Assembly (NCBI GenBank): GCA_964373675.1
Contig: CAYJVO010000001.1
Location: forward strand, 4,327 to 68,326
Direction: 5' to 3'
DNA length: 64,000 nucleotides
From: an uncultured Candidatus Saccharibacteria bacterium
GTDB lineage: Bacteria; Patescibacteriota; Minisyncoccia; UBA6257; WO2-44-18
This document shows positions 1-64,000 of the stretch, in pieces. The number at the start of each line of letters is the position of its first letter. Positions within the stretch are counted from its first letter, which is position 1. The notes below the pieces were generated by a model. The model was not told where the DNA came from. It made no database searches and saw nothing but the letters and a program-made list of their open reading frames with translations. Made by a program: the position numbers and the translations under genes.

Positions 1-69
1 GGCAATGACTGTCAGTATTGCCAAGGAAATTAAAAAATTATTTAAAACTCGGTTCATTCGCGCTGTAAG

Positions 70-789
70 TTAACCCCAAAGATTGAATTTTAATATATGC
101 CAAATTGCCGCCACGCCGTCTTTCCAATTAATTTTTTTACCCTCAGCGTAGGTACGACCGCTGTAAGCGATTCCGACTTCATAAACCCTTAATTTTTCTC
201 CGGCAACTCTGGCGGTAATTTCCGGTTCAATACCGAAGCGGTTGGAGGTAAGCTTGGGAAGGATTTTCCTCAGGCCATCTTTAGTAAATGCTTTGTAGCA
301 AGTCTCCATATCTGTAAGATTTAAATCGGTAAGCATGTTAGAGAGCATGGTAAGAATTTTGTTGGCAACATAATGCCAGAAATACAAAACGCGGTGCGGT
401 TCACCGCCGATAAAACGGGAACCATAAACTACATCCGCTCGGCCATCCATGAGGGGGGCAAGGATTTTCGGATATTCATTCGGGTCATATTCCAGATCGG
501 CATCTTGGACGATAATAAAATCGCCGGTGGCTTGCGTAAAACCGGTTCTTAAAGCGGCGCCCTTTCCCATATTTTGCGGCTGATAAACGATTTTGTGCTT
601 ATTTTCGTAGTTTTTCACTATTTCTCGGGTTTTATCGGTGGAGCCGTCGTCAACAATAATTATTTCTTTTTTAAAGTCCCGGACCAATTTTACCGCTTCA
701 ACTGCGGATAGGAGTTTTTCAATGGTTTTCTCCTCGTTGTAGATAGGTATAACAATAGAAAGAGTTTTCATTTTTTTATCGTACCACAA
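70..789 (-). CDS. Family 2 glycosyltransferase (dolichol-phosphate mannosyltransferase-like)
   Basis: 239 aa ORF. N-terminal LSIVIPIYNEE...DDGSTD and a QDADL(DxD-like) motif are typical of GT2 DPM1-like enzymes. It overlaps the upstream ORF by 14 nt, suggesting an operon. Confidence 0.8.
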   Translation of the reverse strand: MWYDKKMKTLSIVIPIYNEEKTIEKLLSAVEAVKLVRDFKKEIIIVDDGSTDKTREIVKNYENKHKIVYQPQNMGKGAALRTGFTQATGDFIIVQDADLEYDPNEYPKILAPLMDGRADVVYGSRFIGGEPHRVLYFWHYVANKILTMLSNMLTDLNLTDMETCYKAFTKDGLRKILPKLTSNRFGIEPEITARVAGEKLRVYEVGIAYSGRTYAEGKKINWKDGVAAIWHILKFNLWG

Positions 790-2203
790 AATGAACCAAG
801 GTTAAGAATCTTCCGGAATAAGGCGCGGGCATATTGCGCAGATTAGGGTTGGTATCTAATATCGGAGTGGGGAGAATTAACCAAAACGGAGGATTTACCG
901 CTACCGTATCCTCGCCAAATTGAATAACGTCCAGTTCTTTTTGAGAATAATACCTAAGCGTTTGAAGATGCCGCCAATTAAATACTCTGATATCCTCATC
1001 ATTGTGCTGATTTGCCAAGTAAAGCCCAATCGCTTTTTCGTCTATGGAGATATCCAGCGCATAAATTTTTGGTCTTACAAACGCTTCTCTAAAAGTTGTG
1101 AGGACCGCCGGAATCATCAATAAAATAAAAATAAAACGAGGGATCCAGCCCCGTTTTTCCGGGAAGAACCCGCGAATTAGTAGATAAGTCGCGGCTATCG
1201 CGCCAGCCGCGAATGGATACATTGTAGTGAAGTAGGGAAGCAAACGAGTTTTTACTATGGCAAAAAACCCAAAAACAAAGAAAGCGGCCCCAAAAACGGC
1301 AAAAACTGCCGGCAGATAGCTCTTAATTTTTTTCCGGGCAAGGGGGTAAAGTAACAAAAATCCAACACCTATTAGAGAATTAATAAAAACTGCGGTCCAG
1401 GGCTGGGAGTATTTCCAAAGCACCCACAAGTAATAATTCAGAGATACGCTGTTGCTTAATATATTTTGGGTCGCTCTTTGGATTAAATGATAACCAAAGT
1501 AGTCGTTCAAAAAAACTGATCCAAACTTAATAATTTGATAAATATGCCAGGGAGCGACAATGACAACCATTAATAAAATACCCAGCCAAAAATATTTATT
1601 TTTTAACCAGCCCCATTGTTTAAATATAAAACTCCAAATCAAAATTATCGGCACTCCTAAAAGACCGATGACGCTTTTTAACATGATGCCGATTCCTAAA
1701 CTAATGCCAATACCCGACAAGAAAAGAGGATATTTTTGCCCTTTTAGATAAAAATATACGGCCGCCAAAGCCGCCATTGTTACTGGAACATCTATTCTAG
1801 AATGCCTAGCCGCGGCCAGGAAAAACGGCATGGTTATTAATATAAGCCCGCTAAAAAATGCAATTTCCCGATCGCGTGTTAACTCCAGCATAATCAAAAA
1901 TGTAAAAATTACTCCTAAAATACCGAAAAGCGCTGATGGCAGCCGCATGGCAAATTCATTTAAACCAAATACTTTAATAGCCCCCGCCATTAACCACATG
2001 TATAAAGGAGGTTTTTCAAACCAAGGCTTATTCAGATAGGTTTGAGTAAGATAGCGATTATTTTGAACCATTTCTCTGGCCACAATCGCATAGCCGGCTT
2101 CGTCATAATCGTCCAATGGCAATCTTCCTAACGAAATAAAATAAAACCCAGAAGCCGCAATAATCAATATCAAAATTAAATACAGAGTTATTTTTTTTGA
2201 CAT
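776..2203 (-). CDS. GT-C fold ArnT/PMT-like (GT83/GT39) membrane glycosyltransferase
   Basis: 475 aa polytopic membrane protein. The first periplasmic loop carries DDYDEAGYAIVAREM...KPPLYMWLMA, matching the ArnT/PMT_2 signature (DE...KPPL). Confidence 0.7.
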   Translation of the reverse strand: MSKKITLYLILILIIAASGFYFISLGRLPLDDYDEAGYAIVAREMVQNNRYLTQTYLNKPWFEKPPLYMWLMAGAIKVFGLNEFAMRLPSALFGILGVIFTFLIMLELTRDREIAFFSGLILITMPFFLAAARHSRIDVPVTMAALAAVYFYLKGQKYPLFLSGIGISLGIGIMLKSVIGLLGVPIILIWSFIFKQWGWLKNKYFWLGILLMVVIVAPWHIYQIIKFGSVFLNDYFGYHLIQRATQNILSNSVSLNYYLWVLWKYSQPWTAVFINSLIGVGFLLLYPLARKKIKSYLPAVFAVFGAAFFVFGFFAIVKTRLLPYFTTMYPFAAGAIAATYLLIRGFFPEKRGWIPRFIFILLMIPAVLTTFREAFVRPKIYALDISIDEKAIGLYLANQHNDEDIRVFNWRHLQTLRYYSQKELDVIQFGEDTVAVNPPFWLILPTPILDTNPNLRNMPAPYSGRFLTLVHFVVR

Positions 2204-3748
2204 TTATTTTATTAAATAAACTAAAGCATCGCGGCTTTCCAGTTTTTTCTCAAAGCGAGAGTCGTTTTCTAGGAAGAAATTTACCGCCGGGTTTTGGTTT
2301 TTATTCAAAATGATATACTTAGCATTAAAATTGCTTTTTAAAACCTCATAAGTGTCCTCCAGCATTTCCCGCGTGCAGGCCTCGGCACCGCAGGTTTTTT
2401 TAGTCACTAAATCAGCGGACAGATAATGAAATTTCCAGTAAAGTTCGGGCGAATAAGCGTATTGGAAAATCGGGTCTAGGCCGCCGACATAATAGTTATG
2501 CCGGTTCCAATAAAAAAGCGGCGAAAAATGACTCCAATGCAAGTTAAAAACGATTTCGTTCAACCGGCTGCTTTCTTTTAGCCATAATGCCCCCTCCTTT
2601 AAGTAATCCGACGGATAGGCAAAACGATTAATGGAATTAATACTTTGATAAGCGGAGTAAGTAACGGAATACAGAGAAAAAATTATTAAAATCGTCGCCA
2701 CCCATTGCTGTGGTAAGTCCCGTCTAAAGGTTTTTAATGCTGGCAAAAGATAACTGACAACGGCGGCAATTAAAATCCATCCAAAAGCAACCCATAAGTT
2801 ATAAGTTCTGCGAGCGACAATAATGGACAGAAGAAACGAAATTATAGAAATAGCACCAGAGCTTAAAAGAATTGTTTTTTGCCAATTTTCCGCCCGATGA
2901 ATCCGTTTGGTTAATATCCAAGCCATTAAAACAGCCGCGGCTATCCAAATCAATAAATAAAGACCAAAATTAGAAAATAAAATTTTTAACCCCAGCGGAA
3001 AATTTTCTTCTCCAAAAAGCAGTGGCAAGCCGCTCTGTTTTTCAATGATCTGCCGCAAAACTTGGATGTAAAAAAGTTTGATTGCGTCGATAGGATTGGG
3101 TCTGGCTAGCCAGCCGACTGTAACTCCGAAAAATGCGCCCAAGCCGACTAGCCAAACAAAACGCTTTTCTATCAACAATTTAACCCCCAGTACTGCGGCG
3201 GCGATAAAAATTGGCAGCCACACGAAATTAAGATGGACCCAGGCAATGCCAAATGAAGCAAGAAACGCCCCCCAAAAATTTTCTTTGACAAAAAAATAAA
3301 ACAAAAGCGGCGCCAGCGCCAGAGAAATTAATTGGGGACGAACCATCAAAAGCTGGGTTAAAACATTGGGAGCGGAAAAAAAGAGTAAAACCGGCCATAA
3401 AAGTGGCCATTTAAAATTCAGCCGGCGCGCGATTAAAAAGTACAGTATTAAAAGTCCGGCCGTGAAAACTATACCCGCAATTTTAAATGACCAAGGTTCG
3501 GGGAGCCAGGAGAAGGGGATTAATAAAACTCCGAAACCGTGCCAAAGAGAAGCGGAAAAGGTTTTCATAACCGAGTACTGGGTCCAAGGGAAATCAACTG
3601 TAAAAATTCCCTTCTCGGTCAAAAGCCGGCTGAAGCCAAAATAGTAAAAAGTATCAGGGTCGGCGATATTGGCAGAGGCAAAATGAAAAACTGCCGAAAC
3701 AATAATCAGTAATAACAACGCAACCGGCCAATGATATTTTTGCGCCAT
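2204..3748 (-). CDS. Polytopic membrane protein, putative GT-C-like glycosyltransferase or hypothetical
   Basis: 514 aa with many predicted TM helices followed by a C-terminal soluble domain. Co-oriented and abutting the two glycosyltransferase genes. No diagnostic motif recognised. Confidence 0.4.
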   Translation of the reverse strand: MAQKYHWPVALLLLIIVSAVFHFASANIADPDTFYYFGFSRLLTEKGIFTVDFPWTQYSVMKTFSASLWHGFGVLLIPFSWLPEPWSFKIAGIVFTAGLLILYFLIARRLNFKWPLLWPVLLFFSAPNVLTQLLMVRPQLISLALAPLLFYFFVKENFWGAFLASFGIAWVHLNFVWLPIFIAAAVLGVKLLIEKRFVWLVGLGAFFGVTVGWLARPNPIDAIKLFYIQVLRQIIEKQSGLPLLFGEENFPLGLKILFSNFGLYLLIWIAAAVLMAWILTKRIHRAENWQKTILLSSGAISIISFLLSIIVARRTYNLWVAFGWILIAAVVSYLLPALKTFRRDLPQQWVATILIIFSLYSVTYSAYQSINSINRFAYPSDYLKEGALWLKESSRLNEIVFNLHWSHFSPLFYWNRHNYYVGGLDPIFQYAYSPELYWKFHYLSADLVTKKTCGAEACTREMLEDTYEVLKSNFNAKYIILNKNQNPAVNFFLENDSRFEKKLESRDALVYLIK

Positions 3749-3751
3749 ACT

Positions 3752-4738
3752 TTATTTCACTACTTCGCGAAGTTTCTGAAGCACTGAGATTAGAGATTCC
3801 AAAACCGAGGCCAACTCTTTTTTAATAGCCGAGACAGACTGAGTGGAGGCGCATAAACTGCTGAAGTTTGAACCGCCGGATTCGTCATACCAATAGCGGT
3901 AGTGCAGCTTGCTTTCCGTATCAACGTTTTCCGGATCAATTGCTCCGTAAATATCGCCTTGCTTAAACAGTAAAATTCCTTGGTAGCAAGAACTAATTCT
4001 ATTGGTGGTTGGATTAACGATGAGAGCTGAAGGATCATAAAGCCGAACGGCTTCTTTATGCTTTGTAAAAGTATAATTAGCGGCATCAGTAAAATTGCAA
4101 ATATTTGAAATGCCTTGGTAGCCAATTATCTCAACATTCTCGCACGCGGAGAATTGCGAGCGAGTTTGATTGGCAATGAAAGCAGCCGGATCGCCCGGCG
4201 TAAGATAGCCGCGATGTTCGCGGGCATAACCGCCAGTATAAACAAATTTAGCCGGCCCGATGCTGAAAGTTCGGTTATTATCCACAATCCCGGTGCCGGT
4301 TTTGATTAACGGTCCTACAGGCGCGAGGACGGGTGGGGGTGGCGTTGGGGCTGTAGTCGCGGTCGGTTGTTCTTCTACAGGAGGCGTTAGTGTCGGTGTT
4401 GGAGCGGCTGGAACTTGGGCAAGCTCTGCTAATTTGGCACGGGTTTTTGGACCAACAATTCCTACTGGTTCAATGCCGTTTTTTGTCTGAAATCTTTTTA
4501 CTGCCGCTTCAGTTAGTTTACCAAAATAACCAGTTGCCAAACCTTCGGGATAAAGTTCTTTGTCTTGAGCTAAATACTGCTGAATGGCCTTTACATCATC
4601 TCCGCGCGTGCCCAAAAACAAAGCCCGATTTATCACCGGCGCGACTATAGAAGGAGTTGTAGTTTGAGCTAGCGCTGTAATGCCGATTGCCAGCGTTAAA
4701 ATCAGACCCAATAATCTTTTAACACCCATTGGTTTCAT
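3752..4738 (-). CDS. Secreted protein with peptidoglycan-binding (PG_binding_1-like) domain and Pro/Thr-rich linker
   Basis: Signal peptide MKPMGVKRLLGLILTLAIGITALA. The LFLGTRGDDVKAIQQYL...GYFGKLTEAAVKRFQTKNGIEPVGIVGPKT motif matches the PG-binding repeat. A PT-rich linker is followed by an unknown C-terminal domain. Confidence 0.7.
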   Translation of the reverse strand: MKPMGVKRLLGLILTLAIGITALAQTTTPSIVAPVINRALFLGTRGDDVKAIQQYLAQDKELYPEGLATGYFGKLTEAAVKRFQTKNGIEPVGIVGPKTRAKLAELAQVPAAPTPTLTPPVEEQPTATTAPTPPPPVLAPVGPLIKTGTGIVDNNRTFSIGPAKFVYTGGYAREHRGYLTPGDPAAFIANQTRSQFSACENVEIIGYQGISNICNFTDAANYTFTKHKEAVRLYDPSALIVNPTTNRISSCYQGILLFKQGDIYGAIDPENVDTESKLHYRYWYDESGGSNFSSLCASTQSVSAIKKELASVLESLISVLQKLREVVK

Positions 4739-4782
4739 TATAATAATTTCAAAGTAAATACACTACCTAAGTTATTCCTTAT

Positions 4783-4859
4783 TGGCTGGGGAGCTAGGGC
4801 TCGAACCTAGAAGTCTCCTGCTCCAAAGGCAGGCGTGTTACCAATTACACCACTCCCCA
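4783..4859 (-). tRNA. tRNA-Gln (anticodon UUG)
   Basis: The reverse complement folds as a cloverleaf: acceptor UGGGGAG/CUCCCCA with the U1:A72 pair typical of bacterial tRNA-Gln. Anticodon stem CCUGC/GCAGG, loop CUUUGGA, T-loop TTCGAGC, encoded CCA. Confidence 0.85.
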
Positions 4860-4976
4860 ATATTTGCATAAAGCATCTACTTTGAGAATAACTAAATCGA
4901 GCACTAAATGTGCTCGATTTAGTTTACCTTTTTTCTTACCCTTCGTAAATCCCAGACCTGTAGAGGTATTCATTAC

Positions 4977-5058
4977 TTTATTCTCCTTCGCCGAAAACCC
5001 CGGGCGGCCTACTCCGCCGAAGTAGCTTCAGCTACGAAGGCTGGATAAGGCCGTGGAG
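4977..5058 (+). repeat. Dispersed ~85-bp element, family A copy 1 (candidate structured RNA)
   Basis: Near-identical copies at 22721-22810 and 32015-32105, all on the + strand. Contains palindromic hairpins GTAGCTTCAGCTAC. Confidence 0.6.
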
Positions 5059-5068
5059 CTACATTTAT

Positions 5069-5096
5069 TTGACATAATTCGTCAAAGCGCTATAAT
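5069..5096 (+). promoter_or_regulatory. Sigma70-like promoter (TTGACA-16nt-TATAAT)
   Basis: Exact -35 and -10 consensus hexamers with a 16-nt spacer, about 50 nt upstream of the CDS at 5148. Confidence 0.5.
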
Positions 5097-5147
5097 TTAT
5101 AATATATAGAAAGGTCGGAAAAATCAGTATATGTTTTTAATTTAAGT

Positions 5148-5906
5148 ATGCGTTTTCGCGTTTTATTTATTATAGGAACACTTGCTGTTCTTTTAGTCGT
5201 CGGTGTCGCTCAGGCGAACCATTCTTGGGGAGGGTATCACTGGGCGCGTACCGCCAACCCATTCACCTTGAAGCTTGGCGACAACGTTGGAGCGGTCTGG
5301 GACGGCCACCTTACTACCGCATCAGGCGATTGGAGCGTGTCTTCGGCGTTAGACACCACAATTATTGCCGGTCAATCCAAAGGGAATTGTCGGCCCACCA
5401 ACGGGCGGGTAGAGGTTTGCAACAGAACCTACGGTTTCAATGGCTGGCTTGGTTTGGCGCAGATCTGGGTTACCAGCGATCAGCATATCACCAACGGTGT
5501 GGTCAAACTCAACGACACTTATTTCAACACCCCGACTTATAACACTCCGGCCTGGCGAAATCTTGTAGTGTGTCAGGAAATCGGCCATACGATTGGCCTT
5601 GATCATCAAGACGAGAATTTCAGCAATCCACCACTCGGCACTTGCATGGATTACTCAAGCGATCCTACGCCCAACCAGCATCCTAATCAGCATGACTACG
5701 ACCAACTGGAAGCGATCTACGCTCACCTTGATTCAGTAACCACGCTTTCCCAATCAAACGTTTCTAATAGGCGTGATGCCAATCACGAAGATTCGGGAGA
5801 ATGGGGTAAGTCCAGGAAGCGTGACGCTCGCGGCCGAACATCCATCTACGAACAAGATCTCGGCAAAGGCGAAAAGGTGTTCACCTTTGTATTCTGGACA
5901 GAATAG
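5148..5906 (+). CDS. Secreted metzincin-like protein (putative zinc metalloprotease, non-canonical motif)
   Basis: Signal peptide MRFRVLFIIGTLAVLLVVGVAQA. The QEIGHTIGLDH stretch fits HExxHxxGxxH with Gln in place of the first His. A downstream Cys/Met segment (GTCMDYSSDP) resembles a Met-turn, snapalysin-like. Confidence 0.5.
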   Translation: MRFRVLFIIGTLAVLLVVGVAQANHSWGGYHWARTANPFTLKLGDNVGAVWDGHLTTASGDWSVSSALDTTIIAGQSKGNCRPTNGRVEVCNRTYGFNGWLGLAQIWVTSDQHITNGVVKLNDTYFNTPTYNTPAWRNLVVCQEIGHTIGLDHQDENFSNPPLGTCMDYSSDPTPNQHPNQHDYDQLEAIYAHLDSVTTLSQSNVSNRRDANHEDSGEWGKSRKRDARGRTSIYEQDLGKGEKVFTFVFWTE

Positions 5907-5934
5907 GTACGCAGGAAAAACCTTCGTAAAAAAA

Positions 5935-5964
5935 ACAGCCCGCAGACAAGGGGCTGTTTTTTTT
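5935..5964. terminator. Bidirectional rho-independent terminator
   Basis: CAGCCCGCAGACAAGGGGCTG hairpin flanked by an A-run upstream and a T8 run downstream, between convergent genes. Confidence 0.7.
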
Positions 5965-5966
5965 GC

Positions 5967-6115
5967 TTCATCCCGCCGTCGGCGGGATGAAGCCCGAAAC
6001 CACGGGCCGCCACGCCCCGCCAAAGGCGTGGGGCTCCGCCGAGTCTGACTCGGCGGAGCCGAGTCTGACTCGGCTCCGCTTACAGCGAGGCCAAGGGTAA
6101 GGTCGGGGAGTGGCT
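5967..6115. repeat. Cluster of GC-rich perfect palindromic hairpins
   Basis: CTTCATCCCGCCG-TC-GGCGGGATGAAG, CCACGCC...GGCGTGG, and CTCCGCCGAGTC-T-GACTCGGCGGAG followed by a second CCGAGTCTGACTCGG unit. Local GC is far above surrounding DNA. Confidence 0.6.
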
Positions 6116-6595
6116 TCATAAACTAATCACTCCAGGCTCCACGGCATCTTTATCAATTATAAATTGCATCATAAATGGTTCTCCATCCTTATTAGTAATG
6201 GGTAGGTCGTTTGCCGAATTAAACACTTGATCGCCATCATCTCGATGAAGCATTGCAAAAAGTGTTTCGCCGTCTTGCGACATACGCGAGATAGGTATTG
6301 AGAAATTCTCGTTATCGCCGGCAGAAAGAAGGCGGCTTTTGCCGATTACAGCGCCTGGATTTCCGTTTTTTTCTTCGTGGATAACCACAAAACCGTCCGC
6401 CTCAAACGCGGCAAAACTAACCGCAATTTTTTCTCCAGGTATCTGGTCCGGAACATAAATCGCGTTCGCTCCCAAACGAAAACCACTCGTTGTTTCTTTG
6501 GTATTTTCAAAACCAATTTTATATCCAAAGTAATAACTGAATCCGATTCCAAGCGTAAAAACCGCGATTAACAAGAAAAGAACTTTTGTTTTCAT
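6116..6595 (-). CDS. Hypothetical membrane-anchored protein
   Basis: 159 aa with N-terminal TM helix MKTKVLFLLIAVFTLGIGFSYYFGY. No recognisable domain. Confidence 0.5.
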   Translation of the reverse strand: MKTKVLFLLIAVFTLGIGFSYYFGYKIGFENTKETTSGFRLGANAIYVPDQIPGEKIAVSFAAFEADGFVVIHEEKNGNPGAVIGKSRLLSAGDNENFSIPISRMSQDGETLFAMLHRDDGDQVFNSANDLPITNKDGEPFMMQFIIDKDAVEPGVISL

Positions 6596-6671
6596 AATAT
6601 ATTTATGACCCTATTCTTTCAAATTTTCAATAATCGCCACTTCCAGCGGCCCAATCGCCCTTCGACGCGGC

Positions 6672-7784
6672 TCAGGACTGTTGTAAGTTTTCTATGATGG
6701 CAATTTCCAAAGGTACAACAGCAAACGGGCTGTAGCGCATTTCGCTGTAAGCCCGGATTAAAGATTTTAGCAAGTTAATATGTTTTGGAACATTGATCTG
6801 TCGGCTGTGTTCTTTTAATTGCTCCAGCTCTTTTTGAGTGAATTCTTTTTTAAAAAGATTCTCCAGCGCCGGATCAAATTTCAAACTTAAAGTACGCCGC
6901 AGGTAGTGAATTAATTCTTTGTTTAAATCAACAAGGTTGTATCCGCCCTCATTGATTTTTGCCAAATACTCTAAAGCGCCATTGAGGTTGCTTTTCAAAC
7001 AAAAATCAGCCAATTTTGCGGTTCGGGTAAATCCCACTTGCCCTAAAATTTTTTCTACTGTTTCGGTATCTACCGCGGTTTCCAAAGAAGCGAGCTGATC
7101 CAACAGCGATTCGGCGTCCCGCAAGCTGCCCTCGGCAGCGGCAGCGATTAGCTCAATTGCGTCTTCAGTAATCCTCAATTTTTCCACCGACGCTATTTTC
7201 CGAAGTTTACCGACAATCTGATCAATCGCCAGTTTATGAAAGTGGAATCGTTGGGTGCGTGAAACAATAGTCGGTAAAACTTTTTCGTATTCGGTGGTGG
7301 CTAAAACAAAGACTACGTGAGCCGGCGGCTCTTCCAAAGTTTTTAACAACGCGTTAAAAGCGTCTTTAGTAAGCATATGAGTTTCGTCAATGATAAAAAC
7401 TTTATGCGGATAGGAAGTGGGGGAGAGTCTGGAGCTTTCTTTTAAATTTCGGATTTCATCTATACCGCGATTAGAAGCAGCATCAATTTCAATCACATCC
7501 AGCGCCTGACCAGTGTCTATATCTGCGCAGGGCTGACAGTTGTTGCAAGGTTCTCCATTAAGGCGAAATTTTTCATTTTTCTGCCGCAGAGCACAGTTAG
7601 CAAGTTTGGCAACGAGGCGAGCAGCAGTAGTTTTGCCAGTGCCGCGCGGCCCGTAAAATAAATAAGCATGCGCCAGTTTATTTTGTTTGGCGGCATTTTT
7701 AAGAACAGTTACTATGTGATCTTGGCCAAGGAGGTCTTCTAAAAGTTTCGGCCGATATTTGCGGTAAATCGCTAAAGCCATCAC
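6672..7784 (-). CDS. dnaX: DNA polymerase III subunit gamma/tau (short form)
   Basis: YRKYRPKLLEDLLGQDHIV, Walker A GPRGTGKTT, a Zn-binding C..C..C cluster and an SRC-like motif. At 370 aa it lacks the tau C-terminal domains. Confidence 0.85.
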   Translation of the reverse strand: MMALAIYRKYRPKLLEDLLGQDHIVTVLKNAAKQNKLAHAYLFYGPRGTGKTTAARLVAKLANCALRQKNEKFRLNGEPCNNCQPCADIDTGQALDVIEIDAASNRGIDEIRNLKESSRLSPTSYPHKVFIIDETHMLTKDAFNALLKTLEEPPAHVVFVLATTEYEKVLPTIVSRTQRFHFHKLAIDQIVGKLRKIASVEKLRITEDAIELIAAAAEGSLRDAESLLDQLASLETAVDTETVEKILGQVGFTRTAKLADFCLKSNLNGALEYLAKINEGGYNLVDLNKELIHYLRRTLSLKFDPALENLFKKEFTQKELEQLKEHSRQINVPKHINLLKSLIRAYSEMRYSPFAVVPLEIAIIENLQQS

Positions 7785-7859
7785 TTGAAATTATAAACGA
7801 CTCTTGATGGTATCTCAAACCTTATTCCTTAATCTTGCCCTTCCTTTTATAATAAAAAG

Positions 7860-9047
7860 GTGAGGATCGGATACGTTATAATTTTTACTTCATTAATTCT
7901 GATTTTGGCAGGCCTTTTTTTATTTTTAGGCAAACCAACCGTATTTAAGATTACGGCTGAGTTTCAAAATAGCATCGGTACCAATCTGGATATTGAATCT
8001 CAAAAACCGCTAGCCAATCCGCCAGCAATTATCAAAGCCATCTATGCCACTAATTGGTCGGCCGGCAGCCCCAAGAAGCTGAATTATCTTATTAACCTTA
8101 TCAAAGAAACGGAACTAAATGCCATAGTTATTGATGTTAAAGATTTTTCCGGCTATGTGGGCTACAACACGCATTTGGAACTACCACAAAAATACAAGGC
8201 CGTGGAACTTCGCATCCCTCAGCTTAATAAACTGGTAAAGCGTCTTCATGATGAAAATATTTATGTTATTGGCCGCATCTCGGTTTTTCAGGACCAGCGT
8301 TTGGCGCTGGCGCGGCCAGATCTCGCGCTGCACAGCAGTTCCACCGGCGCAGTTTGGAAAGACAATAAAGGTTTGATGTGGCTAGACACCGCCTCCAAAG
8401 AAGTTTGGGATTACAATATTGCTATTGCTAGAGAAATTTTGGATCGGGGGTTTGATGAAGTAAACTTTGACTATGTACGATTTGCCTCTGACGGCAATTT
8501 GAATGACATTAAACACCCATTTTGGGATGAGAAGACTTTAAAAACGCTGGTGGTCCGAAATTTATTTAAATATATGCGTGAACAGCTGCCGAGCGCTAAG
8601 CTTTCCGCCGACCTTTTTGGTTTGGTAACGGTAAACACTGACGGTTTAGGAATCGGTCAGCATTTGGAATACGCCCTGCCTTACTTTGATGCCATTGCCC
8701 CAATGGTCTATCCATCGCACTATTTTAAGGGATTTATTGGATACGAAAATCCAGCGGAGTACCCGTATCAAATCGTGAAATATTCCTTGGATACGGCGGC
8801 TGCCAGAATTAAAAATTATAAATTAAGAATTAAGAATGAGGTAGGGACAACTACGCCAATCAAAATTGCCAAGCTTCGGCCGTTCCTTCAGGATTTTGAT
8901 CTAGGCGCCGATTATAACGAACAAAAAATCCGCGCTCAAATCCAGGCAGTCTATGACACGGCCAGTTCTTCACCGGAACTCTTTGACGGCTGGATGCTGT
9001 GGAACGCATCAAATATGTACACGAACGATGCATTGTCGCCAGAATGA
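7860..9047 (+). CDS. Membrane-anchored putative glycoside-hydrolase-like TIM-barrel protein (GHL/DUF4015-like)
   Basis: GTG start, N-terminal TM, and AIVIDVKDFSGYVGY...FDEVNFDYVRF motifs resembling COG1306/GHL families. Family assignment is tentative. Confidence 0.5.
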   Translation: MRIGYVIIFTSLILILAGLFLFLGKPTVFKITAEFQNSIGTNLDIESQKPLANPPAIIKAIYATNWSAGSPKKLNYLINLIKETELNAIVIDVKDFSGYVGYNTHLELPQKYKAVELRIPQLNKLVKRLHDENIYVIGRISVFQDQRLALARPDLALHSSSTGAVWKDNKGLMWLDTASKEVWDYNIAIAREILDRGFDEVNFDYVRFASDGNLNDIKHPFWDEKTLKTLVVRNLFKYMREQLPSAKLSADLFGLVTVNTDGLGIGQHLEYALPYFDAIAPMVYPSHYFKGFIGYENPAEYPYQIVKYSLDTAAARIKNYKLRIKNEVGTTTPIKIAKLRPFLQDFDLGADYNEQKIRAQIQAVYDTASSSPELFDGWMLWNASNMYTNDALSPE

Positions 9048-9050
9048 ATA

Positions 9051-9144
9051 GACTACGAAAATAGGCTACGAAATACGAAAAAGTACGAAATTTATTAAGT
9101 TTTATGCTTTTCGTATATTCGTAAAAATTTCGTATTTCGTAGCC
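9051..9144. repeat. Family B palindromic 'TACGAAA' element, copy B1
   Basis: GGCTACGAAATACGAAA...TTTCGTATTTCGTAGCC terminal inverted repeats around an AT-rich core. Fills the spacer between the GH-like gene and scpA. Confidence 0.7.
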
Positions 9145-9152
9145 AACTTATT

Positions 9153-9863
9153 ATGGATTACGAAGTTAAACTTGAACAATTTTCCGGGCCGCTGGATAAA
9201 CTGCTCCAATTGATTGAGGAGCGTCATTTAGACATTACCCACATCAGTTTGGCAGAGGTAACCGCCGATTTTTTAAATTATGTTAAAAAACTCGGAGCAA
9301 CCGCCGAGCCAAAAATTTTAGCCGATTTTCTGGTAGTGGCGGCTCATTTGGTTTTGATAAAATCAAAAACTCTTCTTCCTTCACTGGAACTAACTGAAGA
9401 AGAAAAAACTGACATCAAAGATTTGGAGAGTCGCCTTAAGCTTTATCAGGAATTCAAACGAGCCGGCGAAGCAATAAGAAAACTTTGGTTAAAGAACAGC
9501 CGTTCGTTCGGTCGGCCGCTGTTTATGAACTTGGGAGACGAATCATTTTTTTATCCGCCTAAAAAATTGACTACTCAAGATTTAATAAACAGTCTTCGCA
9601 AAATACTTTCCGCTTTGCAGGATCTGGTTCCAAAAATAGCAAAAATTAAAGAAACAGTCATCAGTATTGAAAGCAAAATCCGGCATCTTCTCGCTCGCTT
9701 CCAGGAGACAGCTGAACACAGCTTTAAAAAAATTGCCGAAAAAGGATCGCGTAAAGAGATAATTGTGATTTTCTTGGCAGTCCTGCATTTATTAAAAGAT
9801 CGTTTGATTCAAGCAGAGCAAGAAAAACAATTTGGGGATATAATATTAAAAAAATCTAAATGA
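9153..9863 (+). CDS. scpA: Segregation and condensation protein A
   Basis: 236 aa, LEQFSGPLDKLLQLIEERHLDITHISLAEVTADFL matches ScpA. The stop overlaps scpB. Confidence 0.85.
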   Translation: MDYEVKLEQFSGPLDKLLQLIEERHLDITHISLAEVTADFLNYVKKLGATAEPKILADFLVVAAHLVLIKSKTLLPSLELTEEEKTDIKDLESRLKLYQEFKRAGEAIRKLWLKNSRSFGRPLFMNLGDESFFYPPKKLTTQDLINSLRKILSALQDLVPKIAKIKETVISIESKIRHLLARFQETAEHSFKKIAEKGSRKEIIVIFLAVLHLLKDRLIQAEQEKQFGDIILKKSK

Positions 9864-10447
9864 AAGAACTAATTGTTAAAATTGAAGCTCTACTATTCAT
9901 CTACGGTGAGCCAATGCCTTTTAAAAAAATTGCCAAGACTTTAGGCATCTCAGAATCCGAAGCTAAAGAAGCCGTGGATCAGCTTGCTGAAAAATTAAAG
10001 AATCGGGAAAGCGGATTGTGGCTGGTGAGCGATTTGGAGAAAGTTCAGCTTGTTACCAAGCCAGAATTTTCTGACTTACTTGAACAAATGATTAAAGAAG
10101 AGCTTAAGGAGGAACTTTCGTCGGCTTCTCTGGAAGCGCTCTCTATTATTGCTTACTCCGCCCCGGTTTCCCGGGCGGAACTGGATTACATCCGAGGCGT
10201 CAATTCCAGCTTTATTTTGCGCAGCTTGCTGCTTCGGGGGCTGGTAGAAAGAGAGATGGATCCTAAAGGAGGCAATGCTTTTGTCTATCGCCCCAGCCTG
10301 GACTTGCTTAAATACCTTGGTGTCTCTAGATCAGGAGACTTGCCGGAGTTCTCCAAATTTTCCCAGCTGATAGCAGCCGTCCGTCAAACTGACGAAAAAC
10401 CGGCGGAAGTACCGATTCAACCCGATGCTCAAAACCCAACACCTTAG
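9860..10447 (+). CDS. scpB: Segregation and condensation protein B
   Basis: 195 aa, EALLFIYGEP...LEALSIIAYSAPVSRAELDYIRGV winged-helix ScpB motifs. Confidence 0.85.
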   Translation: MKELIVKIEALLFIYGEPMPFKKIAKTLGISESEAKEAVDQLAEKLKNRESGLWLVSDLEKVQLVTKPEFSDLLEQMIKEELKEELSSASLEALSIIAYSAPVSRAELDYIRGVNSSFILRSLLLRGLVEREMDPKGGNAFVYRPSLDLLKYLGVSRSGDLPEFSKFSQLIAAVRQTDEKPAEVPIQPDAQNPTP

Positions 10448-11312
10448 CTTAATTTTTACCGGATTGATTTTTCTTTTAGTTCTGTTTGGCAACATAAATT
10501 ACGGCGCTCGTGAATCCGAATGGCCGACTTTACAAGAGTCGGTTAATTCCACTGCCTTGAGTGAAAGCGCGCAGGTCATTCCAGGACCCTTTCCGCAGTT
10601 GATTGCTGTTCCGCCGACAGTTTCCGCAGAAGCGGTTTTAGTTCTAGAAGTAAAATCCGGCAAAAAATTGCTAGACAAAAATTCTTACAAACAATGGCCG
10701 ATCGCGTCTCTAACTAAATTAATGACGGCGGTAATCGCTTTAGAAAAAATCGGTCCTGACAAAATCATCGTTATTGACGAGCGGGCCGTTTCCGCCGAGG
10801 GAATTGCCGGCGGATGGCAGATAGGAAATCGGGCTTCAGTTCAAGAATTAATTGAAACTATGATGCTAGTTTCCAGTAATGATGCGGCAATGGCGCTTGC
10901 CAATTTTTATGGCTATGAGGTTTTTGTAAATGCTATGCGCGAAAAGGCCAATGCGCTGGGAATGAAAAATATGACCTTTGCCGATCCGATGGGATTATCA
11001 TTGTTAAACCAGTCGTCATTGGAAGATATGGCTAAACTCGCGGTTTATGTCTATGAAACCCATTCGGAGATTTTAGCTTGGAGCCGCCAGCCAGAAATTG
11101 AAATTTTAGACAGAAAATTGTTAAATATAAATAAGTTTGCCAACCGGCCGGATTGGCTTGGTGGCAAGACCGGTTTTATTGACGAGTCCGGCGGAAATTT
11201 AATATCTTTTTTTGAATACAACAATCAACCCATTCTTATAATTATTTTCGGAGCTCAAGACCGTTTCGTTGAAACCGAAGTAATATATAATTGGGTAAAA
11301 AGCTTTTTATGA
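10425..11312 (+). CDS. D-alanyl-D-alanine carboxypeptidase (S11 family, PBP5/DacC-like)
   Basis: Signal/TM at the N-terminus, SxxK active-site ASLTK, SxN (SSND) and KTG motifs. Confidence 0.8.
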   Translation: MLKTQHLSLIFTGLIFLLVLFGNINYGARESEWPTLQESVNSTALSESAQVIPGPFPQLIAVPPTVSAEAVLVLEVKSGKKLLDKNSYKQWPIASLTKLMTAVIALEKIGPDKIIVIDERAVSAEGIAGGWQIGNRASVQELIETMMLVSSNDAAMALANFYGYEVFVNAMREKANALGMKNMTFADPMGLSLLNQSSLEDMAKLAVYVYETHSEILAWSRQPEIEILDRKLLNINKFANRPDWLGGKTGFIDESGGNLISFFEYNNQPILIIIFGAQDRFVETEVIYNWVKSFL

Positions 11313-12334
11313 TTGCCCTCCAAGCTATTCGCATTTTGGCTTTTTCCGTTGTCGCTTTCTTGACGGCGATGTTTTTAACGTCTTTTATCATCCGGATTCT
11401 TTATAAATTTCATTTTTATAAACAGATTAGAACAAAAGAACAAACGCCTATATATTCCAAACTTCACGAAAAAAAATCCGGCACACCCACTATGGGCGGC
11501 GCGATCATCTGGCTTACGGTTTTGGGTTTGGCGCTGGTCTCCGCGCTGATTGGTAACTATTTTAATTTTGTGGACCGCGCTCAAACTTATTTGCCGATCG
11601 CCGCCATGTTTATTGCCGCCATTTTAGGGCTTACTGATGACCTGCTGGGGGTTTTAAAAATCGGGCCTCACGGCGGCGGATTGAGGGTGAGTCAAAAACT
11701 GGTTGTTTATCTCTTGATTGCGCTGATCGGCGCTCTTTGGTTCTACTACCGTTTAGACTGGAATGTCTTGAATATTCCTTTTGTCGGTAATGTGGAAATC
11801 GGCTGGCTCTATGTTCCTTTTTTTGTATTTATAATCGTTGCCAGCGCGTTTTCCGCAAATGAAACCGATGGCTTGGACGGTTTGTTGGGCGGAGTAATGC
11901 TTTTTGCATTCATTGCCCTGACCGTCGTGGCTTTTGTGCTTGGCCGCTATCATCTGGCAGTTTTTGGCGGCGTCACTGCGGGAGCGCTGCTCGCATTTCT
12001 GTGGAACAACATTTATCCGGCGCGATTTTTTATGGGAGATACCGGGTCAATGTCTTTAGGAATAACTATGGGAGTTATTGCCATGCTCACTAACACGACC
12101 CTTTTACTTCCCTTCTTCGCTTCTATTCTAGTGATTGAATCTCTATCGGTAATAATCCAAGTTGCCAGCAAAAAACTTCGCAATGGCAAAAAAGTGTTCT
12201 TGTCCGCGCCGATTCATCACCATTTTGAAGCTATTGGCTGGCCGGAAACCAAAGTTACTATGAGGTTTTGGATTATTTCGGCAGTCTTCAGCGCCTTAGG
12301 TTTAGTGATTTTCTTTTTGGACAGATACCTATAG
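11291..12334 (+). CDS. mraY: Phospho-N-acetylmuramoyl-pentapeptide transferase
   Basis: 347 aa polytopic. DDLLGVLKIGP, NETDGLDGL and HHHFE motifs are diagnostic of MraY. Confidence 0.9.
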   Translation: MGKKLFMIALQAIRILAFSVVAFLTAMFLTSFIIRILYKFHFYKQIRTKEQTPIYSKLHEKKSGTPTMGGAIIWLTVLGLALVSALIGNYFNFVDRAQTYLPIAAMFIAAILGLTDDLLGVLKIGPHGGGLRVSQKLVVYLLIALIGALWFYYRLDWNVLNIPFVGNVEIGWLYVPFFVFIIVASAFSANETDGLDGLLGGVMLFAFIALTVVAFVLGRYHLAVFGGVTAGALLAFLWNNIYPARFFMGDTGSMSLGITMGVIAMLTNTTLLLPFFASILVIESLSVIIQVASKKLRNGKKVFLSAPIHHHFEAIGWPETKVTMRFWIISAVFSALGLVIFFLDRYL

Positions 12335-12368
12335 GTTCAAAGTTAAATGACGGTGTTATAATTGAATT

Positions 12369-13862
12369 ATGGTACTGCTTAAAGGCGTCCAAGTAGTTGA
12401 CGGTTCCGGGAGACCGCCGTTTAAAGCCGAGGTTTTGTTAAAAGACGACAAAATCTCCGCCATTGGAAATTTCCCAAACAAAAAAGCCGACCTTATTCTA
12501 GATGGCCTTGGCAGTTATTTAATGCCGGGATTTATTGATATCAATACCGATTCTGACCACTATCTTTCTCTTTTTACCAATCCGGCCCAAAAAGATTTTA
12601 TTGCCCAAGGTGTCACTACTATTATCGGCGGCCAGTGCGGATCTTCGTTGGCGCCCTTACTTTACGGCACTCTGGAATCAATCCGCAAATGGACCGACAC
12701 CAATTTAATAAATGTTAATTGGCACACCGTGGACGAATTCTTTAGAGTTTTAGCCCGCATTAAACTCGGCGTTAATTTCGGCACTTTAGTTGGTCATTCC
12801 ACTATCCGCCGCGCTTTGATTGGTGAAGATCTGCGCCGCCTCACAGCGCAAGAAACAGTGATTTTTAAAAAACTGCTGATGGACGCACTGACTGAAGGAG
12901 CGCTGGGTCTTTCTAGTGGATTAAGTTACGCGCATTCACGCAACACTCCTTACGAAGAATTGAAAGAATTAGCAGATGTCGTGGCGAAACACAACGCCGT
13001 GTACACCACTCATTTAAGAAGCGAAAGAGAGGGGCTGACGGCGGCGGTTAATGAAACTTTAAAGTTGGCTCACGAAACCGGCGCCACAACTATCATCAGC
13101 CATTTTCGTCCCCACATTGGATTTGAAACAGATTTTGAAGAAGCTCTGCAAATGATTAATGAAACCTCGGAGCACACACCGATTTATTTTGATGTTTATC
13201 CTTTTGACACCAGCATTATGCCAATCTATACCCTTTTGCCGCTCTGGGCGCAAAATGGCGGTTTGGAAGTAATGAGATCAAATATTGAAACACCGACGAT
13301 TCGGGAAAAAATTCTTAAAGAACTGCCACCGCTTAAAAAAGATGACTTGGTAGTGGCTCAAGCTTTTAATGCACCTTATCTGGTAGGAAAAACTTTAGGA
13401 ATGGTTTCGGAAAATCAAAATCTCAATCTTAATGAAGCGCTGCTGAAAATAATGTCCGCCACCGATCTGCGCGCCTTAGTTTTTTATAAAAATCTTAACC
13501 TTGACTTGATTGTCAAAAGTTTAGAGAGCGGGAAATCGTTAATTGCTTCTAACGCCGCCAGTCTTCCGGAAAACGCACAGACGGTGAAGCACGAACGATT
13601 TGTCAATACTTTCCCAAAATATCTGAGTATGGCCGCTCAAAAAGAAGTGAGATTGATAGAAGAAGCGGTTAAAAAAATAACCTCCCAGCCAGCCAGCATC
13701 TTTAATATTAAAAATCGGGGATTAGTTAAGGAAGGTTATTTTGCTGATTTGGTTCTTTGGAAAAACAATAAAATTCAAGCAACTTTTGTCAATGGCCAGT
13801 TGGTTTACGATGAAGGAAAGTTTTTAGACGCATACGCGGGAACAATCGTTAAAAGCCACTAG
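12369..13862 (+). CDS. Amidohydrolase-superfamily N-acyl-D-amino-acid deacylase (D-aminoacylase)-like
   Basis: 497 aa. VQVVDGSGRP...LMPGFIDINTDSDHY metal-binding start typical of the D-aminoacylase family. Confidence 0.7.
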   Translation: MVLLKGVQVVDGSGRPPFKAEVLLKDDKISAIGNFPNKKADLILDGLGSYLMPGFIDINTDSDHYLSLFTNPAQKDFIAQGVTTIIGGQCGSSLAPLLYGTLESIRKWTDTNLINVNWHTVDEFFRVLARIKLGVNFGTLVGHSTIRRALIGEDLRRLTAQETVIFKKLLMDALTEGALGLSSGLSYAHSRNTPYEELKELADVVAKHNAVYTTHLRSEREGLTAAVNETLKLAHETGATTIISHFRPHIGFETDFEEALQMINETSEHTPIYFDVYPFDTSIMPIYTLLPLWAQNGGLEVMRSNIETPTIREKILKELPPLKKDDLVVAQAFNAPYLVGKTLGMVSENQNLNLNEALLKIMSATDLRALVFYKNLNLDLIVKSLESGKSLIASNAASLPENAQTVKHERFVNTFPKYLSMAAQKEVRLIEEAVKKITSQPASIFNIKNRGLVKEGYFADLVLWKNNKIQATFVNGQLVYDEGKFLDAYAGTIVKSH

Positions 13863-13909
13863 AGGTTAGAGACTAGTAGCTAGGGACTATTCCCTAGTGG
13901 CTAAAAATA

Positions 13910-15001
13910 ATGAAACGCTACGGCTCTCCAGATTACGTCATTATTACAATCATCGGCCTGCTGGTAATTTTCGGTCTGGTAATGCTGGCCAGCGCTTCTT
14001 CTAATTTAGGACAAAGCCGATTCAACGATACTTATTACTATCTCAAGCATCAAGTACTGTACGGCCTCAGTTTGGGATTAGTAGGATTTGTTTTAGCATC
14101 TAAGATTTATTACCGCTGGTACCAAAAGACGGCTTTTTTGATGGTGCTAATCAGCATCGGTTTGTTAGTATTAGTCTTTTCACCTTTAGGAATAGGCGTC
14201 AGCAATGCCGACCGGTGGCTTAAATTAGGACCGATTACTTTTCAGCCAGCCGAACTTTTAAAAATAACTTTCATTTTATATTTGACCGCTTGGTTAAGTA
14301 AAGATCAAAGCCGATCACAAAGCTTCACTAAGGGATTTCTGCCGCTTTTGTTAGTAACGGCGATTATTAGCGGATTACTGCTGAAGCAGCCGACCACCAG
14401 CATGGCAGTATTGTTGCTGGCGACGGCTTTTATTATTTATTACGCTAGCGGAGCTAAGCTGGCTTATCTGGCTGGTCTAACGCTTGCCGGCATCATAGCC
14501 GTTTCACTGGTAATCTTTACTACCCCTTACCGGTTCAATCGGATTATGAATTTTTTAAATCCGGAGGCTAACCCTCTGGCCGGCGGGTATCATTTAACTC
14601 AAGCGTTGATCACTATTGGCTCCGGAGAATGGTTAGGTGTGGGTTACGGCCAGTCAACTACAAAAATAAAATATCTACCCGAACCGGTGGGCGATTCTAT
14701 CTTTGCTGTCATTGCCGAAGAATTAGGATTTATCGGTTCATTATTTCTTATTACGTTATTCACGGTGCTGATTCTGCGGATTTTTATGCTAGCCAGAAAA
14801 ACTTCTGATCGCTTTGCTAAGCTTACACTTATCGGTTTTAGTTCTCTGATTGCTATTCAAGTTTTTATGAACATAGGCGCCATCTCCGGACTAATACCGC
14901 TCACTGGCGTGCCCCTTCCTTTTATCAGCTATGGCGGCACGGCTTTAGCGGTTTTTATGACCATGAGCGGAATAATCGTCAATATCTCAAAATATTCTTA
15001 A
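13910..15001 (+). CDS. ftsW: SEDS family peptidoglycan glycosyltransferase FtsW/RodA
   Basis: 363 aa, 10 predicted TM helices. QPAELLKI and PLTGVPLPFISYGGTA motifs. Confidence 0.85.
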   Translation: MKRYGSPDYVIITIIGLLVIFGLVMLASASSNLGQSRFNDTYYYLKHQVLYGLSLGLVGFVLASKIYYRWYQKTAFLMVLISIGLLVLVFSPLGIGVSNADRWLKLGPITFQPAELLKITFILYLTAWLSKDQSRSQSFTKGFLPLLLVTAIISGLLLKQPTTSMAVLLLATAFIIYYASGAKLAYLAGLTLAGIIAVSLVIFTTPYRFNRIMNFLNPEANPLAGGYHLTQALITIGSGEWLGVGYGQSTTKIKYLPEPVGDSIFAVIAEELGFIGSLFLITLFTVLILRIFMLARKTSDRFAKLTLIGFSSLIAIQVFMNIGAISGLIPLTGVPLPFISYGGTALAVFMTMSGIIVNISKYS

Positions 15002-15022
15002 TTCCTTGATATAATTTAATAA

Positions 15023-16195
15023 ATGAATAAAGAAACCCGAATTTTGTTAACCGGCGGCGGAACCGGCGGGCACATTTATCCGCTGTCGGCCGTCGCCAAA
15101 AAAATTCAGGAACAGACCCCGAATGCGGACATTGCTTATGCCGGCCAGCCAGGCGGTTACCGCGGCATTTTAGAACAGCACAATATAAAAATTTTAAGTG
15201 TGGTCTCCAGCAAGTGGCGCCGTTATTTTTCGCCTTTAAATGTCCTGGAGGTTTTCCGTTTTTTTATTGGCTTCTTGCAGGCGTTTTGGAAGATTTATTG
15301 GTTTATGCCGGACGCTCTTTTTTCCAAAGGCGGTCCCGGCGCCTTACCAATAATTCTTGTCTGCCGATTTTATCTGATACCAATAGTAATTCATGAGTCT
15401 GATGTCATTCCCGGTTTGACCAGCATAATTTCTGCCCGGTACGCTAAAAAAATTTTCCTTGCTTTTGAGGAGGCCGAAGGTTATTTCCAAAATAAAAATA
15501 CTGAGGTTGTGGGACAGCCGGTTAGAGATGAAATCGCCTCTGGCGGATTGCCACCATCGGAAACCAGAAAAATGCTTGGTTTTTCCGCCGATCTACCAAT
15601 GATTTTGGTTATAGGCGGTTCACAAGGATCAACGCGAATTAACGATTTTATTCTTTCTAATCTCAAACTTCTGCTGGAGAAATTTCAAATCTTGCATCAA
15701 ATCGGAGAAAATAATTATAAAGATTACAACCAAGAATATGAAGTGGAAAGCCGGCGATTGAGTCCGTTGCTAAAAAGCCGTTATCATTTTGCCGCTTATT
15801 TAAACAATAGTCATCCATTCACGATGGCCAGTGCTTTGTCAGCGGCAGACGCGGTAATTTCCCGCGGAGGAGCGAGCGCAATATTTGAAATTTCCGCTTT
15901 AGGTAAACCATCAATTCTGATTCCTCTGCCTGAATCCGCCCGCAATCATCAGGAAGCTAACGCTTATGCTTTCCAAAAAACTGGCGCCGCTATTGTAATT
16001 GAAGAAGAAAACCTGAAACCCAATCTCTTTGAAAGTATTTTGGAAAATCTTTTTTCCGCCTCCGGAGGCGGAAAAAATCTCCAGAAATTACAGATGATGT
16101 CCGAAGCGGCTAAAAGATTTTATAAACCCCAAGCAGCAGAAAAAATCGCCTCTTATATATTGAAATTGCTTAATGAAAATAAATATGGCCATTAA
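15023..16195 (+). CDS. murG: UDP-GlcNAc--MurNAc-pentapeptide-undecaprenol GlcNAc transferase
   Basis: ILLTGGGTGGHIYPLSAVA N-terminus and a GT-B fold C-terminal GGSQGS motif. Confidence 0.9.
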   Translation: MNKETRILLTGGGTGGHIYPLSAVAKKIQEQTPNADIAYAGQPGGYRGILEQHNIKILSVVSSKWRRYFSPLNVLEVFRFFIGFLQAFWKIYWFMPDALFSKGGPGALPIILVCRFYLIPIVIHESDVIPGLTSIISARYAKKIFLAFEEAEGYFQNKNTEVVGQPVRDEIASGGLPPSETRKMLGFSADLPMILVIGGSQGSTRINDFILSNLKLLLEKFQILHQIGENNYKDYNQEYEVESRRLSPLLKSRYHFAAYLNNSHPFTMASALSAADAVISRGGASAIFEISALGKPSILIPLPESARNHQEANAYAFQKTGAAIVIEEENLKPNLFESILENLFSASGGGKNLQKLQMMSEAAKRFYKPQAAEKIASYILKLLNENKYGH

Positions 16196-16206
16196 AATGA
16201 GCAGGT

Positions 16207-16332
16207 CTACAAAATACGAAATCTTACCAATATACGAAACCGATTTGGTATATTCGCCTGCCTGCCGGCCTTGCTCCGCCGAAGCGCTACGCGAAGGCGA
16301 TGCAGGCAGGTACTATTTTCGTATTTAGTAAC
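16207..16332. repeat. Family B element, long variant with GC-rich inner palindrome, copy B2
   Basis: Near-identical to 46728-46858. Outer arms CTAC.AAATACGAAA/TTTCGTATTT.GTAG and inner arms CCTGCCTGCC...GCAGGCAGG. Fills the murG-gltX spacer. Confidence 0.75.
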
Positions 16333-16338
16333 TTATAG

Positions 16339-17790
16339 ATGATTACAAAATTAAAAAAAATCCGAACCCGCATCGCGCCTTCGCCAACGGGTTATTTTCA
16401 TATTGGCACTGCCCGAACCGCGCTTTTTAACTGGCTTTTTACCAAACAGCAGGGCGGGAAATTTATTTTGCGCATTGAGGATACTGATTTAGAGCGATCC
16501 GATAAAAAATTTGAAAAGGATATTATGGAGAATCTTAAATGGCTTGGCCTGGATTGGGACGAAGGACCAGTCGCAGCTGCGACTGGTCAAAGATCAAAGA
16601 TCAAAGGTCAAATGTATGTAGGCGACTGCGGGCCGTATCGGCAAAGTGAACGATTAGAAACCTATAAAAAATATATAAACAGACTACTGGATCAAAAACT
16701 TGCTTATTATTGCTTTTGCACCCCGGAAGAACTGGAAGAACAGCGGCAAGCAATGTTGGTTCAGGGATTAGCCCCTAAATACAGCGGAAAATGCAGCGCC
16801 TTGAGTGCAATAATAACCAAAAAGAATCTAGCAGTTCAAAAATCGCACATTATTCGTTTTCGGGTGCCGCAAACAACCGTAACTTTTAAGGACATTATTC
16901 GCGGCCCCATCAGCTTTGATGCCTCATTGATTGGAGATATCGCTATCGCTAAAGATCCGGAAATTCCGCTTTATAATTTCGCCGTGGTGGTGGACGACTA
17001 TGAAATGGAAATTTCTCATGTGATTCGCGGCGAAGACCATGTTGCCAATACCCCAAAACAAATCTTACTTCAAAAAGCTTTAGAATTTCCCCAGCCGGAA
17101 TACGCCCATCTCCCTCTTATTTTGGACCCGGATCGGCATAAAATGTCCAAAAGATATTCCGCTGTTTCGGTAGCCGAATATCGCAACCAGGGATATTTGC
17201 CGGAAGCAATGATTAATTTTATGGCGCTGCTTGGCTGGCATCCCGGACCGGTAACACCAAAAGGTTTTGAAAGAGAAATTTTCAGCTTACAAGAATTAAT
17301 TCAAGAGTTTAATTTGGAGCGAGTGCAAAAAGCCGGCGCGGTTTTCAATATTGAAAAACTAAACTGGATTAACGCGCAGTATATTAAAAAACTTTCAGAT
17401 AAAGAGCTGGCGAAAATGCTTAATTTTAAAAACCTTAAAGTGATTGCTTTAGCGAAAGACAGAATGAAAAACCTTTCGGATTTTCACGAATTAGCTGACT
17501 GGGCAATAAAATTGCCGGATTATTCCGCAGACCTTTTAATCTGGAAGCAAACATCGAAAGAGGTGATAAAGGAAAATTTAAGGCGGGCGCTGGAAATTTT
17601 AGAATCCGGAGAAAGAAATGACTTAATGAAGCTGGCAGAAGAACGGGGCAGGGGTGAGGTATTGTGGCCGGTCCGCGCCGCTCTATCCGGCAAAGACGCG
17701 TCTCCGGGCCCGCTGGAAATGATTGAAGCTTTGGGTAAAAAAGAAGCAATCAAGCGGCTGAAAATCGCCATCAAAAAACTTGAATCATGA
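16339..17790 (+). CDS. gltX: Glutamyl-tRNA synthetase
   Basis: Class I HIGH-type SPTGYFHIGTART and a KMSKR motif. 483 aa. Confidence 0.9.
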   Translation: MITKLKKIRTRIAPSPTGYFHIGTARTALFNWLFTKQQGGKFILRIEDTDLERSDKKFEKDIMENLKWLGLDWDEGPVAAATGQRSKIKGQMYVGDCGPYRQSERLETYKKYINRLLDQKLAYYCFCTPEELEEQRQAMLVQGLAPKYSGKCSALSAIITKKNLAVQKSHIIRFRVPQTTVTFKDIIRGPISFDASLIGDIAIAKDPEIPLYNFAVVVDDYEMEISHVIRGEDHVANTPKQILLQKALEFPQPEYAHLPLILDPDRHKMSKRYSAVSVAEYRNQGYLPEAMINFMALLGWHPGPVTPKGFEREIFSLQELIQEFNLERVQKAGAVFNIEKLNWINAQYIKKLSDKELAKMLNFKNLKVIALAKDRMKNLSDFHELADWAIKLPDYSADLLIWKQTSKEVIKENLRRALEILESGERNDLMKLAEERGRGEVLWPVRAALSGKDASPGPLEMIEALGKKEAIKRLKIAIKKLES

Positions 17791-17807
17791 ATCAAGAATT
17801 ATGAATT

Positions 17808-19034
17808 ATGAAGCGACTATTTCAACTTATTTTTATTTGTACATTCTTTATTCCCGCTGTGGTTGCGGCTGTTCCCGAGAATCTGAATAAAGCCATTGAA
17901 GAAAAAGTACGAGCACTCCAGGAAATCAATACCCAAATAGAAAAAACCCAAAAAGAAATTGACTCCGCCCAAATTCAGCAAAAAACCCTCAAGAGAGAAT
18001 TAGGCAACCTGAACTATGGCATTAACCAGCTTAATCTTTCCATTAAATCCAGCGAAATTGGCATTGAAAAACTAAATTTAGAGCTGGAAGTTCTTCAGTA
18101 CGATATTCAGGATACCGAAATAACAATTCAAACTAAACAGTTGGCAGTCATTAAATTCCTGCGTGAATTGCAACAAAAAGACAATGAATCTCTTCTCTTG
18201 GCAATGCTGAAAAAGAAAAGCTTGGCGGACAGCTTCTTTGAACTGCAAAGCATTGATGCCCTTAATAACCAGCTTTCTTTGGAAGTTAAAAACCTCCAAC
18301 AGCTTCAAAGCAAGCTCCAAGACAAATTTAACAAAAGGAGTGTTAAAAAACAGCAATCAGTCCTAGAAAATAATAATTTAAAGAATCGTCGGGAAATTTT
18401 TACTGACCAAAAAAGTGCTCGCGTCACTCTTCTATCCCAAACCCAAAATCAGGAGAAAATTTATCAGCAGCAGCTGAGCGAACTGGAGAAAAAACAACGC
18501 GCTATCAGCGATGAAATCGGCGTAATTGAAGACGAATTGAGGCGCACTTTTGATCCCAGTATTTTACCGATTAAAAGGCCTGGGGTTTTAGGAAAACCGG
18601 TAGCAGGCCCCTTAAGTCAGGAGTACGGGCAAACGGCCGTCGGGCGCCGCCTTTATAAAAATGGATTTCACAACGGCGTGGATTTCCAAGCGGCGATTGG
18701 CACTCCGGTTTTTTCTGCTGAGGGCGGCGAAATTATTGCAGTCGGCAACAATGGCCGACTGCAATACGGAAAATATGTCTTGATCAACCATCCTAATAAT
18801 TTAACCACTCTCTATGCCCATTTGTCCCGTCAGCAAGTTAATAAAGGCGATTTTGTAAAAAGAGGCGATTTGATCGGCTACAGCGGCAACACCGGTTACT
18901 CCTTTGGCCCCCACGTCCATTTAACGGTTTATTGGGCGCCCAGCGTTCGCTTAGAAAACTTCCCCAGCTGCAACTGCGGTTTAGTACCGCTCGGCATTAC
19001 CATTAATCCTTTAGATTATTTAGAACGTTTATAA
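17808..19034 (+). CDS. M23 family metallopeptidase with N-terminal coiled coil (EnvC/murein hydrolase activator-like)
   Basis: Signal peptide, long Q/L/E-rich coiled coil, and a C-terminal HxxxD / GVDF...NHPNNLTTLYAHLS...HVHL LytM motif. Confidence 0.8.
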   Translation: MKRLFQLIFICTFFIPAVVAAVPENLNKAIEEKVRALQEINTQIEKTQKEIDSAQIQQKTLKRELGNLNYGINQLNLSIKSSEIGIEKLNLELEVLQYDIQDTEITIQTKQLAVIKFLRELQQKDNESLLLAMLKKKSLADSFFELQSIDALNNQLSLEVKNLQQLQSKLQDKFNKRSVKKQQSVLENNNLKNRREIFTDQKSARVTLLSQTQNQEKIYQQQLSELEKKQRAISDEIGVIEDELRRTFDPSILPIKRPGVLGKPVAGPLSQEYGQTAVGRRLYKNGFHNGVDFQAAIGTPVFSAEGGEIIAVGNNGRLQYGKYVLINHPNNLTTLYAHLSRQQVNKGDFVKRGDLIGYSGNTGYSFGPHVHLTVYWAPSVRLENFPSCNCGLVPLGITINPLDYLERL

Positions 19035-19074
19035 ATATAAATCAAAATCCGATTAGTTTGCTATAATAAAATAA

Positions 19075-19437
19075 ATGGCTCTGAAGAGACTTATTTTAGC
19101 GACCTTTCTCTTGTCGTCTTTTTATTTACCTCAAGAGAAAGATGGCCGGTTGGCGGCTATTTCCGAATCTTTTCCGAATGCGCCAATAAATTTTCTTCAG
19201 GGCTTAAAAGCCGTTAACGACGCTATTCAGAAACCTTTTAGAAATCTTCCTTTGTTTAAAAAAGCTACCGAGATTGTCTTAGCGCCCGATGTTCAAGTTT
19301 TCGGCTGGCTTAAATCAACAGGTACTTTCTTTAAAAAAATTTGGGGGGGTCTCTCCGGGGTTTTCAAATTTATTGGCCAGATCTTTGTTTGGCTGCTGGA
19401 ATTTATGGCAAAGTTAATCAGGATTGGTATTAACTAG
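19075..19437 (+). CDS. Hypothetical small secreted or membrane protein
   Basis: 120 aa with an N-terminal hydrophobic segment. No domain recognised. Confidence 0.4.
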   Translation: MALKRLILATFLLSSFYLPQEKDGRLAAISESFPNAPINFLQGLKAVNDAIQKPFRNLPLFKKATEIVLAPDVQVFGWLKSTGTFFKKIWGGLSGVFKFIGQIFVWLLEFMAKLIRIGIN

Positions 19438-19562
19438 AACCTATCTCAATAATAATCCTCAAAGAAGCATGACAACGAAATTTTCAATTTAGATAGCAAC
19501 CCAAAGGGATTCTGAAGAAAATTTACTAATATCGCGTTAGGAATTATTATTGAAATAGGTTC
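19438..19562. repeat. 20-bp inverted repeat pair bracketing an intergenic spacer
   Basis: GAACCTATCTCAATAATAAT at 19438-19457 versus AATTATTATTGAAATAGGTTC at 19542-19562, 19 of 20 complementary. Confidence 0.5.
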
Positions 19563-19563
19563 T

Positions 19564-20304
19564 ATGCCCAAACCATTCCTGTCTGTCATTATACCCGCAT
19601 ATAACGAGGCCGAGCGCCTGCCGCTGACTTTGATTGATGTTGATAAGCATTTGTCCGAGCAAGAATACTCTTACGAAATTATTGTCATAGACGATGGGTC
19701 ATCGGATAACACGACGGAAATCGTTGAACGGTTTATCCCGATGATAAAAAACTTAAAAATCCTAGACAATAAAGAAAATCAAGGAAAAGGTGCGGCAGTA
19801 AAACAAGGAATGCTTATTGCTAAGGGTAACTGGCGGCTTTTTATGGATGCGGACAATTCAACCTCTATTTCCGAATTTAATAAAATGCTCCCGTATTTAA
19901 AAGAAGGTTACGATATTGTTATTGGTTCCAGGGCTATACGCGGGGCCCAGTTAAGACCGCCGCAGCCGTTTTATAAAAGAATGCTGGGGCGATTTAGTAA
20001 TTGGTTTGTTCGCCTGATTTTAGGCCTGAAAATAAAAGATACCCAATGCGGATTTAAATGCTTTTCTGAAGAGTCTGCCGAACGGATTTTTTCTTCAATT
20101 AAAATTAAAGGATGGGGGTTTGATATTGAATCGTTGGCTTTAGCAAAATTATTTGGCTATCGGATTAAAGAAATGCCGGTATTGTGGGTTAATAATCCGG
20201 TCAGCCGTGTGAAATTTTCCGGTTATTTCAAAACTTTATGGGAAGTTATCAAAATCCGTTGGTGGCTGTGGAGAAAGATTTACAAAATCAATACAGTGAG
20301 GTAA
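19564..20304 (+). CDS. Family 2 glycosyltransferase (dolichyl-phosphate glucosyl/mannosyltransferase-like)
   Basis: LSVIIPAYNEAERL...DDGSSDNT, a DADNS (DxD) motif and a C-terminal TM. Confidence 0.8.
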   Translation: MPKPFLSVIIPAYNEAERLPLTLIDVDKHLSEQEYSYEIIVIDDGSSDNTTEIVERFIPMIKNLKILDNKENQGKGAAVKQGMLIAKGNWRLFMDADNSTSISEFNKMLPYLKEGYDIVIGSRAIRGAQLRPPQPFYKRMLGRFSNWFVRLILGLKIKDTQCGFKCFSEESAERIFSSIKIKGWGFDIESLALAKLFGYRIKEMPVLWVNNPVSRVKFSGYFKTLWEVIKIRWWLWRKIYKINTVR

Positions 20305-20314
20305 CATCAACGAA

Positions 20315-20770
20315 ATGGATTACTATTTAACCCCCGAACGGCTTGAGGAATTAAAAAAGGAATTGGAAGAGTCTAAAACTAAAAAACGTGCCGAGGTGGC
20401 CGAGCGGCTGAAAAGAGCCAAAGAATTAGGCGACCTTTCGGAAAATGTGGAGTATCAGGAGGCTCGCGAGGAACAAGCGCAGGTTGAGGGCCGCATTTTG
20501 GAATTAGAAGAGATTATTAAAAACGCTTCGGTAATTCAGAAAACCGGCAAGCAAGGCGTGGTTCAAATGGGTTCAACGGTAATAGCAGAAAAAAATGGCC
20601 AAGAAATAAAATTCCGAATTGTCGGTTCCAATGAAACCAAACCCGAGGCCGGTCAAATCTCTAACGAATCTCCTTTAGGGAAGGCATTTATGAACCGAAA
20701 AATAGGGGAAGTCGTAAAAGTCAAAACACCCTCGGGCGAAGCGACTTATAAAATTATAAAGATTGAATAA
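20315..20770 (+). CDS. greA: Transcription elongation factor GreA
   Basis: 151 aa. N-terminal coiled coil with the acidic pair D41/E44 (GDLSENVEYQEA) and a C-terminal FKBP-like domain. Confidence 0.85.
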   Translation: MDYYLTPERLEELKKELEESKTKKRAEVAERLKRAKELGDLSENVEYQEAREEQAQVEGRILELEEIIKNASVIQKTGKQGVVQMGSTVIAEKNGQEIKFRIVGSNETKPEAGQISNESPLGKAFMNRKIGEVVKVKTPSGEATYKIIKIE

Positions 20771-20778
20771 GTCCCAGT

Positions 20779-22119
20779 ATGCTTGAAGACATTATTAAAG
20801 AACGGTTAAAAACGAGAAAACCGGAATATTATCCGGCGCGAGTGAAACGGACTCATTTAATTAGTGATGCAGTAAAAAACTTCGGTTCCTTGGCTAAACA
20901 AAAAAAAACCATCTGGATCACAGGCCGAATTATGGGTCTGCGTACCCAAGGAGGGTTGATGTTTTGGGACGTTCAAGACGGCGGCGGCCCCTCGACTCGG
21001 CTCGGGACAAATAAGATTCAGGCCGTAGTCAAGAAAGACAACCTCGCCAACTTTTCCGAACTGAAAAACAATATTAACCTAGGAGATTTTGTTGGGGTGG
21101 CTGGCCCGCTTTTTAAAACTCAAAGCGGCGAAAAAAGTCTTGAAGTAAAAAACGCTCAAATTATCGTTAAATCACTGCGTCCACTCCCGTCAGTTTGGCA
21201 CGGATTAAAAGATGTGGAAGAAAGGTTTCGGAAACGCTACTTGGACATTTTATTAAATCCGGAGGTAAAAGAAAAAATTATTCAGAGATCCCAAATCGTA
21301 GAATATCTGCGGACGGCACTGATTCAAGAAGGATTTTTGGAGGTAGAAACGCCAATACTTCAGCCAATCCCGGGCGGCGCTAAAGCCCGGCCATTTGTTA
21401 CTCATTATAATGCTTTGGATGCGGATTTTTACCTTCGGATCGCGCCGGAGCTTTATCTAAAACGGCTTCTCGTCTCTGGATTTGAGAAAATTTTTGAAAT
21501 CGGCCGCAATTTTCGCAATGAAGGCCTTGACCGCGACCATAATCCGGAATTCACCATGCTAGAGCTTTACTGGGCTTACCAGGATTACAAAAGCCTGCTT
21601 AAATTCATTGAAAAAATTCTTAAAAACTTTATCTCCGCAAAGTGGGAAAAGACGACTTTTGCTTCAATATTTAAAAAACATTCGGGACGGGATTATAAAA
21701 GCGTAAAACCGGCTGAACTGGATGAAGTTTTTAACCACAAAATCCGCCCCAAAATTATCAAACCGACGGTAATTTTAGATTATCCCGAATCCGTAATGCC
21801 GTTAGCTAAACTAAAAACTGACGATCCGGCGCTAACGGAAAGTTTTCAGCTGATTGTTAATGGAGCGGAAATCGTCAAGGGCTTTTCCGAACTGAATGAT
21901 CCGGTAATTCAACGCCAGCAAATGGAGCGCCAAGAAAAAAACTTTCGTGCTGATAATGAAGTATTCTCACGATTGGATAAAGACTTTTTAGAAGCATTGG
22001 AATATGGGATGCCTCCGGCCGCCGGCTTAGGAATCGGTATTGATCGTCTTGCCGCCTTAGCCGCTCACACTCATTCTGTAAAAGAAATAATAATTTTTCC
22101 TACCCTCCGTCCCAAATGA
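20779..22119 (+). CDS. lysS: Lysyl-tRNA synthetase, class II
   Basis: N-terminal OB fold, FRKRYLDILLNPE, and class II motifs 2 and 3 (FRNEG...; GLGIGIDRL). Confidence 0.9.
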   Translation: MLEDIIKERLKTRKPEYYPARVKRTHLISDAVKNFGSLAKQKKTIWITGRIMGLRTQGGLMFWDVQDGGGPSTRLGTNKIQAVVKKDNLANFSELKNNINLGDFVGVAGPLFKTQSGEKSLEVKNAQIIVKSLRPLPSVWHGLKDVEERFRKRYLDILLNPEVKEKIIQRSQIVEYLRTALIQEGFLEVETPILQPIPGGAKARPFVTHYNALDADFYLRIAPELYLKRLLVSGFEKIFEIGRNFRNEGLDRDHNPEFTMLELYWAYQDYKSLLKFIEKILKNFISAKWEKTTFASIFKKHSGRDYKSVKPAELDEVFNHKIRPKIIKPTVILDYPESVMPLAKLKTDDPALTESFQLIVNGAEIVKGFSELNDPVIQRQQMERQEKNFRADNEVFSRLDKDFLEALEYGMPPAAGLGIGIDRLAALAAHTHSVKEIIIFPTLRPK

Positions 22120-22197
22120 AACTCCCTGGGCTTGCCCACGGAGTTTCAGAGTTTCATCCGCCAAAATTTTCGCTTCGCGAAAAATTAGGCGGCGGCC

Positions 22198-22226
22198 TTG
22201 ACAACTTAATAATTATTTGATAATAT
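22198..22226 (+). promoter_or_regulatory. Sigma70-like promoter (TTGACA-17nt-TAATAT) with GAGGTGA RBS
   Basis: Consensus -35 and near-consensus -10 hexamers upstream of the NUDIX gene. Shine-Dalgarno GAGGTGAT sits 3-6 nt before the GTG/ATG start. Confidence 0.55.
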
Positions 22227-22250
22227 AGGAGCAGTTTTTTGAGGTGATAA

Positions 22251-22700
22251 GTGGATGCTTCAGCGTTCATTCGTCTTTGGGGAAACGAAGGACAGATTTA
22301 TTTAGTACTGAACGATCAGAAAAAAATAATTAACAAACTATCCAGTGATGTAATCGGAATGAAACCGATCGGCTGGGGACTGCCCGGCGGGGGAGTTAAA
22401 GACGGAGAAGATCCTTTGCAGGCGGCTCTAAGAGAACTGCGCGAAGAAACTCCGTTTAATGCGCGCAGAATTAACCCAAAGCCGGTGATAGTAAATAAAA
22501 AAAATGGCCATCATATCAATTTTGTGTTTGACGCTTATGATCCGGAGGAAATTAAACCCGATTGGAAACCGACGGATGATCCTAAACTGGGAGTGATCGG
22601 CGGCAGATGGTTTACAATTGAGGAATGCGAAGCCGAGGAGCGTGACGGCATACTCATTTATAAATCACACCTTCGTTATATTTTTCATAGGGAACAATAA
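22251..22700 (+). CDS. NUDIX hydrolase
   Basis: Nudix box GGGVKDGEDPLQAALRELREETPF (Gx5Ex7REUxEExGU). Confidence 0.8.
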   Translation: MDASAFIRLWGNEGQIYLVLNDQKKIINKLSSDVIGMKPIGWGLPGGGVKDGEDPLQAALRELREETPFNARRINPKPVIVNKKNGHHINFVFDAYDPEEIKPDWKPTDDPKLGVIGGRWFTIEECEAEERDGILIYKSHLRYIFHREQ

Positions 22701-22725
22701 TCCCGCCACGGCGGGATTATTTATT
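22699..22725 (+). terminator. Rho-independent terminator
   Basis: ATCCCGCC-ACG-GCGGGAT hairpin followed by ATTTATT. Confidence 0.6.
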
Positions 22726-22810
22726 CTCCTTCGCCGAAAACCCCGGACGGCCTACTCCGCCGAAGTAGCTTCAGTTACGAAGGCTGGATAAGGCCGTGGA
22801 GTTTCATTTG
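22721..22810 (+). repeat. Family A element, copy 2
   Basis: Differs from copy 1 by a few substitutions, including C to T giving GTAGCT/AGTTAC, which stays G:U-compatible. Confidence 0.6.
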
Positions 22811-22838
22811 TGTAAAAGAGTAGGTTAGAATAAAAACT

Positions 22839-24038
22839 ATGTTGGATATCAATCTTATTCGCGACAATCCTAATCTGGTAAAAGAAAAAGTTGTTCAAAG
22901 AACCATTGATCCGGCGGTGGTTGACCAATTCTTGGCTTTAGATAACCGCTGGCGGGAATTAGTTAAAAAAACCGAAGAACTCCGCGCCAGATTGAACTTT
23001 TTAAGCAAGGAACGAAAAATAGAAGAGGCGAAAGCAGTAAAAGAGGAATTAAAAACTGCTGAAAAAGATCTGCCGAAAATTGAAACAGAAAGAGAGACGG
23101 CATTGAATAAAATTCCCAATCTGCCTCAAGACGGCTGGCCGGTTGGCAAAGACGAAACGGGGAATAAAGTTTTACGCGAAGTGGGGAAGAAGCCGAATTT
23201 CAAATTTCCGCCGCAGGAGTATCTCACTATTGCACAAAAGCTTGGGATTATTGATGTTGAACGCGCTGCCAAAGTCGCCGGCGCTCGCTTTGGCTATCTT
23301 TTTAAAGAGGCGGCTCTTTTGGAATTCGCCTTGATCAAATTGGTTTTTGATAAGCTAACAAAAAAAGGATTTATTCCGGTGATTCCGCCAGTAATGATTA
23401 AACCGGAAATATTGAAAGGGATGGGGCGGCTGTCCGGCAGACAAAAAGAAGAAAGATATTATCTGCCCAAAGACGATCTTTATTTAGCGGGCAGTGCCGA
23501 ACACACTATGGGACCGATACATGCCAATGAAATTTTGGAAGAAAGAGATCTACCCCGGCGCTATGTGGGATTTTCTACCTGTTTCCGCCGTGAAGCCGGA
23601 TCTTACGGCAAAGACACTAAAGGAATTTTACGGGTTCACCAGTTTGATAAAGTAGAAATGTTTTCTTTCACTAAACCGGAAAATTCCCAAAAAGAACATC
23701 AATTTTTGCTTTCTCTGCAAGAAGAATTAATGCAGGAATTGAAGCTGCCTTATCGGGTAGTGCAAGTTTGCACTGGCGATATGGGCTGGGTTGATGCGGC
23801 TCAATATGACATTGAAACCTGGCTTCCCGGACAAAATCAGTATCGCGAAACCCATTCTTGTTCCAATACCACGGATTTCCAAGCTCGGGGAATTAATGTC
23901 AAAGTCCAAAGTCATTACTTACATATGTTAAACGGCACCGCTTTTGCCATCGGCCGAATGATTATTGCCATCATTGAAAATTATCAAACCAAGAAAGGAA
24001 TTTTCAAAATACCAAAGGCATTGACGAAATATATCTAG
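22839..24038 (+). CDS. serS: Seryl-tRNA synthetase
   Basis: N-terminal coiled-coil arm, and class II motifs (FRREAGS...; GTAFAIGR). Confidence 0.9.
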   Translation: MLDINLIRDNPNLVKEKVVQRTIDPAVVDQFLALDNRWRELVKKTEELRARLNFLSKERKIEEAKAVKEELKTAEKDLPKIETERETALNKIPNLPQDGWPVGKDETGNKVLREVGKKPNFKFPPQEYLTIAQKLGIIDVERAAKVAGARFGYLFKEAALLEFALIKLVFDKLTKKGFIPVIPPVMIKPEILKGMGRLSGRQKEERYYLPKDDLYLAGSAEHTMGPIHANEILEERDLPRRYVGFSTCFRREAGSYGKDTKGILRVHQFDKVEMFSFTKPENSQKEHQFLLSLQEELMQELKLPYRVVQVCTGDMGWVDAAQYDIETWLPGQNQYRETHSCSNTTDFQARGINVKVQSHYLHMLNGTAFAIGRMIIAIIENYQTKKGIFKIPKALTKYI

Positions 24039-24053
24039 CTAGGTTTAAAGCCG

Positions 24054-24737
24054 CTATTTAGCGGCTTTTTTATAAAATACCCAATCTTTCAAACTCTGAA
24101 TTATTAGCCAACCGTCAGTAGCCGTATCAGGAAGTTGAAAAAGTTTTATTTTCCATGGAGGAAAAGGAAAAAAGAGATAAATATTAATGGGTAAAATTCT
24201 GATTGGAATGAATAAATTGCTAAGCTCATTAATAATTACGAAGATTAGGCAAAGAATCAAAATGGTGGGTATGGAAAATCCAAACCAAACACTTTGCAAG
24301 TAATAAGCGGCAGCGATCAATCCAGCGACCGCAAGAGTCAAAAGCGGACCGAATAAAGAAATAATCAATCGCTCTCTGGGATGTCTATGCAGATAATAGA
24401 AAGCTCTTGGATTATTTTCTTCTTGGACGCGTTCATCAATTTCTCCAACCGTCCTGGATTCGGCGCCGATGATTGGAATTCCTAAAATAAAATAAGTACC
24501 GTTAGGCAGTTGCTTTTGCCACAGTTTGCCGATTCCTATACGAAAAAATTTAACGTCCAACCTCAATCTTCTTTGCCAACAGTAATGCCCAAGCTCGTGA
24601 ATAATCATTTCTATAGGCACAAATAAACAAAAATAAAGCAGAATTGCTGTTAATAATTGCCCGTCGGTGAGAAAATTTAGCCATTCGGCGGGAATTACAT
24701 TGATCAGATCTGCTAACCTTTCTAGCAGCCAATCCAT
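24054..24737 (-). CDS. M50 family (site-2 protease / RseP-like) membrane zinc metalloprotease
   Basis: HELGHY inside a TM helix, followed by RRLRLDVKFFRIGIGK and GIPIIGAES, closely resembling the RseP N-terminal core. No PDZ domains seen. Start at M43 (24737) is preferred over 24863 to avoid overlapping alr. Confidence 0.65.
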   Translation of the reverse strand: MDWLLERLADLINVIPAEWLNFLTDGQLLTAILLYFCLFVPIEMIIHELGHYCWQRRLRLDVKFFRIGIGKLWQKQLPNGTYFILGIPIIGAESRTVGEIDERVQEENNPRAFYYLHRHPRERLIISLFGPLLTLAVAGLIAAAYYLQSVWFGFSIPTILILCLIFVIINELSNLFIPIRILPINIYLFFPFPPWKIKLFQLPDTATDGWLIIQSLKDWVFYKKAAK

Positions 24738-24774
24738 ATTGTTTCTGAATTTGAAAGAGCGTATAATAATTTTA

Positions 24775-25878
24775 ATGAATTTAAAAACATTTGTCAAAAT
24801 CAATGCTGCCGCCGCTAAACATAATTTCAAAAGAATTAAATCCCTCTTAACTCCCAGAACCAAACTTTGGGCAGTGGTTAAGTCAAATGCTTACGGCCAC
24901 GGCCTATTAAATTTTTCTAAATTAACCGATTCTCTTGGGGTGGCGGGTTTCTGTGTAGATAGTGTAATTGAGGGAATTAAATTGAGGGAAGAAAAAATCA
25001 AAAAACCGGTTCTGGTTCTTGGGCCAACCTTGCCTAATTTATTTAAAGAGGCTGAGAAAAAACAAATCGCTATCACCATATCTGCACTGGAACAGTTAAA
25101 TTCTTATCTGAAATCAAAATACCGGCCGGATTTCCATCTCAAAATTGACACCGGAATGCATAGGCAAGGTTTTTTCCTCCCAGAGCTTAAAAAGGCAATC
25201 CGGCAACTCAAAACTCATCAACTCAATAACTCCTTAACTGGAACCTATACTCACTTCGCTTCCGCAAAAGATCTCAATTACCCAACTTTTACAGAACAAC
25301 AGTTTGCTGACTTCCAAAAAGCGGTAAAAATTCTGGGGAGGGCCGGCTATAAAAACTTAATTAAGCATTGCGCCGCTACCGGAGCAGTTATGATTGACAA
25401 GAAATACCATTTAGACGCCGTGCGAATCGGTATTGGCCTTTATGGACTTTGGCCGTCCAGAGAACTGGAAATGCAGCTGGGTGATAAAATTAAACTAAAA
25501 CCAGTTCTTTCTTGGCACAGTATGATCAGCGAAATTAAAAATCTTAAAAAGGGTGATTATGTTGGTTATGATTTGACCGAGAGAATGCAAAAACCAACCC
25601 AAGCGGCTGTTATTCCCATTGGCTATTGGCACGGTCTTGATCGCCGGCTATCCAGTATTGGGGAAGTTCTGATAAAGAACAAACGGGCAAAAATTTTAGG
25701 CCGGGTTTCTATGGATTTGATCGTAGCCGACATTTCGGGAATTAAATGCGGAGTGAGGGATAGAGTTACAATCATCGGCGGCGCAATTACTGCCTCTGAA
25801 TTAGCTCAAAAAGTTGGCACTACCCATTATGAAATAGTGACTCGGATTAATCCGCTTATTGAAAGGGTGGTGGTGTAA
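24775..25878 (+). CDS. alr: Alanine racemase
   Basis: PLP-lysine motif AVVKSNAYGHG. Internal ATG at 24775 chosen, because the upstream extension overlaps the divergent M50 gene. Confidence 0.85.
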   Translation: MNLKTFVKINAAAAKHNFKRIKSLLTPRTKLWAVVKSNAYGHGLLNFSKLTDSLGVAGFCVDSVIEGIKLREEKIKKPVLVLGPTLPNLFKEAEKKQIAITISALEQLNSYLKSKYRPDFHLKIDTGMHRQGFFLPELKKAIRQLKTHQLNNSLTGTYTHFASAKDLNYPTFTEQQFADFQKAVKILGRAGYKNLIKHCAATGAVMIDKKYHLDAVRIGIGLYGLWPSRELEMQLGDKIKLKPVLSWHSMISEIKNLKKGDYVGYDLTERMQKPTQAAVIPIGYWHGLDRRLSSIGEVLIKNKRAKILGRVSMDLIVADISGIKCGVRDRVTIIGGAITASELAQKVGTTHYEIVTRINPLIERVVV

Positions 25879-26668
25879 CGGGATGGATCTCTATACTTCC
25901 GAAGAACAAATAAAGAAAAAGCGCCATTCTTGGAGGATCAAACTTTATATTCTCGGAGGAGGCATTGGTCTTTTGGGAATTTTAATTTTTTATGTAGTTT
26001 CTGTATCGCCGATTTTCAAAATCAAAGTAGAAATTATTGGCCATCAGCGTCTATCTCAAGAGCGCCTGCTGGAAGAAATCTACGACAATTTTTCCCAAGG
26101 TTTTTTAGGTAAAATTTTGGGCCCGGAAAATTACTTAGCTTGGCCGAAAAAAATCTCCTTAAAAAATCCTTTGTTAGCAAAACTAACAGTGGAAAAATCG
26201 ATCACTGATAAAAAAATAACTCTTATTGTTGAAGAACGTCAGCCATCCGGCATCTGGTGTTTTAATAGCCAAAAGGAACCGGATTGTTATTGGTTTGACA
26301 AAGAAGGGGTGCTTTTTGAATCGGCGCCTGCGCCGGAAGGACATCTTATTTTGCATGTTGACTACGATCAAAATAAAAAAGTTCCGCTTGGCGAATCTCC
26401 GATAAAAAAAGAGTGGCTGTCTGTTTTAAATGAAGCGGTCAATTTTTTTCAAAACCAAAACATTCCTATCAAATCTTACTCAATTATGGACTCGCTGGAA
26501 GAATTGCGCGCCAAAACTCTTATCGGCGCGGACATCCGCTTCAGTCTCCGCTTCAGCCCCCAAAATAGTCTTGCCGCCCTCGTCTTATATTTGCAAAAAA
26601 ATAATCTTAGAAACGTCGGGTACATTGATTTAACGGTAGAAAACCGGATGTATGTCAAATCCGAGTAG
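25859..26668 (+). CDS. FtsQ/DivIB-like cell division protein (TM + POTRA)
   Basis: Single TM helix (ILGGGIGLLGILIFYVVSV) followed by a POTRA-like beta-alpha region. An alternative start at 25883 would remove the overlap with alr. Confidence 0.6.
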   Translation: MKGWWCNGMDLYTSEEQIKKKRHSWRIKLYILGGGIGLLGILIFYVVSVSPIFKIKVEIIGHQRLSQERLLEEIYDNFSQGFLGKILGPENYLAWPKKISLKNPLLAKLTVEKSITDKKITLIVEERQPSGIWCFNSQKEPDCYWFDKEGVLFESAPAPEGHLILHVDYDQNKKVPLGESPIKKEWLSVLNEAVNFFQNQNIPIKSYSIMDSLEELRAKTLIGADIRFSLRFSPQNSLAALVLYLQKNNLRNVGYIDLTVENRMYVKSE

Positions 26669-26723
26669 AAGGTAAAAAGTCTATAAAGTCCCTAAAGTAA
26701 TTTATAAACTTTATAGAGGTGAG

Positions 26724-26812
26724 GGTATTCTATTTTTGCGATCGCTGGGATAAAATACCTAAATACTTAACTAACTAATAGGCTTTAAGGACTTGATGGA
26801 CTTTTCACTAAA
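26724..26812 (+). repeat. Family C ~90-110 bp element, copy C1
   Basis: GGTATTCTATTTTTGCGATCGCTGGGATAAAATACCTAAATACTTAACTAACTAAT...GGACTTGATGGACTTTTCACTA. An inverted copy lies at 40163-40249 and a partial copy at 61014-61070. Contains the 8-bp palindrome GCGATCGC. Confidence 0.7.
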
Positions 26813-28706
26813 ACTTATAGATAAATATAGATTTCCCGGCTCTTGCGTAAGGTTTATATGGTTCGGTGAGCCATTCGTATTCATCAGCCGGATTGCGCTG
26901 ACCGGCACCCAGTCTTCCTTTCGCCCCCTGAATCGTATTTATGGAAACCGCTAGCCATTCTATGCCGGCTTCTTCTTTGGGATTTCCCTTCGCAGAATTC
27001 CATAATTCCGCCGTTTCACCTAAATAATAATTTGGGTTGCTGCCGCCAAAATAGTCCACCGCAATCTTCTTAATGTCATTGTCCTGGCCATTGTCATTGT
27101 TTTGTTCAGCTACCCATGTCGCTAATCGCTTAAGATCTTGTCCCCAATCATAGTTGGAATCCACAACCCGCAAATAACCCTTGGAAGCGCCGCCGCCCAG
27201 AAAGTTAAAGTAAGAAAGAAAATTGGGGTAAACGATAATCGTTGATGCCAGAAACCAACCCAGTAAAATCGCCAAAACAAGGGCTTTAATTACCAAACCG
27301 GTAAATTCGCCAATCACCGCCATCAGCCGGACAATTTTGTTTTTATAACTCAAAACCTCTTCCAAGCTGAAAAATCGTTTTAAAACTCCGACGGCCAGGA
27401 TGTACGTAAACGGCATAGTCGGCAAAAGATGCCGGACACCGATGTTCAAAATACTGGTTATACTGGAGAGCCAGTAGATTACTACAAACAAAATCATCGC
27501 AAATTCGCTAAAATGAGTAGTCAGATACTCAAACACAATCAGCGATCTTTTAAATAGGGTGGCGAAGAGGCCGCGAAAAACTCCCGCTAGTCCTGTTATT
27601 ATGCCAAAAATAATGATTAAAAGACTCGGTAGGGGTTCTTTCAGCAAAAAAACAACCGGAAAATAATACCACCATCCTTCGTTGGAAACCTCGTCAAGAA
27701 AATAAGCAGTATTGCCGCCAGCCGCCCGCTGGGAAACCATTAAAAGGCCGAGCAAATATTCGCCGATTGGTCGTAAAACATGGTTACTGCTCATCCAGGC
27801 GACGGAATCGGCTAAAAACCGCGGCGTGAAAGTTCTTAGCAAGTTTTCAGCGTCACCAACTTGTTTTTCAATTGGGTAATTCCAAGTTAAAATCCCATAA
27901 ACTAAATAAACGGCGGCGAAACCTATCAAAAAAATCATTGCCAAAGAACGAAAATAGCGGTAAAAACGGATGGCGAAGCGCCGCATACGGCCTCGCTGAA
28001 GGTCCGTCATCTGCCAATCCCGAAAAACGCTCACTGCATAAAAAACCGTCATTAAAATAATAAAATATGGCCCAAGCAAAAAATTGGAAAATTTGAAAAG
28101 CTGGGCGATTCCAAATGCTAAGCCGGCAAAAATCAGATGCCGGCGAATGGGTGAAGATAAAAATTTTAAGAAAAAATAAACTGCCAAAAATACTCCCAAA
28201 GCGGCACCGATATCAGTAGTAACATAATGACCGTGAGCCAGTACGGTAGGAGAGAAAGCAAATAAAAAAACCGGCAGCAGCGCCCACCAGCGGCCGATCA
28301 ATTCTTTGGCAAATAAATAAATCAATATGGTTAAAATCAGTGTCAGTAAAATTGGCCCGAGACGGGACGAAAAAATAATCTTGTCTGCGTTATTGCCGCT
28401 TTCGTAAAGAAATTTAGTTCCGAGCGTCCATTGTTCATTAATGCCGGTTTGCCATTCTGCCACATCTCGCGAAAAATTCAGGTTCTGAAAAAGCAGGGGC
28501 AATCCTGCAAGAATTTTAACTAAAGGCGGGTGTTCTGGATTCAACCGGTAGTCCAAATAACGCACGTAACCGTAGCCCGCTGGTATATGGGCGAGTTCGT
28601 CCATAATCGCTGAATCGCCTCGGCTAGCACCTAGCATCCATAGACCGCTTACTATGACCATAACGATGACCAATGACCAACGAATAAAAGTGGAAAGGCG
28701 ATGCAT
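26808..28706 (-). CDS. GT-C fold ArnT/PMT-like (GT39/GT83) membrane glycosyltransferase
   Basis: 632 aa polytopic protein. First loop DELAHIPAGYGYVRYLDYRLNPEHPPLVKIL carries the DE...PPL signature of PMT/ArnT enzymes. Confidence 0.75.
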   Translation of the reverse strand: MHRLSTFIRWSLVIVMVIVSGLWMLGASRGDSAIMDELAHIPAGYGYVRYLDYRLNPEHPPLVKILAGLPLLFQNLNFSRDVAEWQTGINEQWTLGTKFLYESGNNADKIIFSSRLGPILLTLILTILIYLFAKELIGRWWALLPVFLFAFSPTVLAHGHYVTTDIGAALGVFLAVYFFLKFLSSPIRRHLIFAGLAFGIAQLFKFSNFLLGPYFIILMTVFYAVSVFRDWQMTDLQRGRMRRFAIRFYRYFRSLAMIFLIGFAAVYLVYGILTWNYPIEKQVGDAENLLRTFTPRFLADSVAWMSSNHVLRPIGEYLLGLLMVSQRAAGGNTAYFLDEVSNEGWWYYFPVVFLLKEPLPSLLIIIFGIITGLAGVFRGLFATLFKRSLIVFEYLTTHFSEFAMILFVVIYWLSSITSILNIGVRHLLPTMPFTYILAVGVLKRFFSLEEVLSYKNKIVRLMAVIGEFTGLVIKALVLAILLGWFLASTIIVYPNFLSYFNFLGGGASKGYLRVVDSNYDWGQDLKRLATWVAEQNNDNGQDNDIKKIAVDYFGGSNPNYYLGETAELWNSAKGNPKEEAGIEWLAVSINTIQGAKGRLGAGQRNPADEYEWLTEPYKPYARAGKSIFIYKF

Positions 28707-28714
28707 ATTTTTAT

Positions 28715-28743
28715 TATAAACAAAAAACCGGCTTTATGCCGGT
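28715..28743 (-). terminator. Putative rho-independent terminator (minus-strand reading)
   Basis: ACCGGC-TTTAT-GCCGGT hairpin with T7 downstream on the minus strand, directly after the small ORF at 28815-28994. Confidence 0.4.
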
Positions 28744-28814
28744 ATTGTTTATTAGCCGTGGCGTGATAGAGTCCCAGAGCCCGGGCCCGGATTGTCTATC
28801 TTAGGCAATTCTCT

Positions 28815-28994
28815 TTAGGGAAGATAATAAACCAAAACATAAACCGTTCCATCTGTGTGTTCACCGTGCCCGACAGCTGATAAAGCTATAGAAAGTATCT
28901 CGGGCTGTTCTTGCATAATCCAATCATTTATAGAATCCTCAAGCGTCTTAGTACTACCGCTCCCTGCTGCAAAAACTTTTACTCTTTCGTACAT
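28815..28994 (-). CDS. Small hypothetical protein (59 aa), absent from the ORF track
   Basis: Open frame MYERVKVFAAGSGSTKTLEDSINDWIMQEQPEILSIALSAVGHGEHTDGTVYVLVYYLP with ATG start and TAA stop. Followed by a hairpin plus T-run. Confidence 0.35.
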   Translation of the reverse strand: MYERVKVFAAGSGSTKTLEDSINDWIMQEQPEILSIALSAVGHGEHTDGTVYVLVYYLP

Positions 28995-29100
28995 TCAAAC
29001 TCACTCTTAAAATACCTGTGGTAGTGTAACAATTTACCAGTGAATTTGCAAATCATAAAACTCGCTTGTCATCGTTATAGTCATTTGTCATAGTCAATTT

Positions 29101-29499
29101 GTGATAAAGTTTCCTAAAAACACAAAAGAATATCACTGGACCCAGCATATTAAAAATAAGATGCTTTTTTACCGCCTTTCGGAGCAAAAAATCCGGTCAA
29201 TTTTAAAATCCTACGACCGCAAAGAAGGGGGGATCGCGGCCAACACAATGGCAGTTATGAAACGCAACGATACGCCAAAACGACAGGAGGAAATTTGGCT
29301 CATGTACGCCATTAGTGGAATGGGTAATGCGACAAGTAAAACGGCTAAACCGATTCGTCCGTTTAACATGTCGCGTTCTGCATTTAACAAACTAACCATG
29401 ATTAGCGCTTGGCGATATCCGGGGAAAAGCAAACCGGGGAAACTGATTCCCATACCGGACGATATTTTACAGGAAATTAAAGATGTTTGGTTCGTTTAG
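29101..29499 (+). CDS. Hypothetical protein
   Basis: 132 aa, GTG start immediately after the TGTCATAGTCA motif. Basic, with no recognisable domain. Confidence 0.4.
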   Translation: MIKFPKNTKEYHWTQHIKNKMLFYRLSEQKIRSILKSYDRKEGGIAANTMAVMKRNDTPKRQEEIWLMYAISGMGNATSKTAKPIRPFNMSRSAFNKLTMISAWRYPGKSKPGKLIPIPDDILQEIKDVWFV

Positions 29500-29540
29500 T
29501 TTCTTATGCTAAAGTTATATTGGTTCTTTAGAAGTAAAAT

Positions 29541-30479
29541 ATGAAACTGCCGTTGCCGGAAGTGAAGTACCTTTTGCGACAATCTTTTTGCAAGGATACC
29601 AGTTTCACGCCAGACAAATGGGCGCCCGAGAATCCGACCTACGGTCATTGCGCGGTTGCAGTTCTTATTGCGCAAGATATTTTAGGAGGCGAAATTCGCC
29701 GCGGACTTTTGCCTAAAGAGTGGGCGGAAAAGCTCGGATACCGGTCGCATTATTGGAATGTCGGACTAGAAGCAAAGCCTAACTATTTTGATATTACCGC
29801 GGAGCAATTCCCCAAAGATTTTCCTTATGACGATTTTATTAATGGAATGTTTGAAGAAAACCCCGATCTTGCCGACAAGCGTGAGTACCTATTGTCCAAT
29901 CCTGAAACTAAGAAGCGCTATAAAATACTAAAAGAGCGGTTCGAGGCAACGCTTCGTTCCAATCCATTGTATCTGGACGAAAAGTTTCAGCTTTGCTGGG
30001 AAACGGCTTTTGCCGGCGGACCGCGCTGCAAGAAAATGGTCTTTGCTTGTCTCGTTTATGATGGCAATCGGCTGATCTCGTGGGAAGTCAATCGGCTGAT
30101 GACCGAACGGTTCGGCCAGCCGCGATTCTGCGCCATTGATGGCTCGGAGTGCATCCGGGTGAATATCCAAAGCCGAATGGACGCGACGGTTGGTGATTGC
30201 GGACATGCCCCGGTTTGGTCGCTGGCCAGAGTTTTCGAACTCGGTTACAAACCGGGCGATCTCCCGAAACTCGACTTCTACGAAGCCGGTTTCCGCCCGG
30301 ACGGATCTCCTTGGTGGCGAAATGAACCCAGCTACTCCTGCACTTATTGTCAGAATATATTTGCGATTTTCGGACTCGACAAGATTTGGGGCACTTGCTA
30401 CAACCAGTGGATGCCTCTCCGGACGCAAGACTCTTTTTATTCCTCCGGCAAATACGCCCTTGGGGAAAAGAAAGTTTAG
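29541..30479 (+). CDS. Cys/His-rich hypothetical protein; C-terminal half weakly deaminase-fold-like
   Basis: 312 aa. GC visibly higher than neighbours, and long shadow ORFs lie on both strands. The C-terminal segment ACLVYDGNRLISWEVN...CGHAPVW...SCTYCQNIFAIFG resembles the CDA-fold layout (H-A-x ... C-x2-C) but has Pro where the catalytic Glu would be. Confidence 0.55.
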   Translation: MKLPLPEVKYLLRQSFCKDTSFTPDKWAPENPTYGHCAVAVLIAQDILGGEIRRGLLPKEWAEKLGYRSHYWNVGLEAKPNYFDITAEQFPKDFPYDDFINGMFEENPDLADKREYLLSNPETKKRYKILKERFEATLRSNPLYLDEKFQLCWETAFAGGPRCKKMVFACLVYDGNRLISWEVNRLMTERFGQPRFCAIDGSECIRVNIQSRMDATVGDCGHAPVWSLARVFELGYKPGDLPKLDFYEAGFRPDGSPWWRNEPSYSCTYCQNIFAIFGLDKIWGTCYNQWMPLRTQDSFYSSGKYALGEKKV

Positions 30480-30492
30480 AGAAAAAGACCCG

Positions 30493-31608
30493 CTAAACGG
30501 GTCTTTTTGCTAAATCATAATTTCTCCAGCCGGGTTCTCCGGTAATTTCGCGTACTTCGCCAAGCCAATCAGGAATTTCTACCCGATCGTTTTCTTTTGT
30601 AAGCTCCACTTCCAAAAGCATTAGTCCCCAACAATGATACGGCTCCAGGAATAAATCCAGTTCAAAATACTGGTTTTTCCAGATAAAACAGCATCTTTCT
30701 TTGTGGATTGTTTTCCGTTCGGGGTCCCTCTGCGATAAAAGTTCATAATATCGCTGGGCGCTGATTTGAGTTTCCCGCTCTTCCCGCGCTTTTGCTGAAG
30801 CCGACGGTATTTTAAAAGTCTGGTAATAATCTGCCGCTTCGCCTTGCTTTCGCTTTCTGATCCTGCCAGCGGTTGCCCCGCCGTCTTTGCTAACAAGATA
30901 CGCCTGATCAATGTTTAACCGTTGATAAGGAACCGGCAGTTTTTGAATACTGAATCCTTTTACTAAAAACTTTCTTTTAATTTCCAGCGAAACTGGCATG
31001 CCGATGGATTTTTGCGCCGCTCTTATCAACCGCTTCATTTTTTCTTCAAACAAGAAGGAATTATCAATAATTACCAGGTGCGGATGACCGACCCAGGCTT
31101 CCTGGGTGCGCTTATCGGTCTTACGCGCCTCTTCCGGAGTTTCATAGCGAGTAGGATTATCTAAATTATAAAATTTTTCTTTGCCATCAGCAGCCGTTAC
31201 TAAATGAAAAACCGCCTCATAACGCTTATCCCTCAAACCCACTAAACTCCAGTGATTTTTATTCAGCAGTAGCTCAAATTCTTCGGGACGCAAATAAGCA
31301 GCCATGTCCATACAACCGCGATCCATCAATAAAACCTGCTTTTTCCCACCTTTAGCACGGAGTAAATTACCGTAATGCCGCTCGTCGGACATCTGCTTTT
31401 TAATAATAGTTTCTTCAAACTTCAAATAATCCCGGCGTGAAACCCGCCGCAAAAGCTCTTGCGGCCCTATACCGCCATTAATAATTTGTGTAGCTACCTC
31501 GGGAACAACCACTACTGACAATCCATAATCGGAGAGTTTTTCATAAAGATAGTGAAGTCCAGTAGTCTTTCCAGAGCACGGCCCGCCAGTCAGGACTATT
31601 CGCTTCAT
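30493..31608 (-). CDS. P-loop NTPase (AAA_28/NadR-kinase-like) fused to a C-terminal CYTH (triphosphate tunnel metalloenzyme) domain
   Basis: N-terminal Walker A IVLTGGPCSGKTT...VVVVPEVATQII and Walker B LLMDRG. C-terminal LEIKRKFLV ... LLEVELTKENDRVEIPDWLGEVREITGEPGWRNYDLAK matches the CYTH N-terminal signature (ExExK-like) and C-terminal signature (EhEh...P.W.G.EVT..P.Y.N..LA). Confidence 0.7.
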   Translation of the reverse strand: MKRIVLTGGPCSGKTTGLHYLYEKLSDYGLSVVVVPEVATQIINGGIGPQELLRRVSRRDYLKFEETIIKKQMSDERHYGNLLRAKGGKKQVLLMDRGCMDMAAYLRPEEFELLLNKNHWSLVGLRDKRYEAVFHLVTAADGKEKFYNLDNPTRYETPEEARKTDKRTQEAWVGHPHLVIIDNSFLFEEKMKRLIRAAQKSIGMPVSLEIKRKFLVKGFSIQKLPVPYQRLNIDQAYLVSKDGGATAGRIRKRKQGEAADYYQTFKIPSASAKAREERETQISAQRYYELLSQRDPERKTIHKERCCFIWKNQYFELDLFLEPYHCWGLMLLEVELTKENDRVEIPDWLGEVREITGEPGWRNYDLAKRPV

Positions 31609-31713
31609 TAATTAACTGTCAAAAGACTATAACCATTATATATTGACCTCTCTCCACCGTCCAAATTTATTTAAAAATCTGCTATACTGGAAGCAGTTCC
31701 TTTGAAGTGTTAA

Positions 31714-32001
31714 ATGGCGTTTAAAAAGGAATGCTTGATAGAAAAAGCTACAGAAGTAGAGATATTGGACGCGCTTCGTAAAGCAGGCCATCCGTTGGAT
31801 AGACACGAATTTTTTTTACACATTTTTCTTAATAGATGCGAACTTATTGGCTACGATGGCAGTAATATAGAAAGATCGGTGACTCTTTTGGAATTTTACG
31901 ATAAATGCATAGCGGGGAATGTATTACAGACAGTATGGGCTATGATTGACCAAGGGAAAATCTGCTTAAACTTTGATAGAAAATTGGAATTGCCCAAATA
32001 A
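31714..32001 (+). CDS. Hypothetical protein
   Basis: 95 aa with no recognisable domain. Followed directly by family A copy 3. Confidence 0.4.
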   Translation: MAFKKECLIEKATEVEILDALRKAGHPLDRHEFFLHIFLNRCELIGYDGSNIERSVTLLEFYDKCIAGNVLQTVWAMIDQGKICLNFDRKLELPK

Positions 32002-32014
32002 CATTGGGCTTTTT

Positions 32015-32105
32015 TATTCTCCTTCGCCGAAAACCCCGGGCGGCCTACTCCGCCGTAGTAGCCTACGGCTACGAAGGCTGGATAAGACCGTGGAGCTTCA
32101 TTTCC
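32015..32105 (+). repeat. Family A element, copy 3
   Basis: Carries the CCGTAG/CTACGG and GTAGCC/GGCTAC variants, which are compensatory relative to copies 1 and 2. Confidence 0.6.
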
Positions 32106-32131
32106 AACTGCTATCCCGCGGGATAGCAGTT
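32106..32131. repeat. Family D 'CTGCTATC' hairpin, copy D1
   Basis: AACTGCTATCC-CGCG-GGATAGCAGTT perfect hairpin. The same stem sequence recurs in D2 and D3. Confidence 0.6.
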
Positions 32132-32223
32132 TCGGGCTACTGAATTATTCATTAAAGTAAAATTTACCCGCCCCCTAAGACGGTTTTTTGTTTTTCAAAA
32201 AGAAAAACCGGAAATGTTCGCAC

Positions 32224-32275
32224 TTTGACGCGTCAAAACACTGCTATCATGCGTGATAGCAGTGTTTCTTTTACG
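32224..32275 (+). repeat. Family D composite: TTGACGCGTCAA palindrome plus CACTGCTATCA hairpin (D2), terminator-like
   Basis: TTTGACGCGTCAAAACACTGCTATCA-TGCGT-GATAGCAGTGTT then TCTTTTAC. Near-exact inverted copy at 36231-36279. Confidence 0.65.
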
Positions 32276-32464
32276 TGTGGAAGAGATACAAATTGAAAGA
32301 TACTGGCATTAACTCTTCTACGATTATTGTTTTCCCCCAAAAGCCAAGCGTTAACGGCTTTACTCAAATTGACTAAGCGCCGTACAAATTAGGCGCAATT
32401 TGGTTTCTTTTATTAAAGACATCCGTTCTCTGGTAGTGTCAAATTCGCGGTTTTTTATTTACTT

Positions 32465-32496
32465 TTGTCATCGTCATTGTTATAGTCATGGTCATG
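32465..32496 (+). repeat. Family E 'TGTCAT(C/A)GT..ATAGTCAT' motif abutting a start codon
   Basis: TTGTCATCGTCATTGTTATAGTCATGGTCATG, with the ychF ATG inside it. Related copies at 29066-29098 (before the GTG at 29101) and 46145-46174 (before rplR, opposite orientation). Confidence 0.4.
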
Positions 32497-33504
32497 AAAT
32501 TATCCATCGGCATCGTCGGGCTGCCGAACGTCGGCAAGTCCACCCTGTTCAAAATCCTCACTAAAAACGAGGTGAATATCGCTAATTATCCGTTTTGCAC
32601 CATTGATCCGAATGTGGGTATCGTGACTGTTCCAGATGAACGGCTACAGAAACTCGCGGCCATGAGCAAATCCGCCAAGATCATTCCGGCCGTGGTGGAA
32701 TTTTATGATATTGCCGGCCTAGTTAAAGGCGCTTACAAAGGCGAGGGGTTGGGAAATCAATTTTTGTCTCATATTCGCGAAACCCAGGCGATCGTGATGG
32801 TTCTCCGCTGTTTTGGAGGAGAAGAAATTATCCACGTGGAAAATTCCGTGGACCCAATCCGCGATATGGATATCATCAACGCCGAATTAGCGCTGAAAGA
32901 CCTGGATACTATTGAAAAAGTTTGGAAAAAAGCGGAAGGAGAAGCGAAAACCGGAAACAAACAATCGCAAAAGGATCTGGAAGCGCTTAAGCTCGCGAAA
33001 GCCGCCCTAGAACAAGGAAAAAACCTAACCGAGAAAAATCATTCTGACATTCTTGAGAATGTAAGAATGAAAGAACTCAATCTTTTAATGTCTAAAAAAC
33101 AGCTGTATTTACTGAACGGCAAGCCAGAAGATGTTTCCGAAGAATTAAAAAAGAAAATCGCCGAACGGGGGGGGGATTATATTGTTGTAGACTTATCAGC
33201 TGCCGTGGATATTCCGGAATTGGTAAAAAAAGCGTACGAAATTCTAGATTTAATCAGCTTTTTCACCACCGGCGAGGACGAAACCCGCGCTTGGACTATC
33301 AAGCGGGGGACTAAGGCGCCGCAAGCCGCCGGTGTCATCCACACTGATTTTGAAAAAAAGTTCATTCGTGCTGAAACGGTAAATTGGCAAAAATTGTTGG
33401 AAACCGGCTCTTGGTCCGCCGCCAGGCAAAAAGGATTATTGCGCCAAGAGGGAAAAGAATACATCGTCCAAGACGGCGATGTAATAGAGGTTAAACACGG
33501 GTAA
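32488..33504 (+). CDS. ychF: Ribosome-binding ATPase YchF (Obg-like ATPase)
   Basis: G1 GLPNVGKST, NYPFCTIDPN, DIAGLVKGA, a C-terminal TGS domain, and AWTI..G..APQAAG.IHTDFE.GFIRAE. Confidence 0.9.
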   Translation: MVMKLSIGIVGLPNVGKSTLFKILTKNEVNIANYPFCTIDPNVGIVTVPDERLQKLAAMSKSAKIIPAVVEFYDIAGLVKGAYKGEGLGNQFLSHIRETQAIVMVLRCFGGEEIIHVENSVDPIRDMDIINAELALKDLDTIEKVWKKAEGEAKTGNKQSQKDLEALKLAKAALEQGKNLTEKNHSDILENVRMKELNLLMSKKQLYLLNGKPEDVSEELKKKIAERGGDYIVVDLSAAVDIPELVKKAYEILDLISFFTTGEDETRAWTIKRGTKAPQAAGVIHTDFEKKFIRAETVNWQKLLETGSWSAARQKGLLRQEGKEYIVQDGDVIEVKHG

Positions 33505-33534
33505 TTGGTTTTTAAAATGTTATAATAATTTATT

Positions 33535-33942
33535 ATGGCGGAAGTGAAAAGCCCCGAACAAAAACATTCTGCTTTAGAACGGGAAATTCAAATCCTCTCG
33601 GCCGAATTAAAAACTCTTAAACCTGAAACGGAAGCGGAAAAAGAAGCGCTGAAATCGCTTTTAAAAAGCCGAATTTATGGCTCCGCAACTCCCTCAATAC
33701 CAGGGGTACTTAAAAAAACCGAAGTTAAAGACAGACCAAAAATTCTTCCCGAATATTTAGAAACCGCCCCTAAAGACATCAAATTAGAAGTTGAAAAACT
33801 GCTGGATCTTGCTTGGCATAAAGGCATCGCTGCTGCTGCCCAAGAAGCGAAAAAAAACGAACCCTTAATAATTGATGGTTTTCATGATGCTCTTACTGAC
33901 AAACTTTACGAAGAATTCAAAAAGCGAAAACTGATTAAATGA
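33535..33942 (+). CDS. Hypothetical coiled-coil protein
   Basis: 135 aa, K/E-rich. The stop overlaps the start of the downstream coupling-ATPase gene, indicating translational coupling. Confidence 0.45.
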   Translation: MAEVKSPEQKHSALEREIQILSAELKTLKPETEAEKEALKSLLKSRIYGSATPSIPGVLKKTEVKDRPKILPEYLETAPKDIKLEVEKLLDLAWHKGIAAAAQEAKKNEPLIIDGFHDALTDKLYEEFKKRKLIK

Positions 33943-36218
33943 GCGTTTTGATTATTGGGTATCTAGCCGTAATTATTCTGGCAATCGGGGCCGCGGTATT
34001 TTTTATTCGCCGCTGGGCCTTACGAAAAACTTTTTTAGCGACCTTAAATTTAAAACTGCTCTTAATTCGTCTGTCAAAAAAACCCTTACCAGCGGGCGCA
34101 ACTGCCGAGGAACCGCTAAAAGAAATTAATGTTTCTGGCCAGCTATTCAGCATTTTAGCCGGCTCTAAAATACCGGTCGCTTTTGAATTAGCTGTTCATA
34201 ATGTTGGCGAGGAAATCCATTTTTATGCGGCAGTGCCGGTTAACGCGATTGAATTTGTCAAAAGACAAATTCAAGGATTCTGGCCGGATGCGCAGGTAGA
34301 GTTAAGCGATGATTACACGATTTTTAATTCTGCCGGCGCAATAGAGGCCGTGTATCTTAAACAAAAACGGGAATATTTTCTGCCGGTCCGCACTTACGCC
34401 GAAGCGCAAATAGACACTTTTCTGCCGATTTTAAGCGATTTTTCCAAACTGCAGACAATTAGCGAAGGATTGGCAATTCAAGTCATTATTAAGCCGGCGC
34501 CTTCATCGGTTAAAAAAGCGTTCATTGCTCATATTATCAACCTTAAAAAAAAGCAGGAAAAAGAACCTTCGCCGGAGGACGCGGAAAATATTAAATTATC
34601 CGAACAAAAAATTTCCAAACCGCTATTTTCAGCCAATTATCGCATTATTGCCTCTGCGCCTATACCGCTTAGAGCTCGGGAAATTCTGGATGGCGCGCTG
34701 ACTTCTCTGGTTCAATTTAGCGCGCCGCTCCGCAACGAATTTAAAGCCATTAGAGTCAAAAATCCCAAAAACCTGATAGCCAAATTTGTTTTTCGGCAAT
34801 TTGATGATCGCGAAACGATGATTTTAGGACTGGATGAACTGGTCAGCATCTTTCATTTGCCGACTTCTGCTACCGAAGTACCGCGTATTACGTGGGTAAA
34901 AGCGAGAGAGGCTCCTGCGCCGGCCGACCTGCCCAAATCAGGGGTTTTAATCGGGGAAAATATTTTCCGCGGCGATGCCAAACCGGTACGTATTGACGAC
35001 GATGATCGCCGCCGTCATGTCTATATCGTCGGTCAAACCGGCACCGGCAAGTCCAACCTTTTAATTAATATGGCCGCCAACGATATTGAAGCCGGAAAGG
35101 GGGTGGCGATTATTGATCCTCATGGCGATTTGATTGATTATCTAATCGGTCTCATTCCAGTTGACCGGAGAAACGATGTAATCTTGTTTGATCCCGGCGA
35201 TCTTCTGCGTCCCATCGGGCTTAATATGCTGGAATACAGCCCCGATCGGCCGGAGGAAAAAACCTTTATTGTCAATGAAATGCAGAGTATTTTTAACAAA
35301 CTCTTCTTGGCTGAAACGATGGGACCGATGTTTGAACAGTATATGCGCAATGCTCTTGTTCTCCTTATGGATGATATTACGCATCCAGCGACCTTGATGG
35401 AAGTGCCTCGTATATTTACCGATGCCGACTTTCGTCAAAGAAAACTCGCTCAAGCCACCAATCCGGCGGTGATAGATTTTTGGACTAAAGAAGCGCCCAA
35501 AGCCGGCGGTGAAGCGGCGCTTGCCAATATGACGCCTTATATTACTTCTAAGTTCAATAATTTTATTGCCAACGATTATGTCCGGCCGATCATTGGCCAA
35601 AAAAAATCATCTTTTAATTTCCGCCAAGTGATGGATGAAGGAAAAATCTTGCTGGTTAATCTTGTTAAAGGCAAAATAGGGGATATTAACGCCAATCTTT
35701 TAGGTATGATTGTTGTCGGTAAACTGCTGATGGCGGCACTCTCCCGCGTTGATCTGCCAGAAATTAAAAGACGCGACTTTAATTTGTATATTGATGAATT
35801 TCAAAACTTTACTACTGAATCCATTGCTACCATTCTTTCTGAAGCTCGCAAATACCGTCTTAATTTAGTCATTGCCCATCAATTTATCGCTCAACTCAGC
35901 GAAAAAATCCGCGATGCCGTTTTCGGCAATGTCGGCTCCAGTATTGCTTTTAGAATTGGCGCGGATGACGCAGAGTATTTAGATAAACAATTTGCGCCAG
36001 TTTTTTCCAAAGATGATTTGATAAATATTGATAACTTCAACGCTTATGTAAAGCTTTTGGTTGGCGGCAAAACCACTAAACCATTTAATATCCGTACTCT
36101 TCCGGCTCCAGTAGGGGATGAAGCTGTAAAACGAACTATCCGGGAATGGTCCAGTCAAACCTACGGCCGCGACCGACAGGAAGTAGAGACAGAGATTTTA
36201 ACCCGTTTGCGCACATAA
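33939..36218 (+). CDS. Type IV secretion/conjugation coupling-protein-like ATPase (TrwB/TraD/VirD4 family, TM-anchored)
   Basis: N-terminal TM (VLIIGYLAVIILAIGAAVFFI). Walker A HVYIVGQTGTGKSNLL...GVAIIDPHGDL...DVILFDPGD matches the TrwB_AAD_bind pattern. Walker B LYIDEFQNF is followed by AHQ. Confidence 0.7.
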   Translation: MSVLIIGYLAVIILAIGAAVFFIRRWALRKTFLATLNLKLLLIRLSKKPLPAGATAEEPLKEINVSGQLFSILAGSKIPVAFELAVHNVGEEIHFYAAVPVNAIEFVKRQIQGFWPDAQVELSDDYTIFNSAGAIEAVYLKQKREYFLPVRTYAEAQIDTFLPILSDFSKLQTISEGLAIQVIIKPAPSSVKKAFIAHIINLKKKQEKEPSPEDAENIKLSEQKISKPLFSANYRIIASAPIPLRAREILDGALTSLVQFSAPLRNEFKAIRVKNPKNLIAKFVFRQFDDRETMILGLDELVSIFHLPTSATEVPRITWVKAREAPAPADLPKSGVLIGENIFRGDAKPVRIDDDDRRRHVYIVGQTGTGKSNLLINMAANDIEAGKGVAIIDPHGDLIDYLIGLIPVDRRNDVILFDPGDLLRPIGLNMLEYSPDRPEEKTFIVNEMQSIFNKLFLAETMGPMFEQYMRNALVLLMDDITHPATLMEVPRIFTDADFRQRKLAQATNPAVIDFWTKEAPKAGGEAALANMTPYITSKFNNFIANDYVRPIIGQKKSSFNFRQVMDEGKILLVNLVKGKIGDINANLLGMIVVGKLLMAALSRVDLPEIKRRDFNLYIDEFQNFTTESIATILSEARKYRLNLVIAHQFIAQLSEKIRDAVFGNVGSSIAFRIGADDAEYLDKQFAPVFSKDDLINIDNFNAYVKLLVGGKTTKPFNIRTLPAPVGDEAVKRTIREWSSQTYGRDRQEVETEILTRLRT

Positions 36219-36230
36219 GACCCTTTTTTC

Positions 36231-36279
36231 CACTGCTATCATACATACTAGCAGTGTTTTGACGCGTCAAAACACTGCT
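36231..36279. repeat. Family D composite (D3), inverted relative to D2
   Basis: CACTGCTATCA-TACATAC-TAGCAGTG hairpin plus the perfect 30-bp palindrome AGCAGTGTTTTGACGCGTCAAAACACTGCT. The palindrome encodes the last 4 codons and stop of the downstream minus-strand gene. Confidence 0.65.
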
Positions 36280-38015
36280 TTAACAGTTTCCCAATACTCC
36301 GGATAACCCTTTTCTTTCATAAAGTACCACCACTCCGCGCCCCAGAGATAAAATTTATCAAAACCGGTCTTGCGGGCAAAATTTAAATTGGAACGTAATC
36401 GTTGAAGATCAAACAGTTTTAATTGCTTATTTAAAGATAAATCTGGTAAAAGTTTTGGTCCCCACGGCTCGGCTTGCAGTTCTACCACCGCATAAGGGTG
36501 CGCTAGCAAAGTTTTTAAACGATAATACCAAGCAGGAAAAAGTTGTGTAATTTGTCCAAAAGTATCGTTGTAAACATAACGATAAAGTGTGATGCCCAGC
36601 AAATCCCCGTATTTAAGCGCCCGATTCCAACTGCCAAATTCTCCGCTTTCCGTCACCATCACTGGATGCGTCAGATCCAGCGACTTAACCAATGATACTT
36701 CGTTTTTAAAAAGTCTCGGATCAAACTCACCGCATTCTCCAAACATAAAATATGGCTCGTTTTCTACCTGCCAAACTTCTAAAGTCGGGTGGTTTTTGTA
36801 GCGATCAACCAACGTTTTTAAATACTCAAGTAATTCCTGATTCCTAGTTCCTAATTCATTATTTTTTATCCACTCAGGTTTAAAGCACTCGGGCCAGCGT
36901 GGGACTTTCTGTCCGATCGCCAAAATTACTTTCGCGTCGCGCTTCGCCGCCTCATTCATCTGCCAATCTAAATCGGTGAAATTAAACTTATCATCTTCCG
37001 GTTCAATCTCGTCCCAGTAAGCAACCAGTCTTAAATTTTTAATTTTTAAATCGTCCAGTAAAGCAAGGTAGTTCTCTTTCCAGTCCAAATCCAAATTCCT
37101 GCTGAATCTTGCAGAAAAAGTGACTCCCCATTGGATATCCTGTTCTGCGGCTATTGGAATACTTTTTAGGTAACTGGCTACCACAAGAACAATGATGCCG
37201 ATGACAACAAGAGTAGTAGCGGCAATTTTTTCTTTCAAAATCCGGCCGTGAAAACTTGCTTTGAGTATTAAAAGCGCGGCGGCGAAAATTATCAAAAAGC
37301 GAAAGCTGGAACTCGCATCCACCAACGCCGGGTGACCCAAAAACAAAGCCATTGTAACCAAAAAAGCTCCGCCGGCTGACGCCGCGCGGTTTAAAAGATA
37401 CAAAATGATGTTTTTAGGTTTTTCAACGGATTTAGTAATGAGTGCCTGCCGAATTTTTGGAAACAAAAGCAAAGAAATAGCGGAAAGAAACACGCCGGCC
37501 TGTACGGCTACTAAACCGGTAATGAAGTTGGTTTGCAAGAAAACCGATTTATGCAGAGCGTTGCTTAAACCAAAAAGACCGCTGGCTGTTAGCGCCGTAC
37601 CAATGAAACGCCAGGAAAAAATCGCGCTGCCGACTGCCAAAAGACCGAATGCCACTAGCTCGCCAGTTGAAAGGTCTACGCCTAAAATAAAAAATGAAAA
37701 GATTAAAGTAAAAATAGGGGAGAAGCCGCTGATGGCCGAAAGTGCTTCAATGGCTTCCGCGTTTTTTAATGCCTTAAAACCAAAATAAAGTGCCCAAAAA
37801 AATGCCGCTCCTGCCACAAAAGCCATTACTGTTGCAATCAACGAAGGCAGCTGAAATCCAAAAGGCGCCAAAAACAGCGGCAGGAACGCTAAAATACCTA
37901 CTCCAAATGCGTACTGCAGCGGACGAGGGACAGCTCGTTTAAGTAAAACCTTATCAAAAATCGCAGATATCGCGATTAAAGCTTGGCCAAAAAGCGCTGA
38001 TAATAACCAAATCAT
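36267..38015 (-). CDS. Fusion of N-terminal polytopic membrane domain and C-terminal clan GH-A (GH5-like) glycoside hydrolase
   Basis: About 8 TM helices over the first ~280 aa. The TIM-barrel domain then carries acid/base VWQVENEP (NEP) and candidate nucleophile VMVTESG. Confidence 0.6.
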   Translation of the reverse strand: MIWLLSALFGQALIAISAIFDKVLLKRAVPRPLQYAFGVGILAFLPLFLAPFGFQLPSLIATVMAFVAGAAFFWALYFGFKALKNAEAIEALSAISGFSPIFTLIFSFFILGVDLSTGELVAFGLLAVGSAIFSWRFIGTALTASGLFGLSNALHKSVFLQTNFITGLVAVQAGVFLSAISLLLFPKIRQALITKSVEKPKNIILYLLNRAASAGGAFLVTMALFLGHPALVDASSSFRFLIIFAAALLILKASFHGRILKEKIAATTLVVIGIIVLVVASYLKSIPIAAEQDIQWGVTFSARFSRNLDLDWKENYLALLDDLKIKNLRLVAYWDEIEPEDDKFNFTDLDWQMNEAAKRDAKVILAIGQKVPRWPECFKPEWIKNNELGTRNQELLEYLKTLVDRYKNHPTLEVWQVENEPYFMFGECGEFDPRLFKNEVSLVKSLDLTHPVMVTESGEFGSWNRALKYGDLLGITLYRYVYNDTFGQITQLFPAWYYRLKTLLAHPYAVVELQAEPWGPKLLPDLSLNKQLKLFDLQRLRSNLNFARKTGFDKFYLWGAEWWYFMKEKGYPEYWETVKAVF

Positions 38016-39028
38016 ATAGGGATATAGAATTTAGGATTTAGGATTATTTTTTGGTAATCAAAGTAACTCTGCCGTGGTTTTCTGGCTAAATTATTGTCAT
38101 AATCAATTTCTACTAATCCATAGCGCGGTTTAAAACCTCTGTGCCATTCAAAATTATCAATTAACGACCAGTGGAAATAACCGCGTAGATCTATGCCAGT
38201 TTGCACCGCTTTAGCCATATTTTCTGTCATTTCCGCCAGCAGTTTTTGCCTTTTTTGATCTAAGGAATCATCAATACCGTTTTCAGTTATATAAATTGGC
38301 TTTTTATAAACATCATTTAGCCATTGTAATAATGGGATTAGTTTTTGAGGCCTGCCATAATAATTTACGCCGATAAAATCTTGAGTGCTGGCGACTCGGC
38401 TAAAAAATCTTTTACTGGTATTATTTTCCGCAATACCAACCTGCGCATCTGGATTAATTGATTTGATAATTTTATAAGCTAATCCGTGAGCCCGGGCCAA
38501 ATTTTTTAAAACCTTAAAATAGGCGAGGGAGGCGATCTTTTGTGGCGGCCAGCGGCCGACTAAGTACGAATTATTGGCGTAAACCGTCGGCTCGTTAATG
38601 GTTATCCAAAAATGCACGCTCTCCCCGAAATTTTCCGCTACCAATTTCACAAACCGCTCAAAGTAGGGGAGTATGTCCGGATTTGCCCAGCCGCCCATTT
38701 TTGCAACCCATATTGGAAAAGTAAAATGCCAAAGCGTAAGCCATGGTTCCGGACCGCGCTGTTTTAAGGCGGAGATGTATTTTTTGTAATGTTCTATCGC
38801 GAGATCGCTAAATCGGCCTTCTTCCGGCTCAATCCGCGCCCACTCAATGGAAAAACGAAAGGCATTTAATCCCAATTTTTTTGCTAAATCAAAATCCTCA
38901 TCGTAGCGGTTATAGTGATCCACGGCTTTTCCGACGTCGTAGCTCGCCGTCCAATCGTTAGTTATTCCGCCCTCCGTCTGATAGGCGGAAATCGCCGCGC
39001 CCCAAAAAAAATTTTCCGGAAAATGCAT
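38012..39028 (-). CDS. Glycoside hydrolase family 1 (beta-glucosidase-like), short form
   Basis: FFWGAAISAYQTEG, acid/base TINEP and nucleophile YITENG. At 338 aa it is shorter than typical GH1 (~450 aa). Its stop overlaps the upstream GH-A gene. Confidence 0.8.
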   Translation of the reverse strand: MHFPENFFWGAAISAYQTEGGITNDWTASYDVGKAVDHYNRYDEDFDLAKKLGLNAFRFSIEWARIEPEEGRFSDLAIEHYKKYISALKQRGPEPWLTLWHFTFPIWVAKMGGWANPDILPYFERFVKLVAENFGESVHFWITINEPTVYANNSYLVGRWPPQKIASLAYFKVLKNLARAHGLAYKIIKSINPDAQVGIAENNTSKRFFSRVASTQDFIGVNYYGRPQKLIPLLQWLNDVYKKPIYITENGIDDSLDQKRQKLLAEMTENMAKAVQTGIDLRGYFHWSLIDNFEWHRGFKPRYGLVEIDYDNNLARKPRQSYFDYQKIILNPKFYIPI

Positions 39029-39079
39029 ATACTTTAAAGTATATCAACAAATTTTTACCCCGCCATGGCGGGGTTTATA

Positions 39080-39292
39080 TTATAAAATGCCTCTTTTTAC
39101 AAAACTGAAGATGATTTCTTCGCCATCGGGCGCAGACTTAACCCTTGTCAAGATTTCCTCAAATTCATCCGGCGGCATTTCCAGCAAAATCGTCCTAATT
39201 TTTGTAGCTTTCTGGAATTCTTGAGCGTCACCGCACACAACTAATGCCCAAATATCTTTACTCGCGGGCTTTCTACTTCCATTACCACTCAC
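39080..39292 (-). CDS. Small hypothetical protein
   Basis: 70 aa ORF just downstream of the nuclease gene on the same strand. No motif recognised. Confidence 0.3.
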   Translation of the reverse strand: MSGNGSRKPASKDIWALVVCGDAQEFQKATKIRTILLEMPPDEFEEILTRVKSAPDGEEIIFSFVKRGIL

Positions 39293-39369
39293 ATTAAAAC
39301 CTAAAATAAAATAGCTAACTAAATATTACTATAAATAACCGATTTTTCGCAACCAAGCGTTGGACGCCT

Positions 39370-40155
39370 TTACTTCAAATACCCGATCCTTCTAAGCCAA
39401 TGTGCATTTTCCCATTCCCACAACCTCTTTGCCGCTAAAAATGCTTCAAAATCTTCGCGCCAATAAGGTTCTTCTTTAGTTTGTACAACTCCCTTGAGTT
39501 CGCCCCATGCGTGTTCCTCCGGCTGGCAGGGGACTGCGCCCCGAACTGGTGGATAAGCCTTGCGAATTTTTTGCCGACCGCCTTTTTCCCGCAGAGTGGA
39601 TCCGCAACGCAAACAGGTCTTGATTTGATCAATCCGCAAAATCCAGCGGGTTTGAGGATCGGGGACAGCCGGATCTTTAATCAACGCGTCCATATAAGCG
39701 GCGGTTTGCAGATTGTAATCCCGATAAAAATCTAACGAGGTCTTAATATCCATTACGCCGAATTTACCTTGATATAAGGCCATTGTGTCAATAGTGCCGG
39801 CGTAGCCGTGATCTAAATTTAAAATCCGACGTTCCACATGCTCGGGATCAACTTGAATATTGTTTTGCTCAAGAAAATCCACAAAAGCGCTGACGGCCGG
39901 AGCAATCTGAGGATTAATCTCTGGATTTTGGCCAACCATTAATTTTTCCACCGCTTCATGAATTTTTGTGCCTTCCTCGGCTGATTTTTTGGTTTGCTCT
40001 GCTGCCGCCGCGAAACTTGCCGCTTCGGCATAATAACGATACAGTGCTGGCTTGGCTTTAATGCCGACAATTTTCGTTACCCGCGGATACCAAAAGCCAT
40101 TTATCTCATAGCCGCACTGTTCTTTAAAATCTTCGGTGTCTTTATAGTCGTACAT
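39370..40155 (-). CDS. RecB-family PD-(D/E)xK nuclease with Cas4-like cysteine cluster
   Basis: Motif II GTID, motif III VMDIK, a QTAAY (QhxxY) motif, an N-terminal Cys (EQCGYE) and a C-terminal C-x2-C...C. No cas genes or CRISPR array in the window. Confidence 0.65.
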   Translation of the reverse strand: MYDYKDTEDFKEQCGYEINGFWYPRVTKIVGIKAKPALYRYYAEAASFAAAAEQTKKSAEEGTKIHEAVEKLMVGQNPEINPQIAPAVSAFVDFLEQNNIQVDPEHVERRILNLDHGYAGTIDTMALYQGKFGVMDIKTSLDFYRDYNLQTAAYMDALIKDPAVPDPQTRWILRIDQIKTCLRCGSTLREKGGRQKIRKAYPPVRGAVPCQPEEHAWGELKGVVQTKEEPYWREDFEAFLAAKRLWEWENAHWLRRIGYLK

Positions 40156-40162
40156 GAAGTTT

Positions 40163-40249
40163 TAGTGAAAAGTCCATCAAGTCCTTAAAGTCCATTAGTT
40201 AGTTAAATATTTAGGTATTTTATCCCAGCGATCGCAAAAATAGAATACC
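40163..40249 (-). repeat. Family C element, copy C2 (inverted orientation)
   Basis: Reverse complement of C1 over about 87 bp. Abuts the nuclease start codon on one side and the murC stop on the other. Confidence 0.7.
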
Positions 40250-40256
40250 TCCACAA

Positions 40257-41570
40257 TCATATTTCTTGCTTTAATAATCGGTTGGTGTATTTAACAATAT
40301 CTCCGGCGCCCATCATCGCAACGATAAAGTCGTTGCGAGAGAATAGGGGATAGTATTTAGAGATTAGTTTTTTTAGAATCGGTTTTAGCTCTTTTTGTGG
40401 GTGCTGGACATAAATTGCGTCAATTGCTTTAGCTAATCTTGCCGAAAGATCACTTTTCTCTATCCTCTTTTCTCTATCCTCTCTACCAGCAACGTGATAT
40501 GTCGGCAATACAATGACCTTATCAGCGTCTTGAAACGCCCCCAGAAACGATTTAAAGAGCGTTTTAAGACGTTCTTCTTGATGGGGCTGAAAAACGCAAA
40601 TAAGGCGGTTTTTAGGGTATTGTTCACGAAATGCGGCTAAGGTAGCTTTAATCTCGGTCGGGTGATGAGCGTAGTCGTCGTATACCTTTGCTTGATACCT
40701 GATACCTGATACCTGATACCCAAAATCACCTCGAAATTCCATCCGACGCCAGGCGCCAGTGTATTTTCCTAAACCTCGCAAAATTATTTTGTGTGGTATT
40801 CCTAAGTATTTTGCGACAGCATACGCGCAGCTGGCGTTATAAACATTGTGCTGGCCGGGAACTTTTAAAACCCTTGTAATCTCGTCCAGAATCTTTTTAT
40901 CTTTAACCGCTGAAACTACTGTGCCGCATTGCGTTTTAAATTTTTCAAAAGATTTTTTGACATTGGTAAGATTGTTATAAAAATCTAGATGCTCTTTATC
41001 AACGTTTGTAATCACTGCCACGGCGGGGAAGTAGTGCCAAAACGCGCCGCCAAACTCGTCTGCTTCCAACACCAACAGCCCCGAATTCCCTCGTCGAAAA
41101 TTCGACGACCCTGAGCCAGTCAAAGGATTACGGAATTCTTTCAACTTCGTTCCAAGAATTACCGTCGGATCCATACCGGCTTCAATTAGAACCAGCGCGG
41201 TCATGCCAGTAGTGGTGCTTTTCCCATGCGCTCCGGCGATAGCAATAGTTTTATATTTTTTAGTCAGTTCGCCAATCATTTCCGGATACGATCGGCAGGG
41301 AAGCCCCGCTTTTCTAGCCGCCCTCAATTCTGGATTGTTTTCTATGATTGCCTGATTATAAATTACTAGTCCGGATAACTTGCTAATGGCGATCGGCTTA
41401 TGACCAATAGTTATTTGAATTCCTTCTTTTTTTAACTCATCCGTAATTTCAGAAGGGGATATATCCGACCCGGAAACTGTCCATCTAGCTGACAAAAAAT
41501 AACGCGCTAAAGCGCTCATGCCAATTCCACCGATACCGATAAAGTGGGCTCTATTGCCATTTCGCTTCAT
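40257..41570 (-). CDS. murC: UDP-N-acetylmuramate--L-alanine ligase
   Basis: HFIGIGGIGMSALA N-terminus, GKSTTT P-loop and DDYAHHPTE. Internal start MKRNGNRAHFIGIGG (41570) is preferred over the 28-aa upstream extension. Confidence 0.9.
   Translation of the reverse strand: MKRNGNRAHFIGIGGIGMSALARYFLSARWTVSGSDISPSEITDELKKEGIQITIGHKPIAISKLSGLVIYNQAIIENNPELRAARKAGLPCRSYPEMIGELTKKYKTIAIAGAHGKSTTTGMTALVLIEAGMDPTVILGTKLKEFRNPLTGSGSSNFRRGNSGLLVLEADEFGGAFWHYFPAVAVITNVDKEHLDFYNNLTNVKKSFEKFKTQCGTVVSAVKDKKILDEITRVLKVPGQHNVYNASCAYAVAKYLGIPHKIILRGLGKYTGAWRRMEFRGDFGYQVSGIRYQAKVYDDYAHHPTEIKATLAAFREQYPKNRLICVFQPHQEERLKTLFKSFLGAFQDADKVIVLPTYHVAGREDREKRIEKSDLSARLAKAIDAIYVQHPQKELKPILKKLISKYYPLFSRNDFIVAMMGAGDIVKYTNRLLKQEI
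40694..40721. repeat. Heptanucleotide tandem repeat (GATACCT x3 plus one imperfect unit) inside the murC coding sequence
   Basis: Read directly. It encodes GYQVSGIRYQ in frame (21 bp = 7 aa). Confidence 0.8.
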
Positions 41571-41796
41571 TTGAGTATAATTATAACGGTTCTTTGGTGA
41601 GGATGAAATGTACCGGGACCTGAAACTCATTAACCGGATTCTAAAATTGATCAAAAATGGCGTTATAACCGGTTGGACTGATGATAAAAAATAGTAGAAG
41701 GGGAAATTTTGAACAAAGTGATGGACAGAGCTACGACTTGCAGAGAAGGCGACTGTAATTGCGGCTTTGGCGTGGCCGAGTAACCGCTAATGTTGT

Positions 41797-41836
41797 GTAG
41801 TGAAAGGCGCTGGGGGGGACAGCGCCTTTTTTGTTT
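41797..41836 (+). terminator. Orphan rho-independent terminator (plus strand)
   Basis: AAAGGCGCTG-GGGGGGA-CAGCGCCTTT hairpin followed by TTTGTTTGTT. No annotated plus-strand gene upstream, only a 20-codon Cys-rich mini-ORF at 41721-41783. Confidence 0.5.
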
Positions 41837-42067
41837 GTTATAGTGTCGCACATTATACCTTTTGTAACAGGAGACGACTATAAACTCACTACCCTGCCAG
41901 GGGTTTATTTTTATCAAGCCAGCGCCATTCTGGAACCCTACTTTTGTATTCTTTCATTAAACGGTGTGTCTCTTCTAGTTTTTCTAAATCTGCCGGATCC
42001 CAAACTTTGCATCTTGCGCCTCTGGGATTGCCAGTTGAACTTATGTTGGTCTTAAGGCCCTTATTTT

Positions 42068-42826
42068 TTATTCCGTCAACACTTCCGGGCCGTTTTCGGT
42101 GATTACTACCGTGTGTTCAAAGTGAGCCGATAATGAACCGTCGGCAGTGGCGTAGCTGTCGTCTTTTAATTGAATGATTTGCGGCGAGCCGGCGCTGACC
42201 ATCGGCTCAATAGCCAGCACCATTCCAGCTTCTAGCTTTATTCCTTTGCCTTTCTGGCCATAGTTATATACGCTTGGATCTTCATGAAGTTCTTTACCAA
42301 TGCCGTGGCCTGTTAAACCTTGAACAATCCTAAACCCGCGCCGCCGGACATAACTGCTGATAGTAAAACCGATATCGCCTAATGTTTTACTTGTTTTACA
42401 TTGTTTCACTGCCAATTTCAAAGCATTGCTGGTTGTTTCTATAAGTTTTTGGGCCAGCGGCGAAATTTTACCGATCGGGATTGTCCAAGCCGCATCCGCA
42501 TGGTAGCCGTCATAACGAACCCCGAAATCCAGCTTTAAAATATCGCCGGACTTCAATTTATAATTGTTTGGCACGCTATGAACTACTACTTCATTAACTG
42601 AAGTACAAATAGAAGAGGGGTAAGGTTTTTTTGCGCCGTAGGGACAATATCCTAAAAAAGCCGGTTGGGCACCGGCTTGAAGAATTAAACGTTTTGCGGT
42701 CTCGTCTAAACTTTTCAAATTAACACCGACATTTGCTAGAGCTATTATTTCTTTTACTATTGAAGACAAAATCTTTCCGGCAATTCGCATCTTTTTAATT
42801 TCTTCAGGGGTTTTAATAACAATCAT
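42068..42826 (-). CDS. map: Methionine aminopeptidase type I
   Basis: 252 aa. The metal ligands are conserved: D in DFGVRYDGYHAD, H in HGIGKELHE, and E in LAIEPM and FEHTVV. Confidence 0.9.
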   Translation of the reverse strand: MIVIKTPEEIKKMRIAGKILSSIVKEIIALANVGVNLKSLDETAKRLILQAGAQPAFLGYCPYGAKKPYPSSICTSVNEVVVHSVPNNYKLKSGDILKLDFGVRYDGYHADAAWTIPIGKISPLAQKLIETTSNALKLAVKQCKTSKTLGDIGFTISSYVRRRGFRIVQGLTGHGIGKELHEDPSVYNYGQKGKGIKLEAGMVLAIEPMVSAGSPQIIQLKDDSYATADGSLSAHFEHTVVITENGPEVLTE

Positions 42827-43527
42827 CTAGTATTTAGCTTCAACTGTCGCAAAATATTTTCATGAACTTTACAAGGCGCGGGTTCGCCATCTATCTCAAT
42901 CAGTTTATATCCCCTCTTTTTTAATCCATCAAATATCGGAAATGTTCGTTCCTCGTATTCCTTCAAACGGGTTTTCATAGTTTCCGGATTGTCTAAAACT
43001 CTTTTCCGTAAAGGAGCGCCGCAAATTGGGCAAGTTGTGTGATTATGGGTCTGATCAGTATATAAAATAGCGTTGCCGCAAACTGTGCAGATTTTGCGAT
43101 TTACATTGCGATGCACGGAACTCTCCGGTTTCACTGTAAGCAAAATCGGGTAAATGTTGTCTTTTCCATACGCCCTCTCTAAAACACTTATTAAACCCTC
43201 TTGGTCCGCGTCATCGCTAAAGGCCTCAAAAACCGTCCTCGGCGAGCCGCTGAAAACAATACTCATGCCGGCTTTGGCCAACTCTTGAGTTTTTTTGCTG
43301 ACAATTTTTAAAACCCAAGCGGGGGTGTTCAATTTTCCGGTATCAAAAAGTTCGCGCTCTTTTTGAACTACTGAATCACTTTGGTTTGCCGGATCATGAA
43401 CTACCTGTTCCAAAAAACGGCCGGTGTCAAAATGCACAAATCCCTGCGTCCAAGATAAAAGGTTAGCCTGAGTCCCCTTCCCTGCCCCCGGCGGACCAAA
43501 AATCATTACTGCTTTCATAATTATCAT
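42823..43527 (-). CDS. adk: Adenylate kinase (Zn-lid type)
   Basis: P-loop GPPGAGKGTQ and a lid with C-x2-C ... C-x2-C (CTVCGN...CPICGA). Confidence 0.9.
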   Translation of the reverse strand: MIIMKAVMIFGPPGAGKGTQANLLSWTQGFVHFDTGRFLEQVVHDPANQSDSVVQKERELFDTGKLNTPAWVLKIVSKKTQELAKAGMSIVFSGSPRTVFEAFSDDADQEGLISVLERAYGKDNIYPILLTVKPESSVHRNVNRKICTVCGNAILYTDQTHNHTTCPICGAPLRKRVLDNPETMKTRLKEYEERTFPIFDGLKKRGYKLIEIDGEPAPCKVHENILRQLKLNTR

Positions 43528-43580
43528 TTTATCAAAAAGCTGACTTTAATAATACACTAATTTTAATAATTATGAAAACC

Positions 43581-44852
43581 TTATTGAATAGTCTCGTATT
43601 CGCGCAGAACTAATTGAGAGTCAATTTGCTTCATAGTTTCCAAAGCGACCGACACCACAATCAAAATTGCCGTGCCGCCAATAGTTAAAGTTTGAATACC
43701 GGTTAAAATTTGAGTAATAGTTGGCAGAATAGCCACTAAACCAAGGAAGATTGCGCCAAATAAAGTTATTCGTCCTGTCACTTTAGATAAAAATTCTCCC
43801 GAAGGGTCTCCGGGCCGAATGCCGGGAATAAATCCGCCACTGCGCTGAAGATTTTTAGAAATTTCTTTAGGATCAAAAGTGACTGAAGTATAAAAATAAG
43901 TAAAAACAAATACTAAAGCAAAATAAAGTGCGCCGTACAGGAACTGATTATTTAAAAACCGGTTAACTAATTCCTGAAGACGAACAGAAAGGTCGGGGGA
44001 GAAAACTGAAAATAATTGAGCGAAGAATTGCGGAAAAAGCAAAATGGAAATGGCAAAAATAATCGGGATAACTCCGGCTTGGTTGACCTTTAAGGGTAAA
44101 TAGCTCATAGCGCCGCCGTAGATTCTATTGCCGCGAATCCTTTTCGTATAAGAAACAGGGATCTTGCGCTCGCCTTCATTAATAAATACTACTCCGGCAA
44201 TCACTAAAACTGCCAAAATCACAAAGGCCAAGTAAACAGGTAGGTTGCTAGGATCATAAGAAACCACCACGCCACGCACTAAATTCGGCAAACCACTGAC
44301 AATGCCGGCAAAAATGATTAGAGATACGCCGTTACCAAGCTTTTGCTCGGTAATCAGTTCGCCTATCCAAGTTAAAATCAGGGAACCGGCGGCAATAACC
44401 AGAATATTTTGCAGCATATCAAAAAGACCTAATGGAGCCAGCACTTGCTGGCTGATCAAAAGATTTAAAAATCCGTATCCCTGCAAAGCCGCAAGCGGCA
44501 CCGTTAAATAACGGGACATCCGGCTGAATTTTGCTTTGCCCGCAGCTCCCTCTTCGTAATATAAAGCTTTGAGCGATGGGAAAATCATTGTTAAAAGCTG
44601 CATAATAATGGTCGCGGTAATATAGGGTCCAACACCCAGCATGACGATGGAAAGATTGTCCAAGCCGCCTCCGGAAAAAAGGTTAAAAAAACCAAACAGC
44701 TGGTTTGATGATAAGAGGGCTTGAAGCCGCGCCGGGTCAATACCTGGAACAGGAATAGCTGCTAATAAGCGAAAAACGATCAGCCAAAATGCCACTATAA
44801 TAACTTTTTTTCTGATATCCGGAATTCTGAAAATTTGTAGTAATTTGTTCAT
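43581..44852 (-). CDS. secY: Preprotein translocase subunit SecY
   Basis: 423 aa with 10 TM helices. Sits immediately after rplO in the spc operon. Confidence 0.9.
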   Translation of the reverse strand: MNKLLQIFRIPDIRKKVIIVAFWLIVFRLLAAIPVPGIDPARLQALLSSNQLFGFFNLFSGGGLDNLSIVMLGVGPYITATIIMQLLTMIFPSLKALYYEEGAAGKAKFSRMSRYLTVPLAALQGYGFLNLLISQQVLAPLGLFDMLQNILVIAAGSLILTWIGELITEQKLGNGVSLIIFAGIVSGLPNLVRGVVVSYDPSNLPVYLAFVILAVLVIAGVVFINEGERKIPVSYTKRIRGNRIYGGAMSYLPLKVNQAGVIPIIFAISILLFPQFFAQLFSVFSPDLSVRLQELVNRFLNNQFLYGALYFALVFVFTYFYTSVTFDPKEISKNLQRSGGFIPGIRPGDPSGEFLSKVTGRITLFGAIFLGLVAILPTITQILTGIQTLTIGGTAILIVVSVALETMKQIDSQLVLREYETIQ

Positions 44853-45244
44853 AGGATTTTTCCTCCTGCTTTTTCAATTTTTTCTTGCGCTGATTTAGAA
44901 ACCTTTATTCCTTTTACCGTAAAGGCTTTCTTTAATTCACCATCGCCTAAAATTTTGTTTATGTCCGGCAATACATTCGGATCCACCATATTGCCGCTGA
45001 CTCGCTTTTCTAAATCACCAACATTAATTACCGCCCTTTCTTTTTGAACTAATCTTAAATTCTGAGAACCGCGCAGCTTAGGTAAACGCTGAATGTAGTC
45101 GCGTTCTGCCGGACGAATCCGGTGTCCGGAGCGAGACTTTTGTCCTTTTTGACCGCGGCCCGATGTGGTACCGCGTTTGCCGCCGCGTCCTACCCGCGGT
45201 TTCGGATATTTTCGGTGATTTGATTTTAGTTGGTGTAATTGCAT
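44849..45244 (-). CDS. rplO: 50S ribosomal protein L15
   Basis: RVGRGGKRGTTSGRGQKGQKSRSG glycine/basic N-terminal region. Confidence 0.9.
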   Translation of the reverse strand: MQLHQLKSNHRKYPKPRVGRGGKRGTTSGRGQKGQKSRSGHRIRPAERDYIQRLPKLRGSQNLRLVQKERAVINVGDLEKRVSGNMVDPNVLPDINKILGDGELKKAFTVKGIKVSKSAQEKIEKAGGKIL

Positions 45245-45249
45245 ACTAT

Positions 45250-45315
45250 TTTGTTAAATGGTTAATGCGACAGGCGACATGGAAACCCATTTTACATGCC
45301 GCATTTTACATTAAA
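45250..45315. repeat. Family F element, copy F1, occupying the rpsE-rplO spacer where rpmD (L30) is usually found
   Basis: Shares the blocks TGTTAAATGGTTA, AATGCGACA and CGCATTTTACATT with 49760-49848. Confidence 0.6.
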
Positions 45316-45323
45316 CATCGTTG

Positions 45324-45785
45324 CTACTTCTTGACTTTTAATTTCTGCAACGCCGTCAAAGCCGCTAAAGCATTGGTTAATTTATTAGGCGTGCGCCCCA
45401 AACATTTGGCAGTAATGTCTTTTATTCCAGCCAACAGCAAAACTGCCCGAACAGATCCCCCCGCTCTTAAGCCGTGCCCTTCTTTTGCCGGTTTTAACTT
45501 AACCCGTGCCGCGCTGAATTTCGCTTCAACTTCGTGAGGAATGGTTCTTCCGATCAAATTAACTTTCATTAGATGCTTTTTTGCCCGCTCTTTAGCTTTT
45601 CCTATTGCCAAAGCAACATCCGCGCCCTTTCCAATGCCAATGCCAATTCTGCCGTTTTCATCGCCAATTGCTACGGCGGCTCGGAAACGAATGCGCTTAC
45701 CCCCTGCCACTACCCTGGTTACGCGCCGCAAATCCAAAGTTTTATCTTTAAATTCGCTTTTTGGTTTTTGTTCTCTAGGAATCAT
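45324..45785 (-). CDS. rpsE: 30S ribosomal protein S5
   Basis: 153 aa with a dsRBD-like N-domain and GRRFRF-like/VAVGDENGRIGIG motifs. Confidence 0.9.
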   Translation of the reverse strand: MIPREQKPKSEFKDKTLDLRRVTRVVAGGKRIRFRAAVAIGDENGRIGIGIGKGADVALAIGKAKERAKKHLMKVNLIGRTIPHEVEAKFSAARVKLKPAKEGHGLRAGGSVRAVLLLAGIKDITAKCLGRTPNKLTNALAALTALQKLKVKK

Positions 45786-45787
45786 AA

Positions 45788-46144
45788 TTAAAATTTTAAT
45801 CCGGCTTCTCTTGCGCTTTCAGCGATTGCTTTTATTCTACCGTGGAACTTATAAAAACCGCGGCTAAAAACTACTGACTTGACGCCTAGCCGCTTAGCTT
45901 TCTCAGCCACTAATTCGCCCAAAAATTTAGCCTGCCCGGTTTTTGTTTTCGCCCCCTTTTTCAATTCTTTGGTAGAAGCCGAAGCCAAGGTATGTCCTTT
46001 ACTATCGTCTATTAATTGGGCGTAGGTATAGCGGTTGCTTCGAAAAACCGAAAGTCGCGGCCGATCAGCGGTGCCAAAAATCTTAGCCCGACTCCGGCGC
46101 TTTCTCAACTCTCTATTAAAATTTCTTTTAGTAGTCGTGGCCAT
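45788..46144 (-). CDS. rplR: 50S ribosomal protein L18
   Basis: [20 protein letters not shown] motif. Confidence 0.9.
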
Positions 46145-46169
46145 AGTTATTTGTCATAGTCATTTGCCA

Positions 46170-46721
46170 TTATGCCGCTGTCCCAGCTCCCGCGACTTTT
46201 TTGCCTTCCTTGCGGCGGATAACTTCGCCTTTATATCTAATACCCTTGCCTTTGTACGGTTCCGGCTTTTTGATTTTTCTAATCTTTGCCGCCGCTAAAC
46301 CAACGAGGTTTTTATCAATACCGGAGACAGTAATCGTACCCTTCTCAACTGCTATTTTAATGCCGGCTGGAGGCGTAAATTTGGCTGGGTGAGTAAAACC
46401 TACATTTAAAACCAGGGAATTTCCTTCCATGGTGGCGCGAAAACCCACTCCCTCAATTTCCAAAGATTTACTGAACCCGCCGGCAACGCCCTGAATGGCG
46501 TTTTTCAATAAAGCGGCTGCCGTGCCCCAATTTGCCAATGCCTGCTTATGGCTTGCTGAAGGTTTTAATAATGCTTCTTTATCTCTCAGCTCCGCGAAAA
46601 TAAAAGGCGGCAATTTCAATTCCAACGCACCTTGCTTACCTTTAACCTGCAACGTTCCAGCCGCTTCTTTTACTTCCACGCCCTCTGGTATTACAATTGG
46701 TTTTTTAGCTAGTTTACTCAT
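46170..46721 (-). CDS. rplF: 50S ribosomal protein L6
   Basis: 183 aa, two alpha/beta repeats, GKGIRYKGEVIRRKEGK at the C-terminus. Confidence 0.9.
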   Translation of the reverse strand: MSKLAKKPIVIPEGVEVKEAAGTLQVKGKQGALELKLPPFIFAELRDKEALLKPSASHKQALANWGTAAALLKNAIQGVAGGFSKSLEIEGVGFRATMEGNSLVLNVGFTHPAKFTPPAGIKIAVEKGTITVSGIDKNLVGLAAAKIRKIKKPEPYKGKGIRYKGEVIRRKEGKKVAGAGTAA

Positions 46722-46727
46722 TGTAAA

Positions 46728-46858
46728 TGACTACGAAATACGAAATCTTACCAATATACGAAACCGATTTGGTATATTCGCTTGCCTGCCGGCCTTGCTC
46801 CGCCGAAGCGCTACGCGAAGGCGATGCAGGCAGGTACTATTTTCGTATTTGGTAGCTA
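46728..46858. repeat. Family B element, long variant, copy B3 (between rplF and rpsH)
   Basis: About 95% identical to 16207-16332. Fills the 137-bp rplF-rpsH spacer from start codon to stop codon. Confidence 0.75.
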
Positions 46859-47239
46859 CTACCATATTTCAAATAGTATTACTCCCCCGACCTTGGCTTT
46901 GCGCGCATCTTTAAAAGACATGATGCCTTGGGGTGTGGAAATCACTCCTAATCCATAACCCTGTCTTACCTTTTTTAAATCGCGGTAGCCCGCATATATT
47001 CGGCGCGACGGTTTGCTCACAAATTTAATTTCTTCAATTATGCCCCCGCCGTCTTTGTATTTTAATTTAATTTCAATAATTCTCTTGGGCATCCTCCCTT
47101 TCTTTTCTGCCGATTCTATAAACTTATTTTCGGCCAGAATTTGAGCAATAGCTAAATCCATACCAGAATAAGCCGTTTTTACGGTTTCTTTTTTCGCCTT
47201 TTGGGCGTTTTTGATTTTAATTAAGAGATCTGTGTACAT
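46859..47239 (-). CDS. rpsH: 30S ribosomal protein S8
   Basis: MYTDLLIKIKNAQKAKKETV N-terminus. Confidence 0.9.
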   Translation of the reverse strand: MYTDLLIKIKNAQKAKKETVKTAYSGMDLAIAQILAENKFIESAEKKGRMPKRIIEIKLKYKDGGGIIEEIKFVSKPSRRIYAGYRDLKKVRQGYGLGVISTPQGIMSFKDARKAKVGGVILFEIW

Positions 47240-47263
47240 GGTTTTTTATAAGTCCCTAGTGGC

Positions 47264-47449
47264 TTACCAACTAGCCTTTTTTACTCCGGGTATTTCGCCG
47301 CGACTGGCTAATTCCCGAAAACAAATCCGGCAAAGACCGAATGCTCTCATAAAGCCCCGCCGTCTGCCGCAGCGAAAACAACGTCTTACTAATCGGGTAG
47401 AAAATTTTGGTTTCTTTTTTGATCTTGCGACTACGGATTTTTTAGCCAT
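47264..47449 (-). CDS. rpsZ: 30S ribosomal protein S14, type Z (zinc ribbon)
   Basis: 61 aa with [20 protein letters not shown] (C-x2-C...C-x2-C). Confidence 0.9.
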
Positions 47450-47450
47450 G

Positions 47451-47945
47451 CTAAGATTTCTTTAACGGCAACCCGAGTTTTTTGTAGAGCTGAATTGCTT
47501 GCTCGCGTCCCTTAACGGTTTTGGGCACTATTGTTGCTTGCAGCCCAAAGACTTTGGTATTTTCCGGATTAATTTCTGGGAAGACAATATGCTCTTTTAT
47601 TCCTATTGTCAAATTACCATTCTCATCCACATTTTTTAGATTAATGCCTCTAAAATCCCGAATGCGAGGAAGCACCGCCTTAATCAATTTATCTAAAAAA
47701 TCAACCATTAGTTTTCTACGCAAGGTGGCTTTTAATCCAACGATCATCCCTTCCCTGGTCTTAAAACCGGATATAGATTTTTTGGCGGGACGGATTGCGG
47801 GCTTTTGTCCGGTAATTGCCGCCATATCCCTAATAATTTCCGGCAAAATTTTTTCCGCAAAGCCCGGCGTTGTTGATAAACGACCGATTCCGGTATTAAT
47901 TACTATCTTTTCCAGATTCTCCTTTATTTTATTATCTTTAGTCAT
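47451..47945 (-). CDS. rplE: 50S ribosomal protein L5
   Basis: 164 aa, NTGIGRL...GQKP motifs. Confidence 0.9.
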
Positions 47946-47964
47946 ACAAAGAGATGTTTATCCC

Positions 47965-48005
47965 CACACCTTCTCGCGAGGTATTACACTCCGCGAGAAG
48001 GTGTG
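47965..48005 (-). promoter_or_regulatory. Strong hairpin in the rplX-rplE spacer (candidate translational-control or processing structure)
   Basis: CACACCTTCTCGCGAG - 11 nt - CCGCGAGAAGGTGTG, 15 of 16 bp, starting 20 nt upstream of the rplE start. No T-run follows on the transcribed strand. Confidence 0.45.
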
Positions 48006-48013
48006 AAGATTTA

Positions 48014-48319
48014 TTAAAACACGCTTTTACACTTTTTGCAATACCGTACCTTTTGTTCGCCTTCGGCGCGATAACCGACGCGAACTGCTTCTTTGCAATT
48101 AGCACAAACCGGCATCGCCTTTGATTCTTTTAGTGGCCGAATGTTGTTAACTATTTCCCCCTTCCCCCCTTGTTTTTTTGGACGCTGATGTTTTTTATAA
48201 ACATTAAAGCCTTCCACCGTAACAGTTGCTTTGCTGTGATCAACTCTTAAAACTCTGCCCGTCTTCCCCCGGTCTTTGCCAGAAATTATTTTAACCGTAT
48301 CGCCTTTCTTTATCCTCAT
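48014..48319 (-). CDS. rplX: 50S ribosomal protein L24 with C-terminal C4 zinc-ribbon
   Basis: KOW motif GDTVKIISGKDRGKTGRVL. The C-terminus is PVCANCKEAVRVGYRAEGEQKVRYCKKCKSVF (C-x2-C...C-x2-C). Confidence 0.85.
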   Translation of the reverse strand: MRIKKGDTVKIISGKDRGKTGRVLRVDHSKATVTVEGFNVYKKHQRPKKQGGKGEIVNNIRPLKESKAMPVCANCKEAVRVGYRAEGEQKVRYCKKCKSVF

Positions 48320-48428
48320 ATTTTTTACCGCTCCAAATCTACGAATTTGTCCGAAGTTAACGAATAGAATCCAAATAATTTTCGTGAAATGTTCGGCATC
48401 TTCGGATATTTCGGATTATTCGGATCGG

Positions 48429-48797
48429 TCATACTATTTCTTCCGCCATTGAAAAAATGGTTTCAAATCCCTTTTCTTTCAGCTCTCTGGGTATTGGCCC
48501 GAAAATACGGGTTGCTCGAGGTTCCCGCTTTTCATCAATTAAAACAGCCGCATTTTCGTCAAAGCGCACTCTTGTTCCATCGGTACGCCGCAATGGATGG
48601 CGCTGGCGAACTATTACTGCCTTGATTATATCTTTTTTCTTTACCGGTTTTCTTGGCTCAGCCGCTTGAACAGAAGCAATGATAATATCGCCGATGCGGG
48701 CATAACGCTTTCTGCTACCGCCCAAAACTCTAAAACAGCGGACGGTTTTTGCTCCGGAGTTATCCGCCACTTTTAATATGGATCTTTCTTGAATCAT
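48429..48797 (-). CDS. rplN: 50S ribosomal protein L14
   Basis: MIQERSILKVADNSGAK N-terminus. Confidence 0.9.
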   Translation of the reverse strand: MIQERSILKVADNSGAKTVRCFRVLGGSRKRYARIGDIIIASVQAAEPRKPVKKKDIIKAVIVRQRHPLRRTDGTRVRFDENAAVLIDEKREPRATRIFGPIPRELKEKGFETIFSMAEEIV

Positions 48798-48894
48798 AGT
48801 GCTTACGCAGATAACACGAACAATACTAATTTTTACGCGAATGACCCAAATTTTTGTTTTCGTGTCATTCGTGTATACGTTCGTGTTATTAGTG

Positions 48895-49146
48895 TTAAGT
48901 TAATTTACTAACAATTCTCCATCTTTTCTCTTTGGACATCGGCCTAGTTTCTTCAATCACTACCTTATCCCCTATCTTGTACTCATTGTTTTCGCTATGG
49001 GCTTTAAATCTCTTAGTTACTTTGTAGTACTTCAGATAGCGCGGGTGTTTTTTTAACCGCGTTATGGCCACCACTACTGTTTTGTTCATCTTGTCCGACA
49101 CTACAACTCCTTCCAGTATTCGTTTTTTACCCTGTTGATTAGTCAT
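48895..49146 (-). CDS. rpsQ: 30S ribosomal protein S17
   Basis: 83 aa, [16 protein letters not shown]-fold start. Confidence 0.9.
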
Positions 49147-49151
49147 ACTAA

Positions 49152-49346
49152 TTATTTATTTTGGCTTAGTATCGTCAGGATTCGGGCAATATCTTTTTTA
49201 ACTTTATGAATTTCTTTTACATTCTTAACTTTGCCGCCAGCTAAATCGTTTTTTAAATTCCACAAATTGTCGCGAAGTGAGGCCAGTATTTGTTTTAACT
49301 CTGCCCCCGGCTTAGTTTTTAATTGTTCAAATTCTTTTTTCTTCAT
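49152..49346 (-). CDS. rpmC: 50S ribosomal protein L29
   Basis: 64 aa helical protein ([17 protein letters not shown]). Start overlaps the rplP stop. Confidence 0.85.
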
Positions 49347-49756
49347 GCTTTTGATATGATTCTAGTCTTTATCGGCAATTTATGACTGGCTAAACGCAAG
49401 GCCTCCTTGGCTAATTCCGGAGCAACGCCGTCCATTTCAAACAAAATTCTGCCCGGTTTTACCGGAAAAACATAGTGATCCACCGATCCCTTGCCGCCCC
49501 CCATAGTTATTTCCGGCGGCCGTTTGGTAACTGGCTTATCCGGGAAAATCCGAATCCAAAGTTTTCCTTCCCGTTCAATAAAATTTCTAATGGTCTTGCG
49601 GGCGGCTTCAATCTGACGGGAATTAATCCACGCAGAACTCTCGGCTTTTAGTCCAAAGCTTCCGAACATAAGGGTGGTGCCGCGTGTTTCAACAGCCCGA
49701 TCTTTAGACCGTCCCTTTTGCCATTTTCTATGTTTTACTTTTTTTGGTACTAACAT
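49343..49756 (-). CDS. rplP: 50S ribosomal protein L16
   Basis: [17 protein letters not shown]-terminus. Confidence 0.9.
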
Positions 49757-49759
49757 AAT

Positions 49760-49848
49760 TATGTTAAATGGTTATATGTTCAATGCGACATGTGTAAAAT
49801 TAATTTTTAAACTTGCTTGCCACTTGTCGCATTTTACATTTCACTTTT
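49760..49848. repeat. Family F element, copy F2 (rplP-rpsC spacer)
   Basis: Shares sequence blocks with 45250-45315 and has internal inverted symmetry (AATGCGACATGTG...CACTTGTCGCATT). Confidence 0.6.
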
Positions 49849-50520
49849 TTACTTTTCGTTAAATATTTCCCCTTTATAAATCCAGACCTTGACTCCGACG
49901 GTTCCATAATTGCAAAAAGCTGTTGCTTCTCCATAATCAATATCTGCTCTTAAAGTTTGCAGCGGAAGTTTTCCCTTTGAAACCCATTCGCGCCGAGAAA
50001 TTTCCGCTCCATCAATGCGGCCGGACAATCTAATCTTCGCCCCTTGCGCATCTTTGTACTGCATGATGTTTTCCAAATATTTCTTCATGGTGCCGCGGGC
50101 AGGCCGACGCTTTTCTAAATCCCAAGCTATATTTTGAGCCATATTTTGAGCGGAAACCTCAGCTCTTTTTAACTCCTCTACATTTAAGCTGATGGAGAAT
50201 TTCGTCTTTTTTTCTTTGCGTTCTTTAAAAAGTCTAATGAGTTTTTTTTCAATCTGCTTATTAAGTTCCTCAATTCCTTTTCCGCCGCGGCCGATTATTA
50301 AACCGGGGCGGGCGGCTTTAATAAAAATCCGATAAGTTTCGCGGCTCCCCCTCTCAATGTCAATTTTCACAATGCCAGCGGGCTCCAGTTTTTCTTTAAT
50401 AATTCTGCGAATCAAAACATCCTCTTCCAGCTGATATTTATAATCTCCGCCAAACCACCTGGATGACCAGTTTTTCGTAATCCCGAGCCGTAATGAATAT
50501 GGTTTAATTTTCTGTCCCAT
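49849..50520 (-). CDS. rpsC: 30S ribosomal protein S3
   Basis: MGQKIKPYSLRLGI N-terminus and a KH domain. Confidence 0.9.
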   Translation of the reverse strand: MGQKIKPYSLRLGITKNWSSRWFGGDYKYQLEEDVLIRRIIKEKLEPAGIVKIDIERGSRETYRIFIKAARPGLIIGRGGKGIEELNKQIEKKLIRLFKERKEKKTKFSISLNVEELKRAEVSAQNMAQNIAWDLEKRRPARGTMKKYLENIMQYKDAQGAKIRLSGRIDGAEISRREWVSKGKLPLQTLRADIDYGEATAFCNYGTVGVKVWIYKGEIFNEK

Positions 50521-50528
50521 TGTAATAT

Positions 50529-50604
50529 GGCTACGAAATACGAAATTTTACTAATATACGAAATTGGTTTTGTATATTCGTACTATTTTCGTATTTAGTG
50601 GCTG
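50529..50604. repeat. Family B element, short variant, copy B4 (rpsC-rplV spacer)
   Basis: GGCTACGAAATACGAAATTTTACTAATATACGAAATTGGTTTTGTATATTCGTACTATTTTCGTATTTAGTGGCTG. Near-identical to 52366-52438. Confidence 0.75.
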
Positions 50605-51105
50605 TTATACGCTTTTCCTTCTAAATAATCTCTTGAAGAATCCCGGCCTTTCTTGTTTGACTTCTTTTTCTTTTTGCTGCTGCGGTTTTAGAGCCTTCGC
50701 CTTCGGTACTTTCTTTTTCTTTGCTTTTTTTGGAGGCGGCATAATTACAAACCGGCTCGCCAGTGGCTGAGCCGCTTCCTCCAAAGTTAAAATTACATGG
50801 CTCATTTTTTTCTGAATCGGGGTCGCTCGTCCCTGGGCCCGCGGCATGAATCTTTTGAGCATTGGGCCCTGATTAACAATGATTTGCTTAATAAACAGCC
50901 GGCTAGCATCCAGTTTTTGATTATTTTTTGCATTAGCAACCGCTGAATGCAGTAACTTTAATAATGGCTTGGCAGATCGCTGACTTCTCATTAATAATTG
51001 GGCTTCGGCTTCCTGAATCGGCAAACCTCGTAAAATATCGGCGATCAACCTGACTTTGCGAGGCGCAATACTCAAATTGTTTAATTTTACTGTTTCTTGG
51101 TTCAT
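50605..51105 (-). CDS. rplV: 50S ribosomal protein L22 with Lys-rich C-terminal extension
   Basis: L22 core (APRKVRLIADILRG), then ~55 aa of extra K/P/Q-rich sequence. Confidence 0.85.
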   Translation of the reverse strand: MNQETVKLNNLSIAPRKVRLIADILRGLPIQEAEAQLLMRSQRSAKPLLKLLHSAVANAKNNQKLDASRLFIKQIIVNQGPMLKRFMPRAQGRATPIQKKMSHVILTLEEAAQPLASRFVIMPPPKKAKKKKVPKAKALKPQQQKEKEVKQERPGFFKRLFRRKSV

Positions 51106-51109
51106 AAAT

Positions 51110-51454
51110 CTATTTTTTTACCCCCTCAGCTGTCGCCTGAACCGCCTTGGCTTTTTCTGTCTCCGATTGCGCTTGCGCCGCCTCCAGTTCACGCTGCATC
51201 TTGCCACCATGTCTGACGAATTTTCTGGTCGGCGCAAATTCTCCAAGCCGATGGCCGACCATTTCTTCTTTAATTGAAACTTCCACGAAATTCTTGCCAT
51301 TATGGACTCCAAAAGTAAATCCCACCATTTCGGGAGCAATCTCCGAACCGCGAGACCAGGTTTTGATAACCGTCTTATCGCCCGGCTTTAAATTGGCTAT
51401 CTTCTTTAATAGCTTCGGATCAACATATGGGCCTTTCTTGCTTGAACGAGTCAT
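51110..51454 (-). CDS. rpsS: 30S ribosomal protein S19 with C-terminal extension
   Basis: [11 protein letters not shown]...[13 protein letters not shown] core plus ~25 extra residues. Confidence 0.9.
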
Positions 51455-51526
51455 TTTGTGTCATGTGTCAGGTGTCAGGTGTCATGTACCGTTTTCTTGA
51501 TACTTGACACCTGATACCTGGCACGT
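51455..51526 (-). promoter_or_regulatory. Large hairpin built from heptamer repeats (GTGTCAK x4 opposite TGACACC/TGATACC) in the rplB-rpsS spacer
   Basis: GTGTCATGTGTCAGGTGTCAGGTGTCATGTACC...TGATACTTGACACCTGATACCTGGCAC. Arms are complementary over ~16-20 bp, allowing G:U pairs. Confidence 0.6.
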
Positions 51527-52357
51527 TTAGCGTATTTTTGGCCGCCTCTGCAAAATCAATTTACTTGACCATTTCTTTTTGTTGCGCGTCTTGTGGCCGC
51601 CGGTGACTTTCCCCCATAAAGTTTTCGGCCGGCGAGTGCCGCGCGGCTGTTTTCCTTCGCCGCCTCCATAAGGGTGGTCTACCGGATTCATTGCCGTCCC
51701 CCTTACTGTCGGTCTAATGCCTAGCCAGCGGGAACGCCCGGCCTTACCAATATTTACCAGATTATAATCGGGATTAGAAACTTGTCCAATGGTCGCCAAA
51801 CCGCTGGACGATACCTTACGAACTTCTTTGGAAGCAAGTTTGAGGGTGGTAAAACCGCCATCGTGCCCCAAAATTTCTGCAAAAGCACCGGCTGAACGCG
51901 CTAATCTTCCGCCGCTGCCGGGACGAATTTCTATATTATGAACTTGATAGCCGATGGGAAGATTCTTTAAAGGCAGCCGGTTGCCGACTTTTAACGGCGC
52001 ATTTTCCGAAGTAATAACAGTATCCCCCGCTTTTAGGCCTTTTGAAGCTAAAATATAACTGCGTTTGCCATCTTTATAAATGATTAAGGCGATGAAGGCG
52101 GAACGATAAGGATCGTATTCCAAGGTTTCAACTTTTGCCGGAATATTCATCCGGTTTTGTTTAAAATCTACCAAACGGTACAGTTTTTTATTTCCGCCTT
52201 CTTGGTGACGAGTGGCAATTACGCCGCGATTGTTGCGGCCGGCATTCGCGCGCAAACGAACCGTAAGCGGTTTGTACGGCTCGGTTTTGGTCAAAACCGA
52301 ATAATCAACTGAGGTCATTTGCCTTCTTGATGGACTTGTTGGTTTGTAAGTTTTCAT
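51527..52357 (-). CDS. rplB: 50S ribosomal protein L2
   Basis: 276 aa with GRNNRGVIATRHQEGG and VDHPYGGGEG motifs. Confidence 0.9.
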   Translation of the reverse strand: MKTYKPTSPSRRQMTSVDYSVLTKTEPYKPLTVRLRANAGRNNRGVIATRHQEGGNKKLYRLVDFKQNRMNIPAKVETLEYDPYRSAFIALIIYKDGKRSYILASKGLKAGDTVITSENAPLKVGNRLPLKNLPIGYQVHNIEIRPGSGGRLARSAGAFAEILGHDGGFTTLKLASKEVRKVSSSGLATIGQVSNPDYNLVNIGKAGRSRWLGIRPTVRGTAMNPVDHPYGGGEGKQPRGTRRPKTLWGKVTGGHKTRNKKKWSSKLILQRRPKIR

Positions 52358-52365
52358 TGAGATCT

Positions 52366-52438
52366 AACTACGATACGAAATTTTACTAATATACGAAATT
52401 GGTTTTGTATATTCGTACTATTTTCGTATTTGGTAGCC
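52366..52438. repeat. Family B element, short variant, copy B5 (rplB-rplW spacer)
   Basis: Near-identical to B4. Fills the spacer from the rplW stop to the rplB start. Confidence 0.75.
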
Positions 52439-52439
52439 A

Positions 52440-52721
52440 TTAATGTGGTAATATATCTAATTTTTGGCCTTCTTTCAGTGTAACGATAGCTTTCTTGTAC
52501 CCGGGCTTTATTCCAACCATTTTTCCCAGCCGGCGCGGCTTAGGCCGAGTATTTACGATATTAATCCGAATCACATCAACTTTATAAATCTCCTTGATGG
52601 CTTTTTTTATTTCCGGGCTTGCGGCTTTATCATCAACCAAAAAGATGTATTTGCCAAAAGCGCTCATCCGAGTTGCTTTTTCAGTAATAATTGGTCTTTT
52701 GACTAAAAATTTGTTGATCAT
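52440..52721 (-). CDS. rplW: 50S ribosomal protein L23
   Basis: 93 aa, KRPIITEKAT...KYIFLVD motif. Confidence 0.85.
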   Translation of the reverse strand: MINKFLVKRPIITEKATRMSAFGKYIFLVDDKAASPEIKKAIKEIYKVDVIRINIVNTRPKPRRLGKMVGIKPGYKKAIVTLKEGQKLDILPH

Positions 52722-53332
52722 TTTATTTCATTAATTGCCCGTTGATCCATTAAAATCTGCTTATATTTCAAAATATCCTCTACATTCAAAGAATTAGGGT
52801 GCGAGCTTTTCACTTTTGGCAAATTGGCTGAGGCCCTGAAAATTGTTTTATTGTCCATGGCTGGAAGCAAAAGCGCATTAAGAGTCGCATTTAAGATGCC
52901 GCTTAATTGGCTAACTAATTCCTTGGTTTTAGGATTGGCTATCACCAGTGAATCCACAATTTTTAACTCGCCATCAGCTAAACGCCGTGATAAAGCGGCG
53001 TAAATGGCGGCGCGAAGCATCTTTTTATTTATTTTTTGGGTAAAAATTTTTTCGCTGGTCGGGCCATGCGCTACTCCGCCGCCGCGCCAAATCGGTGAAC
53101 GAATGGAACCGTGACGAGCCCGGCCGGTGTGTTTTTGTCGCCAAGGTTTCCTGCCGCCGCCGCTCACCTCACCTCTACCTTTGGTGTTGGCCAGGGACCG
53201 ACGGCGATTAGCCTGCTGAGCAACAACTGCCTGATACACCAAATCAGCATTCCATTTATGCCTAAATATTTTGTCCGGCAAATCAATCTCGCCAACACTC
53301 TCCCCTCTTAAATTGTAAATTTTAGTAATCAT
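52718..53332 (-). CDS. rplD: 50S ribosomal protein L4
   Basis: 204 aa with QANRRRSLANTKGRGEVSGGGRKPWRQKHTGRAR. Confidence 0.9.
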   Translation of the reverse strand: MITKIYNLRGESVGEIDLPDKIFRHKWNADLVYQAVVAQQANRRRSLANTKGRGEVSGGGRKPWRQKHTGRARHGSIRSPIWRGGGVAHGPTSEKIFTQKINKKMLRAAIYAALSRRLADGELKIVDSLVIANPKTKELVSQLSGILNATLNALLLPAMDNKTIFRASANLPKVKSSHPNSLNVEDILKYKQILMDQRAINEIK

Positions 53333-53350
53333 GACGCTATTTGTAAATTT

Positions 53351-53773
53351 CTATTTTCTAATTTCTATCTTCCCGCTGTTATTCCCGGGCACCGCGCCTT
53401 TCAAAAAAACCAGCTTCTGTTCTTTATCTACATTAACAACCAACAAATTTTTAATCGTTGCCCGTCCGCCGCCCATTCGGCCAGGCATCCGCCTGCCCGG
53501 AAGTACTCTTTGCGCCGCAGTATTGCCGATTGATCCCGGAGCGCGGTGACGATTTTTTTGGCCGTGAGTTTTTGGGCCGCCGGCAAAACCATGCCGCTTA
53601 ACCACGCCCTGAAATCCTTTTCCTTTGGTAATTCCACTCACTTTTACAAGGTCGCCCTTCTTTACGAATTCTAAATCTGCCCCGTTTTCTAATTTTATCG
53701 GAGTGACAGCAATCGCTCGGTCATTATCAAACGTTTGAGTCATTTTTAACTTTTTACCGCTAACTTTGTTCAT
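53351..53773 (-). CDS. rplC: 50S ribosomal protein L3, unusually short (~140 aa)
   Basis: MNKVSGKKLKMTQTFDNDRAIAVTPIKL aligns with the canonical L3 N-terminus (MKGLLGKKVGMTQIF...). TKGKGFQGVVKRHGFAGGPKTHG...PGSIG aligns with the conserved central and C-terminal region. The ~60-70 residues normally between these blocks are absent. The track ORF starts 15 codons upstream (53818). Confidence 0.8.
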   Translation of the reverse strand: MNKVSGKKLKMTQTFDNDRAIAVTPIKLENGADLEFVKKGDLVKVSGITKGKGFQGVVKRHGFAGGPKTHGQKNRHRAPGSIGNTAAQRVLPGRRMPGRMGGGRATIKNLLVVNVDKEQKLVFLKGAVPGNNSGKIEIRK

Positions 53774-53844
53774 TGGATTTTTACAAAAACAACCGCTAGA
53801 CAGCGGTTGTTTTTGCACTACTGACTAGCCAGAATATTGTACGC

Positions 53845-54171
53845 CTAAACCATCTTGATTTCAATATCTACGCCGGCGGGTAAATTAAGTTTAGATAAAG
53901 ATTCTATAATTGCCTGGTTTGGATTAAGAATGTCAATTAGTCTTTTATGAACCCGCAGCTCAAACTGCTCCCGAGAGTCTTTATGAACGAAAGTTGAACG
54001 GTTAACGGTATACTTTTTAATCTCGGTGGGCAGCGGAATCGGACCAATAACCTCCGCATCCTGACGCTTAGCGGCTTCTATAATCTGCTTGCAGGAATTA
54101 TCAATTAATTTATGGTCATAGGCTTTAATCCGAAGCCGTAATTTTTCTTTTTCAACTTCCTTCTTTACCAT
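53845..54171 (-). CDS. rpsJ: 30S ribosomal protein S10
   Basis: [15 protein letters not shown]...[20 protein letters not shown] motifs. Confidence 0.9.
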
Positions 54172-54174
54172 TGC

Positions 54175-54253
54175 GATCCGCTACTAAATACGAAATTTTT
54201 ACGAATATACTAAATGTTTTTCGTACTTTCGTAAATTTTCGTATTTAGTAGCC
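54175..54253. repeat. Family B element, short variant, copy B6, directly abutting the rpsJ start codon
   Basis: CTACTAAATACGAAATTTTTACGAATATACTAAATGTTTTTCGTACTTTCGTAAATTTTCGTATTTAGTAGCC. The same element with the same junction sequence (GCGATCCG-CAT) precedes rpsG at 58218-58295. Confidence 0.75.
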
Positions 54254-54289
54254 AATGAACTTATTGTTTGATCCGTATATTGGAGCAGT

Positions 54290-55489
54290 TTACTTGAGGA
54301 TTTTGACAACAACGCCAGCGCCCACGGTCTTGCCGCCTTCGCGGATGGCAAACCGCTGTTTTTCTTCCAAGGCAACTGGCGCAATTAATTTAATGACGAG
54401 TTTGATGGTATCGCCAGGCATAACCATTTCCATACCTTGGGGCAGGGTTACCTCGCCAGTAACATCAGTGGTCCGGATGTAAAACTGAGGTTTATATCCT
54501 TTAAAGAATGGGGTGTGGCGTCCGCCTTCTTCTTTACTTAACACATAAACTTCGCTGTCAAATTCCGTATGTGGCGTCACGCTGCCCGGTTTGGCAATCA
54601 CCTGGCCGCGTTCTACATCTTCTTTTTTCAAACCGCGCAGCAAAATGCCCACATTGTCGCCGGCCCGACCCTCGTCCAAAAGCTTATTAAACATTTCAAT
54701 GCCGGTTACCACGGTTTTTTGAGTTGGCTTCAAACCTATAATTTCCACTTCTTCATTAAGCTTCACGATGCCGCGTTCCGCTCTTCCGGTTACTACCGTA
54801 CCGCGGCCCTCAATAGAAAAAATGTCTTCTATGGGCATCAAAAACGGTTTGCTGATGTCGCGAACCGGTTCAGGAATATATTCATCTAAAGCTTTGACTA
54901 AATCTAAAATCGGCTTAGCAACAGGATCGTCAGCAGACTTAGCATTAAGCGCATTTAAGGCCGAACCGCGAATGACTGGCGTAGTATCCCCCGGAAATTC
55001 GTATTTTTTTAAAAGTTCGCGAACCTCGGATTCTACCAAATCAATAAGTTCCGGGTCGTCAACTGCATCAACTTTGTTTAAGAAAACAACTAAAGCTGGC
55101 ACGCCGACTTGGCGGGCGAGCAGAATATGCTCTCTAGTTTGAGGCATCGGGCCGTCAGCCGCGGAAACTACCAGAATCGCGCCATCCATCTGAGCCGCGC
55201 CGGTAATCATATTTTTGATATAATCAGCGTGTCCGGGAGCGTCAATGTGAGCATAGTGACGCTTGTCTGATTCATATTCAGAATGGTGAAGAGCAATAGT
55301 AATGCCGCGGGCTTTTTCTTCCGGAGCATTATCAATGTCATCAACCGACTCCTCTTTTTTAGCCAAACCTTTTAAGAAAAGAATGTGGGTCAAAGCCGCA
55401 GTAAGCGTGGTTTTGCCATGATCAACGTGCCCAATAGTACCAACATTGACATGAGGTTTGGTTCTAACAAATTTTTCTTTTTCCGCCAT
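54290..55489 (-). CDS. tuf: Elongation factor Tu
   Basis: [18 protein letters not shown] and NKVD G-motifs. 399 aa. Confidence 0.95.
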
Positions 55490-55528
55490 ACTTTTTTATT
55501 TATTATTTATTCACGACAATAATCCGAT

Positions 55529-55556
55529 TTTATAGGAAACCCCCTTAATATGTCAA
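55529..55556 (-). promoter_or_regulatory. Sigma70-like promoter (TTGACA-16nt-TATAAA) in the fusA-tuf spacer
   Basis: Minus-strand reading: CTTGACATATTAAGGGGGTTTCCTATAAAATC, about 40 nt upstream of the tuf ATG. Confidence 0.5.
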
Positions 55557-55584
55557 GAGGTAAAAGGTGTAAACAAAAAACTTC

Positions 55585-57717
55585 TTATTTCTTACCTTCA
55601 ATAATCAATTGAGCCACGCTCTGAGGAACTTCCTCATAATGACTGAACTCCATGTTAAAAGTTCCGCGGCCCTGCGTCATAGAACGCAGCTTGGTCGCAT
55701 AGCCAAACATTTCTGAAAGCGGCACCTTGGTATCAATAACTTTTATGGTTCCCATTCGGTCACTCATTGCTTCAATTTTGCCTCGTTTGGAGCTTATATC
55801 GCCGGTAATGTCACCTAAAAATTCCGTCGGCATAATCACCTGCACCTTCATAATTGGTTCCAAGATCACCGGTTTGGAGCGCTTAGCGCCTTCTTGAAAG
55901 GCAATTGATCCAGCCACCTTGAAAGCCATTTCCGAAGAATCCACTTCGTGATAGGAACCGTCGTAAAGAGTAACTATAACGTCTGTCATCGGGTAGCCGG
56001 CAACAATACCTTTATTCATCGCTTCCTTAATACCTTTTTCCGTCGCCGGAATGTATTCTTGTGGAATCACGCCTCCTTTAATGGCGTTAATAAACTCAAA
56101 TCCCCTGCCGCGTTCATTGGGCTCTAATTTTAGGCGCACGTGGCCATATTGGCCGCGGCCGCCTGACTGACGGATATACTTCCCCTCTGCCTCGCCATTA
56201 GCTTTAATAGTTTCTTTATAAGCAACTTGAGGGCGACCGGTGTTGGCCTCTACATGAAACTCGCGCTTCATGCGCTCCACAATGATTTCCAAATGCAGTT
56301 CGCCCATGCCAGATATAATGGTTTCTCCGGTTTCAAGATCGCCAGCAACCCGAAAAGTCGGATCCTCTTCTCCAAGACGACGTAAAGCCACGCCCATTTT
56401 CTCCTGATCGACTTTAGTCTTTGGTTCAATGCGCATACTGATAACCGGTTCCGGAAAAATAATTTTTTCCAAAATTATTGGGTTTTCGGGGTCGCATAAA
56501 GTATCGCCGGTGGCAGTGTCTTTCAAACCGACAATGGCGCCCAAATCTCCCGCCGGAATTTCCTCAACTTCTTCACGCTTGTTAGCATGCATCCGCACCA
56601 AACGGCCCACCCGTTCCTGAAAATTCTTCGCGGAATTATAAATGTAACTGCCACGCTTCATTACGCCGGAATAAACTCTTAAAAAGGTTAAAGAGCCCAT
56701 AAACGGGTCAGCCGCGATTTTAAACGCCAAAGCTGCCATCAGCTCTTCATCTTTGGAATGACGCAGGAGTTCGGCTCCGGTTTTAGGATCAATCCCTTTC
56801 ACCGGCGGAATGTCCAGCGGCGAAGGCAGGTAATCTATAACTGCGTCCAGAACTAGCTGAACCCCTTTGTTTTTTAAGGCCGAACCGGCCAGTACCGGAA
56901 TAATTGTTCCGGCAATAGTCGCTTTACGCAAAAGCTTTTTTAATTCCTCCAATGGCGGTTCTTTGCCTTCCAAATAAGCGCTCATAGCCGCATCATCCTG
57001 CTCAACAATTTTTTCAATCAGTTCATGGCGCCGTTTTTCCGCGGCCTCCGTGTACTCTGCCGGAATATCCGTTTCCACTACTCGCTCCCCTTTTTCTCCC
57101 TCAAAATAAAATGCCTTCCTCCGTAAAAGATCTATTAACCCTTTAAACTCGGCTTCTAGTCCGATAGGAATCTGCAATGGAAGAGCGAGGGGATTTAAAC
57201 GTTCGCGAATAGACTGCAGACTCCCCTCAAAACTTGCGCCTGTCCGGTCTAATTTATTGATAAAACAAAGTCTGGGCACGCCATATTCATCCGCGTATCG
57301 CCAATTAGTTTCCGACTGCGGCTCCACGCCTGATACTCCATCAAAAACCACTACTGCGCCATCCAAAACGCGCAAAGAACGCTTCACTTCAATCGTAAAA
57401 TCAATGTGGCCCGGCGTATCAATCAGATTAATACGGTGCTCAAATTCTTTTCTGCGTTGGTCCGCGTTTAAATCCGCGGAAGTCCGCGCCACGTATGTGG
57501 GGGTCCAAAAACAAGTCGTAACGGCAGCCGTAATGGTGATGCCGCGCTCTCGTTCCTGTTCCATCCAGTCCATTACCGTATCACCGGTATGCACTTCTCC
57601 GATCCGATGAGCAACACCGGTATAAAAAAGAATCCGTTCCGAAACGGTTGTCTTTCCGGCATCAATATGGGCAATGATGCCGATATCTCTGACCTTCTCA
57701 ATAGGATAAAGCCTCAT
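55585..57717 (-). CDS. fusA: Elongation factor G
   Basis: [18 protein letters not shown] and NKLD. 710 aa, domains I-V. Confidence 0.95.
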
Positions 57718-57746
57718 GAATTCGTACTCATTTCGTATTTCGTAGC
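57718..57746. repeat. Family B half-element (single arm) in the rpsG-fusA spacer
   Basis: TTCGTACTCATTTCGTATTTCGTAGC. Right-arm sequence only. Confidence 0.5.
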
Positions 57747-58214
57747 CTACCAGGCGAAGTGCGCAAAAGCCCGGTTGGCTTCTGCCATTCTATGAGTATC
57801 CTGCTTCTTTTTAATCGCGGCTCCCTCGTTTTTAACTGCAAGCAGCAGCTCTTCCGCTAACTTCCGGGCCATTGGTTTGCCTTTTTTGGCCCGGGCAGCC
57901 CCAATCAGCCATCGGGCGGCTAAAACAAATCGCCGGTCAACGCGAACCTCGCGGGGAACTTGATAATTGGCGCCACCGATTCTTCGGGAAACGACTTCCA
58001 CCGCTGGAGCGGTATTTTCTAAGGCTTTCTCAAAAACCGAAAGAGGGTCCTGCTTGGTCTCTTTTTTTATAATATCAAAGGTGTTGTATAAAACTTTCTC
58101 TGCAACGGTTTTTTTACCCTCCTTCATTAAATAATTAATAAAGCGTCCAACAGCCACGCTTTTATACTCTAAATCCGGCGTATGTTCTCTTTTGTAATTG
58201 CGTTTCTTACGCAT
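57747..58214 (-). CDS. rpsG: 30S ribosomal protein S7
   Basis: 155 aa with [11 protein letters not shown]...[11 protein letters not shown] motifs. Confidence 0.9.
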
Positions 58215-58217
58215 TGC

Positions 58218-58295
58218 GATCCGCTACTAAATACGAAATTTTTACGAATATACTAAGTGTTTTTCGTACTTTCGTAAATTTTCGTATTTCGTAGC
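58218..58295. repeat. Family B element, short variant, copy B7 (rpsL-rpsG spacer)
   Basis: Differs from B6 at 2-3 positions. Confidence 0.75.
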
Positions 58296-58298
58296 TAA

Positions 58299-58721
58299 TT
58301 AACTTGTTGCTTCCTTCGGCATCTTCGCGCCATACCCCGACCGTTGCTGCCTTCTTGCTTCCACGCCAGAGGCGTCCAGGACGCCGCGCACAATATGATA
58401 ACGGACGCCCGGCAAATCTTTTGCGCGTCCGCCGCGAACCATAACCACTGAGTGTTCCTGTAAATTATGACCTTCTCCCGGAATATAAGCGGTTATTTCC
58501 ATTCCGTTGGTTAAACGCACGCGCGCCACTTTGCGCAAAGCAGAGTTTGGTTTTTTTGGCGTCGTAGTAAAAACCTTCAAACAGACGCCGCGCTTAAATG
58601 GCGACGCCACCTTGACCGGTTTATTTTTAAGCGTGTTGAAATAACGCCTCATGGCCGGCGCTTTGGACTTATACACAGTCACTTTTCTTCCCTTTTTAAT
58701 AAGCTGCCTGATGGTCGGCAT
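58299..58721 (-). CDS. rpsL: 30S ribosomal protein S12 with short C-terminal extension
   Basis: [12 protein letters not shown]...[11 protein letters not shown]...HNLQEHS motifs. 140 aa. Confidence 0.9.
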
Positions 58722-58760
58722 ACCGAAAAGATTAACAAATTATAAAGCTCAAAGTCAAAC

Positions 58761-59417
58761 ATGTTATACTTAAAATTAATGAATTATTTAACCGTTTTGC
58801 TGTTTCAGCTCTTCGTGCTCGTCTTTTCCGTTATCATTCACGAAGTATCTCATGGTTTAATGGCTTTACGCTTGGGGGATACTACTGCTAGAGACGCCGG
58901 CCGATTGACTTTAAACCCCTTAAAACACCTGGATTTTTTTGGTTCATTTATCGTGCCGATCACGCTTTTTCTGCTCTCCGGAGGCACTCTAGTTCTGGGT
59001 TGGGCAAAACCGGTTCCTTACAATCCTTACAATTTAAAAAACCCCAAATTAAGCGCCGCCCTTATCGGTCTGGCTGGTCCATTAAGCAATATTCTGGTGG
59101 CGCTGATTTTCGGATTGCTGATTCGCGTACCTCTGCCAGCAGAACTTGTTGTTCCCTTAACCCTGATGGCTTTTTTCAACTTTATAGTTTTTATAAATGT
59201 TTTGCTGGCGGTTTTTAATCTTGTACCTATTCCGCCGCTGGACGGTTCCAATATCCTCTTTTCTCTGATGCCGCGGCAGCTGGCTGCCATTCAAAGATTT
59301 TTGGAGCGCTACGGAATTTTTATTCTTATTTTCTTTATCTTTTTTGGATTTCAGTTTATTTTTCCGGTCGTCTACGCGCTCTATCGCCTCATTGTTGGCG
59401 GAGAAGTTGCCTTCTAA
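58761..59417 (+). CDS. M50 family membrane metalloprotease (SpoIVFB/site-2 protease-like, short)
   Basis: HEVSHGLMA (HExxH) inside TM1, and a second conserved LDG motif (PIPPLDGSNIL) in a later TM. Confidence 0.75.
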   Translation: MLYLKLMNYLTVLLFQLFVLVFSVIIHEVSHGLMALRLGDTTARDAGRLTLNPLKHLDFFGSFIVPITLFLLSGGTLVLGWAKPVPYNPYNLKNPKLSAALIGLAGPLSNILVALIFGLLIRVPLPAELVVPLTLMAFFNFIVFINVLLAVFNLVPIPPLDGSNILFSLMPRQLAAIQRFLERYGIFILIFFIFFGFQFIFPVVYALYRLIVGGEVAF

Positions 59418-59433
59418 AATCAGTGCGGGATAT

Positions 59434-59455
59434 TTACCCCCACACCTAGTTAGTT
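59434..59455. repeat. Left inverted repeat flanking the GIY-YIG mini-gene
   Basis: TTACCCCCACACCTAGTTAGTT. Its partner at 59666-59692 is AACTAACTAGGTGTGAGGGTTTACCCC, with a 15-bp perfect core CACACCTAGTTAGTT. Confidence 0.7.
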
Positions 59456-59463
59456 TCAATAGT

Positions 59464-59640
59464 ATGTTTTATGTTTATCTAATACAAAGCAAAAAAGATG
59501 ACGAATTGTATACTGGTTCTACAAATGATTTAAAAAGGAGGCTTTTGGAACATAATCAAGGATTAAATAAATCCACTAAACATCGCGGGTCATTTGAATT
59601 AATTTATTATGAAGCTTACAAATGCTTTGGGCCAACTTAA
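59464..59640 (+). CDS. Stand-alone GIY-YIG domain protein (58 aa)
   Basis: FYVYLIQSKKDDELYTGSTNDLKRRLLEHNQG is the classic GIY-YIG signature (Y.YIL.....LYVG.T.NL.RR..EH). Confidence 0.8.
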   Translation: MFYVYLIQSKKDDELYTGSTNDLKRRLLEHNQGLNKSTKHRGSFELIYYEAYKCFGPT

Positions 59641-59665
59641 ACGTCGGGTATCCAAAAGCCTCAAA

Positions 59666-59692
59666 AACTAACTAGGTGTGAGGGTTTACCCC
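59666..59692. repeat. Right inverted repeat flanking the GIY-YIG mini-gene
   Basis: Reverse complement of the left repeat, with the two differences noted there. Confidence 0.7.
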
Positions 59693-59735
59693 TTAGGTAT
59701 TTTAACTTATAATATTCTCGGTTCTTTAATAGTGG

Positions 59736-60977
59736 TTGATGAAGATAGGCATCCTCTTATCTCTATCAATATTTTCTCAAGATTCGGAATCCGTATTTAA
59801 AGCCGCCGCCGAATCAACAGTAATTATGCCCGCAGAAAATGTCTTAATGGGCGGCTTCAGCCCGAACCGGATGTCCACCGGCGTTCACGATGATCTTTTT
59901 GCCCGTTGTATTGTTTTTGAAAAGAACAATCAAAAAATGGCTTGGGTTAGCTTAGATCTACTGGGATTTTTGCGCTATGATGTGTTTCTTGTTAAAAAGG
60001 AGCTGGCTGAAAGAAGAACCCTTGATCCTTCATCGGTATTTATTTTCAGCACCCATCAGCACTCCGGTCCGGATACCCTCGGTCTTTGGGGCAGGATACC
60101 GATAGCCACGCCAGGACGCAATGAAAAATACTTGGCGGAAGTCCGACAGAAAATCGTTAAACTGATTGCCGAAACAGCGGCCAAAACCGAGCCGGCCAAT
60201 CTAAAAATAATCAAAACGGTCAGCAAGGAATTTTCCAAAAACCGACGCGAACCTGATCTCTTGGATAAAGACATCACGATACTGCTGGTAAGCAATGAAA
60301 AAAAACATATTGCCACGATTGTAAACTTCGGCTGCCATCCGGAGGTGATGTTTCGCAGCAATACCCTGATTTCCGCTGATTTTCCGGGCGTATTGGCAAA
60401 ACACCTGGAAGCTGCGATGGGCGGGACAACAATTTTCATTAACGGCATTTTAGGCGGGATGGTAACGCCGAATACGGCTGTTCTTAAAACCAATTACAGC
60501 GGCTTTGACAAATGTGAAGCAATGGGGAAATTACTGTCCCGTTGGGTAATTGATGCGGTGATTCAAAATCAAAAAGAAAAAATAAAACCTGACTGGACTA
60601 TAAAAACCGAGCACATCAAAATCCCGCTGGAGAATCACGCTTTTAAATTAGCCGTAAAGCACGGAGCGATTCCCAAATCTGAAGAAGTATTTCAAGACTG
60701 GCATCTTATAACCGAGGTGAGCGTTATAAACCTTGGTGGCGTATCAATTTTGCTGGTTCCCGGTGAAATCCTTCCCAAACTCGGTTTAGAAATCAAGGCA
60801 ATGTTTCCGGGTAAATACACAATGATGTTTACTTTGGCCAACGATGAGATTGGCTACATCATTCATCCTGATGATTGGTCGCGCGATCTTTACCGCTACG
60901 AACGCTCCATGTCCGTCGGCCCGAAAGCGGGAAAAATAATTTTGGAAACATTCAAAAAAATAGCGGTTGATAAATAG
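59736..60977 (+). CDS. Neutral/alkaline ceramidase-like hydrolase (short)
   Basis: Signal peptide. The N-terminal region ...IMPAENVLMGGF...GVHDDLFARCIVFE...WVSLDLLG follows the neutral ceramidase N-domain pattern. At 413 aa it is shorter than typical. Confidence 0.5.
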   Translation: MMKIGILLSLSIFSQDSESVFKAAAESTVIMPAENVLMGGFSPNRMSTGVHDDLFARCIVFEKNNQKMAWVSLDLLGFLRYDVFLVKKELAERRTLDPSSVFIFSTHQHSGPDTLGLWGRIPIATPGRNEKYLAEVRQKIVKLIAETAAKTEPANLKIIKTVSKEFSKNRREPDLLDKDITILLVSNEKKHIATIVNFGCHPEVMFRSNTLISADFPGVLAKHLEAAMGGTTIFINGILGGMVTPNTAVLKTNYSGFDKCEAMGKLLSRWVIDAVIQNQKEKIKPDWTIKTEHIKIPLENHAFKLAVKHGAIPKSEEVFQDWHLITEVSVINLGGVSILLVPGEILPKLGLEIKAMFPGKYTMMFTLANDEIGYIIHPDDWSRDLYRYERSMSVGPKAGKIILETFKKIAVDK

Positions 60978-60991
60978 CCGCTATTTATTTT
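60961..60991 (+). terminator. Rho-independent terminator overlapping the stop codon
   Basis: TAGCGG-TTGATAAATAG-CCGCTA followed by TTTATTTTT. Confidence 0.55.
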
Positions 60992-61013
60992 TAATGGAGG
61001 CGATGGAAGCAAA

Positions 61014-61070
61014 GGTATTCTATTTTTGTGATCGCTAGGATAAAATACCTAAATATTTAACTAACTAATA
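61014..61070 (+). repeat. Family C element, partial copy C3, immediately 3' of tRNA-Ser on the opposite strand
   Basis: GGTATTCTATTTTTGTGATCGCTAGGATAAAATACCTAAATATTTAACTAACTAATA. Only the first half of the family C consensus is present. Confidence 0.65.
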
Positions 61071-61085
61071 GTCACGCTAAGGAAG

Positions 61086-61170
61086 CGGAGGGGGCGAGAT
61101 TCGAACTCGCGAACCCTTGCGGGTTGCACGCTCTCCAAGCGTGTGCACTAGACCACTATGCGACCCCTCC
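61086..61170 (-). tRNA. tRNA-Ser (anticodon GGA), class II with long variable arm
   Basis: Reverse complement: acceptor GGAGGGG/CCCCUCC, 3-bp D stem, anticodon stem CACGC/GCGUG with loop UUGGAGA, variable arm ACCCGCAAGGGU, T-loop TTCGAAT, discriminator G. CCA is not encoded. Confidence 0.85.
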
Positions 61171-61180
61171 AGCTTTATAA

Positions 61181-61214
61181 AGTTTAAAACAAAAAATCCC
61201 GCTTCTCAAGCGGG
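61181..61214 (-). terminator. Rho-independent terminator overlapping the stop of the upstream gene
   Basis: Minus strand: CCCGCTTGAGAAGCGGG followed by ATTTTTTGTTTT. Confidence 0.6.
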
Positions 61215-62003
61215 GTTTTCGTTTTTCTTAATCAATTCAGCAATCTTTTCAAACGCAATTGTGGATTCTTTAAAACGTTTTTCAATGATCGCGAGGCACT
61301 TTTGACAACCGCTTTCCAAGTGTTCCATAAATTCTTTTTCTGTTTCCCCAGTCTCCAGACATTTAACTACGGCGCTCCGCCATTTTTCTTCTACGGCTAA
61401 AATCATATTCGTCGCCTGCAAAACCTTATTGGATTGATACCAGGATTCCACAGTGTCCGGATGCCACCAACCAGTTAACTGCGGCTGAATTATTTTTTCC
61501 GGCATATGAAATGGCGCCCGTCCCGGAGACAAAATCATGCTTAATTCGTGGTTGCCTTTTTCTTGCCGGATTCTTATAGGTTTTTGTCCCTGAAACCAAG
61601 TCCCGAATCTAACAACACACCGACGAATCGCAATATCCTGCATATGCGTGCGCTTAGTTTCTTGGGCTAAGAAATTAAGCCCGGAAGTAATATTGCTTGG
61701 CTCATCGTCATAAACCTCCGATGCTTCGCTGACCAACCGACCTAAAATCTCCGGCCGTAATTTTAAAAAGTTAAAATACGCATCCTCATAAATCATGCAG
61801 GCGCCGAGAAAATCTAAAGTTTGATCGCCCCACTGCCATACTAATTGCCAATTTCCTTTCCCATATTTTTGGTCCCACTCTTTTTGTTTTTCATCACGAT
61901 GTTTTCCTAAATACCCTGGCCGCTCAATCGTAATCCACACATTCATTATTAAACTCAAAAACGCTTTCAGTAGTATAAAATAGCTAACCGCTCCACGCAA
62001 CAA
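61206..62003 (-). CDS. Hypothetical protein directly downstream of thyA
   Basis: 265 aa (246 aa from the alternative start at 61946). Trp-rich, no motif recognised. Stop-to-start distance from thyA is 30 nt. Confidence 0.5.
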   Translation of the reverse strand: MLRGAVSYFILLKAFLSLIMNVWITIERPGYLGKHRDEKQKEWDQKYGKGNWQLVWQWGDQTLDFLGACMIYEDAYFNFLKLRPEILGRLVSEASEVYDDEPSNITSGLNFLAQETKRTHMQDIAIRRCVVRFGTWFQGQKPIRIRQEKGNHELSMILSPGRAPFHMPEKIIQPQLTGWWHPDTVESWYQSNKVLQATNMILAVEEKWRSAVVKCLETGETEKEFMEHLESGCQKCLAIIEKRFKESTIAFEKIAELIKKNENPA

Positions 62004-62032
62004 AAACCGCCGTTATCGGCGGGTTCCCAAAT

Positions 62033-62854
62033 TCACACTGCCATCGGGGCAGAAATCGCCGGATGATGTCTGTAGTTAATCAATTGAATGTCGTCCATTT
62101 TAAAATTGTCAATGCTGGTTACAGCCGGGTTTAGCCAAAGTTTCGGCAATGGCAACGGCTCGCGCTGTAACTGCGTCTTCGCCTGCTCAAAGTGATTTAA
62201 GTATATATGAACGTCGCCAAGAGTGTGAATAAATTCCCCCGGCCTCAAACCGGTTGTTTGAGCAACCAGGTGTAAAAGAAGCGCATAAGAAGCGATGTTG
62301 AACGGAACGCCTAAAAACATATCGCAGCTTCGCTGATACATTTGGAGCGACAGCCGGCCATTGGCAACGAAAAACTGAAAAAAAGCGTGGCAGGGAGGCA
62401 AGGCCATTTGCTCCAACTCGCCTGGATTCCAAGCCATCACGATAAGGCGACGATCGGACGGATTTTTCTTAATCCGGTTAATCACATCCCCCAGCTGATC
62501 GTAGGCAGTGCCGTCAGAGCGGCGCCATTTTCGCCATTGCACTCCATAAATGCGGCCAACATCGCCTTCAAATTCGGCTTTCACTTTCCAATATTCGGCA
62601 TTGGCATTGGCGTCCCAAATGTGACATCCAAGTTTCTGGAGCTCTTTTACGTCTTGGCTGCCACTGATAAACCACAAAAGTTCCGCCTTTACGAGGTCGA
62701 ATGCCACTTTTTTAGTCGTAATAATTGGGAATCCCTCGGCTATATCAAAACGCATTTGCCTTACAAACACCGAACGGTTCCCTATTCCAGTCCTATCCGG
62801 CCGATCAACCCCCCTTTCTAACACTTCCCGCAAGACATCCAAGTACTGCTTCAT
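62033..62854 (-). CDS. thyA: Thymidylate synthase (ThyA, folate-dependent)
   Basis: RTGTG-like RTGIG, PPCH (ALPPCHAFFQF), DMFLGVPFNIASYALL and HTLGDVHIYLNH motifs. Internal start MKQYLDVLREV (62854) is preferred over the 27-aa extension. Confidence 0.9.
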   Translation of the reverse strand: MKQYLDVLREVLERGVDRPDRTGIGNRSVFVRQMRFDIAEGFPIITTKKVAFDLVKAELLWFISGSQDVKELQKLGCHIWDANANAEYWKVKAEFEGDVGRIYGVQWRKWRRSDGTAYDQLGDVINRIKKNPSDRRLIVMAWNPGELEQMALPPCHAFFQFFVANGRLSLQMYQRSCDMFLGVPFNIASYALLLHLVAQTTGLRPGEFIHTLGDVHIYLNHFEQAKTQLQREPLPLPKLWLNPAVTSIDNFKMDDIQLINYRHHPAISAPMAV

Positions 62855-62949
62855 TTCCCATGCCCCTGTATCAAAAATGCTTTCGTAATAATAGCAAAAA
62901 CCAAAAAAACTTACCAAGTGGCGGGTTTCTTTCAATTCCCAATTCCTAA

Positions 62950-64000
62950 TTACATCATATCCATTCCCGGATTCGGAGCCGGCGGGGTTTTATCTTCTTT
63001 TTTTGGAATTTCCGATACTGCCGCGCCGATCGTTAAGTAGTTGGAAGCTACGGAAACGGCATTTAAAAATGCCACTTTAGTTACCTTTAGCGGATCTAAG
63101 ATGCCGGCTTGCTTAAGGTCAGTCACTTTCTGCTTATTGGAGTCAAACCCTTTCCAAAGATCCTTACTGGAAAGTTGGCTAATTACCTCAGCTGCCGATT
63201 GACCGCTATTAGCGATGATCGCTTTTAATGGCGCTTCCGCGGCGGCCATTAAAATCTGACCGGCCGGCTCTTTTGAATTCCGAAATGCTTCTCCGGCATG
63301 ATACAAAGCCATGCCGCCGCCGGGCACAATCCCCTCTTCCATCGCCGCGCGGGTAGCTGCCACTGCGTCCTCCACTCTTTGTTTCAATTCTTGCTGCGCG
63401 GATTCCGTTGGCGCGCCGACTTTAATTACGGCAACGCCGCCAGACAACTTACCCAACCGTTCCTGTAATTTCTCTTTGTCAAATTCGGAATCAGTTTTTT
63501 TAAGCTGGGCTTTAATTTGGGCAATTCGCTGATTGATCTCATCTTTTGATCCTTTGCCGCCGACAATCGTGGTGTAATCTTTATTGGAAACCACCCGATG
63601 CGCCGAACCCAACGAGTGAATATCCGCTGATTCCATTTTTTTGCCTACATCTTCAGAAATAAATTCTGCGCCGGTCACTATCGCAATATCCTGCAGCATT
63701 TCTTTTCTGCGATCGCCAAAGCCCGGCGCCTTGACTGCCAACACCGTAAATATGCCGCGCAGTTTATTGACTACCAAAGTTGCTAGCGCTTCACCATCAA
63801 CTTCATCGGCAATAATTACTAATTCTTTCTTTCCGCTCTGAACTATCTTTTCCAAAAGCGGCAGAATATCATTAATTGCCGAAATTTTTCGGTCGGTTAC
63901 TAAAATATATGGTTCTTCTAAAGCTGCTTCCATTTTCTCGGAATTAGTAATCATATACGGAGAAATGTAGCCGCGATCAAACTGCATCCCCTCCACGACT
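62950..64000 (-). CDS. groL: Chaperonin GroEL (60 kDa), C-terminal ~350 aa; N-terminus lies beyond the window
   Basis: Apical and equatorial C-terminal domain motifs (GGVAVIKVGA, the PGGGMALY variant of GGG(V/T)AL) and a GMDMM-type C-terminal tail. Confidence 0.9.
   Translation of the reverse strand, partial: VVEGMQFDRGYISPYMITNSEKMEAALEEPYILVTDRKISAINDILPLLEKIVQSGKKELVIIADEVDGEALATLVVNKLRGIFTVLAVKAPGFGDRRKEMLQDIAIVTGAEFISEDVGKKMESADIHSLGSAHRVVSNKDYTTIVGGKGSKDEINQRIAQIKAQLKKTDSEFDKEKLQERLGKLSGGVAVIKVGAPTESAQQELKQRVEDAVAATRAAMEEGIVPGGGMALYHAGEAFRNSKEPAGQILMAAAEAPLKAIIANSGQSAAEVISQLSSKDLWKGFDSNKQKVTDLKQAGILDPLKVTKVAFLNAVSVASNYLTIGAAVSEIPKKEDKTPPAPNPGMDMM

Follow-up and report, generated by a model that had tools for sequence, protein, structure and literature searches.

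A GIY-YIG open reading frame (ORF) of 58 codons lies in the spacer between a gene encoding an M50 protease and a ceramidase-like gene, and an inverted repeat flanks it on both sides. The features of the locus are listed in Table 1. By the window we mean the whole stretch of DNA that was analysed, which is 64 kb long. The ORF and the repeat around it had been described in a first-pass annotation of the window and both were confirmed. The arms of the repeat are 21 nt each, are spaced by 208 nt, and are 95% complementary with a single mismatch. The 15-mer core of the arms, CACACCTAGTTAGTT, has only two sites in the 64-kb window when up to 2 mismatches are allowed, and these are the two arms. Shuffled sequences gave an expectation of 0.05 matches and none of 100 shuffles reached 2 matches. 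Chance was dropped as an explanation of the arms. The outer TTACCCC that had been pointed out on both sides is real and falls within an 8-nt direct repeat, TTTACCCC, that resembles a target-site duplication.

Table 1. Features at the GIY-YIG locus (positions in the window)
Feature	Position	Strand	Remarks
Peptidase_M50 family protein, upstream host gene	58761..59417	+	Pfam match
Direct repeat TTTACCCC, left copy, 8 nt, target-site-duplication-like	59433..59440	+	Overlaps outer end of left arm
Left arm, terminal inverted repeat, ACCCCCACACCTAGTTAGTTT	59436..59456	+	Ends 7 nt before ATG; outer motif CCCCCACACC kept family-wide
Truncated 58-codon reading frame (58 aa)	59464..59640	+	N-terminal part of GIY-YIG (b1, b2, a1, b3), then frameshifted tail CFGPT and stop
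Remnant of ancestral 86-codon gene	59464..59675	+	Alignment A3 with four intact relatives
Inner 12-nt repeat GAGGCTTTTGGA	59538..59549	+	Codons of RRLLEH; complementary to 59651-59662
Inner-repeat partner TCCAAAAGCCTC	59651..59662	+	Codons of SKSL; pairs with 59538-59549
Right arm, terminal inverted repeat, AAACTAACTAGGTGTGAGGGT	59665..59685	+	Overlaps final codons and stop of ancestral gene
Direct repeat TTTACCCC, right copy	59685..59692	+	Also provides -35-like hexamer TTTACC of ceramidase promoter
Promoter-like site of ceramidase-like gene: TTTACC, 17 nt, TATAAT	59685..59713	+	TATAAT-CGGTTCTTT block kept in relatives L175 and L176
Ceramidase-like gene (neutral/alkaline; Ceramidase_alk), downstream host gene	59736..60977	+	Pfam match; database product starts at 59739

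When the window unit is folded as RNA, the arms are predicted to form the terminal stem with a z score of -5.15, and a second helix made by the inner repeat is present whether the unit is folded as RNA or as DNA. This inner helix is also seen with synonymous compensatory changes in two relatives (L001 and L014); it was not recovered as a family consensus by RNAalifold and is an observation on a subclade only. A search of the region against Rfam gave nothing credible and no intron. When the products of the GIY-YIG, M50, and ceramidase-like genes were looked up exactly as delimited here no match was returned, and with the database start the ceramidase is identical (100%) to a database protein, P0121. 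The 64-kb window holds one cassette copy. It shows no enrichment of the arm motif CCCCCACACC (3 matches where 1.7 are expected) and no repeat expansion like that in Neisseria.

Lesions in the window ORF and the same locus in relatives

The first-pass annotation had read the ORF as a mini-gene that encodes the GIY-YIG core and nothing else. It matches the Pfam GIY-YIG profile (PF01541) with E = 1.8e-15 over profile positions 1-57 of 78 only, and searches with NCBIfam returned GIY-YIG matches below threshold only. The product keeps FYVY, LYTG, and R26, which are the N-terminal GIY and YIG strands and the conserved Arg. Intact homologs are 84-86 aa long, and in the protein alignment (A1) the window product loses homology to them after YYEAYK. 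The catalytic Glu (E75 of I-TevI; R61-E62 in this family) and the Asn/Lys downstream of it are kept in the intact relatives and are gone from the window copy. In an AF2 model of an intact relative R61 and E62 are predicted to lie on helix a2, and this helix is missing from the window product. Alignment of the DNA with four intact relatives located a 50-nt deletion with its junction at ~59620/59621 and a 1-nt insertion, one extra A in the A-run at 59663-59667. The ancestral stop codon, TAG, is at 59673-59675 within the right arm, and the C-terminal peptide KLTNALGQLKRRVSKSLKN can still be read in another frame of the remnant. An independent assembly from Logan (L174, from run ERR3478686) matches the window exactly over 2021 nt, lesions included. 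Judged from these alignments, the window ORF is a frameshifted, truncated pseudogene and not a minimal gene by design. As its product has lost the catalytic Arg-Glu helix, the copy cannot be active as a minimal element. Further truncated copies of the family were found (P0007, P0048, P0055, L055, and L089).

A comparison of this locus with an empty site had been proposed, and such a site was found in a distant relative, L176, whose ceramidase is 58% identical to that of the window. L176 keeps the order M50-ceramidase with a spacer of 64 nt, has no cassette, and shares the promoter block with the window. In the window the M50-ceramidase spacer is 321 nt, and subtraction of the 252-nt unit leaves 69 nt. 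Because L176 is distant, its short spacer fits a loss of the cassette in that lineage as well as a gain in the lineage of the window, the direct repeat aside. In another relative, L175, a different structured insert occupies the same spot in place of the GIY-YIG cassette, and Rfam gave nothing credible for it. Metagenomes were also scanned with the M50 protein. This yielded 80 loci, all with at most 64% identity and most with rpsL after the M50 gene. Neither a GIY-YIG gene nor a ceramidase gene follows M50 at any of the 80, which at this level of identity is uninformative about an empty site. The first-pass annotation had named conservation of the gene at this locus across relatives as the sign of an ordinary gene, and no such conservation was seen.

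A cassette family in Patescibacteria

At least 542 confirmed matches to the family were obtained among genomes representing 185,579 species. An inverted repeat that hugs the ORF (score of at least 12) is present at 66 of 84 homologous loci in Patescibacteria, compared with 6% in a swap control and 0% in shuffles. The outer arm motif of the family is CCCCCACACC/GGTGTGGGGG, and repeats of the same type as in the window occur in contexts as different as gatA/hypothetical (L001) and ftsX/ABC-ATPase (L009). In the outer 10 bp of the arms 96.1% of the cells are paired, compared with 77.7% after shuffling (0 of 500 shuffles) and 41-60% in controls in which the arms were slid. Pairing is kept by compensatory changes, some of them synonymous changes in the final codons of the gene: there are 60 cells with double changes where 14.2 are expected, and only 3 with one-sided changes. 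These changes are strictly Watson-Crick. In one subgroup (L028, L034, L036, L041, L044, L060, and L066) the motif of the left arm is found downstream of the gene in place of a proper inverted repeat.

Direct repeats straddle the arm ends at many loci. Repeats of at least 7 nt were found at 27 of 65 loci (3.9% in the swap control) and repeats of at least 9 nt at 19 of 65 (0.5% in the control). Across the family their length ranges from 5 to 20 nt, they overlap the arm ends, and they are missing from about half of the loci. The variable length and the loci without any repeat make a poor fit to a fixed staggered cut. At cassettes next to a tRNA gene the direct repeat corresponds to tRNA positions 1-10/11, and the arm ends match the tRNA they abut (CCCC / GGGG of tRNA-Ala; GGCCCG / CGGGCC of tRNA-Pro).

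The gene contexts of the cassettes vary widely. Most copies sit between protein genes and about one third abut tRNA ends, both 5' and 3'. A tRNA gene follows directly on the same strand at ~19 loci, and cassettes at tRNA 3' ends (L038, L054, L058, and L084) are found in either orientation. Additionally, two cassettes lie within RNase P RNA: in L017 the insert is 291 nt long and sits in the loop of the P9 hairpin, where its arms extend the native helix, and L053 is the second case. Three others adjoin RNase P RNA or tmRNA (L059, L075, and L055). Cassettes that are 82-88% identical in DNA have unrelated flanks, whereas some loci have several hundred nt of right flank in common, which indicates that part of the distribution of the cassettes is due to vertical descent. 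Second copies are found at most 2.5 kb away in L061 and L079, where the ORFs were read out, and additional matches to the family are present in L018, L019, L078, and L090. A search of the genome for more copies had been proposed; the window has the one, and some other genomes have two family copies within 2.5 kb. Palindromes made of arm sequence alone adjoin some genes (L046 and L029).

Proposed mechanism and alternatives

The window feature is probably a decayed copy from a family of selfish cassettes of ~300 bp in Patescibacteria (CPR). The repeats and direct repeats across the family, the varied contexts, and the relative without a cassette support the reading as a mobile cassette at the level of the family, and to that extent the suggestion of a possible minimal mobile cassette was sound. 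It does not hold for the copy that prompted it, which is an inert, MITE-like remnant of ~250 bp. The earlier preference for a self-contained unit over a housekeeping gene is borne out by the repeats that hug homologs in unrelated contexts, the direct repeats around them, the closely similar cassettes in unrelated flanks, and the L176 spacer.

An intact cassette consists of an 84-86-codon gene for a single-domain GIY-YIG protein (UPF0213/Slx1-like) enclosed by an inverted repeat of 15-23 bp, with the left arm just upstream of or over the ATG and the right arm over the final codons and the stop. The window copy would have entered the M50-ceramidase spacer at a TTTACCCC site overlapping the -35 element of the ceramidase promoter, a site that is now duplicated. 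Afterwards it lost 50 nt, the catalytic Arg-Glu helix included, and gained 1 nt. The repeats would act at the level of DNA, the arms pairing in single-stranded or extruded DNA with the gene as the loop of the stem. The encoded nuclease would be specific for such structures or hairpins and would nick the base of the stem, by analogy with Ssn, which acts beside hairpins, and with Slx1, which acts on branched DNA. A GIY-YIG domain cleaves DNA and does not join it. Excision and insertion would be finished by host repair or ligation. To our knowledge, no GIY-YIG transposase has been described in bacteria. Insertion may prefer sites similar or complementary to the arm ends and would thereby leave the duplications of 8-12 bp. 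As a side effect the arms would close a stem in RNA, so that insertions in or beside structured RNA genes could be tolerated. Cleavage by the family nuclease is a putative activity, which may or may not extend to moving the cassette. Insertion of the gene into the loop of an existing palindrome was also considered and was dropped, since the gene lies between the left and the right arm and its own final codons are part of the inner arm.

A stronger proposal is that these units are autonomous mobile elements of a new class, smaller than any other known. A single 85-aa GIY-YIG nuclease would read the stem made by the two ends of the element in single-stranded DNA, and insertion would go to sites that pair with the arm ends or mimic them, so that base pairing would guide the element to tRNA and RNase P RNA genes and to sites like these throughout CPR. 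We put this forward as speculation and regard it as doubtful. At ~300 bp the cassette is less than half the length of the smallest autonomous insertion sequences known to us.

It is possible, if rather unlikely, that the distribution of the cassettes is due to homing and that the repeat works at the level of RNA. In this scheme a free-standing homing endonuclease cuts the ends of tRNA or RNase P RNA genes, break repair copies its gene into the site, and a hairpin in the transcript keeps the host RNA or operon functional; RNase III might cut this hairpin, as it does in the intervening sequences of rRNA. The inserts in RNase P RNA and the ~19 cassettes placed 5' of tRNAs on the same strand are in line with this, as are the predicted stem of the window unit and the compensatory changes that preserve the repeat. 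GIY-YIG ORFs have also been reported in non-intron insertions of CPR rRNA genes, for which RNase III-type intervening sequences were discussed (PMC11270868). However, G-U pairs are almost absent from the arms and one-sided changes are rare next to double changes. The mismatches show no strand bias in a test for wobble (G.T 16, C.A 18), unlike a usual RNA helix on the sense strand. The 3' ends of tRNA-His are abutted in both orientations (L054 versus L058 and L084), direct repeats at the flanks are unexpected from homing driven by homology, a DNA-binding domain able to read a long target is missing from the 85-aa protein, and most copies are between protein genes, where there is no RNA fold to protect. 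Since the arms make good RNA stems and the L017 insert extends a helix of RNase P RNA, an RNA-level role of the repeat may nevertheless exist.

It is improbable that the cassette is non-autonomous. In that case a recombinase or transposase encoded outside the unit would recognise its repeats, and the GIY-YIG gene would be cargo, perhaps specifying a nuclease for defence, anti-defence, or addiction. The inability of GIY-YIG enzymes to ligate would be explained, dead copies such as that of the window retain near-perfect arms, and the solo arm palindromes beside genes are what is seen with repeats mobilised in trans. On the other hand, the GIY-YIG gene is the only thing common to all units while the flanking genes change from locus to locus, the right arm is built into the final codons of that gene, and CPR genomes are small; on informal inspection the 84 loci showed no recombinase that they had as a neighbour in common. 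Lastly, an ordinary host UPF0213-type gene with a terminator hairpin downstream and an incidental complement upstream can be dismissed as very improbable and already contradicted: the closest solved relatives are UPF0213 proteins and a weak terminator-like hairpin was called at 59679-59695, but in the window the gene has become a frameshifted pseudogene, the L176 spacer lacks it, L175 has another element in its place, none of the 80 M50 loci has a GIY-YIG gene, and the repeat and direct repeats recur at homologs in unrelated contexts far above controls.

The window copy alone is of little consequence and its value is in pointing to a coherent and widespread family. If the nuclease does move the unit, its transposition chemistry would be new to bacteria and the element would be the smallest autonomous one described, and the UPF0213-like branch of GIY-YIG proteins, which is large and uncharacterised, would gain a natural function. 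The finding made with Ssn, that secondary structure in DNA is read by bare GIY-YIG domains, would be widened as well, and this would help to explain why CPR genomes have so many insertions in or next to structural RNA genes. Nucleases specific for the arms and dependent on structure could serve as reagents, as has been proposed for Ssn. If the units do not move themselves, the family still supplies clean markers of horizontal exchange among Patescibacteria and illustrates how a closing stem lets an insert reside in RNase P RNA.

Comparison with known systems

The closest solved structures to the family are UPF0213 BH0048, Slx1, I-TevI, and UvrC. Among solved structures the profile matches the UPF0213/YhbQ-type proteins BH0048 (PDB 1zg2; E = 5e-12) and EF2693 (PDB 1ywl; 1e-7), and a Foldseek search gave 2.8e-4 for 1zg2. 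The nuclease domain of Slx1 is similar as well, with a TM score of 0.63-0.66 and an rmsd of 1.4-2.3 A over ~70 residues. The b-b-a-b-a core and the positions of the conserved Tyr, Tyr, Arg, and Glu are common to UPF0213, Slx1, and the family. UPF0213 genes, however, are treated as ordinary chromosomal genes, for which terminal repeats and target duplications are not described, and the cassette gene does not keep a stable locus, as it is absent in L176, replaced in L175, and found in unrelated contexts. Slx1 differs in having a RING/zinc domain and in needing Slx4.

GIY-YIG homing endonucleases such as I-TevI and T4 Seg share the catalytic fold (1ln0, 1mk0), and they are likewise small selfish genes between or within conserved genes that are prone to decay and favour conserved RNA genes. 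They have a linker and a DNA-binding domain, whereas the cassette protein is a bare domain of 85 aa. Homing is not associated with inverted repeats at the termini or direct repeats at the flanks, and the Rfam search indicates no intron at the window. The rRNA intervening sequences and the non-intron insertions with GIY-YIG ORFs in CPR rRNA genes (PMC11270868) resemble the L017 and L053 cassettes as inserts closed by a stem in a structured RNA gene, and the host range is comparable at the level of the phylum. That report differs in describing no repeats, duplications, or copies outside rRNA genes, while the window copy is between protein genes.

With insertion sequences and MITEs the family shares terminal inverted repeats, varied sites, and decayed non-autonomous copies, and its direct repeats resemble target duplications. 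IS200/IS605 and REP/RAYT elements rely on DNA secondary structure and on sites resembling the ends of the element, as is proposed for the cassette. The only ORF of the cassette is GIY-YIG, which belongs to no known transposase class (DDE, DEDD, HUH, serine, or tyrosine), and in IS200/IS605 each end forms its own hairpin and no duplications are left. An integron gene cassette was rejected, as the repeat halves are at both ends instead of a single 3' attC and the loci read have no integrase neighbour; their contexts are those of scattered single insertions. The literature search returned no account of GIY-YIG cassettes bounded by inverted repeats in CPR.

GIY-YIG domains had been said in the first-pass annotation to occur as small transposon-associated nucleases. 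The literature searched contains no such description, and the nearest system is that of the Ssn nucleases, which are single-domain GIY-YIG proteins that cut single-stranded DNA next to hairpin repeats flanking their own genes (PMC11893778). The Ssn motif SRM (HGTCWY..YYVSBRH..WNVSBRG..RNCYNB, searched as a regular expression) has no match in the 64-kb window and none in the 500-nt flanks of the 84 loci. Each Ssn flank forms its own hairpin of 20-50 nt with up to hundreds of genomic copies, whereas the cassette flanks are halves of one long-range repeat. Ssn is also presented as a domesticated regulator of transformation rather than a mobile cassette that duplicates its target. The two are set apart here by flank motif and layout. 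In other respects they are alike. Ssn proteins (cd10448) are ~85-95 aa with no DNA-binding domain, and the relatives of the cassette protein are 84-86 aa with one domain, well below 150 aa. In both cases the two sides of the gene carry repeats able to form secondary structure in DNA, and the action of Ssn on single-stranded DNA beside a hairpin is the activity that the cassette nuclease would have. The authors of the Ssn study remarked that the arrangement NTS-ssnA-NTS of Neisseria meningitidis resembles an insertion sequence (Chenal et al. 2025, PMC11893778).

Arrangement of the unit and its inverted repeat

The inverted repeat that the first-pass annotation described around a GIY-YIG ORF, between a Peptidase_M50 gene and a ceramidase-like gene, is present as described (see the table), and the TTACCCC at the outer ends is real, being part of an 8-nt direct repeat. 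An independent Logan assembly (L174) has the same sequence as the window over 2021 nt. The 15-nt arm core has no further site in the 64-kb window with up to two mismatches allowed (0.05 expected from shuffles). The ORF product matches Pfam GIY-YIG with E = 1.8e-15.

Coordinates of features in the window and in compared loci
Sequence	Feature	Position	Comment
Window	Inverted-repeat arms	59436-59456 / 59665-59685	21 nt each, 95% complementary, 208 nt between
Window	8-nt direct repeat TTTACCCC	59433-59440 and 59685-59692	Includes outer TTACCCC of both sides
Window	GIY-YIG ORF	59464-59640	58 residues
Window	Deletion junction	near 59620/59621	50-nt gap after GAAGCTTACA
Window	A-run	59663-59667	One extra A
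Window	Ancestral stop	59673-59675	Within right arm
Window	Inner complement	59538-59549 / 59651-59662	Perfect, 12 nt; RRLLEH codons with SKSL codons
Window	Ceramidase promoter-like site	59685-59713	TTTACC, 17 nt, TATAAT
Window	GCGGGAT in left flank	59424-59430	Also in left arm of L175 insert
Window	Stretch including M50 gene	58299-59417	Compared with L092-L171
Window	265-aa ORF	61206-62003 (minus)	Downstream of ceramidase gene; no Pfam match at E <= 0.01
L175	GC-rich insert	2945-3120	Closed by GCGGGATGTCTTAT/ATAAGACATCCCGC; folds to -101.5 kcal/mol (z = -8.95)
L017	RNase P RNA match	2398-3050	Spans 653 nt, interrupted by 291-nt cassette
L079	Cassette-tRNA-cassette-tRNA array	552-809	
L061	Cassette-tRNA-cassette-tRNA array	2971-3210	
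L090	Cassette-tRNA-cassette-tRNA array	about 2900-3150	
L001	Second GIY-YIG region	3873-4250	
L001	Second GIY-YIG gene	3924-4184	86 aa
L001	tRNA-Lys	4175-4250	

The same arm-gene-arm arrangement surrounds the genes of related proteins at other sites: the P0005 gene has gatA and a hypothetical gene as neighbours, that of P0009 is placed between the genes for an FtsX-like permease and its ABC ATPase, and that of P0004 follows a T2SSE ATPase gene. In the homologous locus L009 the arms (ATCCCCACACCTAATTTGTCT-ATG...AGACAAATTAGGTGTGGGGAT) pair at 21/21 positions. One genome per species was scanned, which gave at least 542 confirmed matches; 80 loci were kept and 84 were analysed. An ORF-hugging inverted repeat (score >=12) was found in 66 of the 84 loci, compared to 6% when left flanks were set against the right flanks of other loci and 0% after shuffling. 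Across these loci the outer part of the arms carries a conserved motif, [AG]CCCC[CT]CAC(A)CC, and its complement, and the inner part varies by locus and co-varies, synonymous positions of the last codons included. In an alignment of 43 cassettes, 96.1% of the cells in the outer ten pairs are paired (77.7% in shuffles, 0/500 as high; 41-60% with slid partners), and 60 cells are changed on both sides (14.2 expected) with only 3 changed on one side. Sequence comparison assigns the repeats to the cassette family and not to the window locus.

Mismatches within the arms of the 84 loci have no wobble bias (16 G.T versus 18 C.A) and therefore the complementarity is strictly Watson-Crick, which is more in keeping with a constraint at the DNA level, or with copying, than with a helix in the sense-strand RNA.

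Several further features of the repeats were observed. The inner complement of the window is retained in L001 and L014 via two-sided synonymous changes (GACTTTTAG/CTAAAAGTC) and has no family-wide consensus. One subgroup (L028, L034, L036, L041, L044, L046, L060, L066) has a directly oriented left-arm-like motif (ACCCGCACACTTA...) on the downstream side of the gene and a promoter-like tatgttattatttata ahead of the ATG; the first six share a right flank of 200-320 nt at 75-89% identity. Solo palindromes composed of left arm plus right arm occur in L046 and L029.

The window gene as a truncated copy

Going by the alignments, the window gene is a pseudogene and not the 58-aa mini-gene that had been proposed. 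Searching 5.8 billion proteins yielded 671 relatives; most by far are 84-86 aa long, identity reaches 92%, and the named ones belong to Parcubacteria, Patescibacteria and allied groups. The Pfam match of the window product covers only profile positions 1-57 of 78; in alignment A1 the product ends after YYEAYK and the relatives go on with SEEDARxREHNLKLRANALxQLKRRxxKSL. DNA alignment with four intact relatives (A3) identified the deletion and the additional A listed in the table, and the peptide KLTNALGQLKRRVSKSLKN can be read in a different frame of the window copy. Before these lesions the unit was ~301 bp long.

For the intact relative P0009, an AlphaFold model (pLDDT 85.5) shows strands at 2-9, 15-20 and 44-52 and helices at 23-31, 55-67 and 69-82. 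The invariant R61-E62 of the intact relatives is on the second helix, and, by what is established for I-TevI and UvrC, its Glu corresponds to the metal-binding E75. Because the window product ends before this helix, it cannot be an active nuclease.

Insertion sites of the cassettes

Direct repeats straddle the outer arm ends in many loci, with lengths of >=7 nt in 27/65 (control 3.9%) and >=9 nt in 19/65 (control 0.5%). About one third of the cassette loci are associated with structural RNA genes; the others lie between protein genes, co-oriented more often than not. In a large subgroup the cassette is followed directly by a tRNA gene of the same orientation, and the direct repeat is tRNA positions 1-10/11 (e.g. 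GGGCCGTTAGC). The second cassette of L079, 5' of tRNA-Pro, has arms GGCCCGTTAGAAAAT/ATTTTCTAACGGGCC and direct repeat CGGGCCGTGG, and the outer bases of its arms match the abutting tRNA's acceptor sequence, which suggests target-matched ends. Cassettes are also found at tRNA 3' ends (L038, L058, L084; L054 in the opposite orientation). In L017 the cassette is inserted in the P9 hairpin loop of RNase P RNA and its arms extend the P9 helix; the RNase P RNA of L053 is likewise interrupted, after the GGAAAGTCCGAAC region, and the cassettes of L059, L075 and L055 are immediate neighbours of RNase P RNA or tmRNA. In three sets (L027/L029/L033; L172/L173/window; L058/L073/L084) the cassettes are 82-88% identical at the DNA level and their flanks are unrelated, and truncated copies of the gene recur in the family.

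Cassettes and tRNA genes alternate in three arrays (see the table). The second, more distant GIY-YIG gene of L001 is of a different cassette type that shares the tRNA-5' habit; it ends within the 5' end of tRNA-Lys, whose GCGCCCGTAGCTCA is duplicated upstream of this ORF. A DnaA-box-like TTATCCACA/TGTGGATAA adjoins the arms in L027, L029, L033, L070, L073, L078 and L081, and the arm-plus-spacer sequence TTATCCCCCACA is itself similar to a DnaA box; such cassettes may be situated close to replication origins or use these boxes as targets.

A metagenome scan with the M50 protein returned only distant relatives whose gene order differs from the window, and a ceramidase search brought up the source contig (P0121) together with relatives that are 58-63% identical. 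In L176, M50 and ceramidase genes in the same order are separated by 64 nt with neither GIY gene nor repeat. The window spacer is 321 nt, and removal of the 252-nt unit (repeat copy to repeat copy) leaves 69 nt, similar to the 64-nt spacer of L176. L175 has the gene order of the window, with minus-strand EF-G, S7 and S12 followed by M50 and ceramidase, and its 314-nt spacer holds, at the position of the cassette, another, GC-rich insert of ~186 nt closed by a long stem. An Rfam search of this insert gave no match; it may be a structured RNA of unknown type or a MITE. The M50-ceramidase spacer appears to be a hot spot for insertions. A TATAAT...CGGTTCTTT block ahead of the ceramidase gene is common to the window, L175 and L176, and the -35-like hexamer of the promoter-like site comes from the right direct-repeat copy, thus the duplication preserved the host ceramidase promoter. 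Most relatives (L092-L171) have rpsL after M50, on the M50 strand; the window, L175 and L111 have rpsL-rpsG-fusA upstream of M50 on the opposite strand, a lineage-specific local rearrangement.

Proposed mechanism and known systems

The mobile-cassette reading of the first-pass annotation is supported for the cassette family, which is real, repeat-bounded and probably mobile, and not for the window unit, which is one of its dead copies. It is proposed that the arms would pair in single-stranded or extruded DNA, that the nuclease would cut at the base of the arm stem, and that host functions would complete excision and insertion at sites resembling or complementing the arm ends, yielding variable 8-12-bp duplications. 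At the RNA level, too, these arms necessarily give a stem, which would explain how insertions in RNase P RNA and beside tRNAs are tolerated. Homing combined with a stem read at the RNA level is a possible alternative; unlike homing endonucleases, the cassette protein is without a DNA-binding domain and there is no intron. It is also possible that the cassette is mobilised in trans. The significance is moderate to high for the cassette family and low for the window copy.

Among solved structures the closest relatives are UPF0213 BH0048 and EF2693, followed by the nuclease domain of Slx1 (a structure-specific nuclease), I-TevI and UvrC. No description of these repeat-bounded cassettes was found in a literature search. 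One paper records GIY-YIG ORFs within non-intron insertions in rRNA genes of CPR (PMC11270868), and another lists GIY-YIG genes as horizontally transferred from Patescibacteria (PMC12455944). In the Ssn family a bare GIY-YIG domain can bind an ssDNA hairpin and cut next to it, and Ssn genes have repeats of their own on either side (PMC11893778). The cassette would work most like NTS-ssnA-NTS units and small insertion sequences/MITEs. Membership fails on some key points, as the published SRM motif of Ssn is absent from the window and the cassette loci and the protein is not of a known transposase class.
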